Origin: a virus
Lineage: Duplodnaviria > Caudoviricetes
IMG/VR virus record: IMGVR_UViG_3300029305_005257
Span: 4,853 to 68,852 of that record
Length of the DNA: 64,000 nucleotides
Strand: one strand, 5' to 3'
Under the pieces are notes generated by a model. That model had not been told where the DNA came from. It saw nothing but the letters and a program-made list of their open reading frames with translations, and ran no database searches. The translations under genes and the position numbers were made by a program. Positions 1 to 64,000 of this stretch are shown here, piece after piece. Position 1 is the first letter of the stretch. Each line of letters starts with the position of its first letter.

Positions 1-2
1 AG

Positions 3-2360
3 CAATATCAAGATAGAATTGCAAGGTTATATCCTGAATTACGAAAAGAAGACGATGATGGAAACTTATCTTCGAAAACGCTATCTCGTACTATCACATT
101 TCAAGTTACAGATGCATGTAATCTCGCATGTAGCTACTGTTATCAAATCAATAAGGGGAAAAGGAAGATGACTTTTGAAACTGCAAAAAAATTTATTGAT
201 CTTCTTTTGAGCGGTGATAAAGGTATGAAATCATATGTTAGTCCAGAATTTTCTCCAGCGATCATTATAGAATTTATTGGTGGTGAACCATTCTTAGAAA
301 TAGAACTAATTGACAAAATTTGTGATTATTTTTTCCACGAATGTATTAGATTAGATCATCCGTGGGCAACTATGCACATGTTCAGCATTTGTTCAAATGG
401 TGTATTGTATTCTGATCCGAGGGTACAAAAATTCTTAACAAAGCATAAAGATAATGTATCATTTTCTATTACAATTGATGGAAATAAAGAGCTTCATGAT
501 AGTTGTAGAGTATTTCCAGATGGTAGACCTAGTTATGATATTGCAGTAGCCGGAGCCATGGATTGGATGCGTAAAGGATATTATATGGGTAGTAAAATTA
601 CAATCGCTCCTGGAAATTTAGAATATTTATATACTGCTATAACTCACATGATTGAATTAAACTATCTCGATATTAATGCCAATTGTGTATATGAAGAAGG
701 GTGGGAACAACATCATGCTACAGAATTCTATTATCAATTAAAGAAAATTTGTGATTATGTTTTAGAAAGAGATTTGGTTGATAAGATATATATATCATTA
801 TTTATAGATACTTTCTTTAAACCAAAGCAACCTGATGATTTAAACAATTGGTGTTTTAGAGCAGGAACTATGATTTCAACACCTAAAGGATATGTACCAA
901 TCGAAGATTTGAATTTATACGATGAGGTATATACTAAGGATAATGAGATCCATATAATAGAAGAATTAACCACTCATGATGCGGACAATGGATATATAAT
1001 TAAAGCAAGTGGAATGTTTAAGACATTTACTACATCGGAACACCCATATTTATGTAAAAAGTTTTTATATGTTGGTAATAAAGGTAAATATAAGTATGCG
1101 AAACCAGAATGGATTCCAGTAAAAGATATAAGCAAAGGTGATAAAATCGCATTATCTATTCATAAATTTGGTGATATCGAAATAGATTCTCATATTGCGT
1201 ATGTTGTTGGAAGATATATCGGTGACGGATGGTGTTCGGTTGGTAATTATAAAATATGCTGTGCCTTTGACGAAAAGGATGAATTAATGTCTAAGCTTGA
1301 AGAAGCAAATATTGATTTTTCATTTGATAAATATTCTACAGTTTATCAATTCAACATTTTAAAATCAAATAAAGAACTTATTGAAATAATTGATCAGTGT
1401 GGTCATTGTGCAAAAGAAAAACATTTGCCACTTAATATTTATAGCTGGTCTGAATCTTCAGTATTGTCCTTATTAGAGGGATTATTTGATGCAGACGGGT
1501 ATTATCGTCCAAGTTATAAACTTCAACGAATTAATACAGTGAGTTTTACTTTAGCCGTTGAATTGTTAGAAGTTATTCGCTCATTGGGTTATTTCCCAAC
1601 ATGTAGTATAGATGAACGTGCTGGTGAAAGTATAATTGATGGTCGTAGAGTGAATATCAGAGATAGATATGAAATTTGCTTTAAGACTGATATGAGTACT
1701 AGATATATGGAATATGATGAGGATAATCATGTTGTATGGACTACAGTACGTTCTGTTAAAGAAACCGAAGAGAATTATAATGTATATAATATGACAGTTA
1801 ATAACAATCATACGTTTATTGCAAATGGTGCAGTAGTACACAATTGTGGTGGCACGGGTCTCATGTTATCTTGTGATCCAGATGGGTATCTTTATCCATG
1901 TATTAGATATATGGAAAGTTCGTTAGGATGCTCGAGAAAACCGTTGCGTATTGGTAGTGTAGACGATGGTATAGGTAATACAGAAGAATATGCCGGCACA
2001 ATCAATTGTCTTAATTGTATCAATCGTAGAACTGAAAGTACAGATGAATGTTTCTATTGTCCTATTGCAGAAGGATGTTCCTGGTGTTCAGCTTATAATT
2101 ACCAAGTAAATGGAACTCCAGATAGTAGAGTAACATACATTTGTGAAATGCATAAAGCAAGAGCATTAGCAAATGCTTATTACTGGTCCAAATATTATGA
2201 GCGTAAAGGAATGGACAAAAATTTCGAACTTTACGTTTCTAGGGATTGGGCTCTAAAAATTATTCCAGAAGATGAATTTAATTATCTTTTATCTCTTCCT
2301 AATGTAGAATATAAAGGAAATACAAGCTGGGAAGAATTAAAGAAACAATATGAAGAATAA
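3..2360 (+). CDS. Radical SAM/SPASM protein, probable CXXX-repeat-target peptide maturase type; 5'-truncated by the window edge; contains an intein
   Basis: The frame is open from base 3, upstream of the ORF-track ATG at 168, and reads QYQDRIARLYPEL...TITFQVTDACNLACSYCYQ (CxxxCxxC). It also has FIGGEP, SITIDG, and the C-terminal SPASM motifs W-CGGTG...DGYLYPC and CFYCPIAEGCSWC. Confidence 0.9.
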   Translation, partial: QYQDRIARLYPELRKEDDDGNLSSKTLSRTITFQVTDACNLACSYCYQINKGKRKMTFETAKKFIDLLLSGDKGMKSYVSPEFSPAIIIEFIGGEPFLEIELIDKICDYFFHECIRLDHPWATMHMFSICSNGVLYSDPRVQKFLTKHKDNVSFSITIDGNKELHDSCRVFPDGRPSYDIAVAGAMDWMRKGYYMGSKITIAPGNLEYLYTAITHMIELNYLDINANCVYEEGWEQHHATEFYYQLKKICDYVLERDLVDKIYISLFIDTFFKPKQPDDLNNWCFRAGTMISTPKGYVPIEDLNLYDEVYTKDNEIHIIEELTTHDADNGYIIKASGMFKTFTTSEHPYLCKKFLYVGNKGKYKYAKPEWIPVKDISKGDKIALSIHKFGDIEIDSHIAYVVGRYIGDGWCSVGNYKICCAFDEKDELMSKLEEANIDFSFDKYSTVYQFNILKSNKELIEIIDQCGHCAKEKHLPLNIYSWSESSVLSLLEGLFDADGYYRPSYKLQRINTVSFTLAVELLEVIRSLGYFPTCSIDERAGESIIDGRRVNIRDRYEICFKTDMSTRYMEYDEDNHVVWTTVRSVKETEENYNVYNMTVNNNHTFIANGAVVHNCGGTGLMLSCDPDGYLYPCIRYMESSLGCSRKPLRIGSVDDGIGNTEEYAGTINCLNCINRRTESTDECFYCPIAEGCSWCSAYNYQVNGTPDSRVTYICEMHKARALANAYYWSKYYERKGMDKNFELYVSRDWALKIIPEDEFNYLLSLPNVEYKGNTSWEELKKQYEE
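852..1844 (+). mobile_element. Intein (331 aa) with LAGLIDADG homing endonuclease
   Basis: Begins CFRAGTMIST, ends NHTFIANGAVVHN followed by Cys(+1). Endonuclease blocks AYVVGRYIGDG and LLEGLFDADG. Removal restores NNW-CGGTG. Confidence 0.95.
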
Positions 2361-2363
2361 TGC

Positions 2364-2395
2364 AAAACCAGCGTAGATTAGTCTACGCTGGTTTT
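2364..2395. terminator. Intrinsic terminator
   Basis: aaaaccagcgtaga-ttag-tctacgctggtttt directly after the rSAM stop codon. Confidence 0.85.
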
Positions 2396-2446
2396 TAATC
2401 CCTTATATAACTATGAAATAACTTAAATAAAAGAGAGGTGATTTTA

Positions 2447-5400
2447 ATGTCTAGTCTTATTAGTGGTAAAGAACTTCAGCAATCACTATTAGAATTAGAA
2501 AATAAAACTACTTCAGCAATAGCTGAAGTAAGAGGAGTATTAAATCCTAAGCTCATTGCTCAGGGTATAGAACCATCTACTGAAAATACATATAGTTCAG
2601 TTATCGGAGATTTAGCGAAATTAAAGACAGTAGAAGATCATCCTTGTAATGGTTCATTGATGGATATAAATTTTGAAGAAAATAAATTATTCTCAAAAAC
2701 ATTATTACCATCTAATGCAGTCATGTTTAGTAATACACGTTCAGTATTTGTAGAAGAGGGACTACTCTACGTATTAGATTTTGATGTAGAAACTTTACAA
2801 ACCACAAATAAAAAAATCTATAAAATAGAACCTTTGTGGAATTTAGCATCTGAATCAAATCTTAAAATTATTAAAGGATTTGATAACAATATTTTCGTTT
2901 ATTCTGATTTTGATTCATATGCTCTGTGCTTATATGGAGATGGAATTGATAAAGACGGAGATATCAAATATTCATTTATTACGTTTGGTAGACCTTTAAC
3001 TATCAAAGATTTTAGAATAGGTGGTACATCGTTAGCATTTATTACAACTGGTAATGATTATTACAGAATTGATTTGTATGAACCATCAAAAGATTATGAT
3101 TTAAGCAACGGCTTATTCAAAGTAAATATGTACTTTGAATCAAATTGTATTTGTGATGGAATGGTAGATTATGTAGGTAGTAAATATGGTGAAGTATATT
3201 TACTTGATAGAATAACAAGAGAATTTAACTTTATTATTGATATTACTGGTAATAGAGATTACGATGCTCATAGATTTAATAGAAATAATAATCCTAATCT
3301 ATACATTCCGATTCTTGCATTCTGTAAGAATTTCAGAAGAATATCGTTTGTTACAGCAGATATACTTTATACTTCATATTCATATTATAATGTAGATTTT
3401 GAAAAAGGTCTTAGTACATTTACACTTCCTATCAAAATGAGTATAGCAGATTTTGCGGTAAATAGAGTGGATTATCACGCTAGAGCTATTGTCTATGGAT
3501 TAGATGAGAATCTCAATGCGATTGCTTATTCGTTTACCAGATCTGATGAACCATTAGAAAAGGTTATATTGGGAGATGAAGATAAATTTCCTCAGTATGT
3601 AACCTTTGGTGTAATTGATGATGCAGCTGTTATGATATCAGTATATGAAAATACAGTGAAAGCTTCCGATTGCTATTCTGAGGAAGATATCATAAATAAC
3701 AATATTAAAGATTATAAATATACTACTATGACTATGAGTTATGCAGTATACGAGAATAAAAATTATACATTCTATCCAGAATTTAATCCTTTATTTATTC
3801 CTAGTAAGGTAGTATCTAATAACAATGCTACAGTAGTAATTGGAGAAACTGGTATATCTCCATTATTTAATATAGCAGTGACTAAAGATCAAATTCATTG
3901 GAATATTGTAAATATACCAAAAGATATTGCAATCAATGTACAGGATATTGCAGTTAACGATAATCTTTTTGTAATGTGTGGTTACGATAAGGATATTCTC
4001 ATAAGTAATTATGGATATAATTGGGAAAGTATAAAAGTATATACAACTGGGCTTATTGCTAATGTATCTATTACATATAATAAGTACCATGATAGATTTT
4101 ACATCTTAAGCGATGATATGGAAATCGTTGAATTTAATCCAAATGATAAATCTTTAAGATACCATGCTAATATTGATATCACCGATGTAATCGGGGAAAA
4201 AATTATGAGTTATAGAGAAAAACTGCTTATGACTGCCAAAATGAATGACGGAACAGTGAACACATTTGTTAGTAAAAATGATTTGGAAAATCCAGACCCA
4301 ATGGTATCGACATTTATTATTAGAGAATTTTCTTTCTTTAATGATGTAGAAGGATTATATGCTATTCATGCATCCGTAATTGATATGATAGAAGTTGGGG
4401 AAGAAACATATGCAGTATACCGTTTAGATAAACCGTATATGGAAACTCCTGTTCTTAAGAATGACAAGAATCTTATATACGGTGTATTAGTTAGACATTT
4501 TACTTTTGATAAAGATCTATCATATGGAGGTATATTGATTGATGATTGTTTGTTTAGAGTAGCATTTGCCTACGATCCAAATAAGCCTTTAACAATCACA
4601 AAGTATCTGAATAATATCATTATCAATCACGCAAGAGATGATTTAAAAGTACATATAGGTGATTTAAAATCAAATACAGTAGTATGTCAAGAAATTGATG
4701 GTTCTATGTATGGTGTAGTAATTACAACTGCCAAATGTTCATCTGTATCTTCAGGTTATATTCATTTCTTACAGGAGAATATTAATAAGTTTACTAGAAT
4801 GAGTTATATCTTATCTAGTGATAAACCATACATTCCCATGGTAAGTGATTTAGATTTGGACATTGGTAAAAAAGCTTATCAGATCAAGGAATATAATCTT
4901 GAATCTGTATCTACTGGTCCTGATAAGAATGGTGATAAAGAGCATTATCCAGTTTTATTGAGTAATCTGGAAGATGTAAGTTGTGGACCTATTATTTATA
5001 CAGATAGATTTATTAAATTAGCTAATAGTAATATTGCTCATACAAGTAAAGATGGAATGAACTGGGGCGTAATTAGAATGCCAGTTTCTGGTCAGTGGAC
5101 TGATATTGCATATGGTAATGGAGTATATGTGGCAGTAAGATATATAAATACATTATATGGAGAAGTATATTATTCATTTAATCTTTATGATTGGTATAAG
5201 GCGAATATCCCTGCAATAACTCAGGGATGGAGTGAAGTTATGTTTGATAATGGATTATTTGTAGTAAGTGCTACAAATGTTGCTGGTAAATATGTATTAG
5301 AATCTACAAATGGAATTAACTGGACAGCAAATGAGTTTAATAGCAATATCAATAAGATTAGAATGTGCCATAGTAATACTAATACAGTTCTATACTTTAC

Positions 5401-6199
5401 CATGAATTCAATATCTCCAGATGGTGGATATTATCGGAGTGATACAAAGACTTTGTACACAAGTACTAATGGAGATGGTACAATTATAACAAATCTTATT
5501 GATATGACAGGAAAAACTGAAGATGATAATACAAATGTGGAGTTTTCATTTTTATTAGAATCAAATGGTGTAGTTAGAAGATATTGTAACGGAGAAGCTG
5601 ACGATATATGTCAAATTCCAGGCAATCCTACAACAATGAGAATGATAAAAGATGAACATGGTAGATACATTTTATTCTTCTATAAAGTAGGGGATTATCA
5701 TTTGTATATGGAAATACTCAATAGTCCAGACGAGTTATGGAGACCTATTAAGATAGATTTATTAAGTCCTATTGAATTAGACTCATCTCATTTGATTTGC
5801 TATTATGATGATAAAATCATCATTGGTACAAAGATTCCTTCTATTATTAATTTAAGAGATACTTACTCTGATATAATCGAGGGAACGTTTATTGTTATGG
5901 CAGGTGAAATTCATAGAGAATCTTTACCATTTACACCAGATCATGTATTTTTATTTGGTGCAAAATCTTATATTTGTGATAGTAAATTTCTTCTTGGGGA
6001 AATTCATTCGGAAAAAATAGTAACTGTTAACGGAAGTAATCAGTCTACTCTTACTACATTTAATAATACGAATAGTAGCATTGGAGTTAGATCTGAATCA
6101 GAGAATAAGATTTTAACTAAGGCTTTTGTATTCAAGAATAATACAATGAGTGATAGACATATTAATTACATCGCAATAAAAGAAGATCATTATAAATAA
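2447..6199 (+). CDS. Large beta-propeller-rich protein, probable tail appendage/receptor-binding protein
   Basis: Start placed at ATG 2447 behind GAGGTG. The N-terminal segment (LIAQGIEPSTENTYSSVIGDLAKL) resembles tail-fibre N-terminal anchors. Asp-box-like repeats TKDQIHW, SKDGMNW, STNGINW and WTDIAYGNGVYVAV. Confidence 0.55.
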   Translation: MSSLISGKELQQSLLELENKTTSAIAEVRGVLNPKLIAQGIEPSTENTYSSVIGDLAKLKTVEDHPCNGSLMDINFEENKLFSKTLLPSNAVMFSNTRSVFVEEGLLYVLDFDVETLQTTNKKIYKIEPLWNLASESNLKIIKGFDNNIFVYSDFDSYALCLYGDGIDKDGDIKYSFITFGRPLTIKDFRIGGTSLAFITTGNDYYRIDLYEPSKDYDLSNGLFKVNMYFESNCICDGMVDYVGSKYGEVYLLDRITREFNFIIDITGNRDYDAHRFNRNNNPNLYIPILAFCKNFRRISFVTADILYTSYSYYNVDFEKGLSTFTLPIKMSIADFAVNRVDYHARAIVYGLDENLNAIAYSFTRSDEPLEKVILGDEDKFPQYVTFGVIDDAAVMISVYENTVKASDCYSEEDIINNNIKDYKYTTMTMSYAVYENKNYTFYPEFNPLFIPSKVVSNNNATVVIGETGISPLFNIAVTKDQIHWNIVNIPKDIAINVQDIAVNDNLFVMCGYDKDILISNYGYNWESIKVYTTGLIANVSITYNKYHDRFYILSDDMEIVEFNPNDKSLRYHANIDITDVIGEKIMSYREKLLMTAKMNDGTVNTFVSKNDLENPDPMVSTFIIREFSFFNDVEGLYAIHASVIDMIEVGEETYAVYRLDKPYMETPVLKNDKNLIYGVLVRHFTFDKDLSYGGILIDDCLFRVAFAYDPNKPLTITKYLNNIIINHARDDLKVHIGDLKSNTVVCQEIDGSMYGVVITTAKCSSVSSGYIHFLQENINKFTRMSYILSSDKPYIPMVSDLDLDIGKKAYQIKEYNLESVSTGPDKNGDKEHYPVLLSNLEDVSCGPIIYTDRFIKLANSNIAHTSKDGMNWGVIRMPVSGQWTDIAYGNGVYVAVRYINTLYGEVYYSFNLYDWYKANIPAITQGWSEVMFDNGLFVVSATNVAGKYVLESTNGINWTANEFNSNINKIRMCHSNTNTVLYFTMNSISPDGGYYRSDTKTLYTSTNGDGTIITNLIDMTGKTEDDNTNVEFSFLLESNGVVRRYCNGEADDICQIPGNPTTMRMIKDEHGRYILFFYKVGDYHLYMEILNSPDELWRPIKIDLLSPIELDSSHLICYYDDKIIIGTKIPSIINLRDTYSDIIEGTFIVMAGEIHRESLPFTPDHVFLFGAKSYICDSKFLLGEIHSEKIVTVNGSNQSTLTTFNNTNSSIGVRSESENKILTKAFVFKNNTMSDRHINYIAIKEDHYK

Positions 6200-6200
6200 A

Positions 6201-6236
6201 AAAAAGAGTAGGGTTGTTTTATTCCCTACTCTTTTT
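6201..6236. terminator. Bidirectional terminator
   Basis: aaaaagagtaggg-N10-ccctactcttttt between convergent genes. Confidence 0.85.
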
Positions 6237-6244
6237 GCCTATGG

Positions 6245-6391
6245 CTATCGAAAGACATAAGGACATATATCCTTTCTCGGACATGAACGCCATTCCGGGC
6301 ATGGACCAGGAATGGCGTAAAGACATCTATTGATATCTTTAACCTCCTTTCTTTCGATATTTTTATTATTTTTTTCTTTAATAATATTCAT
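6245..6391 (-). CDS. Small Cys-rich protein (48 aa), not in the ORF track
   Basis: MNIIKEKNNKNIERKEVKDINRCLYAIPGPCPEWRSCPRKDICPYVFR, with AAGGAGG 6 nt upstream. Confidence 0.6.
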   Translation of the reverse strand: MNIIKEKNNKNIERKEVKDINRCLYAIPGPCPEWRSCPRKDICPYVFR

Positions 6392-6404
6392 ATTTTTCCT
6401 CCTT

Positions 6405-6454
6405 CTGTCCCTATCTATGAGGGGCTAAATAAATTTTATTTTGAAAGGATATAT
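6405..6454 (-). repeat. 50-bp early-gene leader, copy 1 (copy 2 at 56044-56093)
   Basis: Both copies share the identical 19-mer ctgtccctatctatgaggg and the identical 20-mer tttattttgaaaggatatat. Confidence 0.85.
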
Positions 6455-6496
6455 AAACAAGAAATTATTAATAAAATAAAATCATATTTAAAATTT

Positions 6497-6533
6497 AAAG
6501 GAAGGAAAGTGATTTTCATCACCTCCTTCCTTT
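6497..6533 (-). terminator. Terminator-like hairpin
   Basis: aaaggaaggaaagtgat / atcacctccttccttt, an imperfect inverted repeat after the 6544-6918 gene. Confidence 0.6.
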
Positions 6534-6543
6534 TATGCACAGT

Positions 6544-6918
6544 TTAGAATTCTATATACTCTCTAAACTGTACAAATTCGAAAGCAACTGTCTTGGTTCC
6601 ATCTGGATTTTCAGTTACTTTTCTCTCACTGGTAGCTGCTACACATCGGATTCCTTCTTGCTGGAACGCATTTACCACGCAATAAACCAAGGTGGATTCA
6701 CCTTGGATTAATACCGTAATATTCTCTGGTTCCTCTTTTTGTTTAATGCTTCCAACAATATCGGCAGTGTATGAATGAATACCTTTAGGTGTAGCATCTG
6801 CTGGAACATTTGGAAATGCCCAATCAACGATTTCACCATATGCTTCTGCCGCTTTCTTTTGTTCTTCACTCCACTTTAATGATGGGTGATTAGTAATATT
6901 GTAAAATAATTTTGCCAT
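6544..6918 (-). CDS. Csx20-like (CRISPR type III-associated ring-nuclease-like) protein
   Basis: Motif chain N-x-T-N-H-P-S-x-x-W-S-E-E-Q, YGEIVD-x-x-FP, LIQGE-x-T, GIRCVAATSER, E-x-x-DG, FEFVQFREY matches the family as I recall it. Not database-checked. Confidence 0.65.
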   Translation of the reverse strand: MAKLFYNITNHPSLKWSEEQKKAAEAYGEIVDWAFPNVPADATPKGIHSYTADIVGSIKQKEEPENITVLIQGESTLVYCVVNAFQQEGIRCVAATSERKVTENPDGTKTVAFEFVQFREYIEF

Positions 6919-7006
6919 AATTGGCCTCCTTTTCTGCCCTCTTGGGCTATAAATTTTATTTAGAAGAGAGCTGAATAGCTTTTACCAACTCTTCTATTTC
7001 ACCTAT

Positions 7007-7037
7007 ATTATATATATTCAAAAAAAGAAGATTTACG
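7007..7037 (-). promoter_or_regulatory. Putative early promoter (CGTAA-N16-TATATATAAT)
   Basis: Minus strand CGTAAATcttctttttttgaaTATATATAAT. The same bipartite motif recurs upstream of other small genes. Confidence 0.65.
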
Positions 7038-7088
7038 GATAAAAAAGAGAGAGTTTGTTTTACTTCTAACTCTCAAAAGAAGCTCTTT

Positions 7089-7397
7089 TTAATCGAAAAA
7101 TACTGTAATTTCTAAAACATTTTCACCATACTCTTTAGCATTCATATCCCATCGTGCTTGTATTTGTTGTATATTTGGAAACATGACGTGTTCGATATTT
7201 GCAATACCATTCTCCACATTAAAAGTTACACTTTTTTCTTTAATACGACCGGAAATTGTTACATCTGTTCCATATCCCGAATTTAACCAGGATAACGGTG
7301 TTACATTAAAATAATAGTAACACCCGTCTTTTCCTTTAAGATAAAATGCTCCTACTGCTTGATTAATGTTTGACACTACGTATTCTACTTTTAACAT
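7089..7397 (-). CDS. Hypothetical protein (102 aa)
   Basis: ORF with RBS-like AGAAGG and the same leader architecture as its neighbours. Confidence 0.75.
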   Translation of the reverse strand: MLKVEYVVSNINQAVGAFYLKGKDGCYYYFNVTPLSWLNSGYGTDVTISGRIKEKSVTFNVENGIANIEHVMFPNIQQIQARWDMNAKEYGENVLEITVFFD

Positions 7398-7520
7398 ATT
7401 TTACCTTCTTTCTGCACTATTTGGTGCTTTAAAATAATATTTAGTAGAGACCTAAATAGGTTCCTATAACTCTTTTACTTCACTTTTATTATATAATCAA
7501 AAGTGATTTACGCATAGAAA

Positions 7521-7552
7521 ATAAGAGTACCTATCAAATAAGGTACTCTTAT
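7521..7552. terminator. Terminator
   Basis: ataagagtacct-N8-aggtactcttat. Confidence 0.75.
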
Positions 7553-7567
7553 CATTACATAAATGAA

Positions 7568-7954
7568 TTAAGATTTCAATTCTCTAAATCTTACAAATTT
7601 AGCAATTCTGCTACATTTATATTTGTAATCTTTATCTGTAACCACTATCTGAAATAATGGAAATACACATTTAATGCCTATATTATTTAAGCTGGACACG
7701 ATTTTAATTATAAATACGATGTCTCCCGAAGGTAAAAATGTTATATCTTCTCCATTTAATTTTCTTACGAGCAATTCACCGGCTAATTTCTCTGCATAAT
7801 TTAATATTTCTTCATCGGAAGATTGTAGTATAGTTGGGTTAAAATCTGGTTGCATAATATACTCAATTTCACCATACAATTCTTTTCCAGATTGTAACAA
7901 TACTTCGTCTATTTGCTCGTTGGTTGTGCAGAATATTATAAATTTCTTTGCCAT
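7568..7954 (-). CDS. Divergent paralog of the Csx20-like protein
   Basis: Shares MAK-x-F, YGEI, IT-x-L-x-x-G, GI-x-CV, VT and FV-x-FRE with 6544-6918 but lacks NHPS and ATSER. Confidence 0.6.
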   Translation of the reverse strand: MAKKFIIFCTTNEQIDEVLLQSGKELYGEIEYIMQPDFNPTILQSSDEEILNYAEKLAGELLVRKLNGEDITFLPSGDIVFIIKIVSSLNNIGIKCVFPLFQIVVTDKDYKYKCSRIAKFVRFRELKS

Positions 7955-8041
7955 GATATAGGCTCCTTTCTTTTTTATATTTGTATACCAAAGATAGATA
8001 TAGCGTTATGTATCTCAGTTGTTTCTTTAGTATCACCGTAA

Positions 8042-8593
8042 TTAAAATTGGTTTCTAGCTAAGGCTTTGCATTGTTCCAGATATTGCTTATTAATAGCTT
8101 CCAAAGCATTCCAGTCATATTTACATTTGAATATTCTGGAAATTGTATTCCATGTTCTAATTCGATATTTCAAATCAGTTTCCAATGGAAGGAATTTAGT
8201 AGATTCGACAATATGAGCAATATTAATCCCAAAATCTAAAAGCTCTTCATAAGACATTTTGGTATCACTCTTATAATCTATTCTAGCTAATATTCTATTA
8301 ACTATATTAGTGAGTTTTTCATTATGTGTATAAAAACTTCTTTCTGCTACATAAAGAATGCATTCTGTATAGAATGCTCTATCTACTTTTTCAAAAGTTA
8401 TTTCTTTTCCATAGATATTTTTCATATGGAATATAAGTTCATCATACTTCCTTTTAGTAACTTTATTAAGCTCAATATCCTTATTTATTTCCTCACTGTA
8501 TAGTCTCCGAACTGTTCTTCTCCAGATGATATAGTATTCTCGTGAATTAATCACATTACCGCATAATCCATATCTCCATTTTGTATCTGACAT
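8042..8593 (-). CDS. Hypothetical protein (183 aa)
   Basis: ORF with GGAGG RBS. Confidence 0.75.
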   Translation of the reverse strand: MSDTKWRYGLCGNVINSREYYIIWRRTVRRLYSEEINKDIELNKVTKRKYDELIFHMKNIYGKEITFEKVDRAFYTECILYVAERSFYTHNEKLTNIVNRILARIDYKSDTKMSYEELLDFGINIAHIVESTKFLPLETDLKYRIRTWNTISRIFKCKYDWNALEAINKQYLEQCKALARNQF

Positions 8594-8623
8594 ATTTATT
8601 CCTCCGTATATAATTTGTATTTT

Positions 8624-9223
8624 TTATTTTATTTTGTCATTCCTCCAACTCACCATAGCACCCGGTAATATCTTTTTATTTTCAGGATTTAAGATATAAC
8701 TCAAATACCAAAGTGAAGCTGCATCTCTTTCTCCAATTGGTTCGAAACCTGGATTTTCAAATTCTGATTTCCATAATTCTGGTTGATATGATACTCTAAT
8801 AATTATATCAAATGCCGTACTAAATTTAGTTAATTTCCTAATATGGAAACTGCTTTCATTACCATTAAATGAGACTCCTGTCGTTACGACTTCGGATAGT
8901 TGATCTGGAAAGGTAATTGATACTTTCAACATTGGAAGAATTGTCTCTTTTAACCATTTTTTACAATTTTCTACTTCTTTCTCATTCTCTGCATCGACCT
9001 CGTGTGTTAGAATAAAGGTATTATAATCGGGCTGAGGTATTACTAGATTAAATTCCTTTGGTTTACATATACCAATTTCTACGTACGGAATTCTATTCTC
9101 ATCTTTACCCTCTTCAATGTGAAATACAGCATAATCATTTACTAGTGCGTCATATATAATATCCCTCATAAGTGGATCACACTCAGTTTCAATTTGTGAT
9201 ACAATACAATTTTTTTTATACAT
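8624..9223 (-). CDS. Hypothetical protein (199 aa)
   Basis: ORF with AAAGGAG RBS and TATATATGAT upstream. Confidence 0.75.
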   Translation of the reverse strand: MYKKNCIVSQIETECDPLMRDIIYDALVNDYAVFHIEEGKDENRIPYVEIGICKPKEFNLVIPQPDYNTFILTHEVDAENEKEVENCKKWLKETILPMLKVSITFPDQLSEVVTTGVSFNGNESSFHIRKLTKFSTAFDIIIRVSYQPELWKSEFENPGFEPIGERDAASLWYLSYILNPENKKILPGAMVSWRNDKIK

Positions 9224-9357
9224 GTTTTCTCCTTTCGAAATATGAAAATAATTTTTTATTTACATTAAAATCATATATATTTCATTATTCTTTTTCAAAT
9301 AAAAAAAAAAAAAGAGAAGCTTGCCCAACTTCTCTAAACCTCTTAGAGTCATGATTT

Positions 9358-9915
9358 TTACTCTGCAGAATGTAAGCTACCTGTATATGCTAAGATTATA
9401 TCCCCATAGTCAAATATAGATTTATTTTTAATCATATTTGCTATGTCGAAATTTAATCTTCTTCCACCTATGCTACCAATATTAAGAACATCGTGTTCTT
9501 CAAATAAACGTAACATTCTGTCGATATGTGGGATCCATTCAAATAAATCTTCGTCGTCCCACTTTAATTCGACAACTTTCCAGATGAAAGTGAATGTCTT
9601 ATCTCTAGTTACAGGATGCATACAAGCTCTCAAGCAAGAGCATAAGTATGTTCTTAAAAGTTCTCTCTGTACATTTTCAGCACCGTAGTACTTTTCAATG
9701 AACTTACGATAAACTTCATCTTTGTAACCGTTGAGCTTAAGAATTCTAACAGCATTCATAGTAGCTCTTTCTTCTGCAGAAGTTAACTTGCCGGATTCTA
9801 GACGTTCTTCTGCTTCTTCCAAAAATGGAATTCCGTACAGTCTTTCATATACAGTATGAAAACTGCCGTGCATAATTTCGTCATGGTTCATAAAATTTTC
9901 AATTCTTGGATTCAT
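9358..9915 (-). CDS. Hypothetical protein (185 aa)
   Basis: ORF with AAAGGAGG RBS and TATATATTAT upstream. Confidence 0.75.
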   Translation of the reverse strand: MNPRIENFMNHDEIMHGSFHTVYERLYGIPFLEEAEERLESGKLTSAEERATMNAVRILKLNGYKDEVYRKFIEKYYGAENVQRELLRTYLCSCLRACMHPVTRDKTFTFIWKVVELKWDDEDLFEWIPHIDRMLRLFEEHDVLNIGSIGGRRLNFDIANMIKNKSIFDYGDIILAYTGSLHSAE

Positions 9916-10086
9916 AATTAGAATCCTCCTTTCATAAAATAATTTTATAAACCTAACCCGGTCAAACCTTATTTGCTACAATAATAATATATAATTTAAA
10001 AATCATTTGTTTCTAAAAGTGACTATACTTGAGATTAATCGAATTAAAGAGTAACACCTGAATAAAAATATGAAAGGAGTAGTATA

Positions 10087-10833
10087 ATGAACGAATTCAG
10101 AAAAGAAGGAGAAAATATTCTAATTAATGTTCCATATGCTGAGGCATATATTCCACTGGAATTATTTCAAGATACAAAGAGTTCTATGTCTATGATATAT
10201 GGTGATGGTATAATTACTATGGGTATTTTTTATATGAGATTTTATAAATCTGAAGAAGAAGCAGACGAAAATAGAGATTCTGTTCCACTAAGAACTTTCA
10301 GTTATCCTAGTTCTATATTTACTTTACCATCTTCATATGAAGATGAGACGCTTGTACTTAATGGAGTAGAAGAAAAAGTAAAGACTCTTAAGTATTATCA
10401 AGATGATGTAATGATGGAGTATCATACAGTTAAAAACATTCTTAACTGTGAAGCATATCTTGACGCTTTGATTAAAGCTAAATTCCCAAATAGTATGAAA
10501 TATGAAGATTTATTCATTAACTGGCATGAAAATTTTGTGCAGAATGGATTTCATCCGGGAACTTTAGCTGTAGTATTACAGATTATCATAGCTGAAAATG
10601 CTAGATATAAAAAGGATCCGTCTATTCCATATAGACGATATGCAGCTTATGCAAAAGAGATCAATCCAGCAGATTACGAATTGGTAAATATGAATACAAT
10701 CGCAGCTAATAACTCAGTATTTAGTGCTATCGGTTTTGAAAGATTCAAAGAGAAACTGTCTACGTCAATTACAATGAGTAAAACTAATGCTGCACAAAAT
10801 ATTAGTCCATTGGAAAAAGTAATCTTATATTAA
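10087..10833 (+). CDS. Putative RNA polymerase beta' extreme C-terminal-like fragment (248 aa)
   Basis: VVLQIIIAENAR...ELVNMNTIAANNSVFSAIGFERFKEKLSTSI resembles beta' HIEVIVRQM...SFISAASFQETTRVL and the C-terminus of 26390-28405. Confidence 0.5.
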   Translation: MNEFRKEGENILINVPYAEAYIPLELFQDTKSSMSMIYGDGIITMGIFYMRFYKSEEEADENRDSVPLRTFSYPSSIFTLPSSYEDETLVLNGVEEKVKTLKYYQDDVMMEYHTVKNILNCEAYLDALIKAKFPNSMKYEDLFINWHENFVQNGFHPGTLAVVLQIIIAENARYKKDPSIPYRRYAAYAKEINPADYELVNMNTIAANNSVFSAIGFERFKEKLSTSITMSKTNAAQNISPLEKVILY

Positions 10834-10847
10834 AGGGGGTATTACAA

Positions 10848-11291
10848 GTGTCACGGAGAAGGAGAAGACGTTCAAAGAAAACCTGTTCTCTCACAGAAAA
10901 TCTAATTCAAGTATGTCAAAGTATCGTTAATGCATATGAATCCGATATATGTGCAGATGTTATTAGGTTGGAGAAAACAAAAGGTGAAAAATATCAAATG
11001 CTTAATAGAGAATTCTATGTTGCTGCATCTATAGATTCTAATATAGAATATAAAACACATTCATATCAAGATGCAATAATGCATTGCCCAGTAGGATATA
11101 TGATATTCACTAATGAGGGTATAAAAGTATATCCTCAGCCAAATAGAAGAGTGCCTGCTGGTAGAGCATATACATTACGTATGCATAGCAAAGATAAGAA
11201 TTTAGGTACATATAGAGATTTACAAGATGCAATTAATAACTGTCCGATAAATTGTGGGGTATACGATGATAACGGATTAAGAGTATATTAA
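10848..11291 (+). CDS. Hypothetical protein with two copies of a ~28-aa repeat
   Basis: GTG start. Repeats HSYQDAIMHCPVGYMIFTNEGIKVY and GTYRDLQDAINNCPINCGVYDDNGLRVY. Arg-rich N-terminus. Confidence 0.7.
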   Translation: MSRRRRRRSKKTCSLTENLIQVCQSIVNAYESDICADVIRLEKTKGEKYQMLNREFYVAASIDSNIEYKTHSYQDAIMHCPVGYMIFTNEGIKVYPQPNRRVPAGRAYTLRMHSKDKNLGTYRDLQDAINNCPINCGVYDDNGLRVY

Positions 11292-11326
11292 AAAAGAGGG
11301 TAGCAAATTTAATGCTACCCTCTTTT
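11292..11326 (+). terminator. Terminator
   Basis: aaaagagggtagca-N7-tgctaccctctttt. Confidence 0.85.
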
Positions 11327-11383
11327 AATCCTTATTTTCTTTTATTTTACACTGAATATAAATGAACTGTTTATTTTAAAATT

Positions 11384-11412
11384 GATACAGTAAATTAAAT
11401 CAATCCATTTTA
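11384..11412 (+). promoter_or_regulatory. Conserved late leader/promoter of the tail sheath gene
   Basis: GATACAGTAAATTAAATCAATCCATTTTA, 26/29 identical to the element upstream of the capsid gene. Confidence 0.75.
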
Positions 11413-11458
11413 TTATTGTAAAATGATTAGTCTTTAAAGAAAGCGAGGTAAATAAAAT

Positions 11459-13372
11459 ATGCCAAGACCATATCAGATTATTCCGAAGAATAGTTATCCT
11501 ACGGAAGAAACGTATGTAAATGACAATACTGTTGTGACTAACTCATTAGTTGATGTAGCTGCTAACACAGTATCTTTTTTATATGTCGTTAACTCCCCAA
11601 AAGGCAAAGATGGTGTAGTACAAACCATTGAGGGTCAACAGGATTTTGTTAATAAGATCGGTATTGGACCTTATTCATTATACGGTCAATCCTTAATCAG
11701 TGCTTATGCAGTTGCATCTACTGGTAATGCGATTGTTCATGTACTTCGTGTTGCAGCTCCTGATGCCACTTATGCAAACATTACAGTGTGTGCTAAGTTT
11801 ATGCATCTTTTAGGAGAAGGGTTAGCAGTTAAGTTTGTTGCCCATAGTTCTAAACTTACTGATTTGGATGAACTCGAAAGTGCTTATACACCTTCTGATT
11901 CACCAGACGATGAAGGATTTACTGAAGTTAAATTATTTTCTGTTGCGGCATTAGGTAGAGGTAAATATGGTAATAATTACCAGGTTAGATTATCTTCTAT
12001 CAGAACTGCAGATAAGGAAAATAACTTTAAGAATTATCAGTTTGAAATTTATGAATCTGATGTTGTTATTGATCAGAAGGAATCTTTCCATGTTTGCTTC
12101 TCAGAAAATGCATTAATTGGTGATACATCATATTATGCAGATGCTGTAATCGGAGATCCTGTGTCTGGTTCTGAATACGTGAAATTTGTATCATATCCAG
12201 AGGGATTTGAAAGAATTACAGCTGCTTACAACGATGCAGTGAATTTGATGAATAATTCCATTGTTACTGATGGTAACGGTAATCAAACCAACCCTAACCA
12301 AGGAAACTATTTGAATTTTACTGTTGATGATATTGATATTTTTGGAGGTACCAATAAGTACAACAACAAGGCACTTGATTGGTATACAATTGATACGACA
12401 GCTGATGATTGCATCAATCCTTATGGTGCAGATGGTTATCCAGATATTATTCTTGCAGATGGTTCTGATGGTGCATTAGATGCATCTAAACCGATTACAG
12501 AGAGAGAAAAGGTATTGGATGATTTATATAAGAAGGCATTTTCTGGAGAAATTGATCCTATGATCAAATCCAAGAATAAGTTCCCTACTTCTATTATTCC
12601 AGACTGTGGATACTCTTTTGAGATTAAGAATTTGATTAAAGCATTAAATGACGCTCGAGGTGACTCCATTGCATTATTTGATATGGGTACTCAGATTAAG
12701 ACTCATCAGAGTGTATTGGATACGGGAAAGGCAAACTTCCTTAATTATGTAAGTACGTATGAAAGCGTTGATGGATATTGCGGTAAGATTAGAGATCCAT
12801 ACAGCAAGAAGATTATTACTGTAACTTCTACTTATGCTCTTTGCTTATTATATGCTAAACATTTCGCTACTTTCAATGGAAAGCATATTCCATTAGCAGA
12901 CAACGACTATGGTAATCTTGAAGATGTATTCTTATCTAATACGATTTATCCTGTATTCGATGAAGATATTCATTCCGATATGATGAATGAATTAATTGAT
13001 GCTAGAATTAACTTTGCAAGATATAACGCAAATCAGGAAACAAAGCGTTCTACTCAGACAACTAGACAGGAACAGTTATCCATGTTATCAGAACTTCATA
13101 ATTGTTTTATTCTTAAAGATGTTAAGAGAGCAATGGAACGTCTCTGTGCAACAAATCGTTTTGACTTTGCAGATAGCATGGATATTATTAGATTTAATAA
13201 TGCTGCAGAAAACGTCGCATCTAAGTTTAGAGGACAAGTTGTGTCTATTGAAGCTAAATACGGTCAGACAGAATACGAAAAAGAACGCTCTATCATTCAT
13301 TTGTATGTTACAATTGTTAACCGTAGTATTGTTAAGACTACAATTATCGAAATCGATGTTAATAGAGAATAA
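11459..13372 (+). CDS. Tail sheath protein
   Basis: 637 aa. GPYSLYGQ N-terminus, RGKYGNNYQVRL, DGSDG, and a C-terminal sheath domain (LSELHNCFILKDVKR...TTIIEIDVNRE). Followed directly by a tube-like gene. Confidence 0.85.
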   Translation: MPRPYQIIPKNSYPTEETYVNDNTVVTNSLVDVAANTVSFLYVVNSPKGKDGVVQTIEGQQDFVNKIGIGPYSLYGQSLISAYAVASTGNAIVHVLRVAAPDATYANITVCAKFMHLLGEGLAVKFVAHSSKLTDLDELESAYTPSDSPDDEGFTEVKLFSVAALGRGKYGNNYQVRLSSIRTADKENNFKNYQFEIYESDVVIDQKESFHVCFSENALIGDTSYYADAVIGDPVSGSEYVKFVSYPEGFERITAAYNDAVNLMNNSIVTDGNGNQTNPNQGNYLNFTVDDIDIFGGTNKYNNKALDWYTIDTTADDCINPYGADGYPDIILADGSDGALDASKPITEREKVLDDLYKKAFSGEIDPMIKSKNKFPTSIIPDCGYSFEIKNLIKALNDARGDSIALFDMGTQIKTHQSVLDTGKANFLNYVSTYESVDGYCGKIRDPYSKKIITVTSTYALCLLYAKHFATFNGKHIPLADNDYGNLEDVFLSNTIYPVFDEDIHSDMMNELIDARINFARYNANQETKRSTQTTRQEQLSMLSELHNCFILKDVKRAMERLCATNRFDFADSMDIIRFNNAAENVASKFRGQVVSIEAKYGQTEYEKERSIIHLYVTIVNRSIVKTTIIEIDVNRE

Positions 13373-13392
13373 GGAAAGGAGGAAATAAAATT

Positions 13393-14286
13393 ATGGCTGT
13401 TACGATTCAGAGTGGTATTAAACGTAATATCAAAGATTATAAGAATTTTTGTTATTGGTTAAACGGAGTCGATGTAACCGATCAGAATTTGGATCAGTTT
13501 ACACCTTATATTAAAGGTGTAGCTAGACTTTTTTTATATAAACCCGCTCCATTTTTATTAGATGTTTTTAAAGATGAGACAAGTAGATTCAAGTCTCTCA
13601 TCGAAAGTGGATACACTAGAATTGATGGTATTCAAGATACTAATGTTGAGACCGTTGAATTTGAAGGTGGTTTCAATGGTCAGAAGTTTAGAAATATTTC
13701 TTTAGCTTCTAATGATACAGATACAATCACTATTTCTGTTTATGAACAGACTGGTTCTCCACTTCGTGAATATATCGATGCTTGGGTAACTGGTATGAGA
13801 GACCAGAGATCTGGTATTGCTCATTACCATGGTGCATTAGATTCAAATACATCATATGGTGAAAAGAATCATACTGCAGAATTTATCTATTGTACGATGG
13901 ATCCTACTGGAAGATACATCGAATATGCATGTATGTTTGCACACGCGTTTCCAACTAAAGTTCCAAAATCTCATCTTAACTATGAGAGCAGAGACCGTGG
14001 AAATGTACTTATGGACCTTGAATTTGCAGTTCAATTGTATGAGTCTCCTGCGATTAATGCTATTGCAAACTATTGTTTAGCTAATAGTCAGGTTGAATAC
14101 AACTATCTCAAATTTACTCCTAATATTCCAAACGCTATTGATGTTAATTCATATTCTACTAAGAATAGTCTTAGTCAGAGCCAGGTTGAATTGATTCACA
14201 ATGGTGGAATCGAATTTAACAATTACGGAGCAAATAGCAACCAGCTTGCAAATATCATTGCACCTGGTGGCGTAAATAAACTCTAA
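13393..14286 (+). CDS. Tail tube protein
   Basis: Directly downstream of the sheath. FTPYIKG, EQTGSP, WVTGMRD and NHTAEFIYCTMDPTG are typical of jumbo-phage tube proteins. Confidence 0.75.
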   Translation: MAVTIQSGIKRNIKDYKNFCYWLNGVDVTDQNLDQFTPYIKGVARLFLYKPAPFLLDVFKDETSRFKSLIESGYTRIDGIQDTNVETVEFEGGFNGQKFRNISLASNDTDTITISVYEQTGSPLREYIDAWVTGMRDQRSGIAHYHGALDSNTSYGEKNHTAEFIYCTMDPTGRYIEYACMFAHAFPTKVPKSHLNYESRDRGNVLMDLEFAVQLYESPAINAIANYCLANSQVEYNYLKFTPNIPNAIDVNSYSTKNSLSQSQVELIHNGGIEFNNYGANSNQLANIIAPGGVNKL

Positions 14287-14314
14287 TCCTTTACTTAGCT
14301 CTTAGAAAGAAACT

Positions 14315-14348
14315 AATAACCCACTAGATTTTAATCTAGTGGGTTATT
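14315..14348. terminator. Bidirectional terminator
   Basis: aataacccactaga-ttttaa-tctagtgggttatt between the convergent tube and portal genes. Confidence 0.85.
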
Positions 14349-14357
14349 CTATTTACT

Positions 14358-16727
14358 TTACATAGTCATATCATTCGCTGTTGGATTTACTGGTCCGTGA
14401 TTTGCAGCATCGGCATCTTCCTTTCTCTTATCTGCAGCTGCCCAATCATAGAAACTAACCAAATCTTTACATGTTTCTAATGTAAACTGTGTTTTAGATT
14501 TCATATCTGATGGATTTACTTCTAATCCATAATATAATTCCGCAATAATATCAGCCTTTTCTTTAGCGATTCTAATATTCTCACTATCATTAGTATTAGC
14601 TAATACTTTAGGCTTAGGTAAATTTACATGTACATGAGGTACAATGTGCTTATATTTCTCATTCAGATTTGAATTCATTAACAAATCTCTATAAAAATCT
14701 GTATAAGGATCATCTAAGTCATTCTGTACAGAACTAATATAACCTGCATATTGAATAGAAGATGATACAACTTGTCTAGAGAACTGAAGATCGTTGACAT
14801 ATTCCATATGACTATCAGGTACATTTGTACCGATAATAATCATTTTTTCTAATTTTTCTTCAGTTTCTGTACTCATATCCATATTCTTACCTTCTAATCT
14901 TTCAAATTCCAATAATTTTTGTCCGTTATTGGCAGTAGGAATAAGAATATTGGTATTTCTATTGAATTTATTAAACATGATATTTGGTGATAGAAAATCT
15001 CCGAAAGATATATTTCCACCTTCTAATTGTCTTACAGCTCTATCTAATTGATTTTTTCCATATAAATCAATAGGTCCTTTATGAGCAGTGACTAATGTCT
15101 TATCACCTGTATTGTTTACAAACAGTAATAATTTAGATACTAAATACGACAATAACATCTTTCCTGGAAGTATTGAATCAGCTAATACAGATTCTCCTTG
15201 TCCATCAATAGTCTCGTTGATCTTAAAAGCGTAAATATATTTAGCAGGAATAAATTGAATATTAAAATCGTTATCCACCAATCCTTTTGAGATGATACAA
15301 TCCGCAATTGTTTTCTTAAAATCTTGATGATCGATCAAGAACTTATGATCAAAATTTTTTAAAATCATGTCAGTAATTGTATCTACTACATTATTAACTG
15401 CTAAATCTTTCTTTTGTTTATTGATATCTAACGATGATGTAAATAAACCTTCTGAACCAACGTTACTTACTCTATTGGCACCTTTTCTTTTTTTCTTAGA
15501 TGTTACATGATAATATCCAATAACCTCATTAAAAATTTCAAATGGGACCAAGTCTCTAGCACTGATGAATTTGACATAATTACCTAAATTAATAAGTTCA
15601 TTTTCTTCTGCTTCTGATAATTTTACGATATCTTTGGTGCCATCTGGAATATTGTTATTATAACCTTTCTCATTGGTTATATTTGAAATATTTGACGTGT
15701 TATTTACAAACTTACTATGATCTTTACTCTTCATACCGTTTGTAAGATTGGATTGATTTTTAACTGCAAAAAAAGTAGATGCCTCCTCCATTGCTGAAGT
15801 TAATATAGGTCCTTCTTCAAAAGAAAAAGAATGAACTATGTCCTCTACTTCTAATTTTGTATCTTTAATCATTTTTTCTCTATCGGATTGCATAACAAAC
15901 AAACCCTTATCCAATGACTTAACAATATTTGTACATGCTTCAGTTGCGATACTGATTGCATCTGAAACAGTTGATATTTCCAATGGAATATCTAAGAATC
16001 CTTCGTAACCTTCACTTGCTTTTGAAAGATATCTATTAATTTTTCCATGTTTTGCTTCTTTCTTACGTTTTTGCTCTTCATACGTAATAAAGAGTTCCTT
16101 ATAAGGAATAGAATAGATATATCCAGATCCGCACATTAGTGCGTCTTTAAATGTATGATTCTTCATTTTCTTACGAAGCTTATGTTCTTTTTCGATTTCT
16201 TCAATTTTATCTTCGATAGCTTCTTTGGCTTCGGCATCTACAGTGGTATCGTAGGTGATTTTTCTTTTAACGTCGTCCGCAAGTTCATCTGCTGCAGTAA
16301 GATGATCTAACGTGGTTCTTAATGCTCTACCTAATACCGGTATAAATTTACATATACATTTCAAATCTAACATTTCCACATACTTATTATCATAAGACTC
16401 TAATAAGTAATTATAAATTTGATCAATATTTTCAGTCATTAGATTGGCTGATGATTGCTGAAACTGGTTATTTTTATTCTTTTCATTATTACTTTCTCGT
16501 TGAGATTGAATAAAGTCTAAAATAGAACCACGAGAAACACCATTTGCAATATCAATCTCTCTGTTGATTATTTGCTGGAATTTCAAATTCTTCGATTCTA
16601 AGTCAGAAGTATATTCATAGTTAGGATCTACTAAAGATAATATTTTTTGTGCTACATTTGATAGTGCATTTATTCCACTACTATTTCTCTTAATAGACTC
16701 CTTTTCTTTTTTATCTTTTTTCGCCAT
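14358..16727 (-). CDS. Portal protein (putative)
   Basis: 789 aa. Order of motifs (IPVLGRALRTTLD, GSGYIYSIPY, FIPAKYI, GESVL, ILIP...FERLEG, IGTNVP) fits T4 gp20-like/jumbo-phage portals. Confidence 0.65.
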   Translation of the reverse strand: MAKKDKKEKESIKRNSSGINALSNVAQKILSLVDPNYEYTSDLESKNLKFQQIINREIDIANGVSRGSILDFIQSQRESNNEKNKNNQFQQSSANLMTENIDQIYNYLLESYDNKYVEMLDLKCICKFIPVLGRALRTTLDHLTAADELADDVKRKITYDTTVDAEAKEAIEDKIEEIEKEHKLRKKMKNHTFKDALMCGSGYIYSIPYKELFITYEEQKRKKEAKHGKINRYLSKASEGYEGFLDIPLEISTVSDAISIATEACTNIVKSLDKGLFVMQSDREKMIKDTKLEVEDIVHSFSFEEGPILTSAMEEASTFFAVKNQSNLTNGMKSKDHSKFVNNTSNISNITNEKGYNNNIPDGTKDIVKLSEAEENELINLGNYVKFISARDLVPFEIFNEVIGYYHVTSKKKRKGANRVSNVGSEGLFTSSLDINKQKKDLAVNNVVDTITDMILKNFDHKFLIDHQDFKKTIADCIISKGLVDNDFNIQFIPAKYIYAFKINETIDGQGESVLADSILPGKMLLSYLVSKLLLFVNNTGDKTLVTAHKGPIDLYGKNQLDRAVRQLEGGNISFGDFLSPNIMFNKFNRNTNILIPTANNGQKLLEFERLEGKNMDMSTETEEKLEKMIIIGTNVPDSHMEYVNDLQFSRQVVSSSIQYAGYISSVQNDLDDPYTDFYRDLLMNSNLNEKYKHIVPHVHVNLPKPKVLANTNDSENIRIAKEKADIIAELYYGLEVNPSDMKSKTQFTLETCKDLVSFYDWAAADKRKEDADAANHGPVNPTANDMTM

Positions 16728-16750
16728 ATGAAATTCTTCCTTTCATAGTT

Positions 16751-17251
16751 TTATAATTTTGGGAGGTAAGAATTCTCCCTTTTAGAGTTTGATATATAAA
16801 CTAAACATGAATGAATAAATTCATTAAATCTAGGAGAGTTTACTATTTCGTATATAAATATATGCTGCTTAATCTTGGATTCCAAATGTGCAAATGCCAA
16901 AGCTGCAAGCCCTCTAATAAGTTCAGCATCTATATCTACATAATCAGTAGATATATTCTTTGTAATTGAATTATATGCTATCATCTGCTTACTTGATTCG
17001 TCTGCTATTCTAAAACCAAATAAAGTAAATTCAATTAGGAAAGTATTTTTATAGTTCTTTTCTGGTATATCGATAACATATATCATGTGTGGAGGGACCA
17101 GAGGATTATTTAATACTGACATTAAAGCAGTATTTAATTCATTCTTTTCACATAACATTATATACGCTTCTTCATTTCCTATAAATTCATCAAAGATGAC
17201 AACGTTGCTTGTCAATCCCATGCTTTTAGTCGCAATTTTCCGATTCTTCAT
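16751..17251 (-). CDS. Hypothetical protein (166 aa)
   Basis: ORF with AAGGAG RBS. Confidence 0.7.
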   Translation of the reverse strand: MKNRKIATKSMGLTSNVVIFDEFIGNEEAYIMLCEKNELNTALMSVLNNPLVPPHMIYVIDIPEKNYKNTFLIEFTLFGFRIADESSKQMIAYNSITKNISTDYVDIDAELIRGLAALAFAHLESKIKQHIFIYEIVNSPRFNEFIHSCLVYISNSKRENSYLPKL

Positions 17252-17278
17252 AAAATAAAAACACTCCTTAAATTTATT

Positions 17279-17319
17279 TTGGTGTGATAAATCTCAATTC
17301 AATGAGATCATCACACCAA
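17279..17319 (-). terminator. Terminator-like hairpin
   Basis: ttggtgtgat..atctca-attcaa-tgagat..atcacaccaa. Confidence 0.65.
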
Positions 17320-17329
17320 TTTATTAATA

Positions 17330-18070
17330 TTATACTGATTGATATGCCGCTATTATAGTAAAAATATAACAATCAATATCTTTAATATCTTCTTTGAAGA
17401 TAAAATAAGCACATTTGTCATCTAATTCACCTCTATGAGTTAAGCAAACATATTCTATTTTGTCGCTATAACCAATATTTGGAAATATTGCTCTTGTGAT
17501 ATAAGCATAGCAATCATTATCCTGAACGATCACCATTTTACTATCTGACAATTCGTCCATTTGTTCATCTGATAAACATTTCATCTGTAATATATCTAAA
17601 TCATTAGGTTCTATTCCCTCTGTATCTAATATATCTATAAAACGTCTGTAAAATTCTTTTTTAATAAGATTACGGGTTTCTTCAATTACCTTTTCTTCTC
17701 TAGTAGATATAATATTTACATCTATTTTAGCTTCTGGATAAACTGCTTTAGGATTTTGACCTAGATGGATTACATCTTCTCCAATTTCTACAGTTGATGT
17801 ACTGTATCTGTATAATTTCTTAAATTCAAACATTTCTAATGTATTATACATACAGCACCCAAATAAATCTATGATATCATCATTTTCATCTCCGTAAAAC
17901 ATACCTATTCGTTCCATTTTAGGATTCTCTCCTTTTAAATAGAACATTCCGTCTGAATCTATGTATACCATAGAAGATAATCTTTTTATATATTGATTAA
18001 ATCCATTAATTAGCTTTTTAGTAACGATCTTATCTATATCGTTCTTTGATAGCTCTTTTTTCTTTCCCAT
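17330..18070 (-). CDS. Hypothetical protein (246 aa) coupled to the DNA polymerase N-half gene
   Basis: Starts 6 nt after the polymerase stop codon, with a GAGGAG RBS. Confidence 0.75.
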   Translation of the reverse strand: MGKKKELSKNDIDKIVTKKLINGFNQYIKRLSSMVYIDSDGMFYLKGENPKMERIGMFYGDENDDIIDLFGCCMYNTLEMFEFKKLYRYSTSTVEIGEDVIHLGQNPKAVYPEAKIDVNIISTREEKVIEETRNLIKKEFYRRFIDILDTEGIEPNDLDILQMKCLSDEQMDELSDSKMVIVQDNDCYAYITRAIFPNIGYSDKIEYVCLTHRGELDDKCAYFIFKEDIKDIDCYIFTIIAAYQSV

Positions 18071-18076
18071 GATAAC

Positions 18077-19963
18077 CTACTCCTCAAAATACTTTAAATC
18101 GTCTCCTACTTCTGTTAATATGTCGGATGCACTAGGTAATCCCAATACAACCTCTCCAAATGATAATACATCACCTTCTGACCACAATTCCATTACCCAT
18201 GCAGATGATTTTATTTTTGAATATGTTTTTTCATCTTTAGCGTCAACTATCCAAAAATTATTACAGAATGGCATCTTAACATCATCTGGATCTAGTAAGA
18301 ATACTTTACCAACTAAGGATTCGTTATTGGAATTAGCTACCATAACGTATGATGGGTACTCAGCACCAATATCTTCATCTATCACATGTTCGTGCACATA
18401 TTTATTTTCTTTACCCATTATTATTGTACCAGATGATTTAATATGTGCTGGTGACATTACATATGCACCTGAGAATTTTTCATCTTTCTTTTTCTTATCA
18501 TCTTCTTCATCGTCATCTGATTGATCATATGAATCAATTAATGTAAATTCTTCTTCATTATAGTCTTCTTCATTGTCAAATTTAACTGAGAATTTTGGTT
18601 CTGGTAATTTCATTTTTGATTTATTAGAACCCATTACGCTATTACATTCCCTATACGCAAAATCTCTAATCGCCATAGTTTCAGTAATAGTCGTAGTAAA
18701 TATTTCGTAGTTTAAGACACAGTCGTTACATATGGTATCAGTTACAAACATCATATCATTATTTTTACTTTCAATTCCATACTGTAAAAGGACATCTTTT
18801 ATGTTATATAGGATAAAGGTCCAAAAATCTAGATAACAGAAAAATTTAAATTGACCATATTCTGAATAATTTAACTTTTCATCATTTAGTACATCTTTTG
18901 CAACTTGATTCAATCTAAGAGATTGTAATGAACCTCTAGATACTCTTATACCTGCATATACAGGTAGTTGGTCGATTGGAATAGATGAGGAGAAGATGTT
19001 CGATATATGTCTTCTTTTTTGTGCTTTTGGATTTTTATCTTCTTTAAAGTAAAAATTTCTACCTTTTCCAATCAACTCTGCATCAGATATAATTGATGCC
19101 GGATCCTTTCCATGATATCTAAGACGTTCAATCATCTGATTTTCATCGTAAGGTAAGTTCCATACTAACCAGAAATCAGGAGAACATGCTTTAATAGTTT
19201 CAAATATGAATGTAATTAAATCAACTTCATCTTCAAACATGAATATCTGATAATCTATATAGCCATAAGATTCATCGAAGTTTTTATGGCATTCTGCTAT
19301 AAAATCGTCAACGTGTTCTATGAAATAATCTACTTGATTATAATACTTGGTTCTCAATGATTCGTAATATTCATATTTTTTATCAGATGGAGATAAATGA
19401 GGAATATGATCTTTCCTCAGTACTGCTGTATACATAGTTTTTCTATCACCATCTAAGAAGGATATACAATTAATAGGATCTGCACCAGGTATAACCCTAC
19501 CAACAGACTGAAACATGTCTGATTCAATATCGAGATATCCTAAAGATGGTTTCTTTGGAGCATCATTCCCATATTCCAATTTAAAGTGCATTAGATAGAA
19601 ATGCTCTATTTGAATATCTAGCTGAAATACATATGGACTAATTTTTGCATCATCAGGATTCTTCAATCCTAATAATTTAGCTGCCTCCTTATATCTAGAT
19701 TTATATCTAATCCTATGACACGTACAATGGTCTTTCTTAATAAAATTCTTAATATGTGTATAGTTTCGATACTCTGGTTTAACTATCCATATTTCATAAT
19801 ATGGATTCTCGATGGTTTCTACATATTTTTTACCAGTGTCTAAATCCTTATATACAAAATCTAAAATATCTGGTTGACTAAAATCGTTATAGGAACCACG
19901 GGTGTAATAAACATGGATAGGCATAAGGTTCTTTCCCTCCATGTTATTGGGTAAAAACTTCAT
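18077..19963 (-). CDS. DNA polymerase B, N-terminal part (3'-5' exonuclease plus motif A)
   Basis: ExoI YLDIESD, ExoII VWNLPYD, ExoIII YNIKDV, FSGAYV, motif A variant DEDIGAEYPS. No motif B or C. Confidence 0.9.
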   Translation of the reverse strand: MKFLPNNMEGKNLMPIHVYYTRGSYNDFSQPDILDFVYKDLDTGKKYVETIENPYYEIWIVKPEYRNYTHIKNFIKKDHCTCHRIRYKSRYKEAAKLLGLKNPDDAKISPYVFQLDIQIEHFYLMHFKLEYGNDAPKKPSLGYLDIESDMFQSVGRVIPGADPINCISFLDGDRKTMYTAVLRKDHIPHLSPSDKKYEYYESLRTKYYNQVDYFIEHVDDFIAECHKNFDESYGYIDYQIFMFEDEVDLITFIFETIKACSPDFWLVWNLPYDENQMIERLRYHGKDPASIISDAELIGKGRNFYFKEDKNPKAQKRRHISNIFSSSIPIDQLPVYAGIRVSRGSLQSLRLNQVAKDVLNDEKLNYSEYGQFKFFCYLDFWTFILYNIKDVLLQYGIESKNNDMMFVTDTICNDCVLNYEIFTTTITETMAIRDFAYRECNSVMGSNKSKMKLPEPKFSVKFDNEEDYNEEEFTLIDSYDQSDDDEEDDKKKKDEKFSGAYVMSPAHIKSSGTIIMGKENKYVHEHVIDEDIGAEYPSYVMVANSNNESLVGKVFLLDPDDVKMPFCNNFWIVDAKDEKTYSKIKSSAWVMELWSEGDVLSFGEVVLGLPSASDILTEVGDDLKYFEE

Positions 19964-20119
19964 AGCATATTTTCTCCTTTCTAAAAATCACCTTAGTGAT
20001 TATAAGTGTGTCAATTTATACATTTTGATTTATATTTGTTTTAACCACCTTATAACTCTAAGATTCATTTTAATAATATATAAATGAATCATTTAATGAA
20101 TAAAGAGGAGGAATTTATA

Positions 20120-21163
20120 ATGAATATATCTAAGAGTCTGGCTAGGTTTGCAAATGATGATAAATCTTCTTTCGATAATCCTTTTTCAGAGCCTAAATCA
20201 AAAATTAGAGTTTCGGATATGGAGAAACTATCTAAGTCAAAATCTAAATCGGAAGATGAGGATGACACTCCAAAGAAAAAGAAAAAAAAGAAAAATAAAT
20301 ATGATAAAATGTTCGAAAAATTTGATGAGATTCGTGAAAATAGACTTAAAGAAGACGGTCTTCTTTTTGATTCAATTTTATCGAGCTATGATCTTGATGA
20401 TGAAGATGAAGAACTTAAGCATTCTCTTATTTCTCAAGGTAGAAAATACGCCAGAGAAACTAGGATGAGTAAAGAATCATCAGAAATTGCAAAGATATTT
20501 AGTGGCAATGAGAAACTTGTTCAAGATATTATCGATGGTGCTAATGCAGATATTGAAAAACTTTCTACTGATATTAATAGAATGAGGGCTGTACAAACTG
20601 GTCGCAATAATAAACTTATTAGTGACATGTGTGAAACCAAAAAAGATTTATATGGTGTGGTGCTTAGTGCAGTTAAAGAATCTAATAGTATGAAAGTAAA
20701 GATGATCGAAATTCAATCCAAACTTGCTAAAGAAAATGCTTTGGCTGGGGCTGCTGGAGATGGTGATGCTTTAATCAGTAGAGCTATCGGTTCTCTTATC
20801 ACTGCTGGTAAAGGTAATGCTTTAGGTATGGTAGGGGGATATGCAGGAGTATCTGGTGCAAAGGGTGCAGATGAAGATTATGTATCTTTATCTTCAGAAG
20901 ACGATTCCGATGATGTATACGATGATGAATCTGAAGACGAAGACGGTAGAAAGTATCTTCAATATGAAGGTATGGGTATTCAATATGTGGCTACACAAAG
21001 AAAAGATGGCTCCATGAAAGTTACAGCCGAAGATAGAGATGGTAATCTTGTAGAAGATTATCCTCTACCTCCTGATGCAGATCATCTTAACTTTAGCATT
21101 AATGAAAAACTCGGTACTGCTACAGATGATTATTATCGAAAATATATTTTCCGAAAAGAATAA
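20120..21163 (+). CDS. Hypothetical protein (acidic/basic low-complexity, coiled coil)
   Basis: Start moved to ATG 20120 behind GAGGAGG. Confidence 0.75.
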   Translation: MNISKSLARFANDDKSSFDNPFSEPKSKIRVSDMEKLSKSKSKSEDEDDTPKKKKKKKNKYDKMFEKFDEIRENRLKEDGLLFDSILSSYDLDDEDEELKHSLISQGRKYARETRMSKESSEIAKIFSGNEKLVQDIIDGANADIEKLSTDINRMRAVQTGRNNKLISDMCETKKDLYGVVLSAVKESNSMKVKMIEIQSKLAKENALAGAAGDGDALISRAIGSLITAGKGNALGMVGGYAGVSGAKGADEDYVSLSSEDDSDDVYDDESEDEDGRKYLQYEGMGIQYVATQRKDGSMKVTAEDRDGNLVEDYPLPPDADHLNFSINEKLGTATDDYYRKYIFRKE

Positions 21164-21164
21164 A

Positions 21165-21196
21165 AAAAGAGGTAGTGATATATCACTACCTCTTTT
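21165..21196. terminator. Bidirectional terminator, perfect 32-bp palindrome
   Basis: aaaagaggtagtgata|tatcactacctctttt. Confidence 0.85.
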
Positions 21197-21207
21197 AATC
21201 TCTTGTA

Positions 21208-21618
21208 TTACATCCAAGATGACAACGGTTTATCATCATCGTCATCTCTACTTCTAGAGAAACCTGGTCTAGGTTTTTTCTTGGACATTAATCCAGGAAT
21301 TACCATATCTTTTGCATCTTCATAATCGCCTGAATTGTTATTTGATATATTATTACGATAAAGATTGTAATAAATTTGTTTCTCTTTTTCATCTCTTAAC
21401 GCAGAGAATGTAAAGATCACTATCGTACTGTCAGCTGTCAATTGTATTCCTGTGATACCTGCAAGACCGATGCAACCTGTACCTTTAATAATGACTGGAA
21501 CGTAAGAATCCAAGTTATATAAACGAGTTCCTGTCAATGCTACATCATACTGTCTCCCATTCTGGAATGTTGTTCTGCTTTTTTCTACTACGAGAAAAGA
21601 TTCAAATTGGTAATTCAT
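21208..21618 (-). CDS. Hypothetical protein (136 aa)
   Basis: ORF with AAGGGAGG RBS. Confidence 0.75.
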   Translation of the reverse strand: MNYQFESFLVVEKSRTTFQNGRQYDVALTGTRLYNLDSYVPVIIKGTGCIGLAGITGIQLTADSTIVIFTFSALRDEKEKQIYYNLYRNNISNNNSGDYEDAKDMVIPGLMSKKKPRPGFSRSRDDDDDKPLSSWM

Positions 21619-21645
21619 ATATTTTTCCTCCCTTAATAATGAATT

Positions 21646-22770
21646 TTATTTATTAAAAGCGATATCGTATATATATACGACAACGCCTTTAAACAATTTT
21701 AAATAGTCTAGACCAACTTTTGACTTTGCTTCATTATATAATTCTTCCGATTCATATTTTTCCTTATCTAACGGAATCCAAGTACATTCAATCTCTTCTT
21801 CATTTTTAAATGGTTTCTGATATTCTAAATCGTATAAGTTAAGAGAAATATCTGCAAGATTTTGAAACATGACAATTGCGTTTTCTTTATATAATCTTGC
21901 TTTAACATTTACTTTCTTATCTAATTTATCACCAATACCAGACACATAAGAAATATAGTAATAGAAGAAATCCACATATTTTTTATCTACTCCTATTATA
22001 TTAGGAATCTCATTAAAACCAAATGTTTTTTTAACCATGGATTCTATAGTATCTTTTTTGAGATACTGTCTATAGTTATTTTTAATGGTTTTAGGATTAT
22101 GATTTTTAATCAGATCATTAACCCACACAAAACCGTTTCTCTTACAATAGATATTTAAAAGTTCTTTTAAATATCTATTCAAATTTTTATTTAGAACTGG
22201 TCTTTGTATAGCTTCGGTATAATTTTTCCAAGCAATATCATATAACATAGCATTCTTTTCCGACGTTGTCATTTTATCAACATTTGCCGATAGTGCTTCC
22301 ATCTTAGAATCAATTTTATTTAAAGTATCTTCTAAGAATTTTTTATTAATATCATATTTATCGAGGAATGAATGCACCTGCATATCTATTGATACACCCT
22401 GTTCTTCTTGAAGTTTGTTGTAAAATCTTAATTCTTCTTTTGCCTGAACATGTGCATCATTTTCTTCTAAACTGGCAACTTTTTGAAGATGTTTTACATA
22501 TTCTGGATACCCATCTAACATAGACCTAACCTGTTCTAGCTGAATAAGATACGCTTCTATTTTTCTTCTGAATATAGGTAGTTCTACGAAAGAACACGAT
22601 TCTATTTTATCGTCGATATGCGTTACATCAAAATCTGGAACAAATCGATCTTTTTTAATAATATAAATATCATCAATTCGTCTTTCCATAGAATTTTCCT
22701 TTCGAATAAATACATCCCCATCAATATCTAGCTGATGTTCTAAAATTTCTTTTGTTAATTCATTGGACAT
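21646..22770 (-). CDS. Hypothetical protein (374 aa)
   Basis: ORF with AAAGGAG RBS and TATATATCAT upstream. Confidence 0.75.
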   Translation of the reverse strand: MSNELTKEILEHQLDIDGDVFIRKENSMERRIDDIYIIKKDRFVPDFDVTHIDDKIESCSFVELPIFRRKIEAYLIQLEQVRSMLDGYPEYVKHLQKVASLEENDAHVQAKEELRFYNKLQEEQGVSIDMQVHSFLDKYDINKKFLEDTLNKIDSKMEALSANVDKMTTSEKNAMLYDIAWKNYTEAIQRPVLNKNLNRYLKELLNIYCKRNGFVWVNDLIKNHNPKTIKNNYRQYLKKDTIESMVKKTFGFNEIPNIIGVDKKYVDFFYYYISYVSGIGDKLDKKVNVKARLYKENAIVMFQNLADISLNLYDLEYQKPFKNEEEIECTWIPLDKEKYESEELYNEAKSKVGLDYLKLFKGVVVYIYDIAFNK

Positions 22771-22882
22771 AATTTTGTCTCCTTTCTTATTTGTAATACA
22801 CGAAAATGATATATAATCATATATAGATTTTGAATCTCTATACTAAAGTGTCTTTACTAAATACTAATATTATTGTGTAAAA

Positions 22883-22912
22883 ATACCCAGTATCAATGTT
22901 GATACTGGGTAT
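22883..22912 (-). terminator. Terminator
   Basis: atacccagtatca-atgt-tgatactgggtat. Confidence 0.75.
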
Positions 22913-22920
22913 GATACTTT

Positions 22921-25020
22921 CTAATTAATCAATTTAGATATAGAATCTATCAAAAATTGTTTATTGAGTACAATAACATCGTAAAAACAATTTAGAACAA
23001 ATAACGACTGAAGTACGACTGCACAAGCATATTGTACTAAATATAACGGTGATGATACATAATAAAAAAGATCTAATGTGGTAATTTCACCCTCTGGAAA
23101 TTTACCTATCCATTTTCCGATTTGGTAAAACATTTCTATTGTAGTCTGTTTATGTATGAATAAAGGATTGTTTGTATCACTTAAGTATTTGCTTACGATT
23201 AAAGAATACAACTGATTTATTATTCTTTTAGATATTTCTTTATTTGTCGCATTGGATTGATTAATAATCTCAATGGATATTGATCGGATATCATGTAAAA
23301 TATCCGTTATGTTTATTAATGATGGACGGTGATTTTCATATAAATATCTCAGACGTAAATCAACATCATCTATTATTGCTGGTTTAATTGTATAAAATAT
23401 TTGGTTATTACCATTAATAGCTTCAGTGATATCATCAATGAAGTTACTTTTGACAGCTTTAGACGCTAGCAATATATTCATATATACATCATATTTACAA
23501 AAACCATGATTTGAAATCGTTGTCATTATATCAATTAATGAGTTTACTTTTGTTACAATTTCCGGATTACCATTATCATGGATTTTTGGAGTATCATAGA
23601 TTTTCTGAGCATCATAGATTTTTGGAGCATTCTCTATAAATTTGCTAAAACTGTGGGTCATTTCATCCATCTTCGGATTTTCGTAATAAGATGATGGTGA
23701 AGTACCAAACAGTATTGCTGGTATCAGTTTAATACTAATTGTATTTGCAACGTGTTCGTTCTGCATTACGTAGTCATCAATTAGCTTATTACCTTTTCTC
23801 TTATTAATTATATTAAGACATGATTCCATAAGACTTATTAAATTTAAAATACTTGAAAAATTGTTCTTTAATATTTCATAGATCTTAAATATATCATTGT
23901 CTTTTATTTTGAACATCAACAGCGAATAAACAAAATCCTCATAGAACATATCAAATTTTTGTATATGCTTTATATCACCAGATGGTATATTTAAAGGACT
24001 ATCTATATAATTACATATAATATCTAATGACTTAATTATATTCTCATATTCTACAGGCATATCTAATACGTTTTCTAGTTCGAGATAATCCAAAATATGC
24101 AATTTTTCACTATCTTTTAATTCATTATAAATTGAATTATACATATCGTCTATTTTTGTACATATGCTAATTAATGAATTCCATTCGGCTATGTATTGGA
24201 TCAATTCATTAAATGAGCAAATTCTAGTTTTGAGCATGTTTTCTCTAATGAAAAATTCTATAAGAATTTCTTTTGATGATTTTTTATTGTTAAACTGTGA
24301 AATCAAAGTAATTAATAGTATAACATATTCTGTAATTTTATTCGTCATTAGTGTATTTTTATTTTTGTTTGTGGTTAGACATATAATAGACGAAGATGGT
24401 TCAAATATACCTTTGAGTATTCCAAAAGAAAAAGAACCATTTGGATAAAGGGTTTTGAATGCATTATATAGAGATTCTTCATGTTCTCTAAGATAATCGT
24501 CAAAAATATGACACATAAACTCAATCGTATGTTCGAATGCAATCATTAATGTTTTTAATGATTTTATTCCACCATTTAACTGTATTGCAGTAGTATAAGA
24601 ATTGAGTAAATAATTTAGAGGCCCTTTTTCTGAATCATCTAATATCATGTAAAAATTTCTAATATGGTTAGATAAAGCACCATTTTTAATCATATGCATC
24701 AATTCGAGATTTTCAGTTGTGATATTATTCTTTTCGAGCTGATCTTCTAGTTCTGCGAGTTTAGCATATGGTATATGAATATCGTTAAGAAAATAATCAC
24801 CCCACAAATTTACATCAACTTCCAATCTAATACATATTTTAATAATTGCTTCGTGCGCTATTCTAATTTCATGTAAACTCCTATTTTTTTCTGCTATTGA
24901 ACTCGGTGTATTAATTTGGATTTCTGGTAATTCCGTAGTATTTATCATAGTCTTAATATTTTCATTTAATAAATTTACCACTTTCGTGAATTCTATTAAA
25001 GCATTAGTTAAATTATTCAT
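22921..25020 (-). CDS. Hypothetical protein (699 aa, Ile/Asn/Leu-rich, probably helical)
   Basis: Long ORF overlapping the upstream gene, GAGGTG RBS. Confidence 0.75.
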   Translation of the reverse strand: MNNLTNALIEFTKVVNLLNENIKTMINTTELPEIQINTPSSIAEKNRSLHEIRIAHEAIIKICIRLEVDVNLWGDYFLNDIHIPYAKLAELEDQLEKNNITTENLELMHMIKNGALSNHIRNFYMILDDSEKGPLNYLLNSYTTAIQLNGGIKSLKTLMIAFEHTIEFMCHIFDDYLREHEESLYNAFKTLYPNGSFSFGILKGIFEPSSSIICLTTNKNKNTLMTNKITEYVILLITLISQFNNKKSSKEILIEFFIRENMLKTRICSFNELIQYIAEWNSLISICTKIDDMYNSIYNELKDSEKLHILDYLELENVLDMPVEYENIIKSLDIICNYIDSPLNIPSGDIKHIQKFDMFYEDFVYSLLMFKIKDNDIFKIYEILKNNFSSILNLISLMESCLNIINKRKGNKLIDDYVMQNEHVANTISIKLIPAILFGTSPSSYYENPKMDEMTHSFSKFIENAPKIYDAQKIYDTPKIHDNGNPEIVTKVNSLIDIMTTISNHGFCKYDVYMNILLASKAVKSNFIDDITEAINGNNQIFYTIKPAIIDDVDLRLRYLYENHRPSLINITDILHDIRSISIEIINQSNATNKEISKRIINQLYSLIVSKYLSDTNNPLFIHKQTTIEMFYQIGKWIGKFPEGEITTLDLFYYVSSPLYLVQYACAVVLQSLFVLNCFYDVIVLNKQFLIDSISKLIN
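23575..23628. repeat. Three 18-bp tandem repeats (PKIYDA/QKIYDT/PKIHDN)
   Basis: atcatggatttttggagt, atcatagattttctgagc, atcatagatttttggagc. Confidence 0.85.
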
Positions 25021-26290
25021 TTATAGTCACCTCTGTTGGAGTATATTTAAATATAAACATTTGCATTGATTTGATAAACATCTCATTCAATTTGTCATCA
25101 AATTCTTCATATGAAGACGCATTGAGAATAGTTGAAAGTATTTTAAAAGTATATAGTTGTATCGCTTCGTCAGCTTCATTTTCTGACATATCTTCTGGGT
25201 ATGTGTAATTCTTATCAGATGTATAGCATACACTAAACACTTCTTCGAATATTCTACCGAACTGCTGATATGTTTTACATAGCGTCACAAACGTATTCGG
25301 ATATTTATTTATTAAGCAGTAAAGATATGATAGTTTTTGTTCATTAAACTTTACCATCAATATTGATATATTCTCTACTGTTTCTTTACAGTCAAAATTA
25401 TTCTTTCTATCAAGGAATTGACTGAAATGCCAACACAATTTAGCATAATTTACATGACCATAAATATCATTAGGTTCTTCCAATGCATTGATAATTATAT
25501 TTTGAATATTTGATTTTTTTATAAAATAGTCAAATTTATCAATTACCATTAAAACCGCTTCGATTACATTCAAATGATTCTCGAAATTAATTATACAATC
25601 TTTCTCAAAATTGGTTAATCTTAATATAACATAATCATTAAGTAATATAGTGTTAGAAGATGTCCCTAATCCTTTAATTATATATAAAATCTTTGATAAC
25701 TTAGTCAACAATATCCTGAAATTATCTACTGTTAATCTACCAGAGAACAGCTGTGCAAGTAACCCTCCATCAAATCCGAATAAATATGAAAAAGTATTTT
25801 CCATTCCACCTAATAAAGAAAATGTTGAATCTGTGGCTAAATATTTATCATATTGCATCAATACTCTATATGTATCAACAACATCGCCCAGATTTAATTT
25901 GGAATATCTTATTTCATCATATATTTCCTTTAATAAACCAATGATAGTATTTTCAATACCTAATGGATCAATATGAACGATGAAAGATATGATATCAATC
26001 TTGTAATCAAAATCACCATCGTGAAACGATTTTAAGATCTGATTTCCAGCATCCCAATTTGAAAATTTCGTAAGTTGTTCTTTGTCTTCAAATGAGAGCA
26101 TTTCATACTCCACACAATAGCCATCTTTGTTTGCAATCATAGCATATAACTTTAGGAATTCCCTATAATCAAATACCGGAAAGCATTCCTTAAAAAAGCT
26201 ATCTAAAGATGTGTGTGTTACTTCAGAAATTAATTTTGCATCGTGATAAAATTGTTTAATTTTTTCATAAGTTGAAAGGGTTTTAAACAT
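25013..26290 (-). CDS. Hypothetical protein (425 aa)
   Basis: ORF with AAAGGAGG RBS. Confidence 0.75.
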   Translation of the reverse strand: MFKTLSTYEKIKQFYHDAKLISEVTHTSLDSFFKECFPVFDYREFLKLYAMIANKDGYCVEYEMLSFEDKEQLTKFSNWDAGNQILKSFHDGDFDYKIDIISFIVHIDPLGIENTIIGLLKEIYDEIRYSKLNLGDVVDTYRVLMQYDKYLATDSTFSLLGGMENTFSYLFGFDGGLLAQLFSGRLTVDNFRILLTKLSKILYIIKGLGTSSNTILLNDYVILRLTNFEKDCIINFENHLNVIEAVLMVIDKFDYFIKKSNIQNIIINALEEPNDIYGHVNYAKLCWHFSQFLDRKNNFDCKETVENISILMVKFNEQKLSYLYCLINKYPNTFVTLCKTYQQFGRIFEEVFSVCYTSDKNYTYPEDMSENEADEAIQLYTFKILSTILNASSYEEFDDKLNEMFIKSMQMFIFKYTPTEVTINE

Positions 26291-26348
26291 CTCTTTCTAC
26301 CTCCTTTTTTATAATATCTTATAGTTAGACTCAAACTTAAAAAAGAAA

Positions 26349-26382
26349 AAGAGAAGAGTAAATTATAATTTACTCTTCTCTT
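26349..26382. terminator. Terminator, perfect 34-bp palindrome
   Basis: aagagaagagtaaatta|taatttactcttctctt. Confidence 0.85.
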
Positions 26383-26389
26383 AAGATTA

Positions 26390-28405
26390 TTATTGATCAA
26401 TATATTCGCTTAATCTATCTACGAATAATGGGTCGATATGTGATGGTGCACTCTTCTTATAGAAAGATGCACTAGTCAATACTTGTTTTACATAACCATA
26501 TGATAGTGTAACTAAAGCAGATGGATTATGTTTTAGACTCATATTTACATTAAGTACTTGCACATCTTTATGATCTCCACTTCGACTGAAATCTGGTCTC
26601 TGAGTATCATCAGATTTTCTTCTTATTAAACCTCTAATAATCATTTCAATGTGCACGAAGTTATAATTGATTCCTATTGATGTGAATGCTTCTGCAGTAG
26701 CCTGACAAATGGCTGAAATATCACTTTTATCTTTAGGCTTATTCAAAACACTTTCAATGATTTTAATTGGTTCTGTAACTTCCACCGATTCAATTTCGAC
26801 CATAAATAATGGAACATCTCCATCATCCTGAGTAAAAATGCTTAATGGAATAGGTTTATCTTTATCCTTAGCTTTTCTGCTTTTGTAGTATTCAGTAAGC
26901 TGAGTAGATAAATATAACTTACTTTCTTTATTTTCCTTAAAATGATAAATAACCCCAGTGGATTCATCTAAGAAAGAGAATTGTTTTACAAAGTAATGTT
27001 CTTCATCCCCAATCTCCTCTATTTCGATATCATCAAGGATAATAGCAAGGTTATCTACGTTTTCTACATTTTCTAAAAGAGTTACTTCTGTAGAAGATAA
27101 TTCAAAGAAGTTATAGAAATCATCATTAAATGTAATTTGTCCTGAATCTGTGTTCTGCTCATGTTTTGCACTAAGTACTTTCTGTCCTAAAGGTTCTGAA
27201 TTTTTTGTAGCGGCAAATGAACCTGCACTAAACAAATCTTTGTTAATATCATAAAGACCACCATAGCAATATCTACACACTCCATCTTTACTATTACACG
27301 TGCACGGAGATCTAAATCTTACCTTCTTACCTATAAGAGATTTAGCTTCATCTGACTTATAATCTAATTCTCTCATTATTCCCATTTCATCATAATAATT
27401 TCTCTTATCAAGTAATTTGAGGAAATTCTTATCTTTGATCTCATAGTCTACAGTAACTACAGAATCGCAAGGTTCATTATCTTTCTTTAACACTGATGCC
27501 GATGTGGAAGATAAATTTATCTTCTTAGAAAATGCACCTGGTACAGACATATATTTCTTTGACAAAATTAAAGCTTTTCTAGCTCCTTGAGCTGACGTAT
27601 AAATATACGATGGTTTATATAGACCATCTACCAAGAAATTTGTATTAATTACTACAGGAATGGTTTGTCCATTGATATTACTCTTAAGAGCTATAACCAT
27701 AAATATTTCTCTAAACTGACCCTTGCTTAAATTCTTTCCTGCTCTCAGTAATGGAGCATATCCTGTATTACCATATTTAAATAACTCTATAAGTTCATCT
27801 GCATGTTCGGATATGATTCTTTCGATTTCTGCAGGTTGTAATTTCTCATCTAATTTATAATGAATCAATTCATCAATTCTAGGATTTTCTTTTGCTGCTA
27901 AAATAATATCTCGGATAGATACATTGAGACCCATTAATAAACTGAAGGACTTTGCAATTGCTGCCTGATTATGTCTTATCTCATCAAAAGTTTTATTCTT
28001 ACTAAGAATATCACCTGGATGATTATCGATAATATTATCATTAACCCAATTATACATTGTATTTATATCCATGATAGAAGGATCAATTAGATATTTTTCC
28101 GTTAAGAGTTCTGGTCGATTCATATCCATGAATCCGTACCAAAATACCATATTGTATATAAATTGATTCATCCATAATACGTGGATTTTAATATCCTCTT
28201 TTTTAAACTTGAAATGTACAGGATAATGTCTGATTTCTTCAATTTCAAAACCGTGTTTCATAATATCGATCATTTTTTGAAATATGAATGCAAATCCTTT
28301 TGGAGCTTCCAATACATCTTCCATTATCAAAAATCCATCTGATGGAAAATGTGCTAATAAAACTGATAGTGGTTCTGCCGGTGGGTTAAAATAATCAATG
28401 TTCAT
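26390..28405 (-). CDS. Multisubunit RNA polymerase beta' subunit, C-terminal half
   Basis: Bridge helix AQGARKALILSKKYMSVPG, Zn site RSPCTCNSKDGVCRYCYG, trigger loop AATKNSEPLGQKVLSAKH (cf. AAQSIGEPGTQLTMRTFH), HIEMIIRGLIR. Confidence 0.9.
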   Translation of the reverse strand: MNIDYFNPPAEPLSVLLAHFPSDGFLIMEDVLEAPKGFAFIFQKMIDIMKHGFEIEEIRHYPVHFKFKKEDIKIHVLWMNQFIYNMVFWYGFMDMNRPELLTEKYLIDPSIMDINTMYNWVNDNIIDNHPGDILSKNKTFDEIRHNQAAIAKSFSLLMGLNVSIRDIILAAKENPRIDELIHYKLDEKLQPAEIERIISEHADELIELFKYGNTGYAPLLRAGKNLSKGQFREIFMVIALKSNINGQTIPVVINTNFLVDGLYKPSYIYTSAQGARKALILSKKYMSVPGAFSKKINLSSTSASVLKKDNEPCDSVVTVDYEIKDKNFLKLLDKRNYYDEMGIMRELDYKSDEAKSLIGKKVRFRSPCTCNSKDGVCRYCYGGLYDINKDLFSAGSFAATKNSEPLGQKVLSAKHEQNTDSGQITFNDDFYNFFELSSTEVTLLENVENVDNLAIILDDIEIEEIGDEEHYFVKQFSFLDESTGVIYHFKENKESKLYLSTQLTEYYKSRKAKDKDKPIPLSIFTQDDGDVPLFMVEIESVEVTEPIKIIESVLNKPKDKSDISAICQATAEAFTSIGINYNFVHIEMIIRGLIRRKSDDTQRPDFSRSGDHKDVQVLNVNMSLKHNPSALVTLSYGYVKQVLTSASFYKKSAPSHIDPLFVDRLSEYIDQ

Positions 28406-28448
28406 AAGTAATTCTCCTTTTCTAATATAAATTGTAAAAATTTTTTAT

Positions 28449-28460
28449 TTAGTTACCCAT
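28449..28460 (-). other. 3-codon minigene (Met-Gly-Asn-stop) with a perfect Shine-Dalgarno
   Basis: AAGGAGGTG-actataaa-ATG GGT AAC TAA, 43 nt upstream of the beta' start codon. Confidence 0.45.
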
Positions 28461-28537
28461 TTTATAGTCACCTCCTTAATAAATTTAAAAAGGAACATAC
28501 TGCATTTATATACAATATGTTCCTTATGGTTATATCT

Positions 28538-29260
28538 TTACTCTCTGTAACTTGACTCAATATTGAAACAGATTACAGATTTTAGATATGCAGACTTTGC
28601 ATAAACCTCTCTAATTACATTCATAAAATTACCGGATATGTAACCCTCAGAAAACATTCTTTTTATAAATTCTGCTGGCACATATCCCTCTGGTAAATAT
28701 GAGAGGTATTCTTCTTCACTCATATCATCTAACGCTTGAGTGGAGACATCATAAATATTTGCGATTAATAAAGCCATTTCCGGATCTTTACATTTTGAAT
28801 ATAATTGTGTAGATCCATCTTTTTTATTTTTCCGTTCTTCAAAAAGTTTGTATAAACCAGATTTATCTAACTTTATATTTCGATGTATTGCATCTTCCAT
28901 ATTAGTACCTAATTCTAGTATGAAAAAGTTATATAATAACAAAGCCACACTAGGTATATTTTTAACATGTTCATCTAGCCAATCTTCACTGACTTTAATA
29001 TGAAATACTTTCTCGATTTTATTGATAAATTGCATACATATTTGGTTATATTTATTTTCCAAATATGTTTTCATATCAGTGCATGCAATATCTTCCTTCA
29101 TCGATTTGTATTTATAGTAATAAGGTTTTAAATAATCTATAGGAACTGCATTGATTTCTTTAAATAGACCATTGAATTGGTCATCTAATAACTCACTCAG
29201 TTCTGTATCATTGAAACTTTCTAGTATTTCACTTCTCTCGATTATAAGAGTTCCATTCAT
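28538..29260 (-). CDS. Hypothetical protein (240 aa)
   Basis: ORF with AAAGGGG RBS, downstream of terminase. Confidence 0.75.
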   Translation of the reverse strand: MNGTLIIERSEILESFNDTELSELLDDQFNGLFKEINAVPIDYLKPYYYKYKSMKEDIACTDMKTYLENKYNQICMQFINKIEKVFHIKVSEDWLDEHVKNIPSVALLLYNFFILELGTNMEDAIHRNIKLDKSGLYKLFEERKNKKDGSTQLYSKCKDPEMALLIANIYDVSTQALDDMSEEEYLSYLPEGYVPAEFIKRMFSEGYISGNFMNVIREVYAKSAYLKSVICFNIESSYRE

Positions 29261-29363
29261 TATTCTATAAACCCCTTTCTTTGAATAATCTTAACTGTGG
29301 TGTTATAGAATGGTTATTATTTTAACCCTATACCACATTAATGATATATTCGCAATTAATATT

Positions 29364-31757
29364 TTAAAGATAATCTTCAATATTAAATTCATTTGATGTG
29401 TATGGATCTAGTGAATTGTTACCGTATGGATTGAAAGAATTGCTTTGATTTTGATTAAATTCGTTTGCTGATTGGCTTTTATAAAAATCATTCCATAATT
29501 TATCGGAGTTTTCTAATACACTTCTTCCTACATGTGGACTCTGTGTTGTATTCATATTTGATTCTCTAGTGGCTTCTCTGAAACTTCTTTCCATTTCTAT
29601 TTGTTTATAGTAATTATTAGCATCCGACACAGGGTCTTTACCCTTAGCTCCTATAATAAGATTTCTCAATGACTCTGGTAAATGAGGTAATAACTTATGT
29701 AATTCTTTTAAATTTTCCGCTTCAGATTTAGGACTATTGGATTCAGATAACGGTTCTTTAGCTCCTTTAATAATATCCCATTCTTCTAAGTTAGCATTAT
29801 TATATACATAATGACCTATCAATTTAGACATAATGCAGTCATCATGTTCTTCTCCACCCGCTTCTATTTTGCCATTAGGTTTTTGAACTAATCCTAATAC
29901 ATCCTTAGCCACAAAATCTGTACATAGTGTTTCAATATCTTCTTCTGCCAAGGTTTGTAATACACTGAATAATCTAGGTCTTGTTTTGGATGTGGTATCA
30001 AATCCCCACGCTTTTCTAATATGTGCAGCTTTTTGTGCTTCGCCATATTCATCTGATACTTCTACAATCTTACTATTAAGCTTTTCACTATCATACCATA
30101 AATTGGTAATCCAAGCAGATTCAGTTATGATATTGATTAATTCCCTACCTTTATTTGCTTCCACTATTATTAACGATTTAGGAATATGATCAGTTAATAG
30201 TTTATCTAGCATTTTAAATAAGTTTGGTTGTGATACGTATGGAGATTTATATTCAATTACAGTTCTTAATGTATAAGGATTAAGAATGATTACTGCATTA
30301 TTATCGTGATCCGCTCCTAAACCTTCTGCAGGATCGACTATCATAATATATGGATAATTTCTATGAAGAGTTTCATAGAAATAAAAAGGACAAAGATTAT
30401 CACTATAATCCACTTTACCAATTGGCTTAAGGGTATTTTGAGAAATATAGTTCTGCTGTTCTTTTTTAAGTGGATTAAGTTCATTACCAGTGGTTCTCTT
30501 AAGATCAATTTCTCGTGCTATTGTATTCTGATCATAACCAACTAATTCACATTGCCTTTGATACCATTTCTCTGTTTTCTTTAACTGTTTCCATGTGTGT
30601 TCTACATAGAAGAAACCGTTTCTTTTATTAGAATGAATTTTACTTTTTAATTCATTAATTGGCTTATCAAGATATTTATCTTCCCATATTGCACATTGGT
30701 CAATAAATGCAACTGCAGCTTTACCATCTCTGCTAGATGTAAATCCTGGTGTAGATGTACATATTCTACAATGAAGTGAATTATTCTTAGTAGCATTTTC
30801 GGAAGCTTTAGAATAAGAGAAAGCAGATGCTTTCATGATTGTAGTATTATAAGGCCAGAAATCAAACTCGTCCATATAATGCATAGCTGCCGTATCACCA
30901 CGTCCTTGACTATTTGCAATATCTACAGAAGTTGCTTTAGTCATACACTTAATTTGATTTCCGTTTATAGGATTTCTCATAGATGTAACATTGTTAGTAC
31001 CCTTATCAATCTTACCGTCTTCAGTAAATGCGTATTGCATATGAAGATATGATGGTAACATTTCTCTTTGGCATTTTAATCTATAAAGATTAACTTTTGA
31101 TTGAGGGAAATCTTTATTGAAGAATAGAAATTGAGTCGCAGTGCATCCCCAATTGAAAGCATATAACTGCTTAGCTATCGCATCCTGGGTTTTACCAGTC
31201 TGACGAGGTTTTGAACCATAATGATCAATACCATTAAGAAATAAGAACCATGTAGCTACTGAAGTTCTATCTATTTTAAATTCACTACCTCCGCCTATTT
31301 CGATTGCCTTACCGTCTTCTGGTATTCGGCATACTTCTCTTAGGAAATACCACGGATTTATCCAAACCTCAAACCAAATTTTTATTTGAAGTTCTGCTGG
31401 CAAATTCGGCATAAATGGGTCTATATTTTCTAAATCAGGATCAAATAATCGCAAGAAGAATTTATTATTTTCAACTCCTAGTATCTTAAGATCTTCGTGT
31501 AACTCTAAGAAAGATTCATTGTGCGTTTTCCAGTGTATAATGGGTTTTCTTCTAGGAATATTTCGTTTATTGGATTCTATGATAGCCTGAGACGCCTCTT
31601 TTACAGTTGGATTTATATAAATTTTATCTTCTCTATTTAATTCTGAATTGATGGCACCCCAGTCCATCTTATCAATCTCCCTATCATCACCAGCGACAAA
31701 TATTCGTTTAGGTGGTTGAAGGACATCGAATAATAAATCGTTAGAATTGGTAATCAT
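29364..31757 (-). CDS. terL: Terminase large subunit
   Basis: Walker A KPRQTGKT, Walker B HYMDEF, coupling motif TSTPG, nuclease IVDPAEG, IVEAN, HDDCIMS. Confidence 0.95.
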   Translation of the reverse strand: MITNSNDLLFDVLQPPKRIFVAGDDREIDKMDWGAINSELNREDKIYINPTVKEASQAIIESNKRNIPRRKPIIHWKTHNESFLELHEDLKILGVENNKFFLRLFDPDLENIDPFMPNLPAELQIKIWFEVWINPWYFLREVCRIPEDGKAIEIGGGSEFKIDRTSVATWFLFLNGIDHYGSKPRQTGKTQDAIAKQLYAFNWGCTATQFLFFNKDFPQSKVNLYRLKCQREMLPSYLHMQYAFTEDGKIDKGTNNVTSMRNPINGNQIKCMTKATSVDIANSQGRGDTAAMHYMDEFDFWPYNTTIMKASAFSYSKASENATKNNSLHCRICTSTPGFTSSRDGKAAVAFIDQCAIWEDKYLDKPINELKSKIHSNKRNGFFYVEHTWKQLKKTEKWYQRQCELVGYDQNTIAREIDLKRTTGNELNPLKKEQQNYISQNTLKPIGKVDYSDNLCPFYFYETLHRNYPYIMIVDPAEGLGADHDNNAVIILNPYTLRTVIEYKSPYVSQPNLFKMLDKLLTDHIPKSLIIVEANKGRELINIITESAWITNLWYDSEKLNSKIVEVSDEYGEAQKAAHIRKAWGFDTTSKTRPRLFSVLQTLAEEDIETLCTDFVAKDVLGLVQKPNGKIEAGGEEHDDCIMSKLIGHYVYNNANLEEWDIIKGAKEPLSESNSPKSEAENLKELHKLLPHLPESLRNLIIGAKGKDPVSDANNYYKQIEMERSFREATRESNMNTTQSPHVGRSVLENSDKLWNDFYKSQSANEFNQNQSNSFNPYGNNSLDPYTSNEFNIEDYL

Positions 31758-31846
31758 ATAAATAAAATCACTCCTTTGTGTTAAATTAAATATGTGTATT
31801 AAAGGGAAAAAAGAACCAGTAGTGATACTGGTTCTTAATTTTGTGA

Positions 31847-32974
31847 TTAAATCTGAATAGATTCCATGGCTTGTTCAAGTAATTCTTTACCTACAAAACT
31901 TTCAGTTACAGTTTGAAGTTTTTGATGATTAGCAAATGCATTCTTTAAAAATTCAGAGGCTTTATTGATTTGCTCTAATGTCTTATCTTTAACTTTATCT
32001 GCCATAGGTCTAGCAAGCTGAGCATTTTTAGCCATTAATTCTTCAATCTGTGCTTTCTGCTGCTCTACAAGGGCCTGTGTATCAGTAAGCGCCTGCGTAG
32101 TCTCAGCCATCATTTTAGCCGCCTCTTCTTTTTGAGATTCCAACTCTTTCTGTATTTTAGACATTTCTTCTTTATGAGAACCATTTGCTTCATTTAATGC
32201 TTTTTCCACAGCTATTTCTTTTTCTCTATTATCTACAATAGCTTGTCTTTCCATTCTCATCTGATTTTCATATTCGATCTCCTCAGCAGTATATCCACCA
32301 TTCTTAATAACTGCTTCTGCTTCATTCAAACGTCTAGTCCATTCTACTTGATTTGCCACCATTTTATCTAAATCCCTAGTCAATTCCATCATATATTGGA
32401 CATTTGGACCGATTGTCTTTGCACGAGTTTTAGCTTCTTTAATTTTTTTCTGCTGCTGTTTAATGCTAATCTTAATTGCATTAAGATTTTCTTTCATCAT
32501 TTTATACTCTACTTTTGCAGCTTTGACTCTTCGACTTTGGACTTTGCCTTCCATAGCCGGTTCATCATCTAAACGTACATATGCTTCAAGACCGTCATCA
32601 AAATCATCATCGATATCTTCTAAGTCAGATTCAGATAACTCACCTAAAGCATCTTGCTCTTCCTGCATATATGCTTCTTCAATATAGTTATCTACAATCA
32701 TTTCAAGAGTTTCTTCATCTTCGTAATCATCTTCGTCTTCGTCTTCGATTCCAGCTCTATATAATTGCTCAATTTCCTTAGCTGTTAATTCAGACTCATC
32801 AACTTTATCTTCTTTATACATTACAGGAATGCCCATTGCTTCCATAGCCATACCAATAGTATCTTCTTCTGATTCAGTTACAATCATACCATCGATTTCT
32901 GCTTCTGTTAAAGATTCAATGGCAGGTACAGAAGATCTTTGTACATTCTTTGCAATTTGATCAAATATATTCAT
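31847..32974 (-). CDS. Putative internal head protein (acidic propeptide plus basic coiled coil)
   Basis: Start moved to 32974 behind AAAGGAG. Sites AIES, AMEA, AMEG, AMES. Sharp acidic-to-basic switch after AMEG. Confidence 0.6.
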   Translation of the reverse strand: MNIFDQIAKNVQRSSVPAIESLTEAEIDGMIVTESEEDTIGMAMEAMGIPVMYKEDKVDESELTAKEIEQLYRAGIEDEDEDDYEDEETLEMIVDNYIEEAYMQEEQDALGELSESDLEDIDDDFDDGLEAYVRLDDEPAMEGKVQSRRVKAAKVEYKMMKENLNAIKISIKQQQKKIKEAKTRAKTIGPNVQYMMELTRDLDKMVANQVEWTRRLNEAEAVIKNGGYTAEEIEYENQMRMERQAIVDNREKEIAVEKALNEANGSHKEEMSKIQKELESQKEEAAKMMAETTQALTDTQALVEQQKAQIEELMAKNAQLARPMADKVKDKTLEQINKASEFLKNAFANHQKLQTVTESFVGKELLEQAMESIQI

Positions 32975-33034
32975 GTCTATAACTCCTTTCATATAGTTAT
33001 AATATTAAATCCATTGTTAAAACGGGTATCTTAA

Positions 33035-34489
33035 CTATTCCTCAGTAGATGTGAAGTAGTTATCATACAAACTCTTTAAGATTCTTACCATAATTGGTCC
33101 ATAAAAATAACTAAATCTGCAAGGTGTTATTAAAGCATCTATTAAAATAGGAATGTTGATATCCTCTAACACACCAGCCATAAACTTAACGATAGTATCC
33201 AGAATATATATTTCGCTAGTACTATATTTGGATATGGTTTCATAATCTTCTACGGTAGGTTCACCTTTTTCTGAATTTGTTATTCTTGTATGATCAAAAT
33301 CCTCTAATATAATTTTCTTTTTTTCTGACTTGATGGGTTTAGGTTTCTTAGGAGGTACTTTGATTGTGTGAGAATATGTAGAAATATCTGAAATATAACT
33401 TTCATTTTCTTCACCAGTATCATTCTCTTCTTTGTCTTCGAGTGGAATTGGATATATTGAATCCCCATATATTACACATTTCTTTACCCATTTATCATAA
33501 TAATCAGTTAACTTATTATCTTTCTCTACCATAACTAATTTAATGGAAAGAGCATTATACCCATAAACGTTTAAAGGGGATGCCGGACTTTCCACCGGAC
33601 CAAGGTAATAATATAATTTATCAAGTAAGAATTTGTTACTACCAGTAGCTATTGCATATAGTAAAGATCTTTTATATTTCAATTCAGAACCATATGGATT
33701 ATAATCTAAATAAGGCATGGTAGTAAGAGTAGAAGCTGAATGTGGAAATAAATTTAAGTCATTGATAAATTTAGTAATAAAAGGATCGTAAATTACTTGA
33801 TTTGAATCATATTCGTTCGGTAATAAATACCCTCCTACTCCTTTATCATAATACATTTCTTGATAGAGATCTATGCATTCATTAATACCATCTACTAAAG
33901 AATTAACTGCTCCTACAGATTCTTCTTCGATAAAACATTTATCCTCAGTACCTATATTCTCGAATACTGTATAGTATGTTTTAACAATCTGACTATCGAA
34001 TTTAGATAGAACATCTTTACCATAATCTTTAAGCTCTAATTGTATAGATACAAATTCATTGGATTGGATTGTGTTATACCTAAAACTGTTCACCCTAAAT
34101 AAAACTTGTGTACCTTCTGGTAAATCTATAACCATGTAATCTGGTACTGTAGGTTTGACTGTATCCGGTAATAGTACGATATCATTCAGATCTAATTCCA
34201 GATTCATGCCAGTCTCATCATATAATATATCTGGAGATAAAACTGGTATATTATAAACCGGCAATCCAATAATTTTATTAAATCTTAAAGGAGAATTATA
34301 TCCAGTTTCGCTATTGACAGTTCCTGTACCTGTATCGGCTCTACTCATAATTTGATTAACAGCAAGATATGTAACAAATGTTGGAGTAAGATTCAAATAT
34401 TTAGAATATTGACTTACTTTATTTGATGCATATGTATCAACGACATCTTTTACATAGGAAGACTGTTCAACTTTAATTAATGATGCCAT
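33035..34489 (-). CDS. Probable virion structural protein (484 aa)
   Basis: N-terminal region (SKYLNLTPTFVTY...SPLRFNKI) resembles a conserved jumbo-phage structural family as I recall it. Exact role unassigned. Confidence 0.45.
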   Translation of the reverse strand: MASLIKVEQSSYVKDVVDTYASNKVSQYSKYLNLTPTFVTYLAVNQIMSRADTGTGTVNSETGYNSPLRFNKIIGLPVYNIPVLSPDILYDETGMNLELDLNDIVLLPDTVKPTVPDYMVIDLPEGTQVLFRVNSFRYNTIQSNEFVSIQLELKDYGKDVLSKFDSQIVKTYYTVFENIGTEDKCFIEEESVGAVNSLVDGINECIDLYQEMYYDKGVGGYLLPNEYDSNQVIYDPFITKFINDLNLFPHSASTLTTMPYLDYNPYGSELKYKRSLLYAIATGSNKFLLDKLYYYLGPVESPASPLNVYGYNALSIKLVMVEKDNKLTDYYDKWVKKCVIYGDSIYPIPLEDKEENDTGEENESYISDISTYSHTIKVPPKKPKPIKSEKKKIILEDFDHTRITNSEKGEPTVEDYETISKYSTSEIYILDTIVKFMAGVLEDINIPILIDALITPCRFSYFYGPIMVRILKSLYDNYFTSTEE

Positions 34490-34584
34490 ATCATGATACC
34501 TTCCTTTCTTTTAATATTAAATTTATGTGTAGAAATGGGTAAAAAAGGAGAGGACTTAGATTTCAATCTAATCCTCTCCTTCAG

Positions 34585-34740
34585 TTACTCTCCTAAAAGT
34601 TTTAATAGTTTGTGATAATCCATTTTACTAATCTTGGAATTAACGTATGCATTCTCTATTTCAATAATAGTTTTATTTTTATCGTCAATACAAGAATCAA
34701 CAAGTATCTTTAATTTATCATATTCAGTTTGATTATTCAT
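34585..34740 (-). CDS. Small protein (51 aa), not in the ORF track
   Basis: MNNQTEYDKLKILVDSCIDDKNKTIIEIENAYVNSKISKMDYHKLLKLLGE, with GAAGGGAG RBS. Confidence 0.6.
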   Translation of the reverse strand: MNNQTEYDKLKILVDSCIDDKNKTIIEIENAYVNSKISKMDYHKLLKLLGE

Positions 34741-34806
34741 TTTATCATCTCCCTTCATTATAAAATTACATGTAAGTCTTATAAGAAAAAATATATAGAT
34801 TTACAT

Positions 34807-34893
34807 TTATATTAATACTTTACGGTATTTTACATATATTGAGAGTGAAAAATCAAATGAGACATTCTTTAGATTTCTCATGACACAATTCAT
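34807..34893 (-). CDS. Small peptide (28 aa), not in the ORF track
   Basis: MNCVMRNLKNVSFDFSLSIYVKYRKVLI, with a perfect AAAGGAGGTG RBS. Confidence 0.4.
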   Translation of the reverse strand: MNCVMRNLKNVSFDFSLSIYVKYRKVLI

Positions 34894-34986
34894 GAAAATC
34901 ACCTCCTTTAATATAAGAATGAAAGTATTACAGAGCACATAACGTAAATGGAACAACGATAATGTTTTTTTCATTCACTCTCACCT

Positions 34987-35022
34987 AAAAGAGTCCAGAA
35001 TTTTAAAATTCTGGACTCTTTT
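34987..35022. terminator. Terminator, perfect 36-bp palindrome
   Basis: aaaagagtccagaatttt|aaaattctggactctttt. Confidence 0.85.
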
Positions 35023-35033
35023 ATTTCATATAT

Positions 35034-35852
35034 TTAGTGAGTTGATGTGAGATTTATACTGTCCTTTTTCATTTTTTCTTCATGTATTTCTCGTAGCCAC
35101 CAATATTTATCATATTCTTCATTTATACGTTTACCAAATTCTTCCAGTATGTTAATACATGGATGCACGTGTTCGTTTTCAGATATAGTAAAAAGTTCTA
35201 TAGCGGATACATAGTATAAACTCGATTCAATATTATTATTAACTTTATCGAAATCAACGAATGAACTGCGTTTACCACTTATCAAATAATCGTAAATTGT
35301 ATCTAAAAGTTGAGCATAATACTCAATGAACAATTTAAGATTTATACAATCTTTCCCAAATACATAATTGAAATAATCGGGTATTTGGTTCTTATTACGG
35401 ATATAGTTATGATGATAATACCTAACCTCACATGCAAAGTATGCAAGATTTTTAAGTTTATTATTAAAATACTCAATTCTAGTATCTTTATAATCACATA
35501 AAAAATTTGTTAATTCTGCAAGATTTTTTGAAAGATCATTCGCATCTAATTTTACGATCACTTCGATAATTTCTGGATGCTTTGTCATTATATCAAATAG
35601 AAGTTCGAGTTCATAATCTTGTTTTTTAATCGATTTTTCAATTCCTTCGAATACTTTATTAAGTAATGAATAATTTGTAATATGCACATCTTGGATCAAT
35701 TCATTATCCAAATCACAAAAGATTTCTTCTCTAATAGGTATAAAATCCAATAAATGGTCTAAGAATTTATTTAATTTAAACCAGTTAAGTTGATCTTGTT
35801 GATTACACAATCTATATAAATGCTCACGAATTTCTTGTTTTGTCATTATCAT
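35034..35852 (-). CDS. Hypothetical protein (272 aa)
   Basis: ORF with GGGGG RBS-like tract. Confidence 0.7.
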   Translation of the reverse strand: MIMTKQEIREHLYRLCNQQDQLNWFKLNKFLDHLLDFIPIREEIFCDLDNELIQDVHITNYSLLNKVFEGIEKSIKKQDYELELLFDIMTKHPEIIEVIVKLDANDLSKNLAELTNFLCDYKDTRIEYFNNKLKNLAYFACEVRYYHHNYIRNKNQIPDYFNYVFGKDCINLKLFIEYYAQLLDTIYDYLISGKRSSFVDFDKVNNNIESSLYYVSAIELFTISENEHVHPCINILEEFGKRINEEYDKYWWLREIHEEKMKKDSINLTSTH

Positions 35853-36091
35853 ACCCCCATATAATTATTTTATCTAAATGAAAGTTCGTTTATAAATTGA
35901 TAATTAAGGACTAAAAATCCGAAGAGAAATATCAAATAACTCTTCGGATTTAGTCTTATAGGGAATAAATAAAGCCACAACTCTATTCTATATCTGTGTT
36001 GTATAGATTTATAATTATATATCATATTTATGATGTTGATAAAAGATATCAACACGAATTCAATTCCATAAAAACAAAGGAGGATAAAGAA

Positions 36092-37306
36092 ATGGATATT
36101 AATGAAGTTTTATTCGTAAGAGGAAAATTAATGAAAATGGATGCTGTATATGATATATTTGGTAAGTCATATGGTGTAGGACTTGACATTCTTCAAAGAA
36201 TGACACCAGAAGAAGATAAGGATGCTTCATCCTTCATTAAGCGTGTATTTAAATATTCTAATTTTAAATTAGATGATTTTGTAGACGTGTTTTCATCAAT
36301 AATATTAGAAGGTACAGACAATATACTCGATCATTGGCACGAGATTGATGATATGAAAAGTGAATTCTATAAGAAGCATGAGATATTGTTATACCATGCA
36401 AAGTTTGCTGAATTTCACTCACTAAACGTCCAGTTTGCAATATTTCATTTGACATTACCAGAAGTAATAAAAAAGTATAAACCAGATTACGAAGCACCAG
36501 CTGAACAATCTGATTCAATAAATGATTATGTAGAATATCGTACATCGATCATCAAGAATTTAATGCAATCAAATTATAAATTTAGAGAGTTGGTATACAA
36601 TCATTTGAATCATGGTTCATTGGTTGTGTTATGTAATGATTTTGGAACAGATATGGAGAATCTTAGAATATCCGAAAAAACTGGATTCTATGATAAAATC
36701 TATCCCAAGATTAAAGCAAATATGGTAAGCTCAAATGGCATGATTGTTAAGAGTAGAATTAAAGCTAACGATGCCGATGGAAATTTGTGTATATGTACAC
36801 AATATAGGGTAATCATCACAAACTGTGCTAAAGTTAATATAATTGCACAGTTTAATATTCCGGATAATCCAGATGATATACCATATTCATTTTTGATGGA
36901 TGTGTCCCATTGTAGATTAACAATTGGTGCTATATTGCCAGATTATTTACGATTATTTATTGGTGTAAATGGTAAAGTAATGGATTTAGATAGCAAAGAT
37001 AAATTCGATGATATACTTCTAGAAGTTGTATCTAATCTTCCATTTATCGAAGAACCAGATAAAGAAATTAGAGCAAAAGAAAAAATGATATTCTATAAGC
37101 AACTACATAATCCGGATATGCGGTTTATGAATCTATTCTCTGTCAAGTACTATAAAGAATTTATGTTGAATGACGGAGATTTATTTATTCACTATGCTCA
37201 ACCAGAGGATAGTGATATGAAGAATCTAAAATTAGATGAGATGACTATAGAAATTCTTAAAAGAAAAGAGACTTTCAAAGAATATTTCATTGAAGCTAAA
37301 TTTTAA
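36092..37306 (+). CDS. Hypothetical protein (404 aa)
   Basis: Start moved to ATG 36092 behind AAGGAGG. TATATATCAT upstream. Confidence 0.75.
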   Translation: MDINEVLFVRGKLMKMDAVYDIFGKSYGVGLDILQRMTPEEDKDASSFIKRVFKYSNFKLDDFVDVFSSIILEGTDNILDHWHEIDDMKSEFYKKHEILLYHAKFAEFHSLNVQFAIFHLTLPEVIKKYKPDYEAPAEQSDSINDYVEYRTSIIKNLMQSNYKFRELVYNHLNHGSLVVLCNDFGTDMENLRISEKTGFYDKIYPKIKANMVSSNGMIVKSRIKANDADGNLCICTQYRVIITNCAKVNIIAQFNIPDNPDDIPYSFLMDVSHCRLTIGAILPDYLRLFIGVNGKVMDLDSKDKFDDILLEVVSNLPFIEEPDKEIRAKEKMIFYKQLHNPDMRFMNLFSVKYYKEFMLNDGDLFIHYAQPEDSDMKNLKLDEMTIEILKRKETFKEYFIEAKF

Positions 37307-37318
37307 AATAATGAATTT

Positions 37319-37354
37319 AAATTACCCCTAGATGATATCATCTAGGGGTAATTT
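37319..37354. terminator. Bidirectional terminator, perfect 36-bp palindrome
   Basis: aaattacccctagatgat|atcatctaggggtaattt. Confidence 0.85.
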
Positions 37355-37377
37355 TACCTGCAGCATAATTTTATTTT

Positions 37378-39162
37378 TTATGGTTCATTTGGTTCCTGTG
37401 TGCCAGTATCGTCCGTACCAGGATCAGTTCCTTCGGTAGTCGTATCTTCTTCAGCAACTCTCTTTAATGTTGTAGGACTGAATAATTCACGACCATCGAT
37501 GTAGAAGTTACCCTGAACCGGCAATACTTCAAATGTTAATGTACGCTGAGTACACATAATATTTGGAGTAAGAGTGAATACAGGATGTCTGTAACCACGG
37601 TCAATAACAACGTTCTGCCAATAATGCTTAAATGTAATAATTTCTGGAGTAGTAGGAATAACTACAAATCTTAATCCCTTTTCAGGACGCATATAATGAG
37701 ATGTGATAATATGTACCTTGTCCTGAGATGTTGTAAGAATACCAAAGTCATAAGAAATCTTCATACCGGAAATCTGTGTAGAATCTGTAAATACCCACTG
37801 AATACCGTTCTGTAAGAATCTTACCAATGCCGGATTACCTACTACATTGATAACAATATTTGGAGTTAAGAGAATATCTTTGAGAGCCTGAATTAAACGT
37901 TCGAAGTATTCTCTTACATCTCCCATCCATGTTGTTACATTACCAGTGTAACCTTCATATGGAAGAGAATCGAAGCTTGCTTCTGCAACCATGGAACCAA
38001 ATCCATAAGGACCCATAGCAATCTGCTTTTGAGCATCAAAGGATCTGTCAAGGAATGTTCTAATATCAAAATCCTGAAGTTCTGCTAATGTTCTACCCAT
38101 TACATCTACCTTATCTGCTACAAGGTCAATCTTCTGGAGAGCCATAGCGTCAGCTGCTTCTTCAACTGTAATTGCGGAATTTAATCTTGGACCAGATTCT
38201 GGCATAACGAACTCGAGTCTTTCTACTCTACGTTCAACGTCGCCGAGAGATCTCTGGTTGAATCTGTTAGAAATCTTACCAGACAATACCACCTTAGTAA
38301 TCTTTTCATCGCGACTACGTAATACTACACGACCATTCTGGAAGTCTACATTACCGAAGATTTCATCTTCTGTAGCTACCTTTGTATCTGGATTAACATA
38401 TTTAATCTTACCTTTTACGAAGTTGTGAGTATTGATGTCTACACGTATATTTGTAGGAATTGTAACTTCTGTACCAGCATCATCATTCATATAAACAGCA
38501 GATACATAGATTTCCTGAGTTAGCTGATATGCCTGATCACCTTCGATAATACCAGGAACATAAGTTTCTGTAAGCACTTCAAGATAAGGACTAAAAGCAG
38601 AAATTTCAATAGGCTCATTCTTAATACTTAATCCTGTAGAAGCATCCATTAATTCCTGCATCTTCTTATCGTCGAAGTTAATATCTGGAATAGCATACTC
38701 GGTTCCATCTAAAGCCTTAATATATCTCTTTTCATAACCAATTTCAATTAATGCATTCTGAGGGATTTCTGACATAAGAACATCCTTGAATACGTTAGCT
38801 ACCCACTGTTTCTTTAAGAAGAATGGATTGTATGCTACAATTGGGGCATAACCTAACATAACAGATTCTTGTGCGATCTGATTCATGGAGTTATCCAAGA
38901 GCATACCTAATCTCTCAGCATAGTTATCATAGAATGGAGTTGTAGTACATGGACCATTTGTAAGAGCTGGAGATGTAGCCACAGATTCCATTGCAAGGCT
39001 TAAAAAGTTTTCTCTCATTTCAGGAGAAGTTAAAATTTTTCCAAAATCTGCACTTAAGCTTGTACCAGAACCGGCATAAGCCTCAAATGCATATGCAACG
39101 TCTTGTTTAAAACCAAGGGATTCATCAGCTTGGTAATTATTTCCGACAATTTTATTTGCCAT
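37378..39162 (-). CDS. Major capsid protein
   Basis: Start moved to 39162. Motifs YAPIVAYNPFFLKKQW, ITVEEAAD, C-terminal YRHPVFTLTPNIMCTQRTLTFEVLPVQG are typical of phiKZ/AR9-type capsids. N-terminal AFEA and AMES maturation sites. Confidence 0.85.
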   Translation of the reverse strand: MANKIVGNNYQADESLGFKQDVAYAFEAYAGSGTSLSADFGKILTSPEMRENFLSLAMESVATSPALTNGPCTTTPFYDNYAERLGMLLDNSMNQIAQESVMLGYAPIVAYNPFFLKKQWVANVFKDVLMSEIPQNALIEIGYEKRYIKALDGTEYAIPDINFDDKKMQELMDASTGLSIKNEPIEISAFSPYLEVLTETYVPGIIEGDQAYQLTQEIYVSAVYMNDDAGTEVTIPTNIRVDINTHNFVKGKIKYVNPDTKVATEDEIFGNVDFQNGRVVLRSRDEKITKVVLSGKISNRFNQRSLGDVERRVERLEFVMPESGPRLNSAITVEEAADAMALQKIDLVADKVDVMGRTLAELQDFDIRTFLDRSFDAQKQIAMGPYGFGSMVAEASFDSLPYEGYTGNVTTWMGDVREYFERLIQALKDILLTPNIVINVVGNPALVRFLQNGIQWVFTDSTQISGMKISYDFGILTTSQDKVHIITSHYMRPEKGLRFVVIPTTPEIITFKHYWQNVVIDRGYRHPVFTLTPNIMCTQRTLTFEVLPVQGNFYIDGRELFSPTTLKRVAEEDTTTEGTDPGTDDTGTQEPNEP

Positions 39163-39211
39163 AATTAGTTTCCTCACTTTCCTTTAGATATTAATTCAAT
39201 TTTTTACGCTA

Positions 39212-39240
39212 TAAAATGAATTGATTTATTTTATTGTATC
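39212..39240 (-). promoter_or_regulatory. Conserved late leader/promoter of the capsid gene
   Basis: Minus strand GATACAATAAAATAAATCAATTCATTTTA. Confidence 0.75.
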
Positions 39241-39295
39241 TTATAAACTTTCTAAACTGCTTATATTTATATCATGAAATCAACTCAATTTTTTG

Positions 39296-39943
39296 TTATG
39301 ATTTGGTTTCATCATTTTCTTTAATATGATCATCCACAAATTTTTCTACCATTCTAGTTACCAAATCATATACTTTAGTTAAAGATACATAGTGCCTAAT
39401 AAGAGTATTATAATCACCATTAGAGAATTTCTCAATTAACACATTATTAGTGATGGTTATCATATCATCAAAACATTTTATAATTTTATGATAATCGTCA
39501 TGATATTCACCATTAACATGATTACTGAATTTTTGTTCGAATGCATCTCTACTAAGATTCATTATTGCTAAAAGTTTTCTTGTATTTTTATGGACATTTA
39601 CTTTCTTCTGATATTCCAACTCAGTATTGTCAGAATTATCATCTACAGGTTGTGATTCATCAACCATTTCCTCTCCTTCAACTGATTCTTCTTCGACATA
39701 TTCTTCTCCCTCTGAAGGAATTTCTTCGTTGGTTGTTTCTTCCACTGGCTGTTCTTCCTCATTATACGTATCTTCTCCATCTGATGGAGTATTCATGTTT
39801 TCTTCAATAGAAGGATCTCCTGCACTATTTATACGTTCATTTTCTGCTTCGACTTCAGATAGAATATCGGATTCTACTGGTGCTTCATACGCACCAGTTA
39901 GGTCTATCCCGATCATACCGTAAAACTTTTCATAAACACTCAT
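39296..39943 (-). CDS. Acidic head-associated protein (215 aa), possibly scaffold-like
   Basis: Very acidic N-half with an AYEA site, directly upstream of the capsid gene. Confidence 0.5.
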   Translation of the reverse strand: MSVYEKFYGMIGIDLTGAYEAPVESDILSEVEAENERINSAGDPSIEENMNTPSDGEDTYNEEEQPVEETTNEEIPSEGEEYVEEESVEGEEMVDESQPVDDNSDNTELEYQKKVNVHKNTRKLLAIMNLSRDAFEQKFSNHVNGEYHDDYHKIIKCFDDMITITNNVLIEKFSNGDYNTLIRHYVSLTKVYDLVTRMVEKFVDDHIKENDETKS

Positions 39944-41844
39944 TCTCGTATAGACCTCCTTCTTTGTTTTAGTTCATCCTTTACCAGACCTGCTGCTTCA
40001 TATGGAACACCCATACCGATTCTTATTTTTGCTCTTGCATTTTCTAGTTCTTTTTTAATCCTCATTAATTTATACTTCTCTTTTCTTTTGTGATCGCCTT
40101 TGGCGTCTTCAATTTTTTCCTCGCAGATTTCAATTTCTGAATCTAGTTCTTGGATAATCATTTTCTTTTCTTTATTTGTAGCTTTCTTTTTCAGGCAATG
40201 TCTTACTATCAATGCTAGAACACCTTTTACCTTACCAAATGTACTAAATACTAATCCAATACCAAAGATTTTTTTCAATACACCTAATACTGTGTATTGT
40301 TTACCTTCGATAATTTCGGTTCTCGTATCTCCAATTACTAAATTCTTTAAAGCCTTTGCCCAACTAGTAAGTGTTACGTCAATTTGACCTTCCCTATCTC
40401 TAAAACTTTTGTATTTGTTGAAAGATCTTCTAGCAAATTTATCAAGACCAACGGTTCTTGATATTCTTCTACTTATTTTACTTTCAATTGCTTCCTCTTC
40501 TTCAATATCGTAAAAATCATCATTATCTTCATCGAAATTGTTAATAAAAAGAGACATTTCTTCATTTATAAAATCAATACTTTCTTGAGATGGTTCATGG
40601 TCAATTTTAGCTTTCTTTTCATATAAAGAAATAACTGGATGAATATAAGTGCCAGGATTCGTTCCTAAAGACACTAAAGCATTTAATACAAAAGATTTTG
40701 TCACTTTAGGATCTACTTTATATACATCTGAAATTACCTTGCAATATGCAAGTAAGTTATCCACAATCTTACTTATAATCTCTTTAGGACTATATTCATC
40801 TAATTCCAAATTAGCTACAGTATAAGTGTAAATTCTAATGGCTTCTTTATAGACAATATATGCATCTTCACCATAGTATTTTAATCCTAAGCTCTCTGCT
40901 ACATTGATTTCCTTTTTCTTTGTAAAAAGATTATTTGTACAATATAACATGTGCATTATAGTGTTCATTCTATGCTCAAAATCACCTGAAAAAGTGTTAT
41001 TTATATTACCGATGACTGTATATATACATCCTTCTATATCTTCTTTACCACTTTCTATTTCTGTGTAGATATCTCGTATCTTCTCTGTTAACTTTGTACA
41101 TATAACATCTTCAGCTTGTCGTTTATATAAAGTAAAATTGGAGAGATTAGGACTCATTATTGTGGATACTGGAGGTAAAATACTTGCAATAGCTGATACT
41201 AGAGCATCATGATCGATAAGTATTTCATATTTATCGCTGAGACCATCCGGATTTAAGAAATTGATAACGGCTTCTTTATATTCAGGATATAAATTCCAAT
41301 ACTTGTCTATGGTTGCAGGAGTAGATAACATAAGTAAAAAAGGAATGATAATTTCTTTGCCAATGCTATAATACCTACTATCTTCAGATAAACAATCATT
41401 ATCTTTCACATTATATAATCCTGATAAATTTAGAGGTTTTCCTTTAAATTTGTTAGTCATATCTCCAAAGAACCAAAAAGCATATGCTTGTATTACTTTT
41501 ATATAGTGCTCTATAGTTGATTCATAAGAACTCAAGAATAAAGATTCATTTCGATAATATTGGTTTATTGAATCGTTTTCATTACTTGAAGATATTTTCT
41601 CACAATATTCAATAGGCTCTTTTACTAATTGATAGATTAAATCAATATGAAGCTCATTGGTATGAGGAAGATTATTGATTACTTCACAGATAATCTTTTC
41701 ATATTTAGGAATACATTTTATATGTACTAAAATGAAATTTGCCATTTCATTCATACTTTTAATTTTTCTAATATTCTGATACAAAGCACCTGGACTGTCG
41801 ACTTCAGTATTGATATAGACAGAATTAGATTGTACATAATTCAA
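39940..41844 (-). CDS. Probable virion protein (634 aa) with a basic, hydrophobic C-terminal domain
   Basis: TTG start behind AAAGGAGG. An acidic linker ending EAIES precedes a basic domain with VLGVLKKIFGIGLVFSTFGKVKGVLALIV and ELDSEIEICEEKIEDA. Confidence 0.6.
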   Translation of the reverse strand: MNYVQSNSVYINTEVDSPGALYQNIRKIKSMNEMANFILVHIKCIPKYEKIICEVINNLPHTNELHIDLIYQLVKEPIEYCEKISSSNENDSINQYYRNESLFLSSYESTIEHYIKVIQAYAFWFFGDMTNKFKGKPLNLSGLYNVKDNDCLSEDSRYYSIGKEIIIPFLLMLSTPATIDKYWNLYPEYKEAVINFLNPDGLSDKYEILIDHDALVSAIASILPPVSTIMSPNLSNFTLYKRQAEDVICTKLTEKIRDIYTEIESGKEDIEGCIYTVIGNINNTFSGDFEHRMNTIMHMLYCTNNLFTKKKEINVAESLGLKYYGEDAYIVYKEAIRIYTYTVANLELDEYSPKEIISKIVDNLLAYCKVISDVYKVDPKVTKSFVLNALVSLGTNPGTYIHPVISLYEKKAKIDHEPSQESIDFINEEMSLFINNFDEDNDDFYDIEEEEAIESKISRRISRTVGLDKFARRSFNKYKSFRDREGQIDVTLTSWAKALKNLVIGDTRTEIIEGKQYTVLGVLKKIFGIGLVFSTFGKVKGVLALIVRHCLKKKATNKEKKMIIQELDSEIEICEEKIEDAKGDHKRKEKYKLMRIKKELENARAKIRIGMGVPYEAAGLVKDELKQRRRSIRE

Positions 41845-41979
41845 TATACTCTCCTCCTTTCATATAAGCTATTAATAACGTTCGCTATATCAACCTATTA
41901 GCGAACTATTTAATAATTAGTTCGGGTATTGTATACAGCATACTCATAATAGATTATATAGAAAGATGGGTGATTTAAT

Positions 41980-42840
41980 ATGTTTAATGTACCAGGAGGA
42001 AATCCTGATTCTATTTTAGAATACTGTGTATTGATGGAATCTGTATCTGAACCATCCATAGAAATCATTTCGGACAAAGGGGGTACCAATTCCAAACAGG
42101 AAACAGTTAACTTTTTAAGATTTAAGTCTAAAATGCAAAGTTTTGGTAAGAGAACCTTAAATGGTAGACTATGGCCTGTACAATATATGAAAAAAATGAT
42201 GACTGCACCTATTCCTACTAGAATGCTTAAAAAACGTGGAGGTATTCCAGGTGAAGCAGGTCATCCAGTACCAGATAGTGGTAAAGTAACACTTGAGCGT
42301 ATAATGACTATCGATCCAGAAAGAATATGCTTCGTTGCTAGAGAATATGAATGGGATGGAGATAAGGCTGTATATGCTATATTAGATACTATTGATGATG
42401 GTCCTAGTGGTCCAGGTAATAAATTAAGAAAAAGAATTTTACAGGGCATTGTGCCTGGATTTTCAGTAAGATGTGTAGTACCACAAAAAAGAAATGCCGA
42501 TGGTACTATTGATGTTATCGGTGAAGGTAATTTTGTATGTCATGATAATGTTATTATCGACGCATGTGAAGATTGTTATATGACCGAGGGTGTACCAATC
42601 AAAGAAATTGTAAAATCTACGGATGTTCAATTTGCAACAGAATCTTTCACAAATATGTTATTTGAGACTTCTGAGAAAGTACAACGAATTGCATATGATT
42701 TATATCCAGCACTTGAATCTGCTACTATGGATAAAAATGGTATTTTATCAGTAAAAACAGAAAAGTCTGGTACTATCTTTTTAGCACCTGAAGCTAAATA
42801 TCGTAGAGAGTATAAAGATATTTTAAATAGTTTTATGTAG
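41980..42840 (+). CDS. Prohead (capsid maturation) protease, T4 gp21-like
   Basis: RTLNGRLWP, GEAGHP (His), GFSVR (Ser). C-terminal ATES and ALES sites suggest autoprocessing. Confidence 0.85.
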   Translation: MFNVPGGNPDSILEYCVLMESVSEPSIEIISDKGGTNSKQETVNFLRFKSKMQSFGKRTLNGRLWPVQYMKKMMTAPIPTRMLKKRGGIPGEAGHPVPDSGKVTLERIMTIDPERICFVAREYEWDGDKAVYAILDTIDDGPSGPGNKLRKRILQGIVPGFSVRCVVPQKRNADGTIDVIGEGNFVCHDNVIIDACEDCYMTEGVPIKEIVKSTDVQFATESFTNMLFETSEKVQRIAYDLYPALESATMDKNGILSVKTEKSGTIFLAPEAKYRREYKDILNSFM

Positions 42841-42964
42841 ATAATAGAGAGAAGTATGAATAAACTACTTCTCTCTATTTTATTTCTCATTATGAAGATA
42901 TATCATTTTAGTGTAGAACTAACACTACATTACAATATTTTACTTTAAAAGGAGGGTCAATTAT

Positions 42965-43381
42965 ATGAAAATTGACAAAGTTATTATCGGTGCAGGTATT
43001 GGAGTAGCATGCGTTACAGGAGCTGTAGTTGCGAAATATGTTAAAAGAATCAATACTAGACTTAGATGTATCAATAGTATGCAGAGTGATATGTGTGGAT
43101 ATCTTGATTCAATTGCAGAAAATGCTGAAGGACTCTATAATTTTGCAGATCGTAATGAGGCTTTAACAAAGGAATTAGTTGATGCTGTAAACAAGATTGA
43201 GATTCATACAGGTGCTATTGCCGCTCAAATGGATAAATTAAATAAATCAGTTTCTGTATTTACAAATTTATTTGAAGATGATGAAGACGACGATATGGAA
43301 ACTCTTATTGACGAAGTCAAAGAAGAGTATGAAGAGGAAATTACAGAATACAATGATGAATCTTTTTCAGACAATGAATAG
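42965..43381 (+). CDS. Membrane-anchored coiled-coil protein (138 aa)
   Basis: Hydrophobic VIIGAGIGVACVTGAVVA, heptad region, acidic tail. Confidence 0.7.
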   Translation: MKIDKVIIGAGIGVACVTGAVVAKYVKRINTRLRCINSMQSDMCGYLDSIAENAEGLYNFADRNEALTKELVDAVNKIEIHTGAIAAQMDKLNKSVSVFTNLFEDDEDDDMETLIDEVKEEYEEEITEYNDESFSDNE

Positions 43382-43393
43382 ATAATAAATTAA

Positions 43394-43424
43394 TATGGTG
43401 GGTAATATGATTACCCACCATATT
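43394..43424 (+). terminator. Terminator
   Basis: atatggtgggtaat-atg-attacccaccatat. Confidence 0.75.
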
Positions 43425-43431
43425 TAATACC

Positions 43432-43462
43432 CGTAAATATTTCTTTTTGCATTATATATGAT
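43432..43462 (+). promoter_or_regulatory. Putative early promoter
   Basis: CGTAAATatttctttttgcatTATATATGAT. Confidence 0.65.
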
Positions 43463-43541
43463 AAATATGAGTGTAAGGACCATTAGAGTGGATAAGTTAT
43501 ATTGTATAACAAAGAGACCTTATATACGAGAGGAGAAAAAT

Positions 43542-44003
43542 ATGTATAACAGAATTCAGGCGCATGTATTAGGAACAATGAGATGGGCAAAAATGGGTAG
43601 TAGAAAAGTAAAAGCTAACTTATCAAAACCCGAAATTGTTAATGTGGTAAATATAGCTATCAGATATGAATGTGACATGTTTGTTGATAGTTGTATAGTG
43701 AGAATCAATAATGTAGCTGTACTCGCATGTTATCCGGACACTGTTCATAATCAAAGACCATCGACAACTGCTTTAAAGATGGGTATTATCGAGGCTTGGA
43801 ATACCGGACTGGTCGATGGTAAATATTTTGACAAACCGAACGCAGATAGAGATGTTATATCTGATAAATTCTTAGAATTAATTAAAAAATATGATTCAAA
43901 AGAGAATCATCTTAAAGATATTCTCGGAAACATAAGTCTTCATTGTAATATGGAATATAAAGGGAAATTGAGTAGTGATAATAAATTGGTCGCAATAGAT
44001 TAA
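43542..44003 (+). CDS. Hypothetical protein (153 aa)
   Basis: Start moved to 43542 behind GAGGAG. Confidence 0.7.
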   Translation: MYNRIQAHVLGTMRWAKMGSRKVKANLSKPEIVNVVNIAIRYECDMFVDSCIVRINNVAVLACYPDTVHNQRPSTTALKMGIIEAWNTGLVDGKYFDKPNADRDVISDKFLELIKKYDSKENHLKDILGNISLHCNMEYKGKLSSDNKLVAID

Positions 44004-44193
44004 GATGTCATTGCTCAGTTTCAAGGGGAGCCCTGTCTCCCCTTTTTTATTTCTTTATTTTTTCGTAAGTATTTATTCTTTAAAAAATATATTGTTTATA
44101 TGATAATAAGAAAGATGGATATGTAATCTTTCGAACTTATCAAAAGATAAATTTGCAGTCCCCATTCTGAGTAAGGGGAGAGAGGAGATCAAT

Positions 44194-44361
44194 ATGAGAA
44201 GAGAATTGAAAAAAATAACCAAACGAATGAATGCGATTCAAGAGGTATGCGATAAGTGTATAACACCTTTTGGTGCTTGTTCAAAGTGTACTCTTGGAAA
44301 AGAGTACTTAGAGCTTTTCGATAAAGCCGAAATTATCGAAAAAGAAATTTTGAGAGCCTAG
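44194..44361 (+). CDS. Small zinc-finger-like protein (55 aa), not in the ORF track
   Basis: MRRELKKITKRMNAIQEVCDKCITPFGACSKCTLGKEYLELFDKAEIIEKEILRA, GAGGAG RBS, CxxC-x6-CxxC. Confidence 0.65.
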   Translation: MRRELKKITKRMNAIQEVCDKCITPFGACSKCTLGKEYLELFDKAEIIEKEILRA

Positions 44362-44421
44362 AGCTCTCTTTTTTTCTTTTATTTTTGACATTTTTATAAA
44401 ATCTATAATAGGAGGTATTAT

Positions 44422-45648
44422 ATGGATTTTAAAAAGTATAAAGTATCAATATGTAGGTATTTAGTAACTAAGTGCTATATATCTTCTCCTAATTTATCTT
44501 CGTTATATTCTGTACCGGTACAGAATATTGAAGAGATTATACTAGATAATGATTATGAGCACTATTATTATCCTTACTTTCAAATAAATATGCAATTACC
44601 ATCGTTTGTCGAAAGAGCTATAAAAAAGAGTCCTCTCGATATTCATATTGATTTTGCGATGCAAGTACAATATTACTCAGATAGAACTGGTCAATCGTAT
44701 GTAGAAGATTCGGTGCATAAATTTATAGAAGGGAAATATATTGCGTATATAGAAAAACAGGACAGATCCTTATTAGATTCCCAGATGGAAGAATTGGAAG
44801 ATTCGTTAGGATATTCTGTTAAGCAAACCGACATTCATAATATGGAATCTTGTAAATTTACTTTATATAACGAGAGTTTAATAGATAACTTAGATACCGT
44901 AGTTAATGCAATTGTAAGTAATGATACTCTTGTAAATATATTAGCATTTGTGTTAACTAAGGCTAATATATCGAATGTATTACTTAGTCCACCTACTAAT
45001 AATAAGAGATATTGTGAATTTAAGTTACCACCACTAAGAGCATATGAACACATTGAAAGAATTTGTCATAATTATGGACTCCATTCTAACGGAACGTTAA
45101 TTTATCACGGATTAGATAGATCATATATTATTGATAAATCCCCTAAGTGTACAGCTTATACAACTAATGAATATCAGACAACTCATCTGTATTATCAGGG
45201 TGGTAGTAATAATGTAGTTAATACCGGATGTGCTAAAAGTAATATAGAAAAAGCTAATTTATTACTTATTCAACCTACCACTTTTAAATTTAGTGATTTA
45301 AGTGTAGCTGCATATCATTCTATGTCAGACGATATAGTTGCATTAGATCCTTTAAATATGGATGAGTGTAAAGGTGGGAATAAGAGTGATTATGCCGTTA
45401 TGATTGGAGGAGATGATACTACTTCTGCTATTAAGAAAGCTACTTCTTCGTATAGTAAGGTAGTTCATATGGGATTTGGTAGTATAGATCTAAATATGCT
45501 TACGCCAAATAAACACTTTTTACTAACACTAGAAGATATAAAGTATAAAAAATATACAGGCTCTTATATGCTTACTAAATCTACTACTAGTTTTTCAAAA
45601 GATGGCATCTATTTTAATCCTATAACTACTTGCGTATTTAAATGTTAA
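44422..45648 (+). CDS. Putative baseplate hub/tail protein (408 aa)
   Basis: The C-terminal LTPNKHF...YTGSYMLTK...F pattern and the size resemble gp27-like hub proteins. Late-type promoter upstream. Confidence 0.45.
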   Translation: MDFKKYKVSICRYLVTKCYISSPNLSSLYSVPVQNIEEIILDNDYEHYYYPYFQINMQLPSFVERAIKKSPLDIHIDFAMQVQYYSDRTGQSYVEDSVHKFIEGKYIAYIEKQDRSLLDSQMEELEDSLGYSVKQTDIHNMESCKFTLYNESLIDNLDTVVNAIVSNDTLVNILAFVLTKANISNVLLSPPTNNKRYCEFKLPPLRAYEHIERICHNYGLHSNGTLIYHGLDRSYIIDKSPKCTAYTTNEYQTTHLYYQGGSNNVVNTGCAKSNIEKANLLLIQPTTFKFSDLSVAAYHSMSDDIVALDPLNMDECKGGNKSDYAVMIGGDDTTSAIKKATSSYSKVVHMGFGSIDLNMLTPNKHFLLTLEDIKYKKYTGSYMLTKSTTSFSKDGIYFNPITTCVFKC

Positions 45649-45659
45649 ATCAGGGGATA

Positions 45660-45693
45660 AAAAAGATCAGGATAATTGTTTATCCTGATCTTT
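45660..45693. terminator. Bidirectional terminator
   Basis: aaaagatcaggataa-ttgt-ttatcctgatctttt. Confidence 0.85.
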
Positions 45694-45777
45694 TCGTTTC
45701 CTGTCTAATACATTAAAATGGCAAATAGGATCTAACCGTAATTAGGTTATATCTAAGTTATCGGATATTAAATTTGA

Positions 45778-48700
45778 TTAAATCACATCGGAAATAATCA
45801 TATCTAAATCAGATAAAGCATCTTCTGTTTCAGAACGCAATTCGTAATATGCTTCTACTGCTGCAATGTGTTCTGGGTTGTTTTCAGAATCAATTAATTC
45901 ACCATTTTCATCTAAACCTACTTCTCTTAAATAATTTTTGTATGCTTCAGCAATATAAGATTCTTCTGCCGCATCTTCAGATTCTGGTTTAGATTTTTTA
46001 TTGATCTTATTTCTTGTACCATCAATCTTCTTTAAGATATTTTCGATTTCGTTTCGATAATTATCTTTGAATTTATTAAGAGCTTTTTCTGATACTGCTT
46101 TCTTCTTAGAAAATTCACAATATTCATCTGCACTTAAAGAAGAGATATTATCAATAACTTCTCTACAAGCATGAGCTGCTGTATTTAAGGAATCTGTAGC
46201 TTCCTTATACTTCTTAGCTTTATAATATTTAGCTGCTGCTTTATTACTGGAATTAATCTGAGCCATGAGAGCGTTGTAATTAATTACCCAAGGATGTTTC
46301 TGATTCTTAATAGCACCTTCTAAAGCAACGAATAGATCATCTTCTACTTGGTCATTGATTGAAGAAATGCTTTCAAATGCAATATCGTAATCATACGGAA
46401 TATTAAGAGATAAAGATTCGATTGCTTCACTAATAATGTTTCGTGTATAGCAATATGCATCGATAAGTTCTTTATCAGAACTGATATTTGGCAAAATGTT
46501 ATCTAAATCATTAAGTACTAAGTTTAGTCTGATTACACCTTCTAGTGCAGTATCAGATGTATCATAATAGTCAAAATTATTTATAATATTAGGTATTCTA
46601 TCATTCATTATTTCAATAATAAATGACTCAATTCCATAGTTTTTACGTTCATCGATAATCTCTTTTCGATGAATTTTCAGTTTATCTACACTTTTTGTGA
46701 TTTTTTCAATATCTTTTTCAATTTGATATGCTTTTGAATCACCCATTGGGTCTTTTTTTACTTTAGCTAAGGACTGTCTGAGTTCTGACAATTTTTTCTC
46801 TTTGTCAGTTATTTCCTCATCTATGCCATTCAATACATTTAAACTTTTTTCGTTATTAGTCGCTTCTTTAAAGTTTTTCTCGAAGTTCTTATAAAATTCG
46901 TTGAGATACTTTTCAATTTCTTGCTGTATAATATTAAACTTCTTTAATAGGTTTTCGAGATCTGTTTTGTTATTTGAATCAGTATTGTTATATTCCTCCA
47001 ATAGTTCTTTTATTTTATTCATCAAACTCATTCTTTTTTCATTAAGGTTTGGAAGTAGATTATATATTTTTTTTGATTGCTCGTCTCGATTCTTACGACT
47101 TTTATTTTCCTCCGATGTGCCCACACGGTTCCCAACTAAAGTGCCAATAAATCCAATAGCGGTTAAACAATTATGAACTAATATTTCCATATTGTTACAG
47201 CTATACTTAATTGCATGTAATCCTAATGCCGAATATGTTGTCAATAAAACAGAAGCAGTAGCAGTAAGTATCTTCAGAAATCTTACTGATGATTTAGACT
47301 TATCATTATATTCAACATCTTTCATACTTTCTAAATCATTGTATAATTTTGTAATGCTTGATTTAAGCTTTGCCAATGTTTTTTGTAGATTCTTGATTTC
47401 TTTAGCGTCATCTTTATTTTCTTTTAATTTGGTGTATTTATCCTTTACTTTTTTTGCAGTATTTTCTACTACACTTCCTCCTAATTGTACTCTACCTTTA
47501 ACATCGTAGTACTTATCCTTAATTTTTCTTCCCAATGATTTAATTTTATCTTTAAAACCCTCTTCTGCTAAATATTCTTCAAATTTTTCATCAGACATGT
47601 TCAAATTAATTGCGGTTTCGATAGCAATGTTAAGTTTAGTCAACTCTGATGGAGTTAAAGATTCTAATGCAATTACATCAAAGGTATCGGAAATTCCTTC
47701 AAATAAAATATCATATCCAACTAAGCCCTCTAAAGCAGAGTATAATTTTCCAGAGAATTCATCATCATTTTCTTTGGTATTTGATAAAGATTCAATAGCA
47801 GAAGTAATATGACCTTTCTGTTCCTTATACCAAGACATCATACTATTTCTTTCTTCGTCGTCTTCGATATCAATAATCATACTTGCAAAATCATTCATAC
47901 AATCTAATGTAGATTGTAATCCTTCTAATGCCTCTTCTGGATTAATACATTCTCCATCTACATAATATTCGTTTGAAATATATCCGAGCATCTCCTGAAG
48001 ACTTTCGCCAGCCACTGCAATGTTTCTAGACTGACTAGCAGAAGAGAATTTTTCTTTCGTAGAACTTAAGAACCCTTTTTTGTTTTGTTTTGCTTCTTCT
48101 TTCTTTCTTACTCTTTCTTCATCTTGTTGCTTAAGCTTTGATAATTCTTCTTCTTTCTCATTGGAAATTTTTTCTTTACGTTGATTTTTTGCCTGTTTTA
48201 CAAGCACGCTTAAATTGTTTTTCATTTCATCGAGTGAATCATTTGTTTCCTGGATGAAATTGTTACATTTAATAATAAATTCATCTTTCTTTTTAGATAT
48301 CTCATCATCAGAATTCTTAATTAACGCATTATATTCTTCTTCTAACTCATCATATTTATCTTCAATTTTTGTTCTTGAATCTATAAAGTCAGTATTAAAT
48401 TTATTGATATAATGATTATTTAATGCTGTTTTTATTGCAGCTGAAGCTGCCGGACCTACTGTAAACATTGCAGCAATTACGGTACCATAATCTAATCCTG
48501 ATAATAATGCTGAACCAGCTATAACTTGTTTAGTTTTATCGGCAACAGCGCTACTACTGAGATTATTCTTTAATTCATCAAATAAAAACTTCCATGAAGA
48601 TAGTACTCCAGCATTAGATGATGCTTTATCTAAAGTTGAGTTAATTTTCGACGCTTTATTTAATCCAGTTACAACTAATAAACCACCTAAACCACTAAGT

Positions 48701-50289
48701 ACACCATTTATAAAAGCTGAACCTGCAGGATGTTTAAAAGCATTAAGAACTCTAGTAGCACCATTAAACGCTTTTGAAATTCTGGTTCTATCAGATCCGG
48801 CTAATTTAACTTTTGCTTGGTTTTTAAGCTCGTTCACCTTTTTACCAATTGTATTCTTATCAATTTTATATTCAAGATTAGTTTTTGCTCGTCGGAGACT
48901 GGTAGAAATGTTACTTGTAGTTTTTTCAATTTTATCTTCAACTTTATAAGCTTTATCTCTGATTTTATCGAGCAAACCTTCTTCCGCAATATATTCAATG
49001 AATTCTTCGTCGTTTAATTCATATTCAATCGCTGATTCAATTGCAGCATTTAAATGAGATAATTCTTCTCTGTCTAAAATCTGTAAGTTATATAAATCTT
49101 CAATATCATCTATTGTGTGAAATAACGCAGGATACTCGGATAAACTTTCCAATGCATCGCAGATTAATTCATCATCTAAATATGCAATATATCCTTCTTC
49201 TGCACATGTAGAATCATTTACAGGTTCTACATAAATATCATCTAAGAAATTTTCAAAAGCCTCTTTAGCAGTACTTGGCTTTCTCTTTTTTCTTTCTTCA
49301 TTTTCTTTAATTTTTTCACCTGCATTCTTAGCTTTACTGCTAGAACCAGTAGCTTTATATAATGCAGATTGCTTAATATGACCTTCATCATCTAAGTCTT
49401 CATCTCTATCTACAATAACTGCACCGTTTGTTCTCTGATATGCTTCTTCAGCACTATCTTTACCAGTTACAGCAGCTAATTTACCATCTTTATCCTTGGT
49501 AAATACACCACCACCTGCAAGATCACATAATGCATTTACTGTATAATGACCTTTTTCAATTCCTAAAACCACATCTTGCCATTTACTTCCGCCACCGATA
49601 TCCGGCACATCTTTTCCCTGCTTTTCTTCCTTTGCAAAATGTCTAGCCATACTCATAGCTAATGCAAATTCTTTTTCTGTAAGCATATCGTGGTCTACCG
49701 GTTTTAATTTACGATCATCTTCAATTCCATGCTTTGTTTTAATATCCCCATCATCGGAATCTTTATTTGTACTTTCTTTACTTTCAGTAGCGATCTCTTC
49801 TCTACGAGAACTGATTACTTCGCTGATAGTTTTAAGTACATTGCTGCATTCCTTAATATCGTCAAGTTTACAACTATCTTTAGATCCAATATTAAACATA
49901 TTTTTCACATATGATAATTGAGGGAGATGACTTTCTAAAGCATTCTTAAATTCTTCAGTACCTGGTTCATATGTATTTAAAATTTCTCTCATATTTCTTA
50001 CTGGTTCATTGAAGAAATTTAAAATATTTTCAAATTTTTCACTATAAGACTCTAATGCTGTAAGGTTATCAATAGAAGCTACTTTTCTCTTGATAGATTC
50101 TAATACAGAATTTACAACACTATCGTCTGAACAAGGAAACATAGAACCTAAAGATTCAACTGCGAATCCGTCACATACTTCAAAAGTATATTCAGTTTCT
50201 GGAGTAATGAATTCTTCTAAGGCTTCCATGTTTTCATCTTCCATAACTTTAGTTCCAAAGGTTACAATCTTTGAACTCTCTGTAAACAT
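45778..50289 (-). CDS. Large internal head polyprotein-like protein (1503 aa)
   Basis: About 20 A-x-E-[S/G/A] sites clustered in acidic spacers that alternate with basic modules. Internal 29-aa repeat at 48976-49062 and 47557-47643. Confidence 0.65.
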   Translation of the reverse strand: MFTESSKIVTFGTKVMEDENMEALEEFITPETEYTFEVCDGFAVESLGSMFPCSDDSVVNSVLESIKRKVASIDNLTALESYSEKFENILNFFNEPVRNMREILNTYEPGTEEFKNALESHLPQLSYVKNMFNIGSKDSCKLDDIKECSNVLKTISEVISSRREEIATESKESTNKDSDDGDIKTKHGIEDDRKLKPVDHDMLTEKEFALAMSMARHFAKEEKQGKDVPDIGGGSKWQDVVLGIEKGHYTVNALCDLAGGGVFTKDKDGKLAAVTGKDSAEEAYQRTNGAVIVDRDEDLDDEGHIKQSALYKATGSSSKAKNAGEKIKENEERKKRKPSTAKEAFENFLDDIYVEPVNDSTCAEEGYIAYLDDELICDALESLSEYPALFHTIDDIEDLYNLQILDREELSHLNAAIESAIEYELNDEEFIEYIAEEGLLDKIRDKAYKVEDKIEKTTSNISTSLRRAKTNLEYKIDKNTIGKKVNELKNQAKVKLAGSDRTRISKAFNGATRVLNAFKHPAGSAFINGVLSGLGGLLVVTGLNKASKINSTLDKASSNAGVLSSWKFLFDELKNNLSSSAVADKTKQVIAGSALLSGLDYGTVIAAMFTVGPAASAAIKTALNNHYINKFNTDFIDSRTKIEDKYDELEEEYNALIKNSDDEISKKKDEFIIKCNNFIQETNDSLDEMKNNLSVLVKQAKNQRKEKISNEKEEELSKLKQQDEERVRKKEEAKQNKKGFLSSTKEKFSSASQSRNIAVAGESLQEMLGYISNEYYVDGECINPEEALEGLQSTLDCMNDFASMIIDIEDDEERNSMMSWYKEQKGHITSAIESLSNTKENDDEFSGKLYSALEGLVGYDILFEGISDTFDVIALESLTPSELTKLNIAIETAINLNMSDEKFEEYLAEEGFKDKIKSLGRKIKDKYYDVKGRVQLGGSVVENTAKKVKDKYTKLKENKDDAKEIKNLQKTLAKLKSSITKLYNDLESMKDVEYNDKSKSSVRFLKILTATASVLLTTYSALGLHAIKYSCNNMEILVHNCLTAIGFIGTLVGNRVGTSEENKSRKNRDEQSKKIYNLLPNLNEKRMSLMNKIKELLEEYNNTDSNNKTDLENLLKKFNIIQQEIEKYLNEFYKNFEKNFKEATNNEKSLNVLNGIDEEITDKEKKLSELRQSLAKVKKDPMGDSKAYQIEKDIEKITKSVDKLKIHRKEIIDERKNYGIESFIIEIMNDRIPNIINNFDYYDTSDTALEGVIRLNLVLNDLDNILPNISSDKELIDAYCYTRNIISEAIESLSLNIPYDYDIAFESISSINDQVEDDLFVALEGAIKNQKHPWVINYNALMAQINSSNKAAAKYYKAKKYKEATDSLNTAAHACREVIDNISSLSADEYCEFSKKKAVSEKALNKFKDNYRNEIENILKKIDGTRNKINKKSKPESEDAAEESYIAEAYKNYLREVGLDENGELIDSENNPEHIAAVEAYYELRSETEDALSDLDMIISDVI

Positions 50290-50451
50290 AAAAGACCCTC
50301 CTTTATATTTATATTTTTATTTACTCAAAATATAACATTCGAGCATAGATTATTCAATTTGTTTCATTAGTAAAATAGGATACATTGATATATTATTAGT
50401 AAGAATTAGAAGAACTCTAAATTATAAACGAAAGGAGAAACCAAAAAAAAA

Positions 50452-51513
50452 ATGAAAATAACAGATAGAGAACTTAAGCAAGAAATAATTGATCAATTAA
50501 GTGAATTACCAGTTTATTATCCAAATAGAAGCAATACTCAGCATGTTATAAGATGTACAGCATGTGGTGATAGTCATGATGAATCACATGCACATCTTTC
50601 AATAAGAATAAATGTAGATGATGATGCACCTATGTTATATAGATGCTTTAGATGTAATGATAGTGGTTTAGTAACTAGAGAAATGTTAATTGAATGGGGA
50701 GTTGAATTAGACGAAGATTCTCTAAATTCATTGAAGATTTATAATAAGAAATCGAAAAAAAAATACAAAGGTATATTTAGTGACCATTATGAAGATTTTT
50801 ACGTTCCTGCTGTAGATAGTACGATTTTACACGAAATGAAGAGAGAATATATAAATGCCCGTCTGGGTACTAATTTTTCAGTAGATGAAATGAGAGAATT
50901 GAAAATTGTGTTGAATATAGAAGATTTTTTAACATGTAATCATATATCAAAACCAAGTATAGATTTTAAAACACGTAAGCATATAGAGTCTGACTATTTA
51001 GGATTTTTATCAACGAATAATAACCGAATAATGTTTAGAAATATAAGGTCGAATCTAGATAAGCATGATTTTAGATGGTATAATGTAATGCTTAATATGA
51101 ATAATCTTAATCCATATACTTTTTACTCTATACCTAACAAAATTGACTTATATTATACTCACTCTATAAATATTCATATTGCAGAAGGTTGCTTTGATAT
51201 TCTTAGTATATATCATAACGTGAATAATTGTAATAAAGAAAATAATTATTACTATGCCTCATGTGGTTCTAGTGCATTAAATATAATGAATTTCTTAATT
51301 GATATAGGAATAAATACAGGATTGAATATCCATCTATATGCAGATAAAGATAAATCAGATGATTTTCATATGAAATATTTATTAAGAGATAACGAAATCT
51401 ATCAATGGTGTGATAAAATAGTTATTCATAGAAATAATTATATAGGAGAAAAAGATTATGGGGTTCCAAAAGAAAAAATAAAAGATAGTTATAGAACGAT
51501 TTATAGGAGGTAG
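50452..51513 (+). CDS. DNA primase (Zn-binding plus TOPRIM)
   Basis: RCTACGDS...H...YRCFRC zinc domain; HIAEGCFD and YADKD TOPRIM acidic motifs. Confidence 0.8.
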   Translation: MKITDRELKQEIIDQLSELPVYYPNRSNTQHVIRCTACGDSHDESHAHLSIRINVDDDAPMLYRCFRCNDSGLVTREMLIEWGVELDEDSLNSLKIYNKKSKKKYKGIFSDHYEDFYVPAVDSTILHEMKREYINARLGTNFSVDEMRELKIVLNIEDFLTCNHISKPSIDFKTRKHIESDYLGFLSTNNNRIMFRNIRSNLDKHDFRWYNVMLNMNNLNPYTFYSIPNKIDLYYTHSINIHIAEGCFDILSIYHNVNNCNKENNYYYASCGSSALNIMNFLIDIGINTGLNIHLYADKDKSDDFHMKYLLRDNEIYQWCDKIVIHRNNYIGEKDYGVPKEKIKDSYRTIYRR

Positions 51514-51535
51514 ATAATTATTATCTACCTCCTAT
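51503..51535. terminator. Bidirectional terminator overlapping the primase stop codon
   Basis: ataggaggtagataat-t-attatctacctcctat. Confidence 0.8.
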
Positions 51536-51547
51536 TCTTAGTGTAGG

Positions 51548-52315
51548 TTAAATCTCAATTGTGTCGCCAATTAAATTAACCAATCTTTGAGCTTTATAAT
51601 CAAATTGACGTTCAATTATAAGTTCTACTAAGTTATTTGATAATTTCATCATGTTGAATCGAATACCAAACAACATATCCCTTGCAACTTTCTCTTTTAT
51701 CTTATCGGAATAGACTCTGGATAATCCAAGCAGTATAGAGTTGAAAGTATAATCTCTAAAATCTTCGCCATTAGATTCTACTCTTTCCGAATAAATAAGA
51801 GCATGTTCTGAATCATAGATGTTAATATTTATATATTTTTCAAATTTCTCAATTTGAACTAATGCTTTTCCAGTAGGAATTTCTACTGTAGCAGCGTCTG
51901 TCATTTTTTCAAATTTGAGATTTGGATTATTTGCCCTTATATCGAAAAATGAAAAATGCGAAATATCAAAATCACGATATAATTTTATACTTAAACTAAA
52001 TCGATCAATCAACATGTGTGAAGTATCCGAATTATCAAGTTTGCATTTCGAATCTATTATTAACAGATTCTGCAACGCGATTTTCCCAGCTTCTAAGTAG
52101 CTGCCGTCAACAATAAGTTTTCTGGCATTTTTATTATTCCATGTTTCCTGAGCTGTTCTTGCTAGAACATAAGCATCTGGCTTATGTTCTGTACTGAGAT
52201 CAAAGATACGGATTGAAAAAGCATTCCCTTGTAATGGAACGTATAACTCTGCACTGGAGATGAATTCATCTCCTTCTTTTTTAATACTAAATAGTATATT
52301 TCCTTTAATTTCCAT
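51548..52315 (-). CDS. Hypothetical protein (255 aa)
   Basis: ORF with AAAGGAG RBS and an early-type promoter at 52367-52397. Confidence 0.75.
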   Translation of the reverse strand: MEIKGNILFSIKKEGDEFISSAELYVPLQGNAFSIRIFDLSTEHKPDAYVLARTAQETWNNKNARKLIVDGSYLEAGKIALQNLLIIDSKCKLDNSDTSHMLIDRFSLSIKLYRDFDISHFSFFDIRANNPNLKFEKMTDAATVEIPTGKALVQIEKFEKYININIYDSEHALIYSERVESNGEDFRDYTFNSILLGLSRVYSDKIKEKVARDMLFGIRFNMMKLSNNLVELIIERQFDYKAQRLVNLIGDTIEI

Positions 52316-52366
52316 AATAATATTTATTCTCCTTTCGTTTATGGAATATCTTTTAGTTGCATTTCA

Positions 52367-52397
52367 ATTATATATAAATAAAAATAATAAAATTACG
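52367..52397 (-). promoter_or_regulatory. Putative early promoter
   Basis: CGTAATTttattatttttattTATATATAAT. Confidence 0.65.
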
Positions 52398-52405
52398 AAA
52401 TAAAA

Positions 52406-52436
52406 AAGAAGAGCTATATTAAATATAGCTCTTCTT
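52406..52436 (-). terminator. Terminator, near-perfect palindrome
   Basis: aagaagagctatatt-a-aatatagctcttctt. Confidence 0.8.
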
Positions 52437-52469
52437 AAATATTACCGAGGGAAACACCACAACTGGATA

Positions 52470-53702
52470 TCATCTGCCGATTTTCGAAGCTTGGATGATC
52501 TTATCTTTTTCGTTTGCAACGATTTTAAGAACTACCTCTTCCAAATCAGTTTCATTATCTAAATCTTTAGTTTTTGTTTGTTCTATTAATTTAGAAGCGA
52601 ATTTCACTTGAAGTTTCTTAGAATCGCTATCGGATAATTCACCATGTTTTAAAAAGTTTTTATCTGTGTTCCACATTTCGATAAAAACTTTTCTGCATGC
52701 TTCGTATGACACTTTTCTTTTAAGAGCTATGTCATACGCAAATACTTCGTCTCCACTTACCATCTCAAAACTAATTTCAGTAAGCCCGATTTTGTTAGTT
52801 TTTACGATAGTGAGTATTCCATCTTCAGTTCCTTCATCTGATTCATTGCCCTCTCTGAGTTTTCCGGTTCCTGTGATTTTTTTCTTGTTATTTACTTTGG
52901 CATCCAAAAATACCATGTGTATAATATCTTCAGCATCTTCTGAATGCTTAATTAAAAATTTCACAGTTTCCTCAGTAAATTCTGATTTTGTTTTCTTTGG
53001 AATTCTTTTCCATGCAGTTATCATGTTTATATTATATTCATTCCACAATTTAACCGCATATTTAATTATAGAACTCAAATTGAATTCTTCGGAACTCTCA
53101 ATACCGAAACCCCAAAGAATATTATTCTTTGTGGCTATTGCTGCTATATGATACCAGATATCATGCTTCTCGTCATGCGTTTTAGCAGCTGCAATTACTA
53201 AGTCACCAATACATTCTCCAATAATCTTGTTTTTCTCGAAACCTTCAATTGATGCAACATCAGTTGCATCATAGAAATCGAGAACGAATCTTTCATTAGT
53301 TAAGGATTCGTCAGGTTTTTTCTCACTATCCACATCTACAGTCTGAACATAAGCATCTTTTGTAATTTTTGCTGTTAACTCAGATATTGCTAATAAAGAT
53401 CTGGCATAATGCTCATATCCATTTACTTTTGAGTAGAGATAGGAAGCTGCGGCAATAAGTGTATCAACATTTTTCTTGATTACATCCTTGCTTACAACAT
53501 TTAAGAAATCCTCAAGCTTACCTAACTCATCTTTATTATCAGCGATTTCTGTTTTTACTATGATTGGATGCTGTGTGCTATCAGAATCTTTCCACTGACA
53601 TAATACCAATTCCTCTGTACGAAGGTTGTATCCGAACTCTTCGTTGAATTCTTTTACAAACTCCGACAATACTTTCTTGTCGTCTTCAGTCATTTTTCCC
53701 AT
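52470..53702 (-). CDS. Hypothetical protein, paralog family member 1 (410 aa)
   Basis: Start moved to 53702 behind AAAGGAG. Shares W-x-D...H-x-I and AAS-x-LYSK-x-x-GY with downstream paralogs. Confidence 0.75.
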   Translation of the reverse strand: MGKMTEDDKKVLSEFVKEFNEEFGYNLRTEELVLCQWKDSDSTQHPIIVKTEIADNKDELGKLEDFLNVVSKDVIKKNVDTLIAAASYLYSKVNGYEHYARSLLAISELTAKITKDAYVQTVDVDSEKKPDESLTNERFVLDFYDATDVASIEGFEKNKIIGECIGDLVIAAAKTHDEKHDIWYHIAAIATKNNILWGFGIESSEEFNLSSIIKYAVKLWNEYNINMITAWKRIPKKTKSEFTEETVKFLIKHSEDAEDIIHMVFLDAKVNNKKKITGTGKLREGNESDEGTEDGILTIVKTNKIGLTEISFEMVSGDEVFAYDIALKRKVSYEACRKVFIEMWNTDKNFLKHGELSDSDSKKLQVKFASKLIEQTKTKDLDNETDLEEVVLKIVANEKDKIIQASKIGR

Positions 53703-53871
53703 ATTGACTCCTTTCATAATAAGGGAACGCCGTTTGTTACTATGCTTAATATACATATAACTTATTCAGTATTTCTGACCCTTATTTATCAGAACAATTA
53801 TGTATTTTTGAAATTAGTGTAATTACGAAAAAAAAAGATGTGAGAATACTTAATATATTCTCACATCTTTT

Positions 53872-54054
53872 CTAATCTTTTTTTAAATATTTTACCAATA
53901 TTTCTGACATTCGATGATTTATGGGGCATTGATCACATAAATTATGTTCACACCTTGTTTGACAATATGTTCGTGTGATAATCACCTTTTCCGCAATTGT
54001 ATTTTCTGCCTCAATATCACGTATAAAATCCTCTTCATTTTTATAAATATCCAT
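53872..54054 (-). CDS. Small Cys-rich protein (60 aa)
   Basis: Start moved to 54054 behind GGGAGGGG. CQTRCEHNLCDQC. Confidence 0.65.
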   Translation of the reverse strand: MDIYKNEEDFIRDIEAENTIAEKVIITRTYCQTRCEHNLCDQCPINHRMSEILVKYLKKD

Positions 54055-54167
54055 AAATGAAACCCCTCCCTTTATTAATATCATGATTATTATATATAAT
54101 CTAAATTATCTATGATATGGGGTTAAATATGCGAAGACATTTTTTAATCTTCGCATATCATTATAAT

Positions 54168-54980
54168 TTAGTCTATTTCTATATATCTTCCATTACCCGC
54201 AATTCCTATAACGTCGCCGTTATCATTATCCCAATACGAATAATGAATCTCTCGATATCCAACATACTGATTATCATCGAAATCGCTAAGTTTCATGTTT
54301 AATCTCATACTATCTCTTAGTATAGACATTGCATATGTGTATTTATCTATTGTATTATTTATATTTTCTGGAATAACTCCCATGTTCAAATATTTGATAG
54401 TTTCTTTTAAAAAGAGATCTGGATTATAATGATAATCATCTAGCATACTAACTAGTTTGCGACTACTGAATTGATCTTTAATAAAGATTTCCATCTTTGA
54501 AATATATTGGGATTGCCTACATAATCCTATATCAATACGTTGCATTTTTACAATAAACTCACCATTTGGTTCACGTACTGGTCTTTCGTGACTTCCTTCA
54601 TTATCTTTATCAAATTCAGATAACCAAGCATACAACCCTGCAAATGCCATAGCAGTTTTTGCCTTTCCATAACCTGCTGACTTTGAATATAAAAACGATG
54701 CTGCTGTATAAATATCTACTTTGGTAAGTAGGGTATTTCGATAATATTGTACTATGATAGGATCATCGACATCTCTTTCAGAAGGCTTTTGAATAATTGC
54801 ATAATAAATGGTTTTTAAAAATGAACAGCACTGATATATTTCTGAATCATTATCTATTACATAAATATCATGTTTTTCACCAACGGGATCTGTCCACGAT
54901 ATCGAAATTAAACTCTTTTCTAATTCAGCTTCTAAATCTTCTACTTTAAATTGATAACATAAATCCTTTATACTAACCAT
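54168..54980 (-). CDS. Hypothetical protein, paralog family member 2 (270 aa)
   Basis: ISWTDPVGEKHDI, AASFLYSKSAGYG. Confidence 0.75.
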   Translation of the reverse strand: MVSIKDLCYQFKVEDLEAELEKSLISISWTDPVGEKHDIYVIDNDSEIYQCCSFLKTIYYAIIQKPSERDVDDPIIVQYYRNTLLTKVDIYTAASFLYSKSAGYGKAKTAMAFAGLYAWLSEFDKDNEGSHERPVREPNGEFIVKMQRIDIGLCRQSQYISKMEIFIKDQFSSRKLVSMLDDYHYNPDLFLKETIKYLNMGVIPENINNTIDKYTYAMSILRDSMRLNMKLSDFDDNQYVGYREIHYSYWDNDNGDVIGIAGNGRYIEID

Positions 54981-55788
54981 TATATTTCTCCTTTAATTCA
55001 TAAATATTATATTCTTTATTTTTTATACAAATAAAACTTGTTTGTTTAACTTCATTTAATGATGTAGTATCTACCTTATCTTCCAAGTTTTTCATAAATT
55101 TGGCAATTTGAAGTAAACGACATTCGTAATTATTATTTGTTGGATTATTGAAACCCATAAGTTTTCTATTTATATAGTCAATTATTATATTTGCAAATTC
55201 CTTATGATTATACGCAATGCAATCCACAATTTCACATATTTTAATGGCAGCATCCTTTTTTAAATCAAAATCAGGATCGTTATTTGGTACAAGGAATGCT
55301 TTCATTTTAAAAGCTTTATAATTTTCGCCTGGCAGACGAATTACTTCAGTAATAACTCTAAAAATAGCTTTATTATCGTCTTCGTTGTCAGGTTTTCGTT
55401 CATTAAAAGAATAAAACCATTTAAAGAATAATCTATCTGCCATAATAATTCTTCTAGTACCGTACTTATGAGTTATATTATAACATAAAGCTGCTATTTT
55501 ATATGGGTCAACCTCGGATGAACACATGCGATTTCTAGTATAAGCATTTAACTTAATCATCCAGTCAGATTCGTATGATATAATATGATAGAGTTGATTT
55601 AGATAATTATAACAGTCGTCTACTTCACATAATGAAGCAGTAGTACAGGCAAAAGGTAGAAAGATGTTATGATTTTTGCCATCGGGATCTGTCCATACCA
55701 ATCTTTGACCAAGTGGATTACATATCCAATTAATATCTTCTTCATTGATTATATCGAGCATAAAACATATTTTCTTTATATCTTCCAT
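54973..55788 (-). CDS. Hypothetical protein, paralog family member 3 (271 aa)
   Basis: Start moved to 55788 behind AAGGAGG. LVWTDPDGKNHNI. Confidence 0.75.
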   Translation of the reverse strand: MEDIKKICFMLDIINEEDINWICNPLGQRLVWTDPDGKNHNIFLPFACTTASLCEVDDCYNYLNQLYHIISYESDWMIKLNAYTRNRMCSSEVDPYKIAALCYNITHKYGTRRIIMADRLFFKWFYSFNERKPDNEDDNKAIFRVITEVIRLPGENYKAFKMKAFLVPNNDPDFDLKKDAAIKICEIVDCIAYNHKEFANIIIDYINRKLMGFNNPTNNNYECRLLQIAKFMKNLEDKVDTTSLNEVKQTSFICIKNKEYNIYELKEKYNG

Positions 55789-55856
55789 AAAGATACCTCC
55801 TTTTTTGTATTGATAGAGAGTAGAAAAAAGAATAAAAGAAAAATAAAAAAGAGCCA

Positions 55857-56030
55857 TTAGGCTCTTTTAAATCCTTTTATTAAAGAAATTATAATTTCTT
55901 TAATAAAAGGATAGAAGTATCCCAGTATAAACATGGAATACATCAAAGTTATAATAAAATAATTTTTTTGAGCCGCTCTGTATTCACGGTCAAGTTGTTT
56001 TGCATATTCGCTATAGTTCCAATCTTTCAT
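55857..56030 (-). CDS. Small membrane protein (57 aa)
   Basis: Start moved to 56030 behind GAGGAG. One hydrophobic helix YFIITLMYSMFILGYFYPFI. Confidence 0.65.
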   Translation of the reverse strand: MKDWNYSEYAKQLDREYRAAQKNYFIITLMYSMFILGYFYPFIKEIIISLIKGFKRA

Positions 56031-56043
56031 AATTGTCTCCTCT

Positions 56044-56093
56044 CTGTCCCTATCTATGAGGGACTCAAACAAATTTATTTTGAAAGGATATAT
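56044..56093 (-). repeat. 50-bp early-gene leader, copy 2
   Basis: Near-identical to 6405-6454. Confidence 0.85.
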
Positions 56094-56114
56094 CCTTTCT
56101 TATCATCACATAAT

Positions 56115-56145
56115 TAATATATATTCGAGGGTGGGGATAATTACG
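56115..56145 (-). promoter_or_regulatory. Putative early promoter
   Basis: CGTAATtatccccaccctcgaaTATATATTAAT. Confidence 0.6.
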
Positions 56146-56191
56146 AAAAAAAAAGAAAGGGTGGATTTTTATTATCCACCCTTATTAATTT

Positions 56192-56515
56192 TTAATAGTT
56201 ATTCACCTCCATATACGCATCTACTATACATTTTTCTATGAAATAAGTACGATCGAAAAATAATGATACTATTTTTATCAGTTCTGGATTAATATTATAA
56301 TCCTCAAGAAGTACTCTAATTCCTTCTCCTTTTAGTAACGAAATCAAATCGAGAATGTGTACACATGACATAAAGTAATTAAATGACATGCTCTCTAATA
56401 TAAGACGATTAAAAATACTATTATCCTTAATCACATCCTGCATTATTGGAGTCAAATCATCGCTTAATTCCATAAGTGATTCCAATACCAATTTTATATT
56501 CTCATTATTTGCCAT
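56192..56515 (-). CDS. Hypothetical protein (107 aa)
   Basis: ORF with AAAGGAG RBS and an early-type promoter at 56601-56632. Confidence 0.7.
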   Translation of the reverse strand: MANNENIKLVLESLMELSDDLTPIMQDVIKDNSIFNRLILESMSFNYFMSCVHILDLISLLKGEGIRVLLEDYNINPELIKIVSLFFDRTYFIEKCIVDAYMEVNNY

Positions 56516-56637
56516 ATTTGGCTCCTTTCTGTATCATTTAAGATACTTAAAATATATTTAATATGGATGGAAGGACAATTCCTTCCTCTGTATCACGCTA
56601 ATTATGTATATTTGAATAAAATATCTATGACGTATAA

Positions 56638-56673
56638 AAATAAGGGAAGTAGAATATTCTACTTCCCTTATTT
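56638..56673. terminator. Terminator, perfect 36-bp palindrome
   Basis: aaataagggaagtagaat|attctacttcccttattt. Confidence 0.85.
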
Positions 56674-56678
56674 GCTTA

Positions 56679-57218
56679 TTATAGGTATAACTTTCGTTTA
56701 TTGGTTAATTTAAGATGACCAAATACAAATTCTGATTTTATAAAATGAGATATTGGTTTATTGAAAGTTTCTTCATATGTTGTATCCATTATATGTTTTA
56801 TATCTTTTTCATTACCATATCCGATCATGGTATCTACATAAATAAAATCATGTAAAGTTCCACATTGGTTATTTATCATTTCCTTCAATTCTTGTCCACT
56901 ATCGCTATTTAGATAATGCATAATCTCTTCGTCAGATTGTTCTTGTAATCTCTCAATATAAAACCTAGTATAATCTTGAATCATTTTGTGATGTGCTTTA
57001 TGTACCATTAACATATTACTATACTTATTTCTAAGTGTAGAGTCTTCTTTCATAATGTCTACAACATCCTGAAGGCTTTTTGAATTAAATTCATCAGAGC
57101 TAAGTTTTGCAAAACTGGCAAGTTCGAGAAAATAATCGTTTGATGTTTTATACTGTATCGAATTTTCCCTCTCATTATTACCAAATACCGGTTCCTTAAA
57201 TAAACAATCTTCTTTCAT
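56679..57218 (-). CDS. Hypothetical protein (179 aa)
   Basis: ORF with AAAGGAG RBS. Confidence 0.7.
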   Translation of the reverse strand: MKEDCLFKEPVFGNNERENSIQYKTSNDYFLELASFAKLSSDEFNSKSLQDVVDIMKEDSTLRNKYSNMLMVHKAHHKMIQDYTRFYIERLQEQSDEEIMHYLNSDSGQELKEMINNQCGTLHDFIYVDTMIGYGNEKDIKHIMDTTYEETFNKPISHFIKSEFVFGHLKLTNKRKLYL

Positions 57219-57236
57219 AAAAATTTCTCCTTTACA

Positions 57237-57575
57237 TTAAAAAATTTCGATATCTATTGGAATCTTATTCGATGGCTTATATTTATTATATGTCAAAATA
57301 AAGCATTCATGAACAAAAACTATATCTAGCAAATCTTCCAATTCCCATTGCCTAACTTGATCACATGTTAATTCTACTATTTTAGTATTTATCAATTTTA
57401 ATATATCTTTTTCTATTTCACTATGAGGGTTTACTTCATTTAAAAATGATTCAGGGTTCTTCTTGATAAGAACCCTGAATCTATCATCTTTTTCTATCTG
57501 ATTCATGATTAATTTTCTTAAAATCCTACAGTTTTCTTTAATACGACATTCCATTGCTAATCTCCTATAAATCAA
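57237..57575 (-). CDS. Hypothetical protein (112 aa)
   Basis: ORF overlapping the polymerase stop codon. The true start may be the internal MEC behind AGGAG. Confidence 0.6.
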   Translation of the reverse strand: MIYRRLAMECRIKENCRILRKLIMNQIEKDDRFRVLIKKNPESFLNEVNPHSEIEKDILKLINTKIVELTCDQVRQWELEDLLDIVFVHECFILTYNKYKPSNKIPIDIEIF

Positions 57576-59586
57576 TCATATTTGTTAAATGAACTTTCTT
57601 ACCAAGAGTATTCACAGTTAGTCCTAGAGATTCCATAATAGGATAGAATAATGATAAAATGTCTGATTCTATCTTTTCTTCATCTATTAATATGAAAAAC
57701 CACTCTGGTAATTCCGTATCATTCTTTGGTAACGCTATTACTTTTAATTCCATTTCGCTTAATAATGGATTACTACTACGGAAAAATGTATTATTTACCT
57801 TTTCATATACATCTGGTAATGCCTGCTCTAACCAAAGTCTACCTTTCTTATCCGATATGCATCTAATAGGTACAATGTCCACATCTACCGGTAATTCCAT
57901 TTCCATTTCTGGGAATATACAATTCCACAACAACACTGCTCTTACTCCCTGTACTTGATAAGGTTTCTTATATTGCTCTATAAGTGCAACTTTTGCTTGT
58001 TTGTAATACTCATGTGAGCCACTTCTGATTGAGTCTTCTATCTGCTGTTTTAGTTTAAGAAGTTTAAGATAAACCAAATCCACTCTTATCTTATCAGAAC
58101 GAAGAATGTCATAAACTGATAAATCTGTGAAATATTTAGTTACGTGTGGTTTTACCACTGCTTTCTTAAAGTCAAATCCTTTAATTTCCGGATAACCAAT
58201 TTCACCAGTTTTCTTATCAATTAAAAGAGTTCCTTCTTGTAATACTGCATCTGAAATATATCTTTTTTTAGCATTAGTAAATACTATCATTGCTAAATAA
58301 AACTCATTTTTCATTTTTAACATTTTAGCCCATTTATCGGTGATATTCATATACTTACATAAATTCCTTAATCCTTTATCAATTACAAATCCTAATATAT
58401 AAGTTAATACATTAACGCAGACGAAGTTCATTTCAATTTCTTCAATTGGATAATTATTTGACATTATATCGGTCTTAATAAATGTTACCCACTCATTAAG
58501 TGCAAGGAACGTGGAATCTGTGTCAGTATATAACACCTTATCTCTATCTGTAAACATAGTTTTTCTTACTCTATCAAACATCGGTTCTGTATACATTACA
58601 AATGTTTCATAGAACTTTTCAAGCTCATTTATTGAATCCATTACATAGTCTTTTAACGGATTTTCCAATCTATCCAATTCAGGAGAACGTAATTGATCAA
58701 TATTGCTCATAATAAATTTAAGCTTGCTTCGAATGATAGGAGTTTTATTGAACTCCATAAAATTATTTTTGTAATATAAGATTACTAATTCATCTTTATT
58801 ACAATCTGCAAGTACTCCATCTAGATTTTCCACAAAATCTATTTCGATAGGGAAAGCACATCTTTTACATAATTTCTCTCTTACTTTATATCTGAGATTA
58901 TCCATATAAAATGGAGAGCAATCAATTCCACTTGGATATTTGGTTCTGATTTCGTTTCTAATTCTATGGATAAATGTAAATACTTCAGACTTAAAGTTAT
59001 ATTTTACATCTACTCCTAGAAAATTTTCAAATGTCATTGCCGCACTACATATAATCTGTCTACCACCATTTGTTATGGATTCGGCAATAAATTTGTTAAA
59101 TAGTATAAACGATGCACATCCCAAGCAGCCATATAAACCGTTTACTTTTAACTTTTTATTATTTTGACCTAAGTCTTTAAGGATCCATTCAAAAGATCCT
59201 TTTGGATACTGCTTTCTTTCTGCTTTAAATACATCCCTTTGCTTTCTTACCCATATGATAAATTTGGTAAGAATATGAACATCGTCATCGGTTTCTGGAT
59301 GTTGAATAAATAAACAACCTTCTCCACCAATTATAAGTTTTTTAGATTCAATATAATCAATAATTTCTAAAAGATTAGTAGAGATTTCTCTGTTAATATA
59401 ATTATTAACTAACAAGGCTTTTGGGTTTTTCCCGTATTCTAAAATTTTCTTATCGAGAAATTTGTCTATTTTTTTCTTAGAAAGATTAGAACCATATTTT
59501 TCTTCGATGAGCTTTTTCATTTCTTCTTTCCACATTCGAATCGCCATATATTCTAATCGAATTGGAGCTAAAGTAGATAAACTCAT
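57565..59586 (-). CDS. DNA polymerase B, C-terminal part (motifs B and C, thumb)
   Basis: Motif B QNNKKLKVNGLYG, motif C YTDTDS, KNEF, KKRY, KGFDFKK. Confidence 0.9.
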   Translation of the reverse strand: MSLSTLAPIRLEYMAIRMWKEEMKKLIEEKYGSNLSKKKIDKFLDKKILEYGKNPKALLVNNYINREISTNLLEIIDYIESKKLIIGGEGCLFIQHPETDDDVHILTKFIIWVRKQRDVFKAERKQYPKGSFEWILKDLGQNNKKLKVNGLYGCLGCASFILFNKFIAESITNGGRQIICSAAMTFENFLGVDVKYNFKSEVFTFIHRIRNEIRTKYPSGIDCSPFYMDNLRYKVREKLCKRCAFPIEIDFVENLDGVLADCNKDELVILYYKNNFMEFNKTPIIRSKLKFIMSNIDQLRSPELDRLENPLKDYVMDSINELEKFYETFVMYTEPMFDRVRKTMFTDRDKVLYTDTDSTFLALNEWVTFIKTDIMSNNYPIEEIEMNFVCVNVLTYILGFVIDKGLRNLCKYMNITDKWAKMLKMKNEFYLAMIVFTNAKKRYISDAVLQEGTLLIDKKTGEIGYPEIKGFDFKKAVVKPHVTKYFTDLSVYDILRSDKIRVDLVYLKLLKLKQQIEDSIRSGSHEYYKQAKVALIEQYKKPYQVQGVRAVLLWNCIFPEMEMELPVDVDIVPIRCISDKKGRLWLEQALPDVYEKVNNTFFRSSNPLLSEMELKVIALPKNDTELPEWFFILIDEEKIESDILSLFYPIMESLGLTVNTLGKKVHLTNMIDL

Positions 59587-59686
59587 TTAATTTTCTCCTT
59601 TCTGTATTTTCAGATTAATCATATATTTCTCTAAAGATTTTTAAAAAAAGAGGTTGATGTATTCCTACATACCTCTTTTTTATATA

Positions 59687-60382
59687 CTATCCGATTTTTA
59701 AACCTGGTAGTACATTATTTTTATAATTTACAAGGCTTCTGGTATATTCTGAGCTCCATATTCCTTGCTTCCATAATCTCGATGCTCCTCCATATCCCAT
59801 GTTATATACCATCATATAACATGTGGGATTTTTATCATATTTCATACACATTGCTATATGATAAACACCCGCATCGATGTTATCATATGGATCATATGGA
59901 TCCCAATCTTGTCCAAACACTTCTCTATAAAAATCCCAATTGCAGCTATTTATTTGAAAATAACCAGCGTCAATGGTTTTATTTTTATTTTTGTTATTGG
60001 TTGCATTTTGATTAAATTCCGATTCTCGCCATACTGTCGAGAATGCAATTTCAACTTCTACACCGTATTGCTCACTTCTCATAATCAAATACGATTGATG
60101 TTCTGCTGGCATTTTCACATCGTACGCTTTAGACATAGATGTTGGAGTAGGTATAGGTGTATTTGTCGGTATTGGGGTTGGTGTATTTGTAGGTACTGGT
60201 GTAGATGTCGGTGTTACTGTTATGGTTGGAATTGGTAACTCCTCTAATGAATCGAATGATACCACATGCTCATCTTTCGACGACATAGCAGATGCCTGCA
60301 TAGTATCGTTTACAGTGTCATAAACCCCAACTATCATGATAATAATCATGATGACTAATATTATTTTATAAATAGATTTCAT
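59687..60382 (-). CDS. Lytic transglycosylase (SLT/lysozyme-like) with N-terminal hydrophobic helix and Pro/Thr linker
   Basis: VWRESEF (catalytic Glu), DAGYFQIN, YDPYDNI, YNMG. Linker PTSTPVPTNTPTPIPTNTPIPTPT. Confidence 0.85.
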   Translation of the reverse strand: MKSIYKIILVIMIIIMIVGVYDTVNDTMQASAMSSKDEHVVSFDSLEELPIPTITVTPTSTPVPTNTPTPIPTNTPIPTPTSMSKAYDVKMPAEHQSYLIMRSEQYGVEVEIAFSTVWRESEFNQNATNNKNKNKTIDAGYFQINSCNWDFYREVFGQDWDPYDPYDNIDAGVYHIAMCMKYDKNPTCYMMVYNMGYGGASRLWKQGIWSSEYTRSLVNYKNNVLPGLKIG

Positions 60383-60400
60383 TTTTTATTTCCTCCTTTT

Positions 60401-60682
60401 TTAAGCGTATCTTTCGTATCTCGTATATTCAAAATTTAACCCAATGATACGAAATACATTTTCACAAAAGTTCTCAAATATGTATCCGAATTCGTTTCCT
60501 TTTTCGGAATACAATATTGTACGAGTTCCGTCCGGTTCCTGTTCTACCTCAAGATTATCGAGATTGTCAAATACACCAATAATCTGAGGAGTGCATAATT
60601 CGTGACCAGATATTTTTCTTATATCGATTACTCCACATTCGTTGATCCCGAACTCCACTCCGTTGTTTACCATCCTTATCAT
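60401..60682 (-). CDS. Hypothetical protein (93 aa)
   Basis: ORF with AAAGGAGGAG RBS and CG-N20-TATATATCAT upstream. Confidence 0.7.
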   Translation of the reverse strand: MIRMVNNGVEFGINECGVIDIRKISGHELCTPQIIGVFDNLDNLEVEQEPDGTRTILYSEKGNEFGYIFENFCENVFRIIGLNFEYTRYERYA

Positions 60683-60791
60683 GATAGCTCCTCCTTTTTG
60701 TAATTTTATAGTTTGCTTTTTCTTTTTTGTTACATATAAATGATATATAATTATATTAAATTTATTTATCGTATAATATCATTTAGTTCGG

Positions 60792-60821
60792 GATACAATA
60801 AAATAAATCTATTCCACTTTA
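60792..60821 (+). promoter_or_regulatory. Conserved late leader/promoter, third copy
   Basis: GATACAATAAAATAAATC is identical over 18 bp to the capsid-gene element. Confidence 0.75.
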
Positions 60822-60869
60822 TTCGTGTGGAACGTGAAAGTATAAATTAAAGAAAGGTGGTAAATATTC

Positions 60870-62648
60870 ATGAGTTTTTATGAAGAGTTTATTAACGGAT
60901 TAAACCCATCTGCAACAGTTGAGAATGAACCAACTGAAGAATATGATGTTAGAGAAGAAACAACTACAGAATCCGAAGATATAATTTCTATGGAAGCATA
61001 TCAAATTTATGTGGAACCAATCGTAGACGAGTTCTTATCTAAACTTGGTGGGGCAACCGAGAGTTTATTTGATGGAAAGCTTACAGTTGATAATTTTAAG
61101 CAACTAACTGAAAATTTTGTCAATGAGTATGGTGTAGAAGATAACAGTTATGCGGCTATTGCATATGAATCTAGCTCTGCAGATCGATTACGAGCAGAAA
61201 AAGATTTAGAAGAAATTAAAGCTAGATTTGAAGCAGTAAAAAGTAACAGAAGTGACATTGATAAGAGACTTGGTGTTGATACACATGGAAAAGGATTATT
61301 TGGTAAGGCTGCGACATTTGGTAAATCATTATTAGGTATTAAGGTCAATGGTCAGGTTGTAAACAAATCTGCCTTTGTTAAAGCATATAATGATGTGGTA
61401 AAACTTCTTAATACGGGGTCTATTCTGAGTGATATTCAACAAAACCCTAAAAAACTGACTGAACTTAGACAGAAAATTAGTCACCTTGAATCTATTCAAG
61501 ACAAAGTACTTAGTTTAGATGCAAGAGATGCAAAAATCAAAGAAAGTGTTAGCAATGCTGCTAATAAAGCTGTTACATCAGCTAAAAATGTTGCAGACAA
61601 TGCAAAAGAAACTGCTAAAGAGATGAAAAATGATTATGAGCGTGCTCAGCAAGAAAAGTATAATCGTAAATCTGAAGCAAATGTTGAAAAAGCTCAAGCT
61701 AAAGCAGAACAGACACGATATCGTGCAATTAATTTAGCATGTGCAAAATTTATGGATGCGTGGAATGCTAATCAGGGATTCCAAGAAAGAGCAATTGCTC
61801 TTAAAAATGAAATTGAAAAAGTCATTGGAAATAGTACAGCAAAAGAATCTTTTGAACAGCTTTTATGTAATAATCCTGAAGTGGCATATGCATATGAATC
61901 TTATATTGACACTATCAATTTCTTACTCAATGCAACAGCAGAAGGTAGAATTGAAGTAGTAGACTTAGCAGAAGAGAGTTATAATATTAAGCAGGAAGAA
62001 GAACAAATTGAAACATATATTGAACCAGAAACTATTGGCGAAGACAATGAAGAAGAAGTTGCAGAAGAATCTATCATTGAAGTATCGGATGAGGAAATTC
62101 TTACAAGTGCAATGGAGTCAAAAATATTTTTAGACGCTCTTAAAGCTACGTGTACACCTGAAGAGTTCAAACAAATTCTTTCTGAAAATTCTACAGAGTT
62201 ACAGTTATATGGTGTAGTTGATCCAATTGCTATTGCTAAAGAGTCTTATGAAGAAGAAGATGAAGAATATGAAATTGCTACCGAAGCAAAAAGTATTGTT
62301 CGTTTAAGTAAAGAAGCAAAGATCAATACAGAGGAAGCTCGTATTGCAATTGGATTAGCTAAGAAGAGCAATGATCCTCTTTATAAGAGCTATAAGAAAT
62401 ATAGTACATTGAAGAGACAGTTCAGAGATAAGATTTATGCTAAGTATGGTTCTCGTGCTAAACCTTTAGCTAGAAAAGCTATCACCAATGGCAGAAATCG
62501 TGTAGCTATGATGAACTCTCCAGCAGGTGTATCCATTGTCAATAAGATTGATTCGAGATTAAAGCAGCTCAATAAATCTGCTCGTAATATGTCTGCAATT
62601 AAGCCGGATGTTAAAGCAGTTAAACCTAGCATGGGTAAAAAGAACTAA
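60870..62648 (+). CDS. Putative internal head protein (592 aa) with two basic modules
   Basis: At least nine A-x-E-[S/A] sites in acidic tracts. C-terminal basic module KSIVRLSKEAK...NDPLYKSYKK. Confidence 0.65.
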   Translation: MSFYEEFINGLNPSATVENEPTEEYDVREETTTESEDIISMEAYQIYVEPIVDEFLSKLGGATESLFDGKLTVDNFKQLTENFVNEYGVEDNSYAAIAYESSSADRLRAEKDLEEIKARFEAVKSNRSDIDKRLGVDTHGKGLFGKAATFGKSLLGIKVNGQVVNKSAFVKAYNDVVKLLNTGSILSDIQQNPKKLTELRQKISHLESIQDKVLSLDARDAKIKESVSNAANKAVTSAKNVADNAKETAKEMKNDYERAQQEKYNRKSEANVEKAQAKAEQTRYRAINLACAKFMDAWNANQGFQERAIALKNEIEKVIGNSTAKESFEQLLCNNPEVAYAYESYIDTINFLLNATAEGRIEVVDLAEESYNIKQEEEQIETYIEPETIGEDNEEEVAEESIIEVSDEEILTSAMESKIFLDALKATCTPEEFKQILSENSTELQLYGVVDPIAIAKESYEEEDEEYEIATEAKSIVRLSKEAKINTEEARIAIGLAKKSNDPLYKSYKKYSTLKRQFRDKIYAKYGSRAKPLARKAITNGRNRVAMMNSPAGVSIVNKIDSRLKQLNKSARNMSAIKPDVKAVKPSMGKKN

Positions 62649-62670
62649 GATTAGTTCTTTTAAATAATTA

Positions 62671-62699
62671 AGAGAAGGATTATTATAATCCTTCTCTTT
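62671..62699 (+). terminator. Terminator
   Basis: aagagaaggatta-tta-taatccttctctt. Confidence 0.8.
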
Positions 62700-62748
62700 T
62701 AATCCCGATTACAGCTTTTTAATTAAGAAAAGAGGTGAATAATAATCT

Positions 62749-63084
62749 ATGAGAAAAGAAAAAAATACCACATATGGTATTAACCCAGAAATTGAGAATT
62801 GTATTAGAAGTGGAAGACCGTTTACTATGGTTCTTCGCAGGGGCATTATCTATGAACGTACCTTCAGACCAATCATTAATTCCACGGAAGATGGTACTAT
62901 TTTATTTAAGCATGAAAAAAATACATATAGTGCCAAGCATACCACTAATGGCGAAAAATGCAAACTTGTCAGTAGGGATGAACTTCCTAATACATCTATA
63001 TCTCACAATAAGATATTTGTAACTGTTAAAGCATTGGAGTTAAATGGATATGTACTCGTTAATTCAAATTGGAAGGTGATTTAA
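62749..63084 (+). CDS. Hypothetical protein (111 aa)
   Basis: ORF with AGAGGTG RBS. Confidence 0.65.
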   Translation: MRKEKNTTYGINPEIENCIRSGRPFTMVLRRGIIYERTFRPIINSTEDGTILFKHEKNTYSAKHTTNGEKCKLVSRDELPNTSISHNKIFVTVKALELNGYVLVNSNWKVI

Positions 63085-63085
63085 T

Positions 63086-63847
63086 ATGTTTGAAAATAGA
63101 GGAAATAGGGGTCAATATACCCTTAGCGAATTTATTGCTAGAATCTTCGATGATATGGAATGGGAAGATTTACCTTTACCTGTATCGAATGAAGAGTTTA
63201 TGAACCATTTTGAGAGAAGTGTGCTTAAACCTTTTAGTGTATTCTGTCCTAAACAAGAAATCATTAGGATTAATGATAATGAATTGGTAACATTAAAAGA
63301 CTCTATTAGCAGCTTTAGAAGATACAAATTACCTATGTATAGATTTCCAACACAAACATGCTATGGTGTTAGTAGCATTGAACCTATATCAAATCTAGCA
63401 TATTCTAATGAGTGGAATAGTATTCCTTATATGGCTGCACCAGATGCATTATTGATGGCTATGGCGGATATTAGAATGTATTCTGCTATAGGTGCTAATA
63501 CAGGTAGAAGTATTACCACTAGATTTAGCAAACCAGATATATTGGATGTATATGGTGGATATATTGGATGTACATATGAAGTCACTATGTTATTGAGTCA
63601 TGATATGAGTTTGTCTACTATTCCAGACACAGCATTTGAAGATTTATATCAATTAGCGTTATTGGATACTCAAGCATATTTCTATTCTAAGCTGATGCGA
63701 AAAGAAGGATTGGATACAGGAGTTGGTAGTATTCAACTTAAGATTGATCAATGGGCTAATTCTAAAGAAGAAAGAAACCAGCTAATAGAAAAGTGGAAAA
63801 TGGAGGGATATAATTTAGATATTGATTCAATGCATTATTTTAATTAA
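63086..63847 (+). CDS. Putative neck/head-completion protein (253 aa)
   Basis: HDMSLSTIP...LALLD...G-x-IQLKIDQWA...ER...W resembles a conserved jumbo-phage neck-type family as I recall it. Confidence 0.5.
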   Translation: MFENRGNRGQYTLSEFIARIFDDMEWEDLPLPVSNEEFMNHFERSVLKPFSVFCPKQEIIRINDNELVTLKDSISSFRRYKLPMYRFPTQTCYGVSSIEPISNLAYSNEWNSIPYMAAPDALLMAMADIRMYSAIGANTGRSITTRFSKPDILDVYGGYIGCTYEVTMLLSHDMSLSTIPDTAFEDLYQLALLDTQAYFYSKLMRKEGLDTGVGSIQLKIDQWANSKEERNQLIEKWKMEGYNLDIDSMHYFN

Positions 63848-63878
63848 AAAAAAGAAGGGTAAAAACCCTTCTTTTTTT
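63848..63878. terminator. Bidirectional terminator
   Basis: aaaaaaagaagggt-aaaa-acccttcttttttt. Confidence 0.85.
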
Positions 63879-64000
63879 AATTATTCTACCTCTCATTTAA
63901 AACCACATTGTGGGGATGTATGATATCTCCACTGGCATCTTTCTCCATATCGACAGGTTAATACAGTCTGTACCACCCAGACTCTTTCAAAGAACGTGTT

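Follow-up and report, generated by a model that had tools for sequence, protein, structure and literature searches.

A stand-alone Csx20-like candidate ring nuclease in an AR9/PBS1-like jumbo phage

Csx20 is a small enzyme used by bacteria to switch off type III CRISPR alarm signals. We analyzed an intact csx20-like gene (6544-6918, minus strand) carried by a distant member of the AR9/PBS1-like jumbo phages; the gene is a member of the Csx20 protein family but is not CRISPR-associated by its location. The most probable reading, to which we assign a probability of roughly 0.6 by analogy with the characterized enzyme, is that the gene encodes a stand-alone Csx20-type ring nuclease that would be made early in infection and would blunt the type III signaling of the host. 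The evidence for this reading comes from the anatomy of the gene, its conserved residues and predicted fold, and the genomic surroundings of its cellular and viral relatives, which are presented below together with a degenerate paralogue found in the same phage.

The carrier phage

The analyzed stretch of DNA (64 kb; hereafter, the window) comprises bases 4853-68852 of a 68,852-bp IMG/VR virus record, the completeness of which was estimated by CheckV at ~28%, implying a genome of roughly 250 kb. In agreement with its listing as a virus, the record is of phage origin: PHROG matches in the window include the tail sheath, the large terminase, a split DNA polymerase, and the beta subunit of a multisubunit RNA polymerase, the RNA polymerase being likewise split. 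The terminase is nearest to those of the Bacillus jumbo phages BpSp, Goe21, PBS1, and AR9 and of the Staphylococcus S6 group, at ~27-32% identity. Based on the PHROG matches and the affinity of the terminase, we concluded that the record represents a distant member of the AR9/PBS1-like jumbo phages. AR9-like jumbo phages encode two RNA polymerases. No tRNA gene was found in the 64-kb window, and a megablast search of window positions 5000-12000 against GenBank phages returned zero matches.

The preliminary description of this DNA had noted the absence of cas genes and of a CRISPR array from the window and had called for a search for a phage-borne type III locus in the rest of the genome. The first statement holds, since neither Csm1-type nor Cmr2-type Cas10 is present in the entire 68,852-bp record and no CRISPR-like tandem repeat array is present in the 64-kb window; the search for a type III locus, by way of Cas10, was negative over the record, which corresponds to ~28% of the phage genome. 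The AcrIII-1 family (DUF1874, PF08960) was matched neither by the csx20-like protein nor anywhere in the record, in line with the initial view that this known viral ring nuclease belongs to a different family.

Anatomy and expression signals of the csx20-like gene

The csx20-like gene is an intact open reading frame with an ATG start that encodes 124 amino acids, a stand-alone CARF-like candidate ring nuclease. A ribosome-binding site, AAGGAGG (6925-6931, minus strand), can be read in the sequence 6 nt before the start codon. The gene has its own intrinsic terminator, as had been proposed, composed of a 16-bp hairpin (6497-6533, minus strand) and a U-rich tail (6496-6490), with UUUAAAUUUU directly 3' of the hairpin. 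The predicted RNA fold of this terminator has a free energy of -21.4 kcal/mol and a z-score of -5.5, none of 200 shuffled sequences was as stable, and the same site was also picked up by a terminator scan.

Upstream of the gene, an AR9-type early (virion RNA polymerase) promoter-like element of the form GAATATATATAAT-N6-G is located at 7000-7019 (minus strand) and would leave a leader of ~80 nt. The element, GAATATATATAAT-ATAGGT-G when read from 7019 to 7000, shares 11 of 13 positions with the AR9 early consensus established by experiment, AAATATATATTAT-N6-G(+1) (PMC5312081), and contains the +1 G. The consensus is borrowed from a phage whose terminase is only ~32% identical to that of the window phage; the analogy is reasonable because the record represents a distant AR9-like jumbo phage, and the promoter can thus reasonably be termed early-type. 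The preliminary description had proposed a strong early-type promoter. The early-type part of that proposal is retained by analogy with AR9. A strong promoter of the host type was rejected: a sigma-70 promoter scan of the minus strand (the coding strand of the gene) from 6919 to 7088 gave zero sites.

Across the window, 12 matches to the AR9 early consensus were observed versus 8.3 ± 3.3 expected, so that their total is not above chance. Seven of the 12 are intergenic, though intergenic sequence makes up 7.2% of the window; six of these seven precede a gene of the same orientation by 35-82 nt. Three matches fall inside the block of small genes at 6.2-10 kb. The placement of the matches in the window is non-random, whereas the count alone is not. 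Further matches with two mismatches were found at 20066-20085, 56107-56126, 56594-56613, and 60733-60752 (all on the minus strand), each positioned 35-103 nt 5' of the start of a minus-strand gene, one of which encodes a DNA polymerase fragment (18077-19963).

A terminator-like hairpin followed by a T-run, assigned to the upstream gene (7089-7397), is located at 7041-7074 (minus strand; stem GAGAGTT/AACTCTC, then TCTTTTTT). Its predicted fold is weak (z = -1.3), and we only tentatively propose that it insulates the csx20-like unit from the upstream gene. With its promoter-like element and terminator, the csx20-like gene forms a single-gene unit amid small orphan genes. The GC content of the block of small genes (0.31) equals that of its flanks; given this match and the intact expression signals, the gene is apparently maintained and not a recent insertion.

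An exact copy of AATAAAATTTAT is common to the leaders of the csx20-like gene (6936-6960, minus strand) and of the downstream gene for a 48-aa protein (6415-6440, minus strand), and in both leaders it is followed by AGCCC and a small GC hairpin right before the ribosome-binding site. It is possible that early transcripts have this 5'-UTR element in common; a common motif has been reported for the early leaders of AR9 (PMC5312081). The 48-aa open reading frame (6245-6391, minus strand) is likewise equipped with a promoter-like element, a leader motif, and a terminator of its own. The encoded protein has no family matches, contains four cysteines in the C-terminal half (C-x8-C-x6-C-x6-C), and could be a small metal-binding protein.

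Local Pfam and PHROGs searches with the csx20-like protein and its six neighbors returned nothing usable: matches to GARS_N and DUF3019 were dismissed as noise (E ~0.15), and no Aca-type regulator of the RHH or HTH class was found next to the gene. None of its neighbors recurs beside the viral homologues described below.

Family membership and conserved residues

The chain of motifs originally noted in the 124-aa protein is present in full, comprising NHPS-LK-WS-EE-Q (residues 10-20), YGEIVD (27-32), and QGE (72-74) and, in the C-terminal half, ATSER (95-99), DG (106-107), and FVQFREY (115-121). The attribution of this chain to the Csx20 family is corroborated by a match to the NCBIfam profile NF040559 (CAS_Csx20) with an E-value of 8.4e-12, which speaks against a chance resemblance; residues 35-121 of the protein align with positions 37-124 of the 124-position profile. 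The score of 45.5 bits is below the 70-bit equivalog cut-off of NF040559. All 50 cellular relatives tested also match this profile, at 27.9-51.5 bits, and none of them reaches the cut-off, including many that share a contig with Cas10. Because all of these relatives score below the cut-off, the low score is best viewed as a property of this bacterial and viral clade relative to the seed of the model. We therefore assign the csx20-like protein with high confidence to the Csx20 family in the broad sense, this confidence referring to family membership and not to the NF040559 equivalog.

In a precomputed table, PF27247 is assigned to the csx20-like protein and to all 11 of its nearest relatives, which share 42-52% identity with it. 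A profile built from these 12 sequences recovers 2,857 cluster representatives (2,168 at E ≤ 1e-10), among them many proteins of ~550 aa with the Csx20 domain at one end. No sequence found is more than 53% identical to the csx20-like protein; for metagenomes, the closest Csx20-like sequence shares 47% identity with it. In tblastn searches of 50,697 GenBank phage records, the csx20-like protein and two other family members gave zero matches, and a fourth query gave one weak match.

Sixteen positions are conserved at a level of at least 85% in both 24 viral and 75 cellular sequences, namely N7, N10, H11, W16, Q20, A24, D32, F35, P36, G73, E74, R99, F113, F115, F118, and R119, and the csx20-like protein retains all 16. 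These residues presumably form the cyclic oligoadenylate (cOA) site, and from their conservation the active site is presumed to be retained. The completeness of the 16 family positions despite a sequence divergence of at least 47% argues for the ancestral ligand and chemistry.

Predicted fold

An AlphaFold2 model of the csx20-like protein, obtained with the 12-sequence alignment, has a pLDDT of 94.9 and a pTM of 0.84. The elements follow the order β-α-β-α-β-α-β-β, with strands at residues 4-9, 29-34, 67-71, 91-103, and 109-120 and three helices, and the model forms a five-stranded β-sheet with flanking helices, as in the CARF-like derived Rossmann fold. Csx20 has been described as a CARF-like five-stranded sheet resembling Sso2081 (PMC12409355), with which our model agrees.

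A comparison with CARF structures, another step called for at the outset, was carried out against the PDB using an all-against-all structural aligner. CARF and SAVED domains make up much of the top 50 matches at Z-scores of 5.2-7.6, all of them below 8, a range in which a shared Rossmann-like arrangement alone can score. Among these are SAVED-CHAT (Z 7.6), Cdn1 with cA3 (6.7), the SAVED domain of Cap5 (6.5), Can2 with cA4 (6.5), Csm6 (6.3), VC1899 (6.2), Cad1 (6.2), Cami1 (5.7), CalpL (5.6), Cap4 (5.6), the Crn1 ring nuclease Sso2081 with cA4 (5.5), and SSO1393 (5.4). A Foldseek search of the PDB gave weak and mixed matches, the best being a permuted ribose-binding lobe (E 2.6e-4), and a sequence search of the PDB with the family profile found no related solved structure. 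The predicted fold of the csx20-like protein is CARF-like, evidence that by itself is only suggestive. The conserved polar residues map to the β1-α1 loop, the β3-α3 loop, and the last two strands and, judging from the topology of the model, would lie on the usual ligand-binding face of CARF domains. The best viral structural match in BFVD is A0A5Q2WBQ4, an unnamed viral protein of 128 aa (TM 0.70, 23% identity, E 1.9e-7) that is probably another viral Csx20-like protein.

Type III surroundings of the cellular relatives

We recovered 80 cellular loci encoding proteins with 36-53% identity to the csx20-like protein, mostly from gut and rumen Bacteroidota (Prevotella), Selenomonadaceae, Veillonella, and Lachnospiraceae. 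A Cas10-like gene lies within 10 kb in 44 of the 80 loci, as counted by an iterated search with a custom profile that was seeded on two Cas10 proteins from these loci; the seeds match TIGR02578 at E-values of 3e-147 and 1e-55, and placement of Cas10 on the same contig was confirmed with curated profiles for at least 14 loci in a partial cross-check. Beside the closest cellular relatives, at Bacteroidota loci such as L032 (2029-3519) and L052 (2577-4076), the Cas10-like genes are short (~490-560 aa), match only positions ~210-415 and ~480-753 of the Csm1 profile, and are apparently missing the N-terminal portion.

Directly upstream of the csx20-like gene of the closest relatives lies a gene for a CARF effector of ~440-456 aa that scores above the cut-off of TIGR02221 (cas_TM1812/DxTHG); at locus L043, this position is taken by a Cas_APE2256 CARF protein instead. 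That Csx20 domains are also fused to CARF effectors, as stated in the preliminary description, is borne out by L039 (575 aa; 8639-10366), a fusion of a TIGR02221 effector with a Csx20 domain, and by P0015, in which TIGR02221 cas_TM1812, a CARF domain of the Csx1 type, is joined to a Csx20 domain at the C-terminus. Csx1-type CARF effectors are thus adjacent to the cellular relatives or fused with them, as would be expected of a cOA off-switch. Both fusions place the Csx20 domain at the C-terminus of a Csx1-type effector in proteins of ~555-575 aa, which, by analogy with the published Csx1-Crn2 fusion, suggests a self-limiting effector. Another protein, P0013 (293 aa), contains two tandem Csx20 domains.

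Stand-alone occurrence in viruses

A pattern-limited scan identified relatives of the csx20-like protein on 30 IMG/VR contigs. Csm1-type Cas10 was found in none of these 30 viral records, nine of which are at least 90% complete. The 85 nearest neighbors of the viral homologues are mostly small unknown proteins, accompanied by single HTH or RHH regulators, methylases, and nucleotide-metabolism genes. There are no cas genes among these 85 neighbors, and they show no pattern of a recurrent Aca-like gene, the HTH and RHH matches being single.

In a quick tree of 100 sequences, the viral members are scattered, with at least 10 changes of label. The csx20-like protein falls in the half dominated by Bacteroidota, and no starred clade contains it. 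The gene had originally been described as captured from a host; a best identity of 53% and a place in the tree outside any starred clade point to no particular donor or host. Two viral or metagenomic contigs carry more than one family member: a 51-kb viral contig with terminal repeats (L002) encodes two Csx20-like genes 4 kb apart (8001-8363 and 12188-12532) that are sisters in the tree, and a 119.5-kb metagenome contig has two copies 25 kb apart (L112 and L114). Duplication of Csx20-like genes on mobile elements may be recurrent.

A degenerate paralogue in the same phage

A degenerate Csx20-like paralogue of 128 aa (7568-7954, minus strand) is located ~650 bp upstream of the csx20-like gene on its coding strand, as the last gene of a three-gene unit extending from 9223 to 7568. 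The unit is headed by an AR9-type early promoter-like element (9263-9282, minus strand) that has one mismatch and is the best match in the window, and no terminator is present between the genes starting at 9223, 8593, and 7954. The paralogue aligns with the csx20-like protein at 27% identity (BLASTP, E 4e-7) and with the family profile at a probability of 96.7% (hhalign, E 4e-10). It retains G73, F115, V116, F118, and R119, including an FVRFRE motif, and lacks H11, the P12-S13 loop, W16, Q20, D32, and R99, with D in place of E74. Its AlphaFold2 model shows the same order of strands and helices as the csx20-like protein (pLDDT 81.8), a result biased by a folding alignment composed of Csx20 family members. 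No relatives of the paralogue were found in any collection searched.

Three identities can be considered for the paralogue: a pseudo-enzyme, a partner subunit, or a protein whose ligand has changed. We also considered a two-part anti-signaling module, in which the intact Csx20-type enzyme would work together with the paralogue; we regard such a module as a speculative and rather improbable arrangement. As a heterodimer, the two proteins might shift the substrate range or turnover, e.g., toward cA3, cA6, or another nucleotide signal; alternatively, the paralogue might lack catalysis and target the CARF effectors of the host as a binder or decoy. If it existed, the module would pair a viral ring nuclease with a pseudo-enzyme and would equip jumbo phages, whose DNA is otherwise a difficult target, with a dedicated countermeasure against RNA-guided type III immunity.

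Proposed role and alternative explanations

According to the proposed mechanism, the csx20-like protein would form a homodimer that binds cyclic tetra-adenylate (cA4) on a face made up of the β1-α1 loop (N10-H11-P12-S13, W16, and Q20), the β3-α3 loop (G73-E74), and the strands carrying R99 and R119. Metal-independent cutting of cA4 would generate linear products with 2',3'-cyclic phosphate ends. Since the single-gene unit sits behind an early-promoter-like element, which would be read by the virion RNA polymerase, the enzyme would accumulate once phage transcripts appear, the moment at which the type III complex (Cas10) of a host that we infer to carry such a system would begin to synthesize cA4. 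With cA4 destroyed, the effectors that depend on it, those of the Csx1 type among them, would remain inactive, which would allow the phage to avoid dormancy or abortive infection. Early, phage-borne destruction of cOA, as put forward in the preliminary description, fits the anatomy of the gene and the contrast between the viral and cellular contexts of the family. Ring-nuclease activity of the protein is likely by homology, and an anti-type III role in this phage has somewhat better than even odds, again by analogy.

The protein might act on cyclic oligonucleotides but serve mainly outside type III immunity, by degrading or sequestering the cA3 of CBASS-type systems or by working chiefly as a sponge rather than as a fast nuclease. 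Cutting of cA3 by the characterized Csx20 at higher enzyme concentration (PMC12409355) and the presence of CBASS SAVED domains (Cap5, Cap4, and Cap14) among many of the top structural matches are consistent with such a role. However, it is with type III loci and Csx1-type effectors, not with CBASS, that the cellular relatives are associated, every polar residue conserved in the family is retained, as expected of a working enzyme, and sponging has been argued to be a poor strategy against the large amounts of cOA made by type III systems (PMC13148439). We consider this explanation unlikely. A use of the Csx20 fold for an unrelated purpose, such as the binding of another nucleotide, or a neutral passenger with no role in defense is quite unlikely as well: all 16 family positions are kept despite a divergence of at least 47%, the gene does not differ from its flanks in GC content, and its expression signals are intact. 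These observations have to be set against the isolation of the lineage, which is at most 53% identical to anything found, and against the neighboring paralogue, which demonstrates that the fold can lose the conserved site in the same phage.

It is also conceivable that the gene is a regulator and not an anti-CRISPR, serving as the off-switch of a type III CRISPR-Cas or other cOA system of the phage's own that would be encoded in the missing 72% of the genome. We regard this explanation as very unlikely, given that neither type of Cas10 occurs in the 68.8-kb record and no repeat array in the 64-kb window, that the gene forms a single-gene unit among small orphan genes instead of adjoining a CARF effector, and that Csm1-type Cas10 was found in 0 of the 30 viral records searched. 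In its favor are the limited extent of the record (~28% of the genome) and the fact that cellular members of the family are nearly always intrinsic regulators. A host-directed, Csx20-type ring nuclease accordingly remains our preferred reading of the csx20-like gene.

Comparison with known systems

The identity of Csx20 as a ring nuclease for cA4 has been confirmed by experiment (Hoikkala et al., 2025; PMC12409355), which substantiates the statement in the preliminary description that Csx20 degrades cyclic oligoadenylate. The characterized enzyme degrades cA4 fully in EDTA buffer, yielding linear products with 2',3'-cyclic phosphate ends, degrades cA3 at a 10-fold higher enzyme concentration, and does not degrade cA6 (PMC12409355). 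The protein studied here resembles Csx20 (NF040559; PMC12409355) in its size of ~120 aa, a single CARF-like domain with a five-stranded β-sheet and flanking helices, a significant profile match, the same set of conserved residues, and close cellular relatives that are found beside Csx1-type effectors in type III loci. In contrast to Csx20, it is borne by a jumbo phage as a single-gene, early-type unit without nearby cas genes, its score, like those of the whole clade from gut and rumen bacteria, falls short of the equivalog cut-off, and it is at most 53% identical to the relatives found.

The proposed role is shared with AcrIII-1/Crn2 (DUF1874, PF08960), a small dimeric enzyme of viruses that disarms type III signaling by destroying cA4; in family and fold, however, AcrIII-1 is unrelated to the csx20-like protein. 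With Crn1 (Sso2081/Sso1393), the csx20-like protein has in common a CARF-type fold (Z 5.5 for Sso2081 with cA4 and 5.4 for SSO1393) and an expected metal-independent cleavage of cA4, but it has no detectable sequence similarity to Crn1, is smaller, and carries different motifs (NHPS...W...Q / GE / TSER / FVQFRE). AcrIII-2 has been placed among the proteins of the CARF/SAVED superfamily (PMC13148439). A phage Csx20 active against cA4 would extend the viral ring nucleases named in the literature consulted, AcrIII-1 and AcrIII-2, by a CARF-derived enzyme. RNA-targeting type III CRISPR is still effective against jumbo phages that evade DNA-targeting defenses, and a 2026 review of jumbo phages makes no mention of ring nucleases (PMC13282480); expression of a Csx20-type enzyme early in infection would give an AR9-like jumbo phage a concrete answer to type III signaling.

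Stand-alone Csx20 proteins on mobile elements have been published before. Csx20 is present in 4 of 28,114 phage genomes (PMC12409355), and csx20 homologues occur in Aca14-regulated acr-like operons, for which co-option of a cas gene for counter-defense was proposed (PMC13551039, 2026). The description of the csx20-like gene as a distinct class of anti-CRISPR was therefore an overstatement of its novelty. In the literature searched, we found no demonstration of anti-CRISPR activity for a phage Csx20. Our survey, with Csm1-type Cas10 in none of 30 viral records versus a Cas10 no more than 10 kb away for 44 of the 80 cellular relatives, firms up the published suggestion. Like the csx20 genes of the four phage genomes and of the csx20-aca14 operons (e.g., in Pasteurella multocida), the gene described here encodes a stand-alone Csx20 on a mobile element. 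It differs from the csx20-aca14 operons in that it has no adjacent Aca-type regulator and is apparently controlled by an early promoter of the phage polymerase. Its carrier differs from those published in being an AR9-like jumbo phage that encodes a multisubunit RNA polymerase, and in this phage the csx20-like gene is accompanied by a degenerate second copy. The concept is thus already in print for phage Csx20, and the features that set this member apart are the AR9-like jumbo carrier, the apparent control by an early promoter, and the degenerate paralogue.
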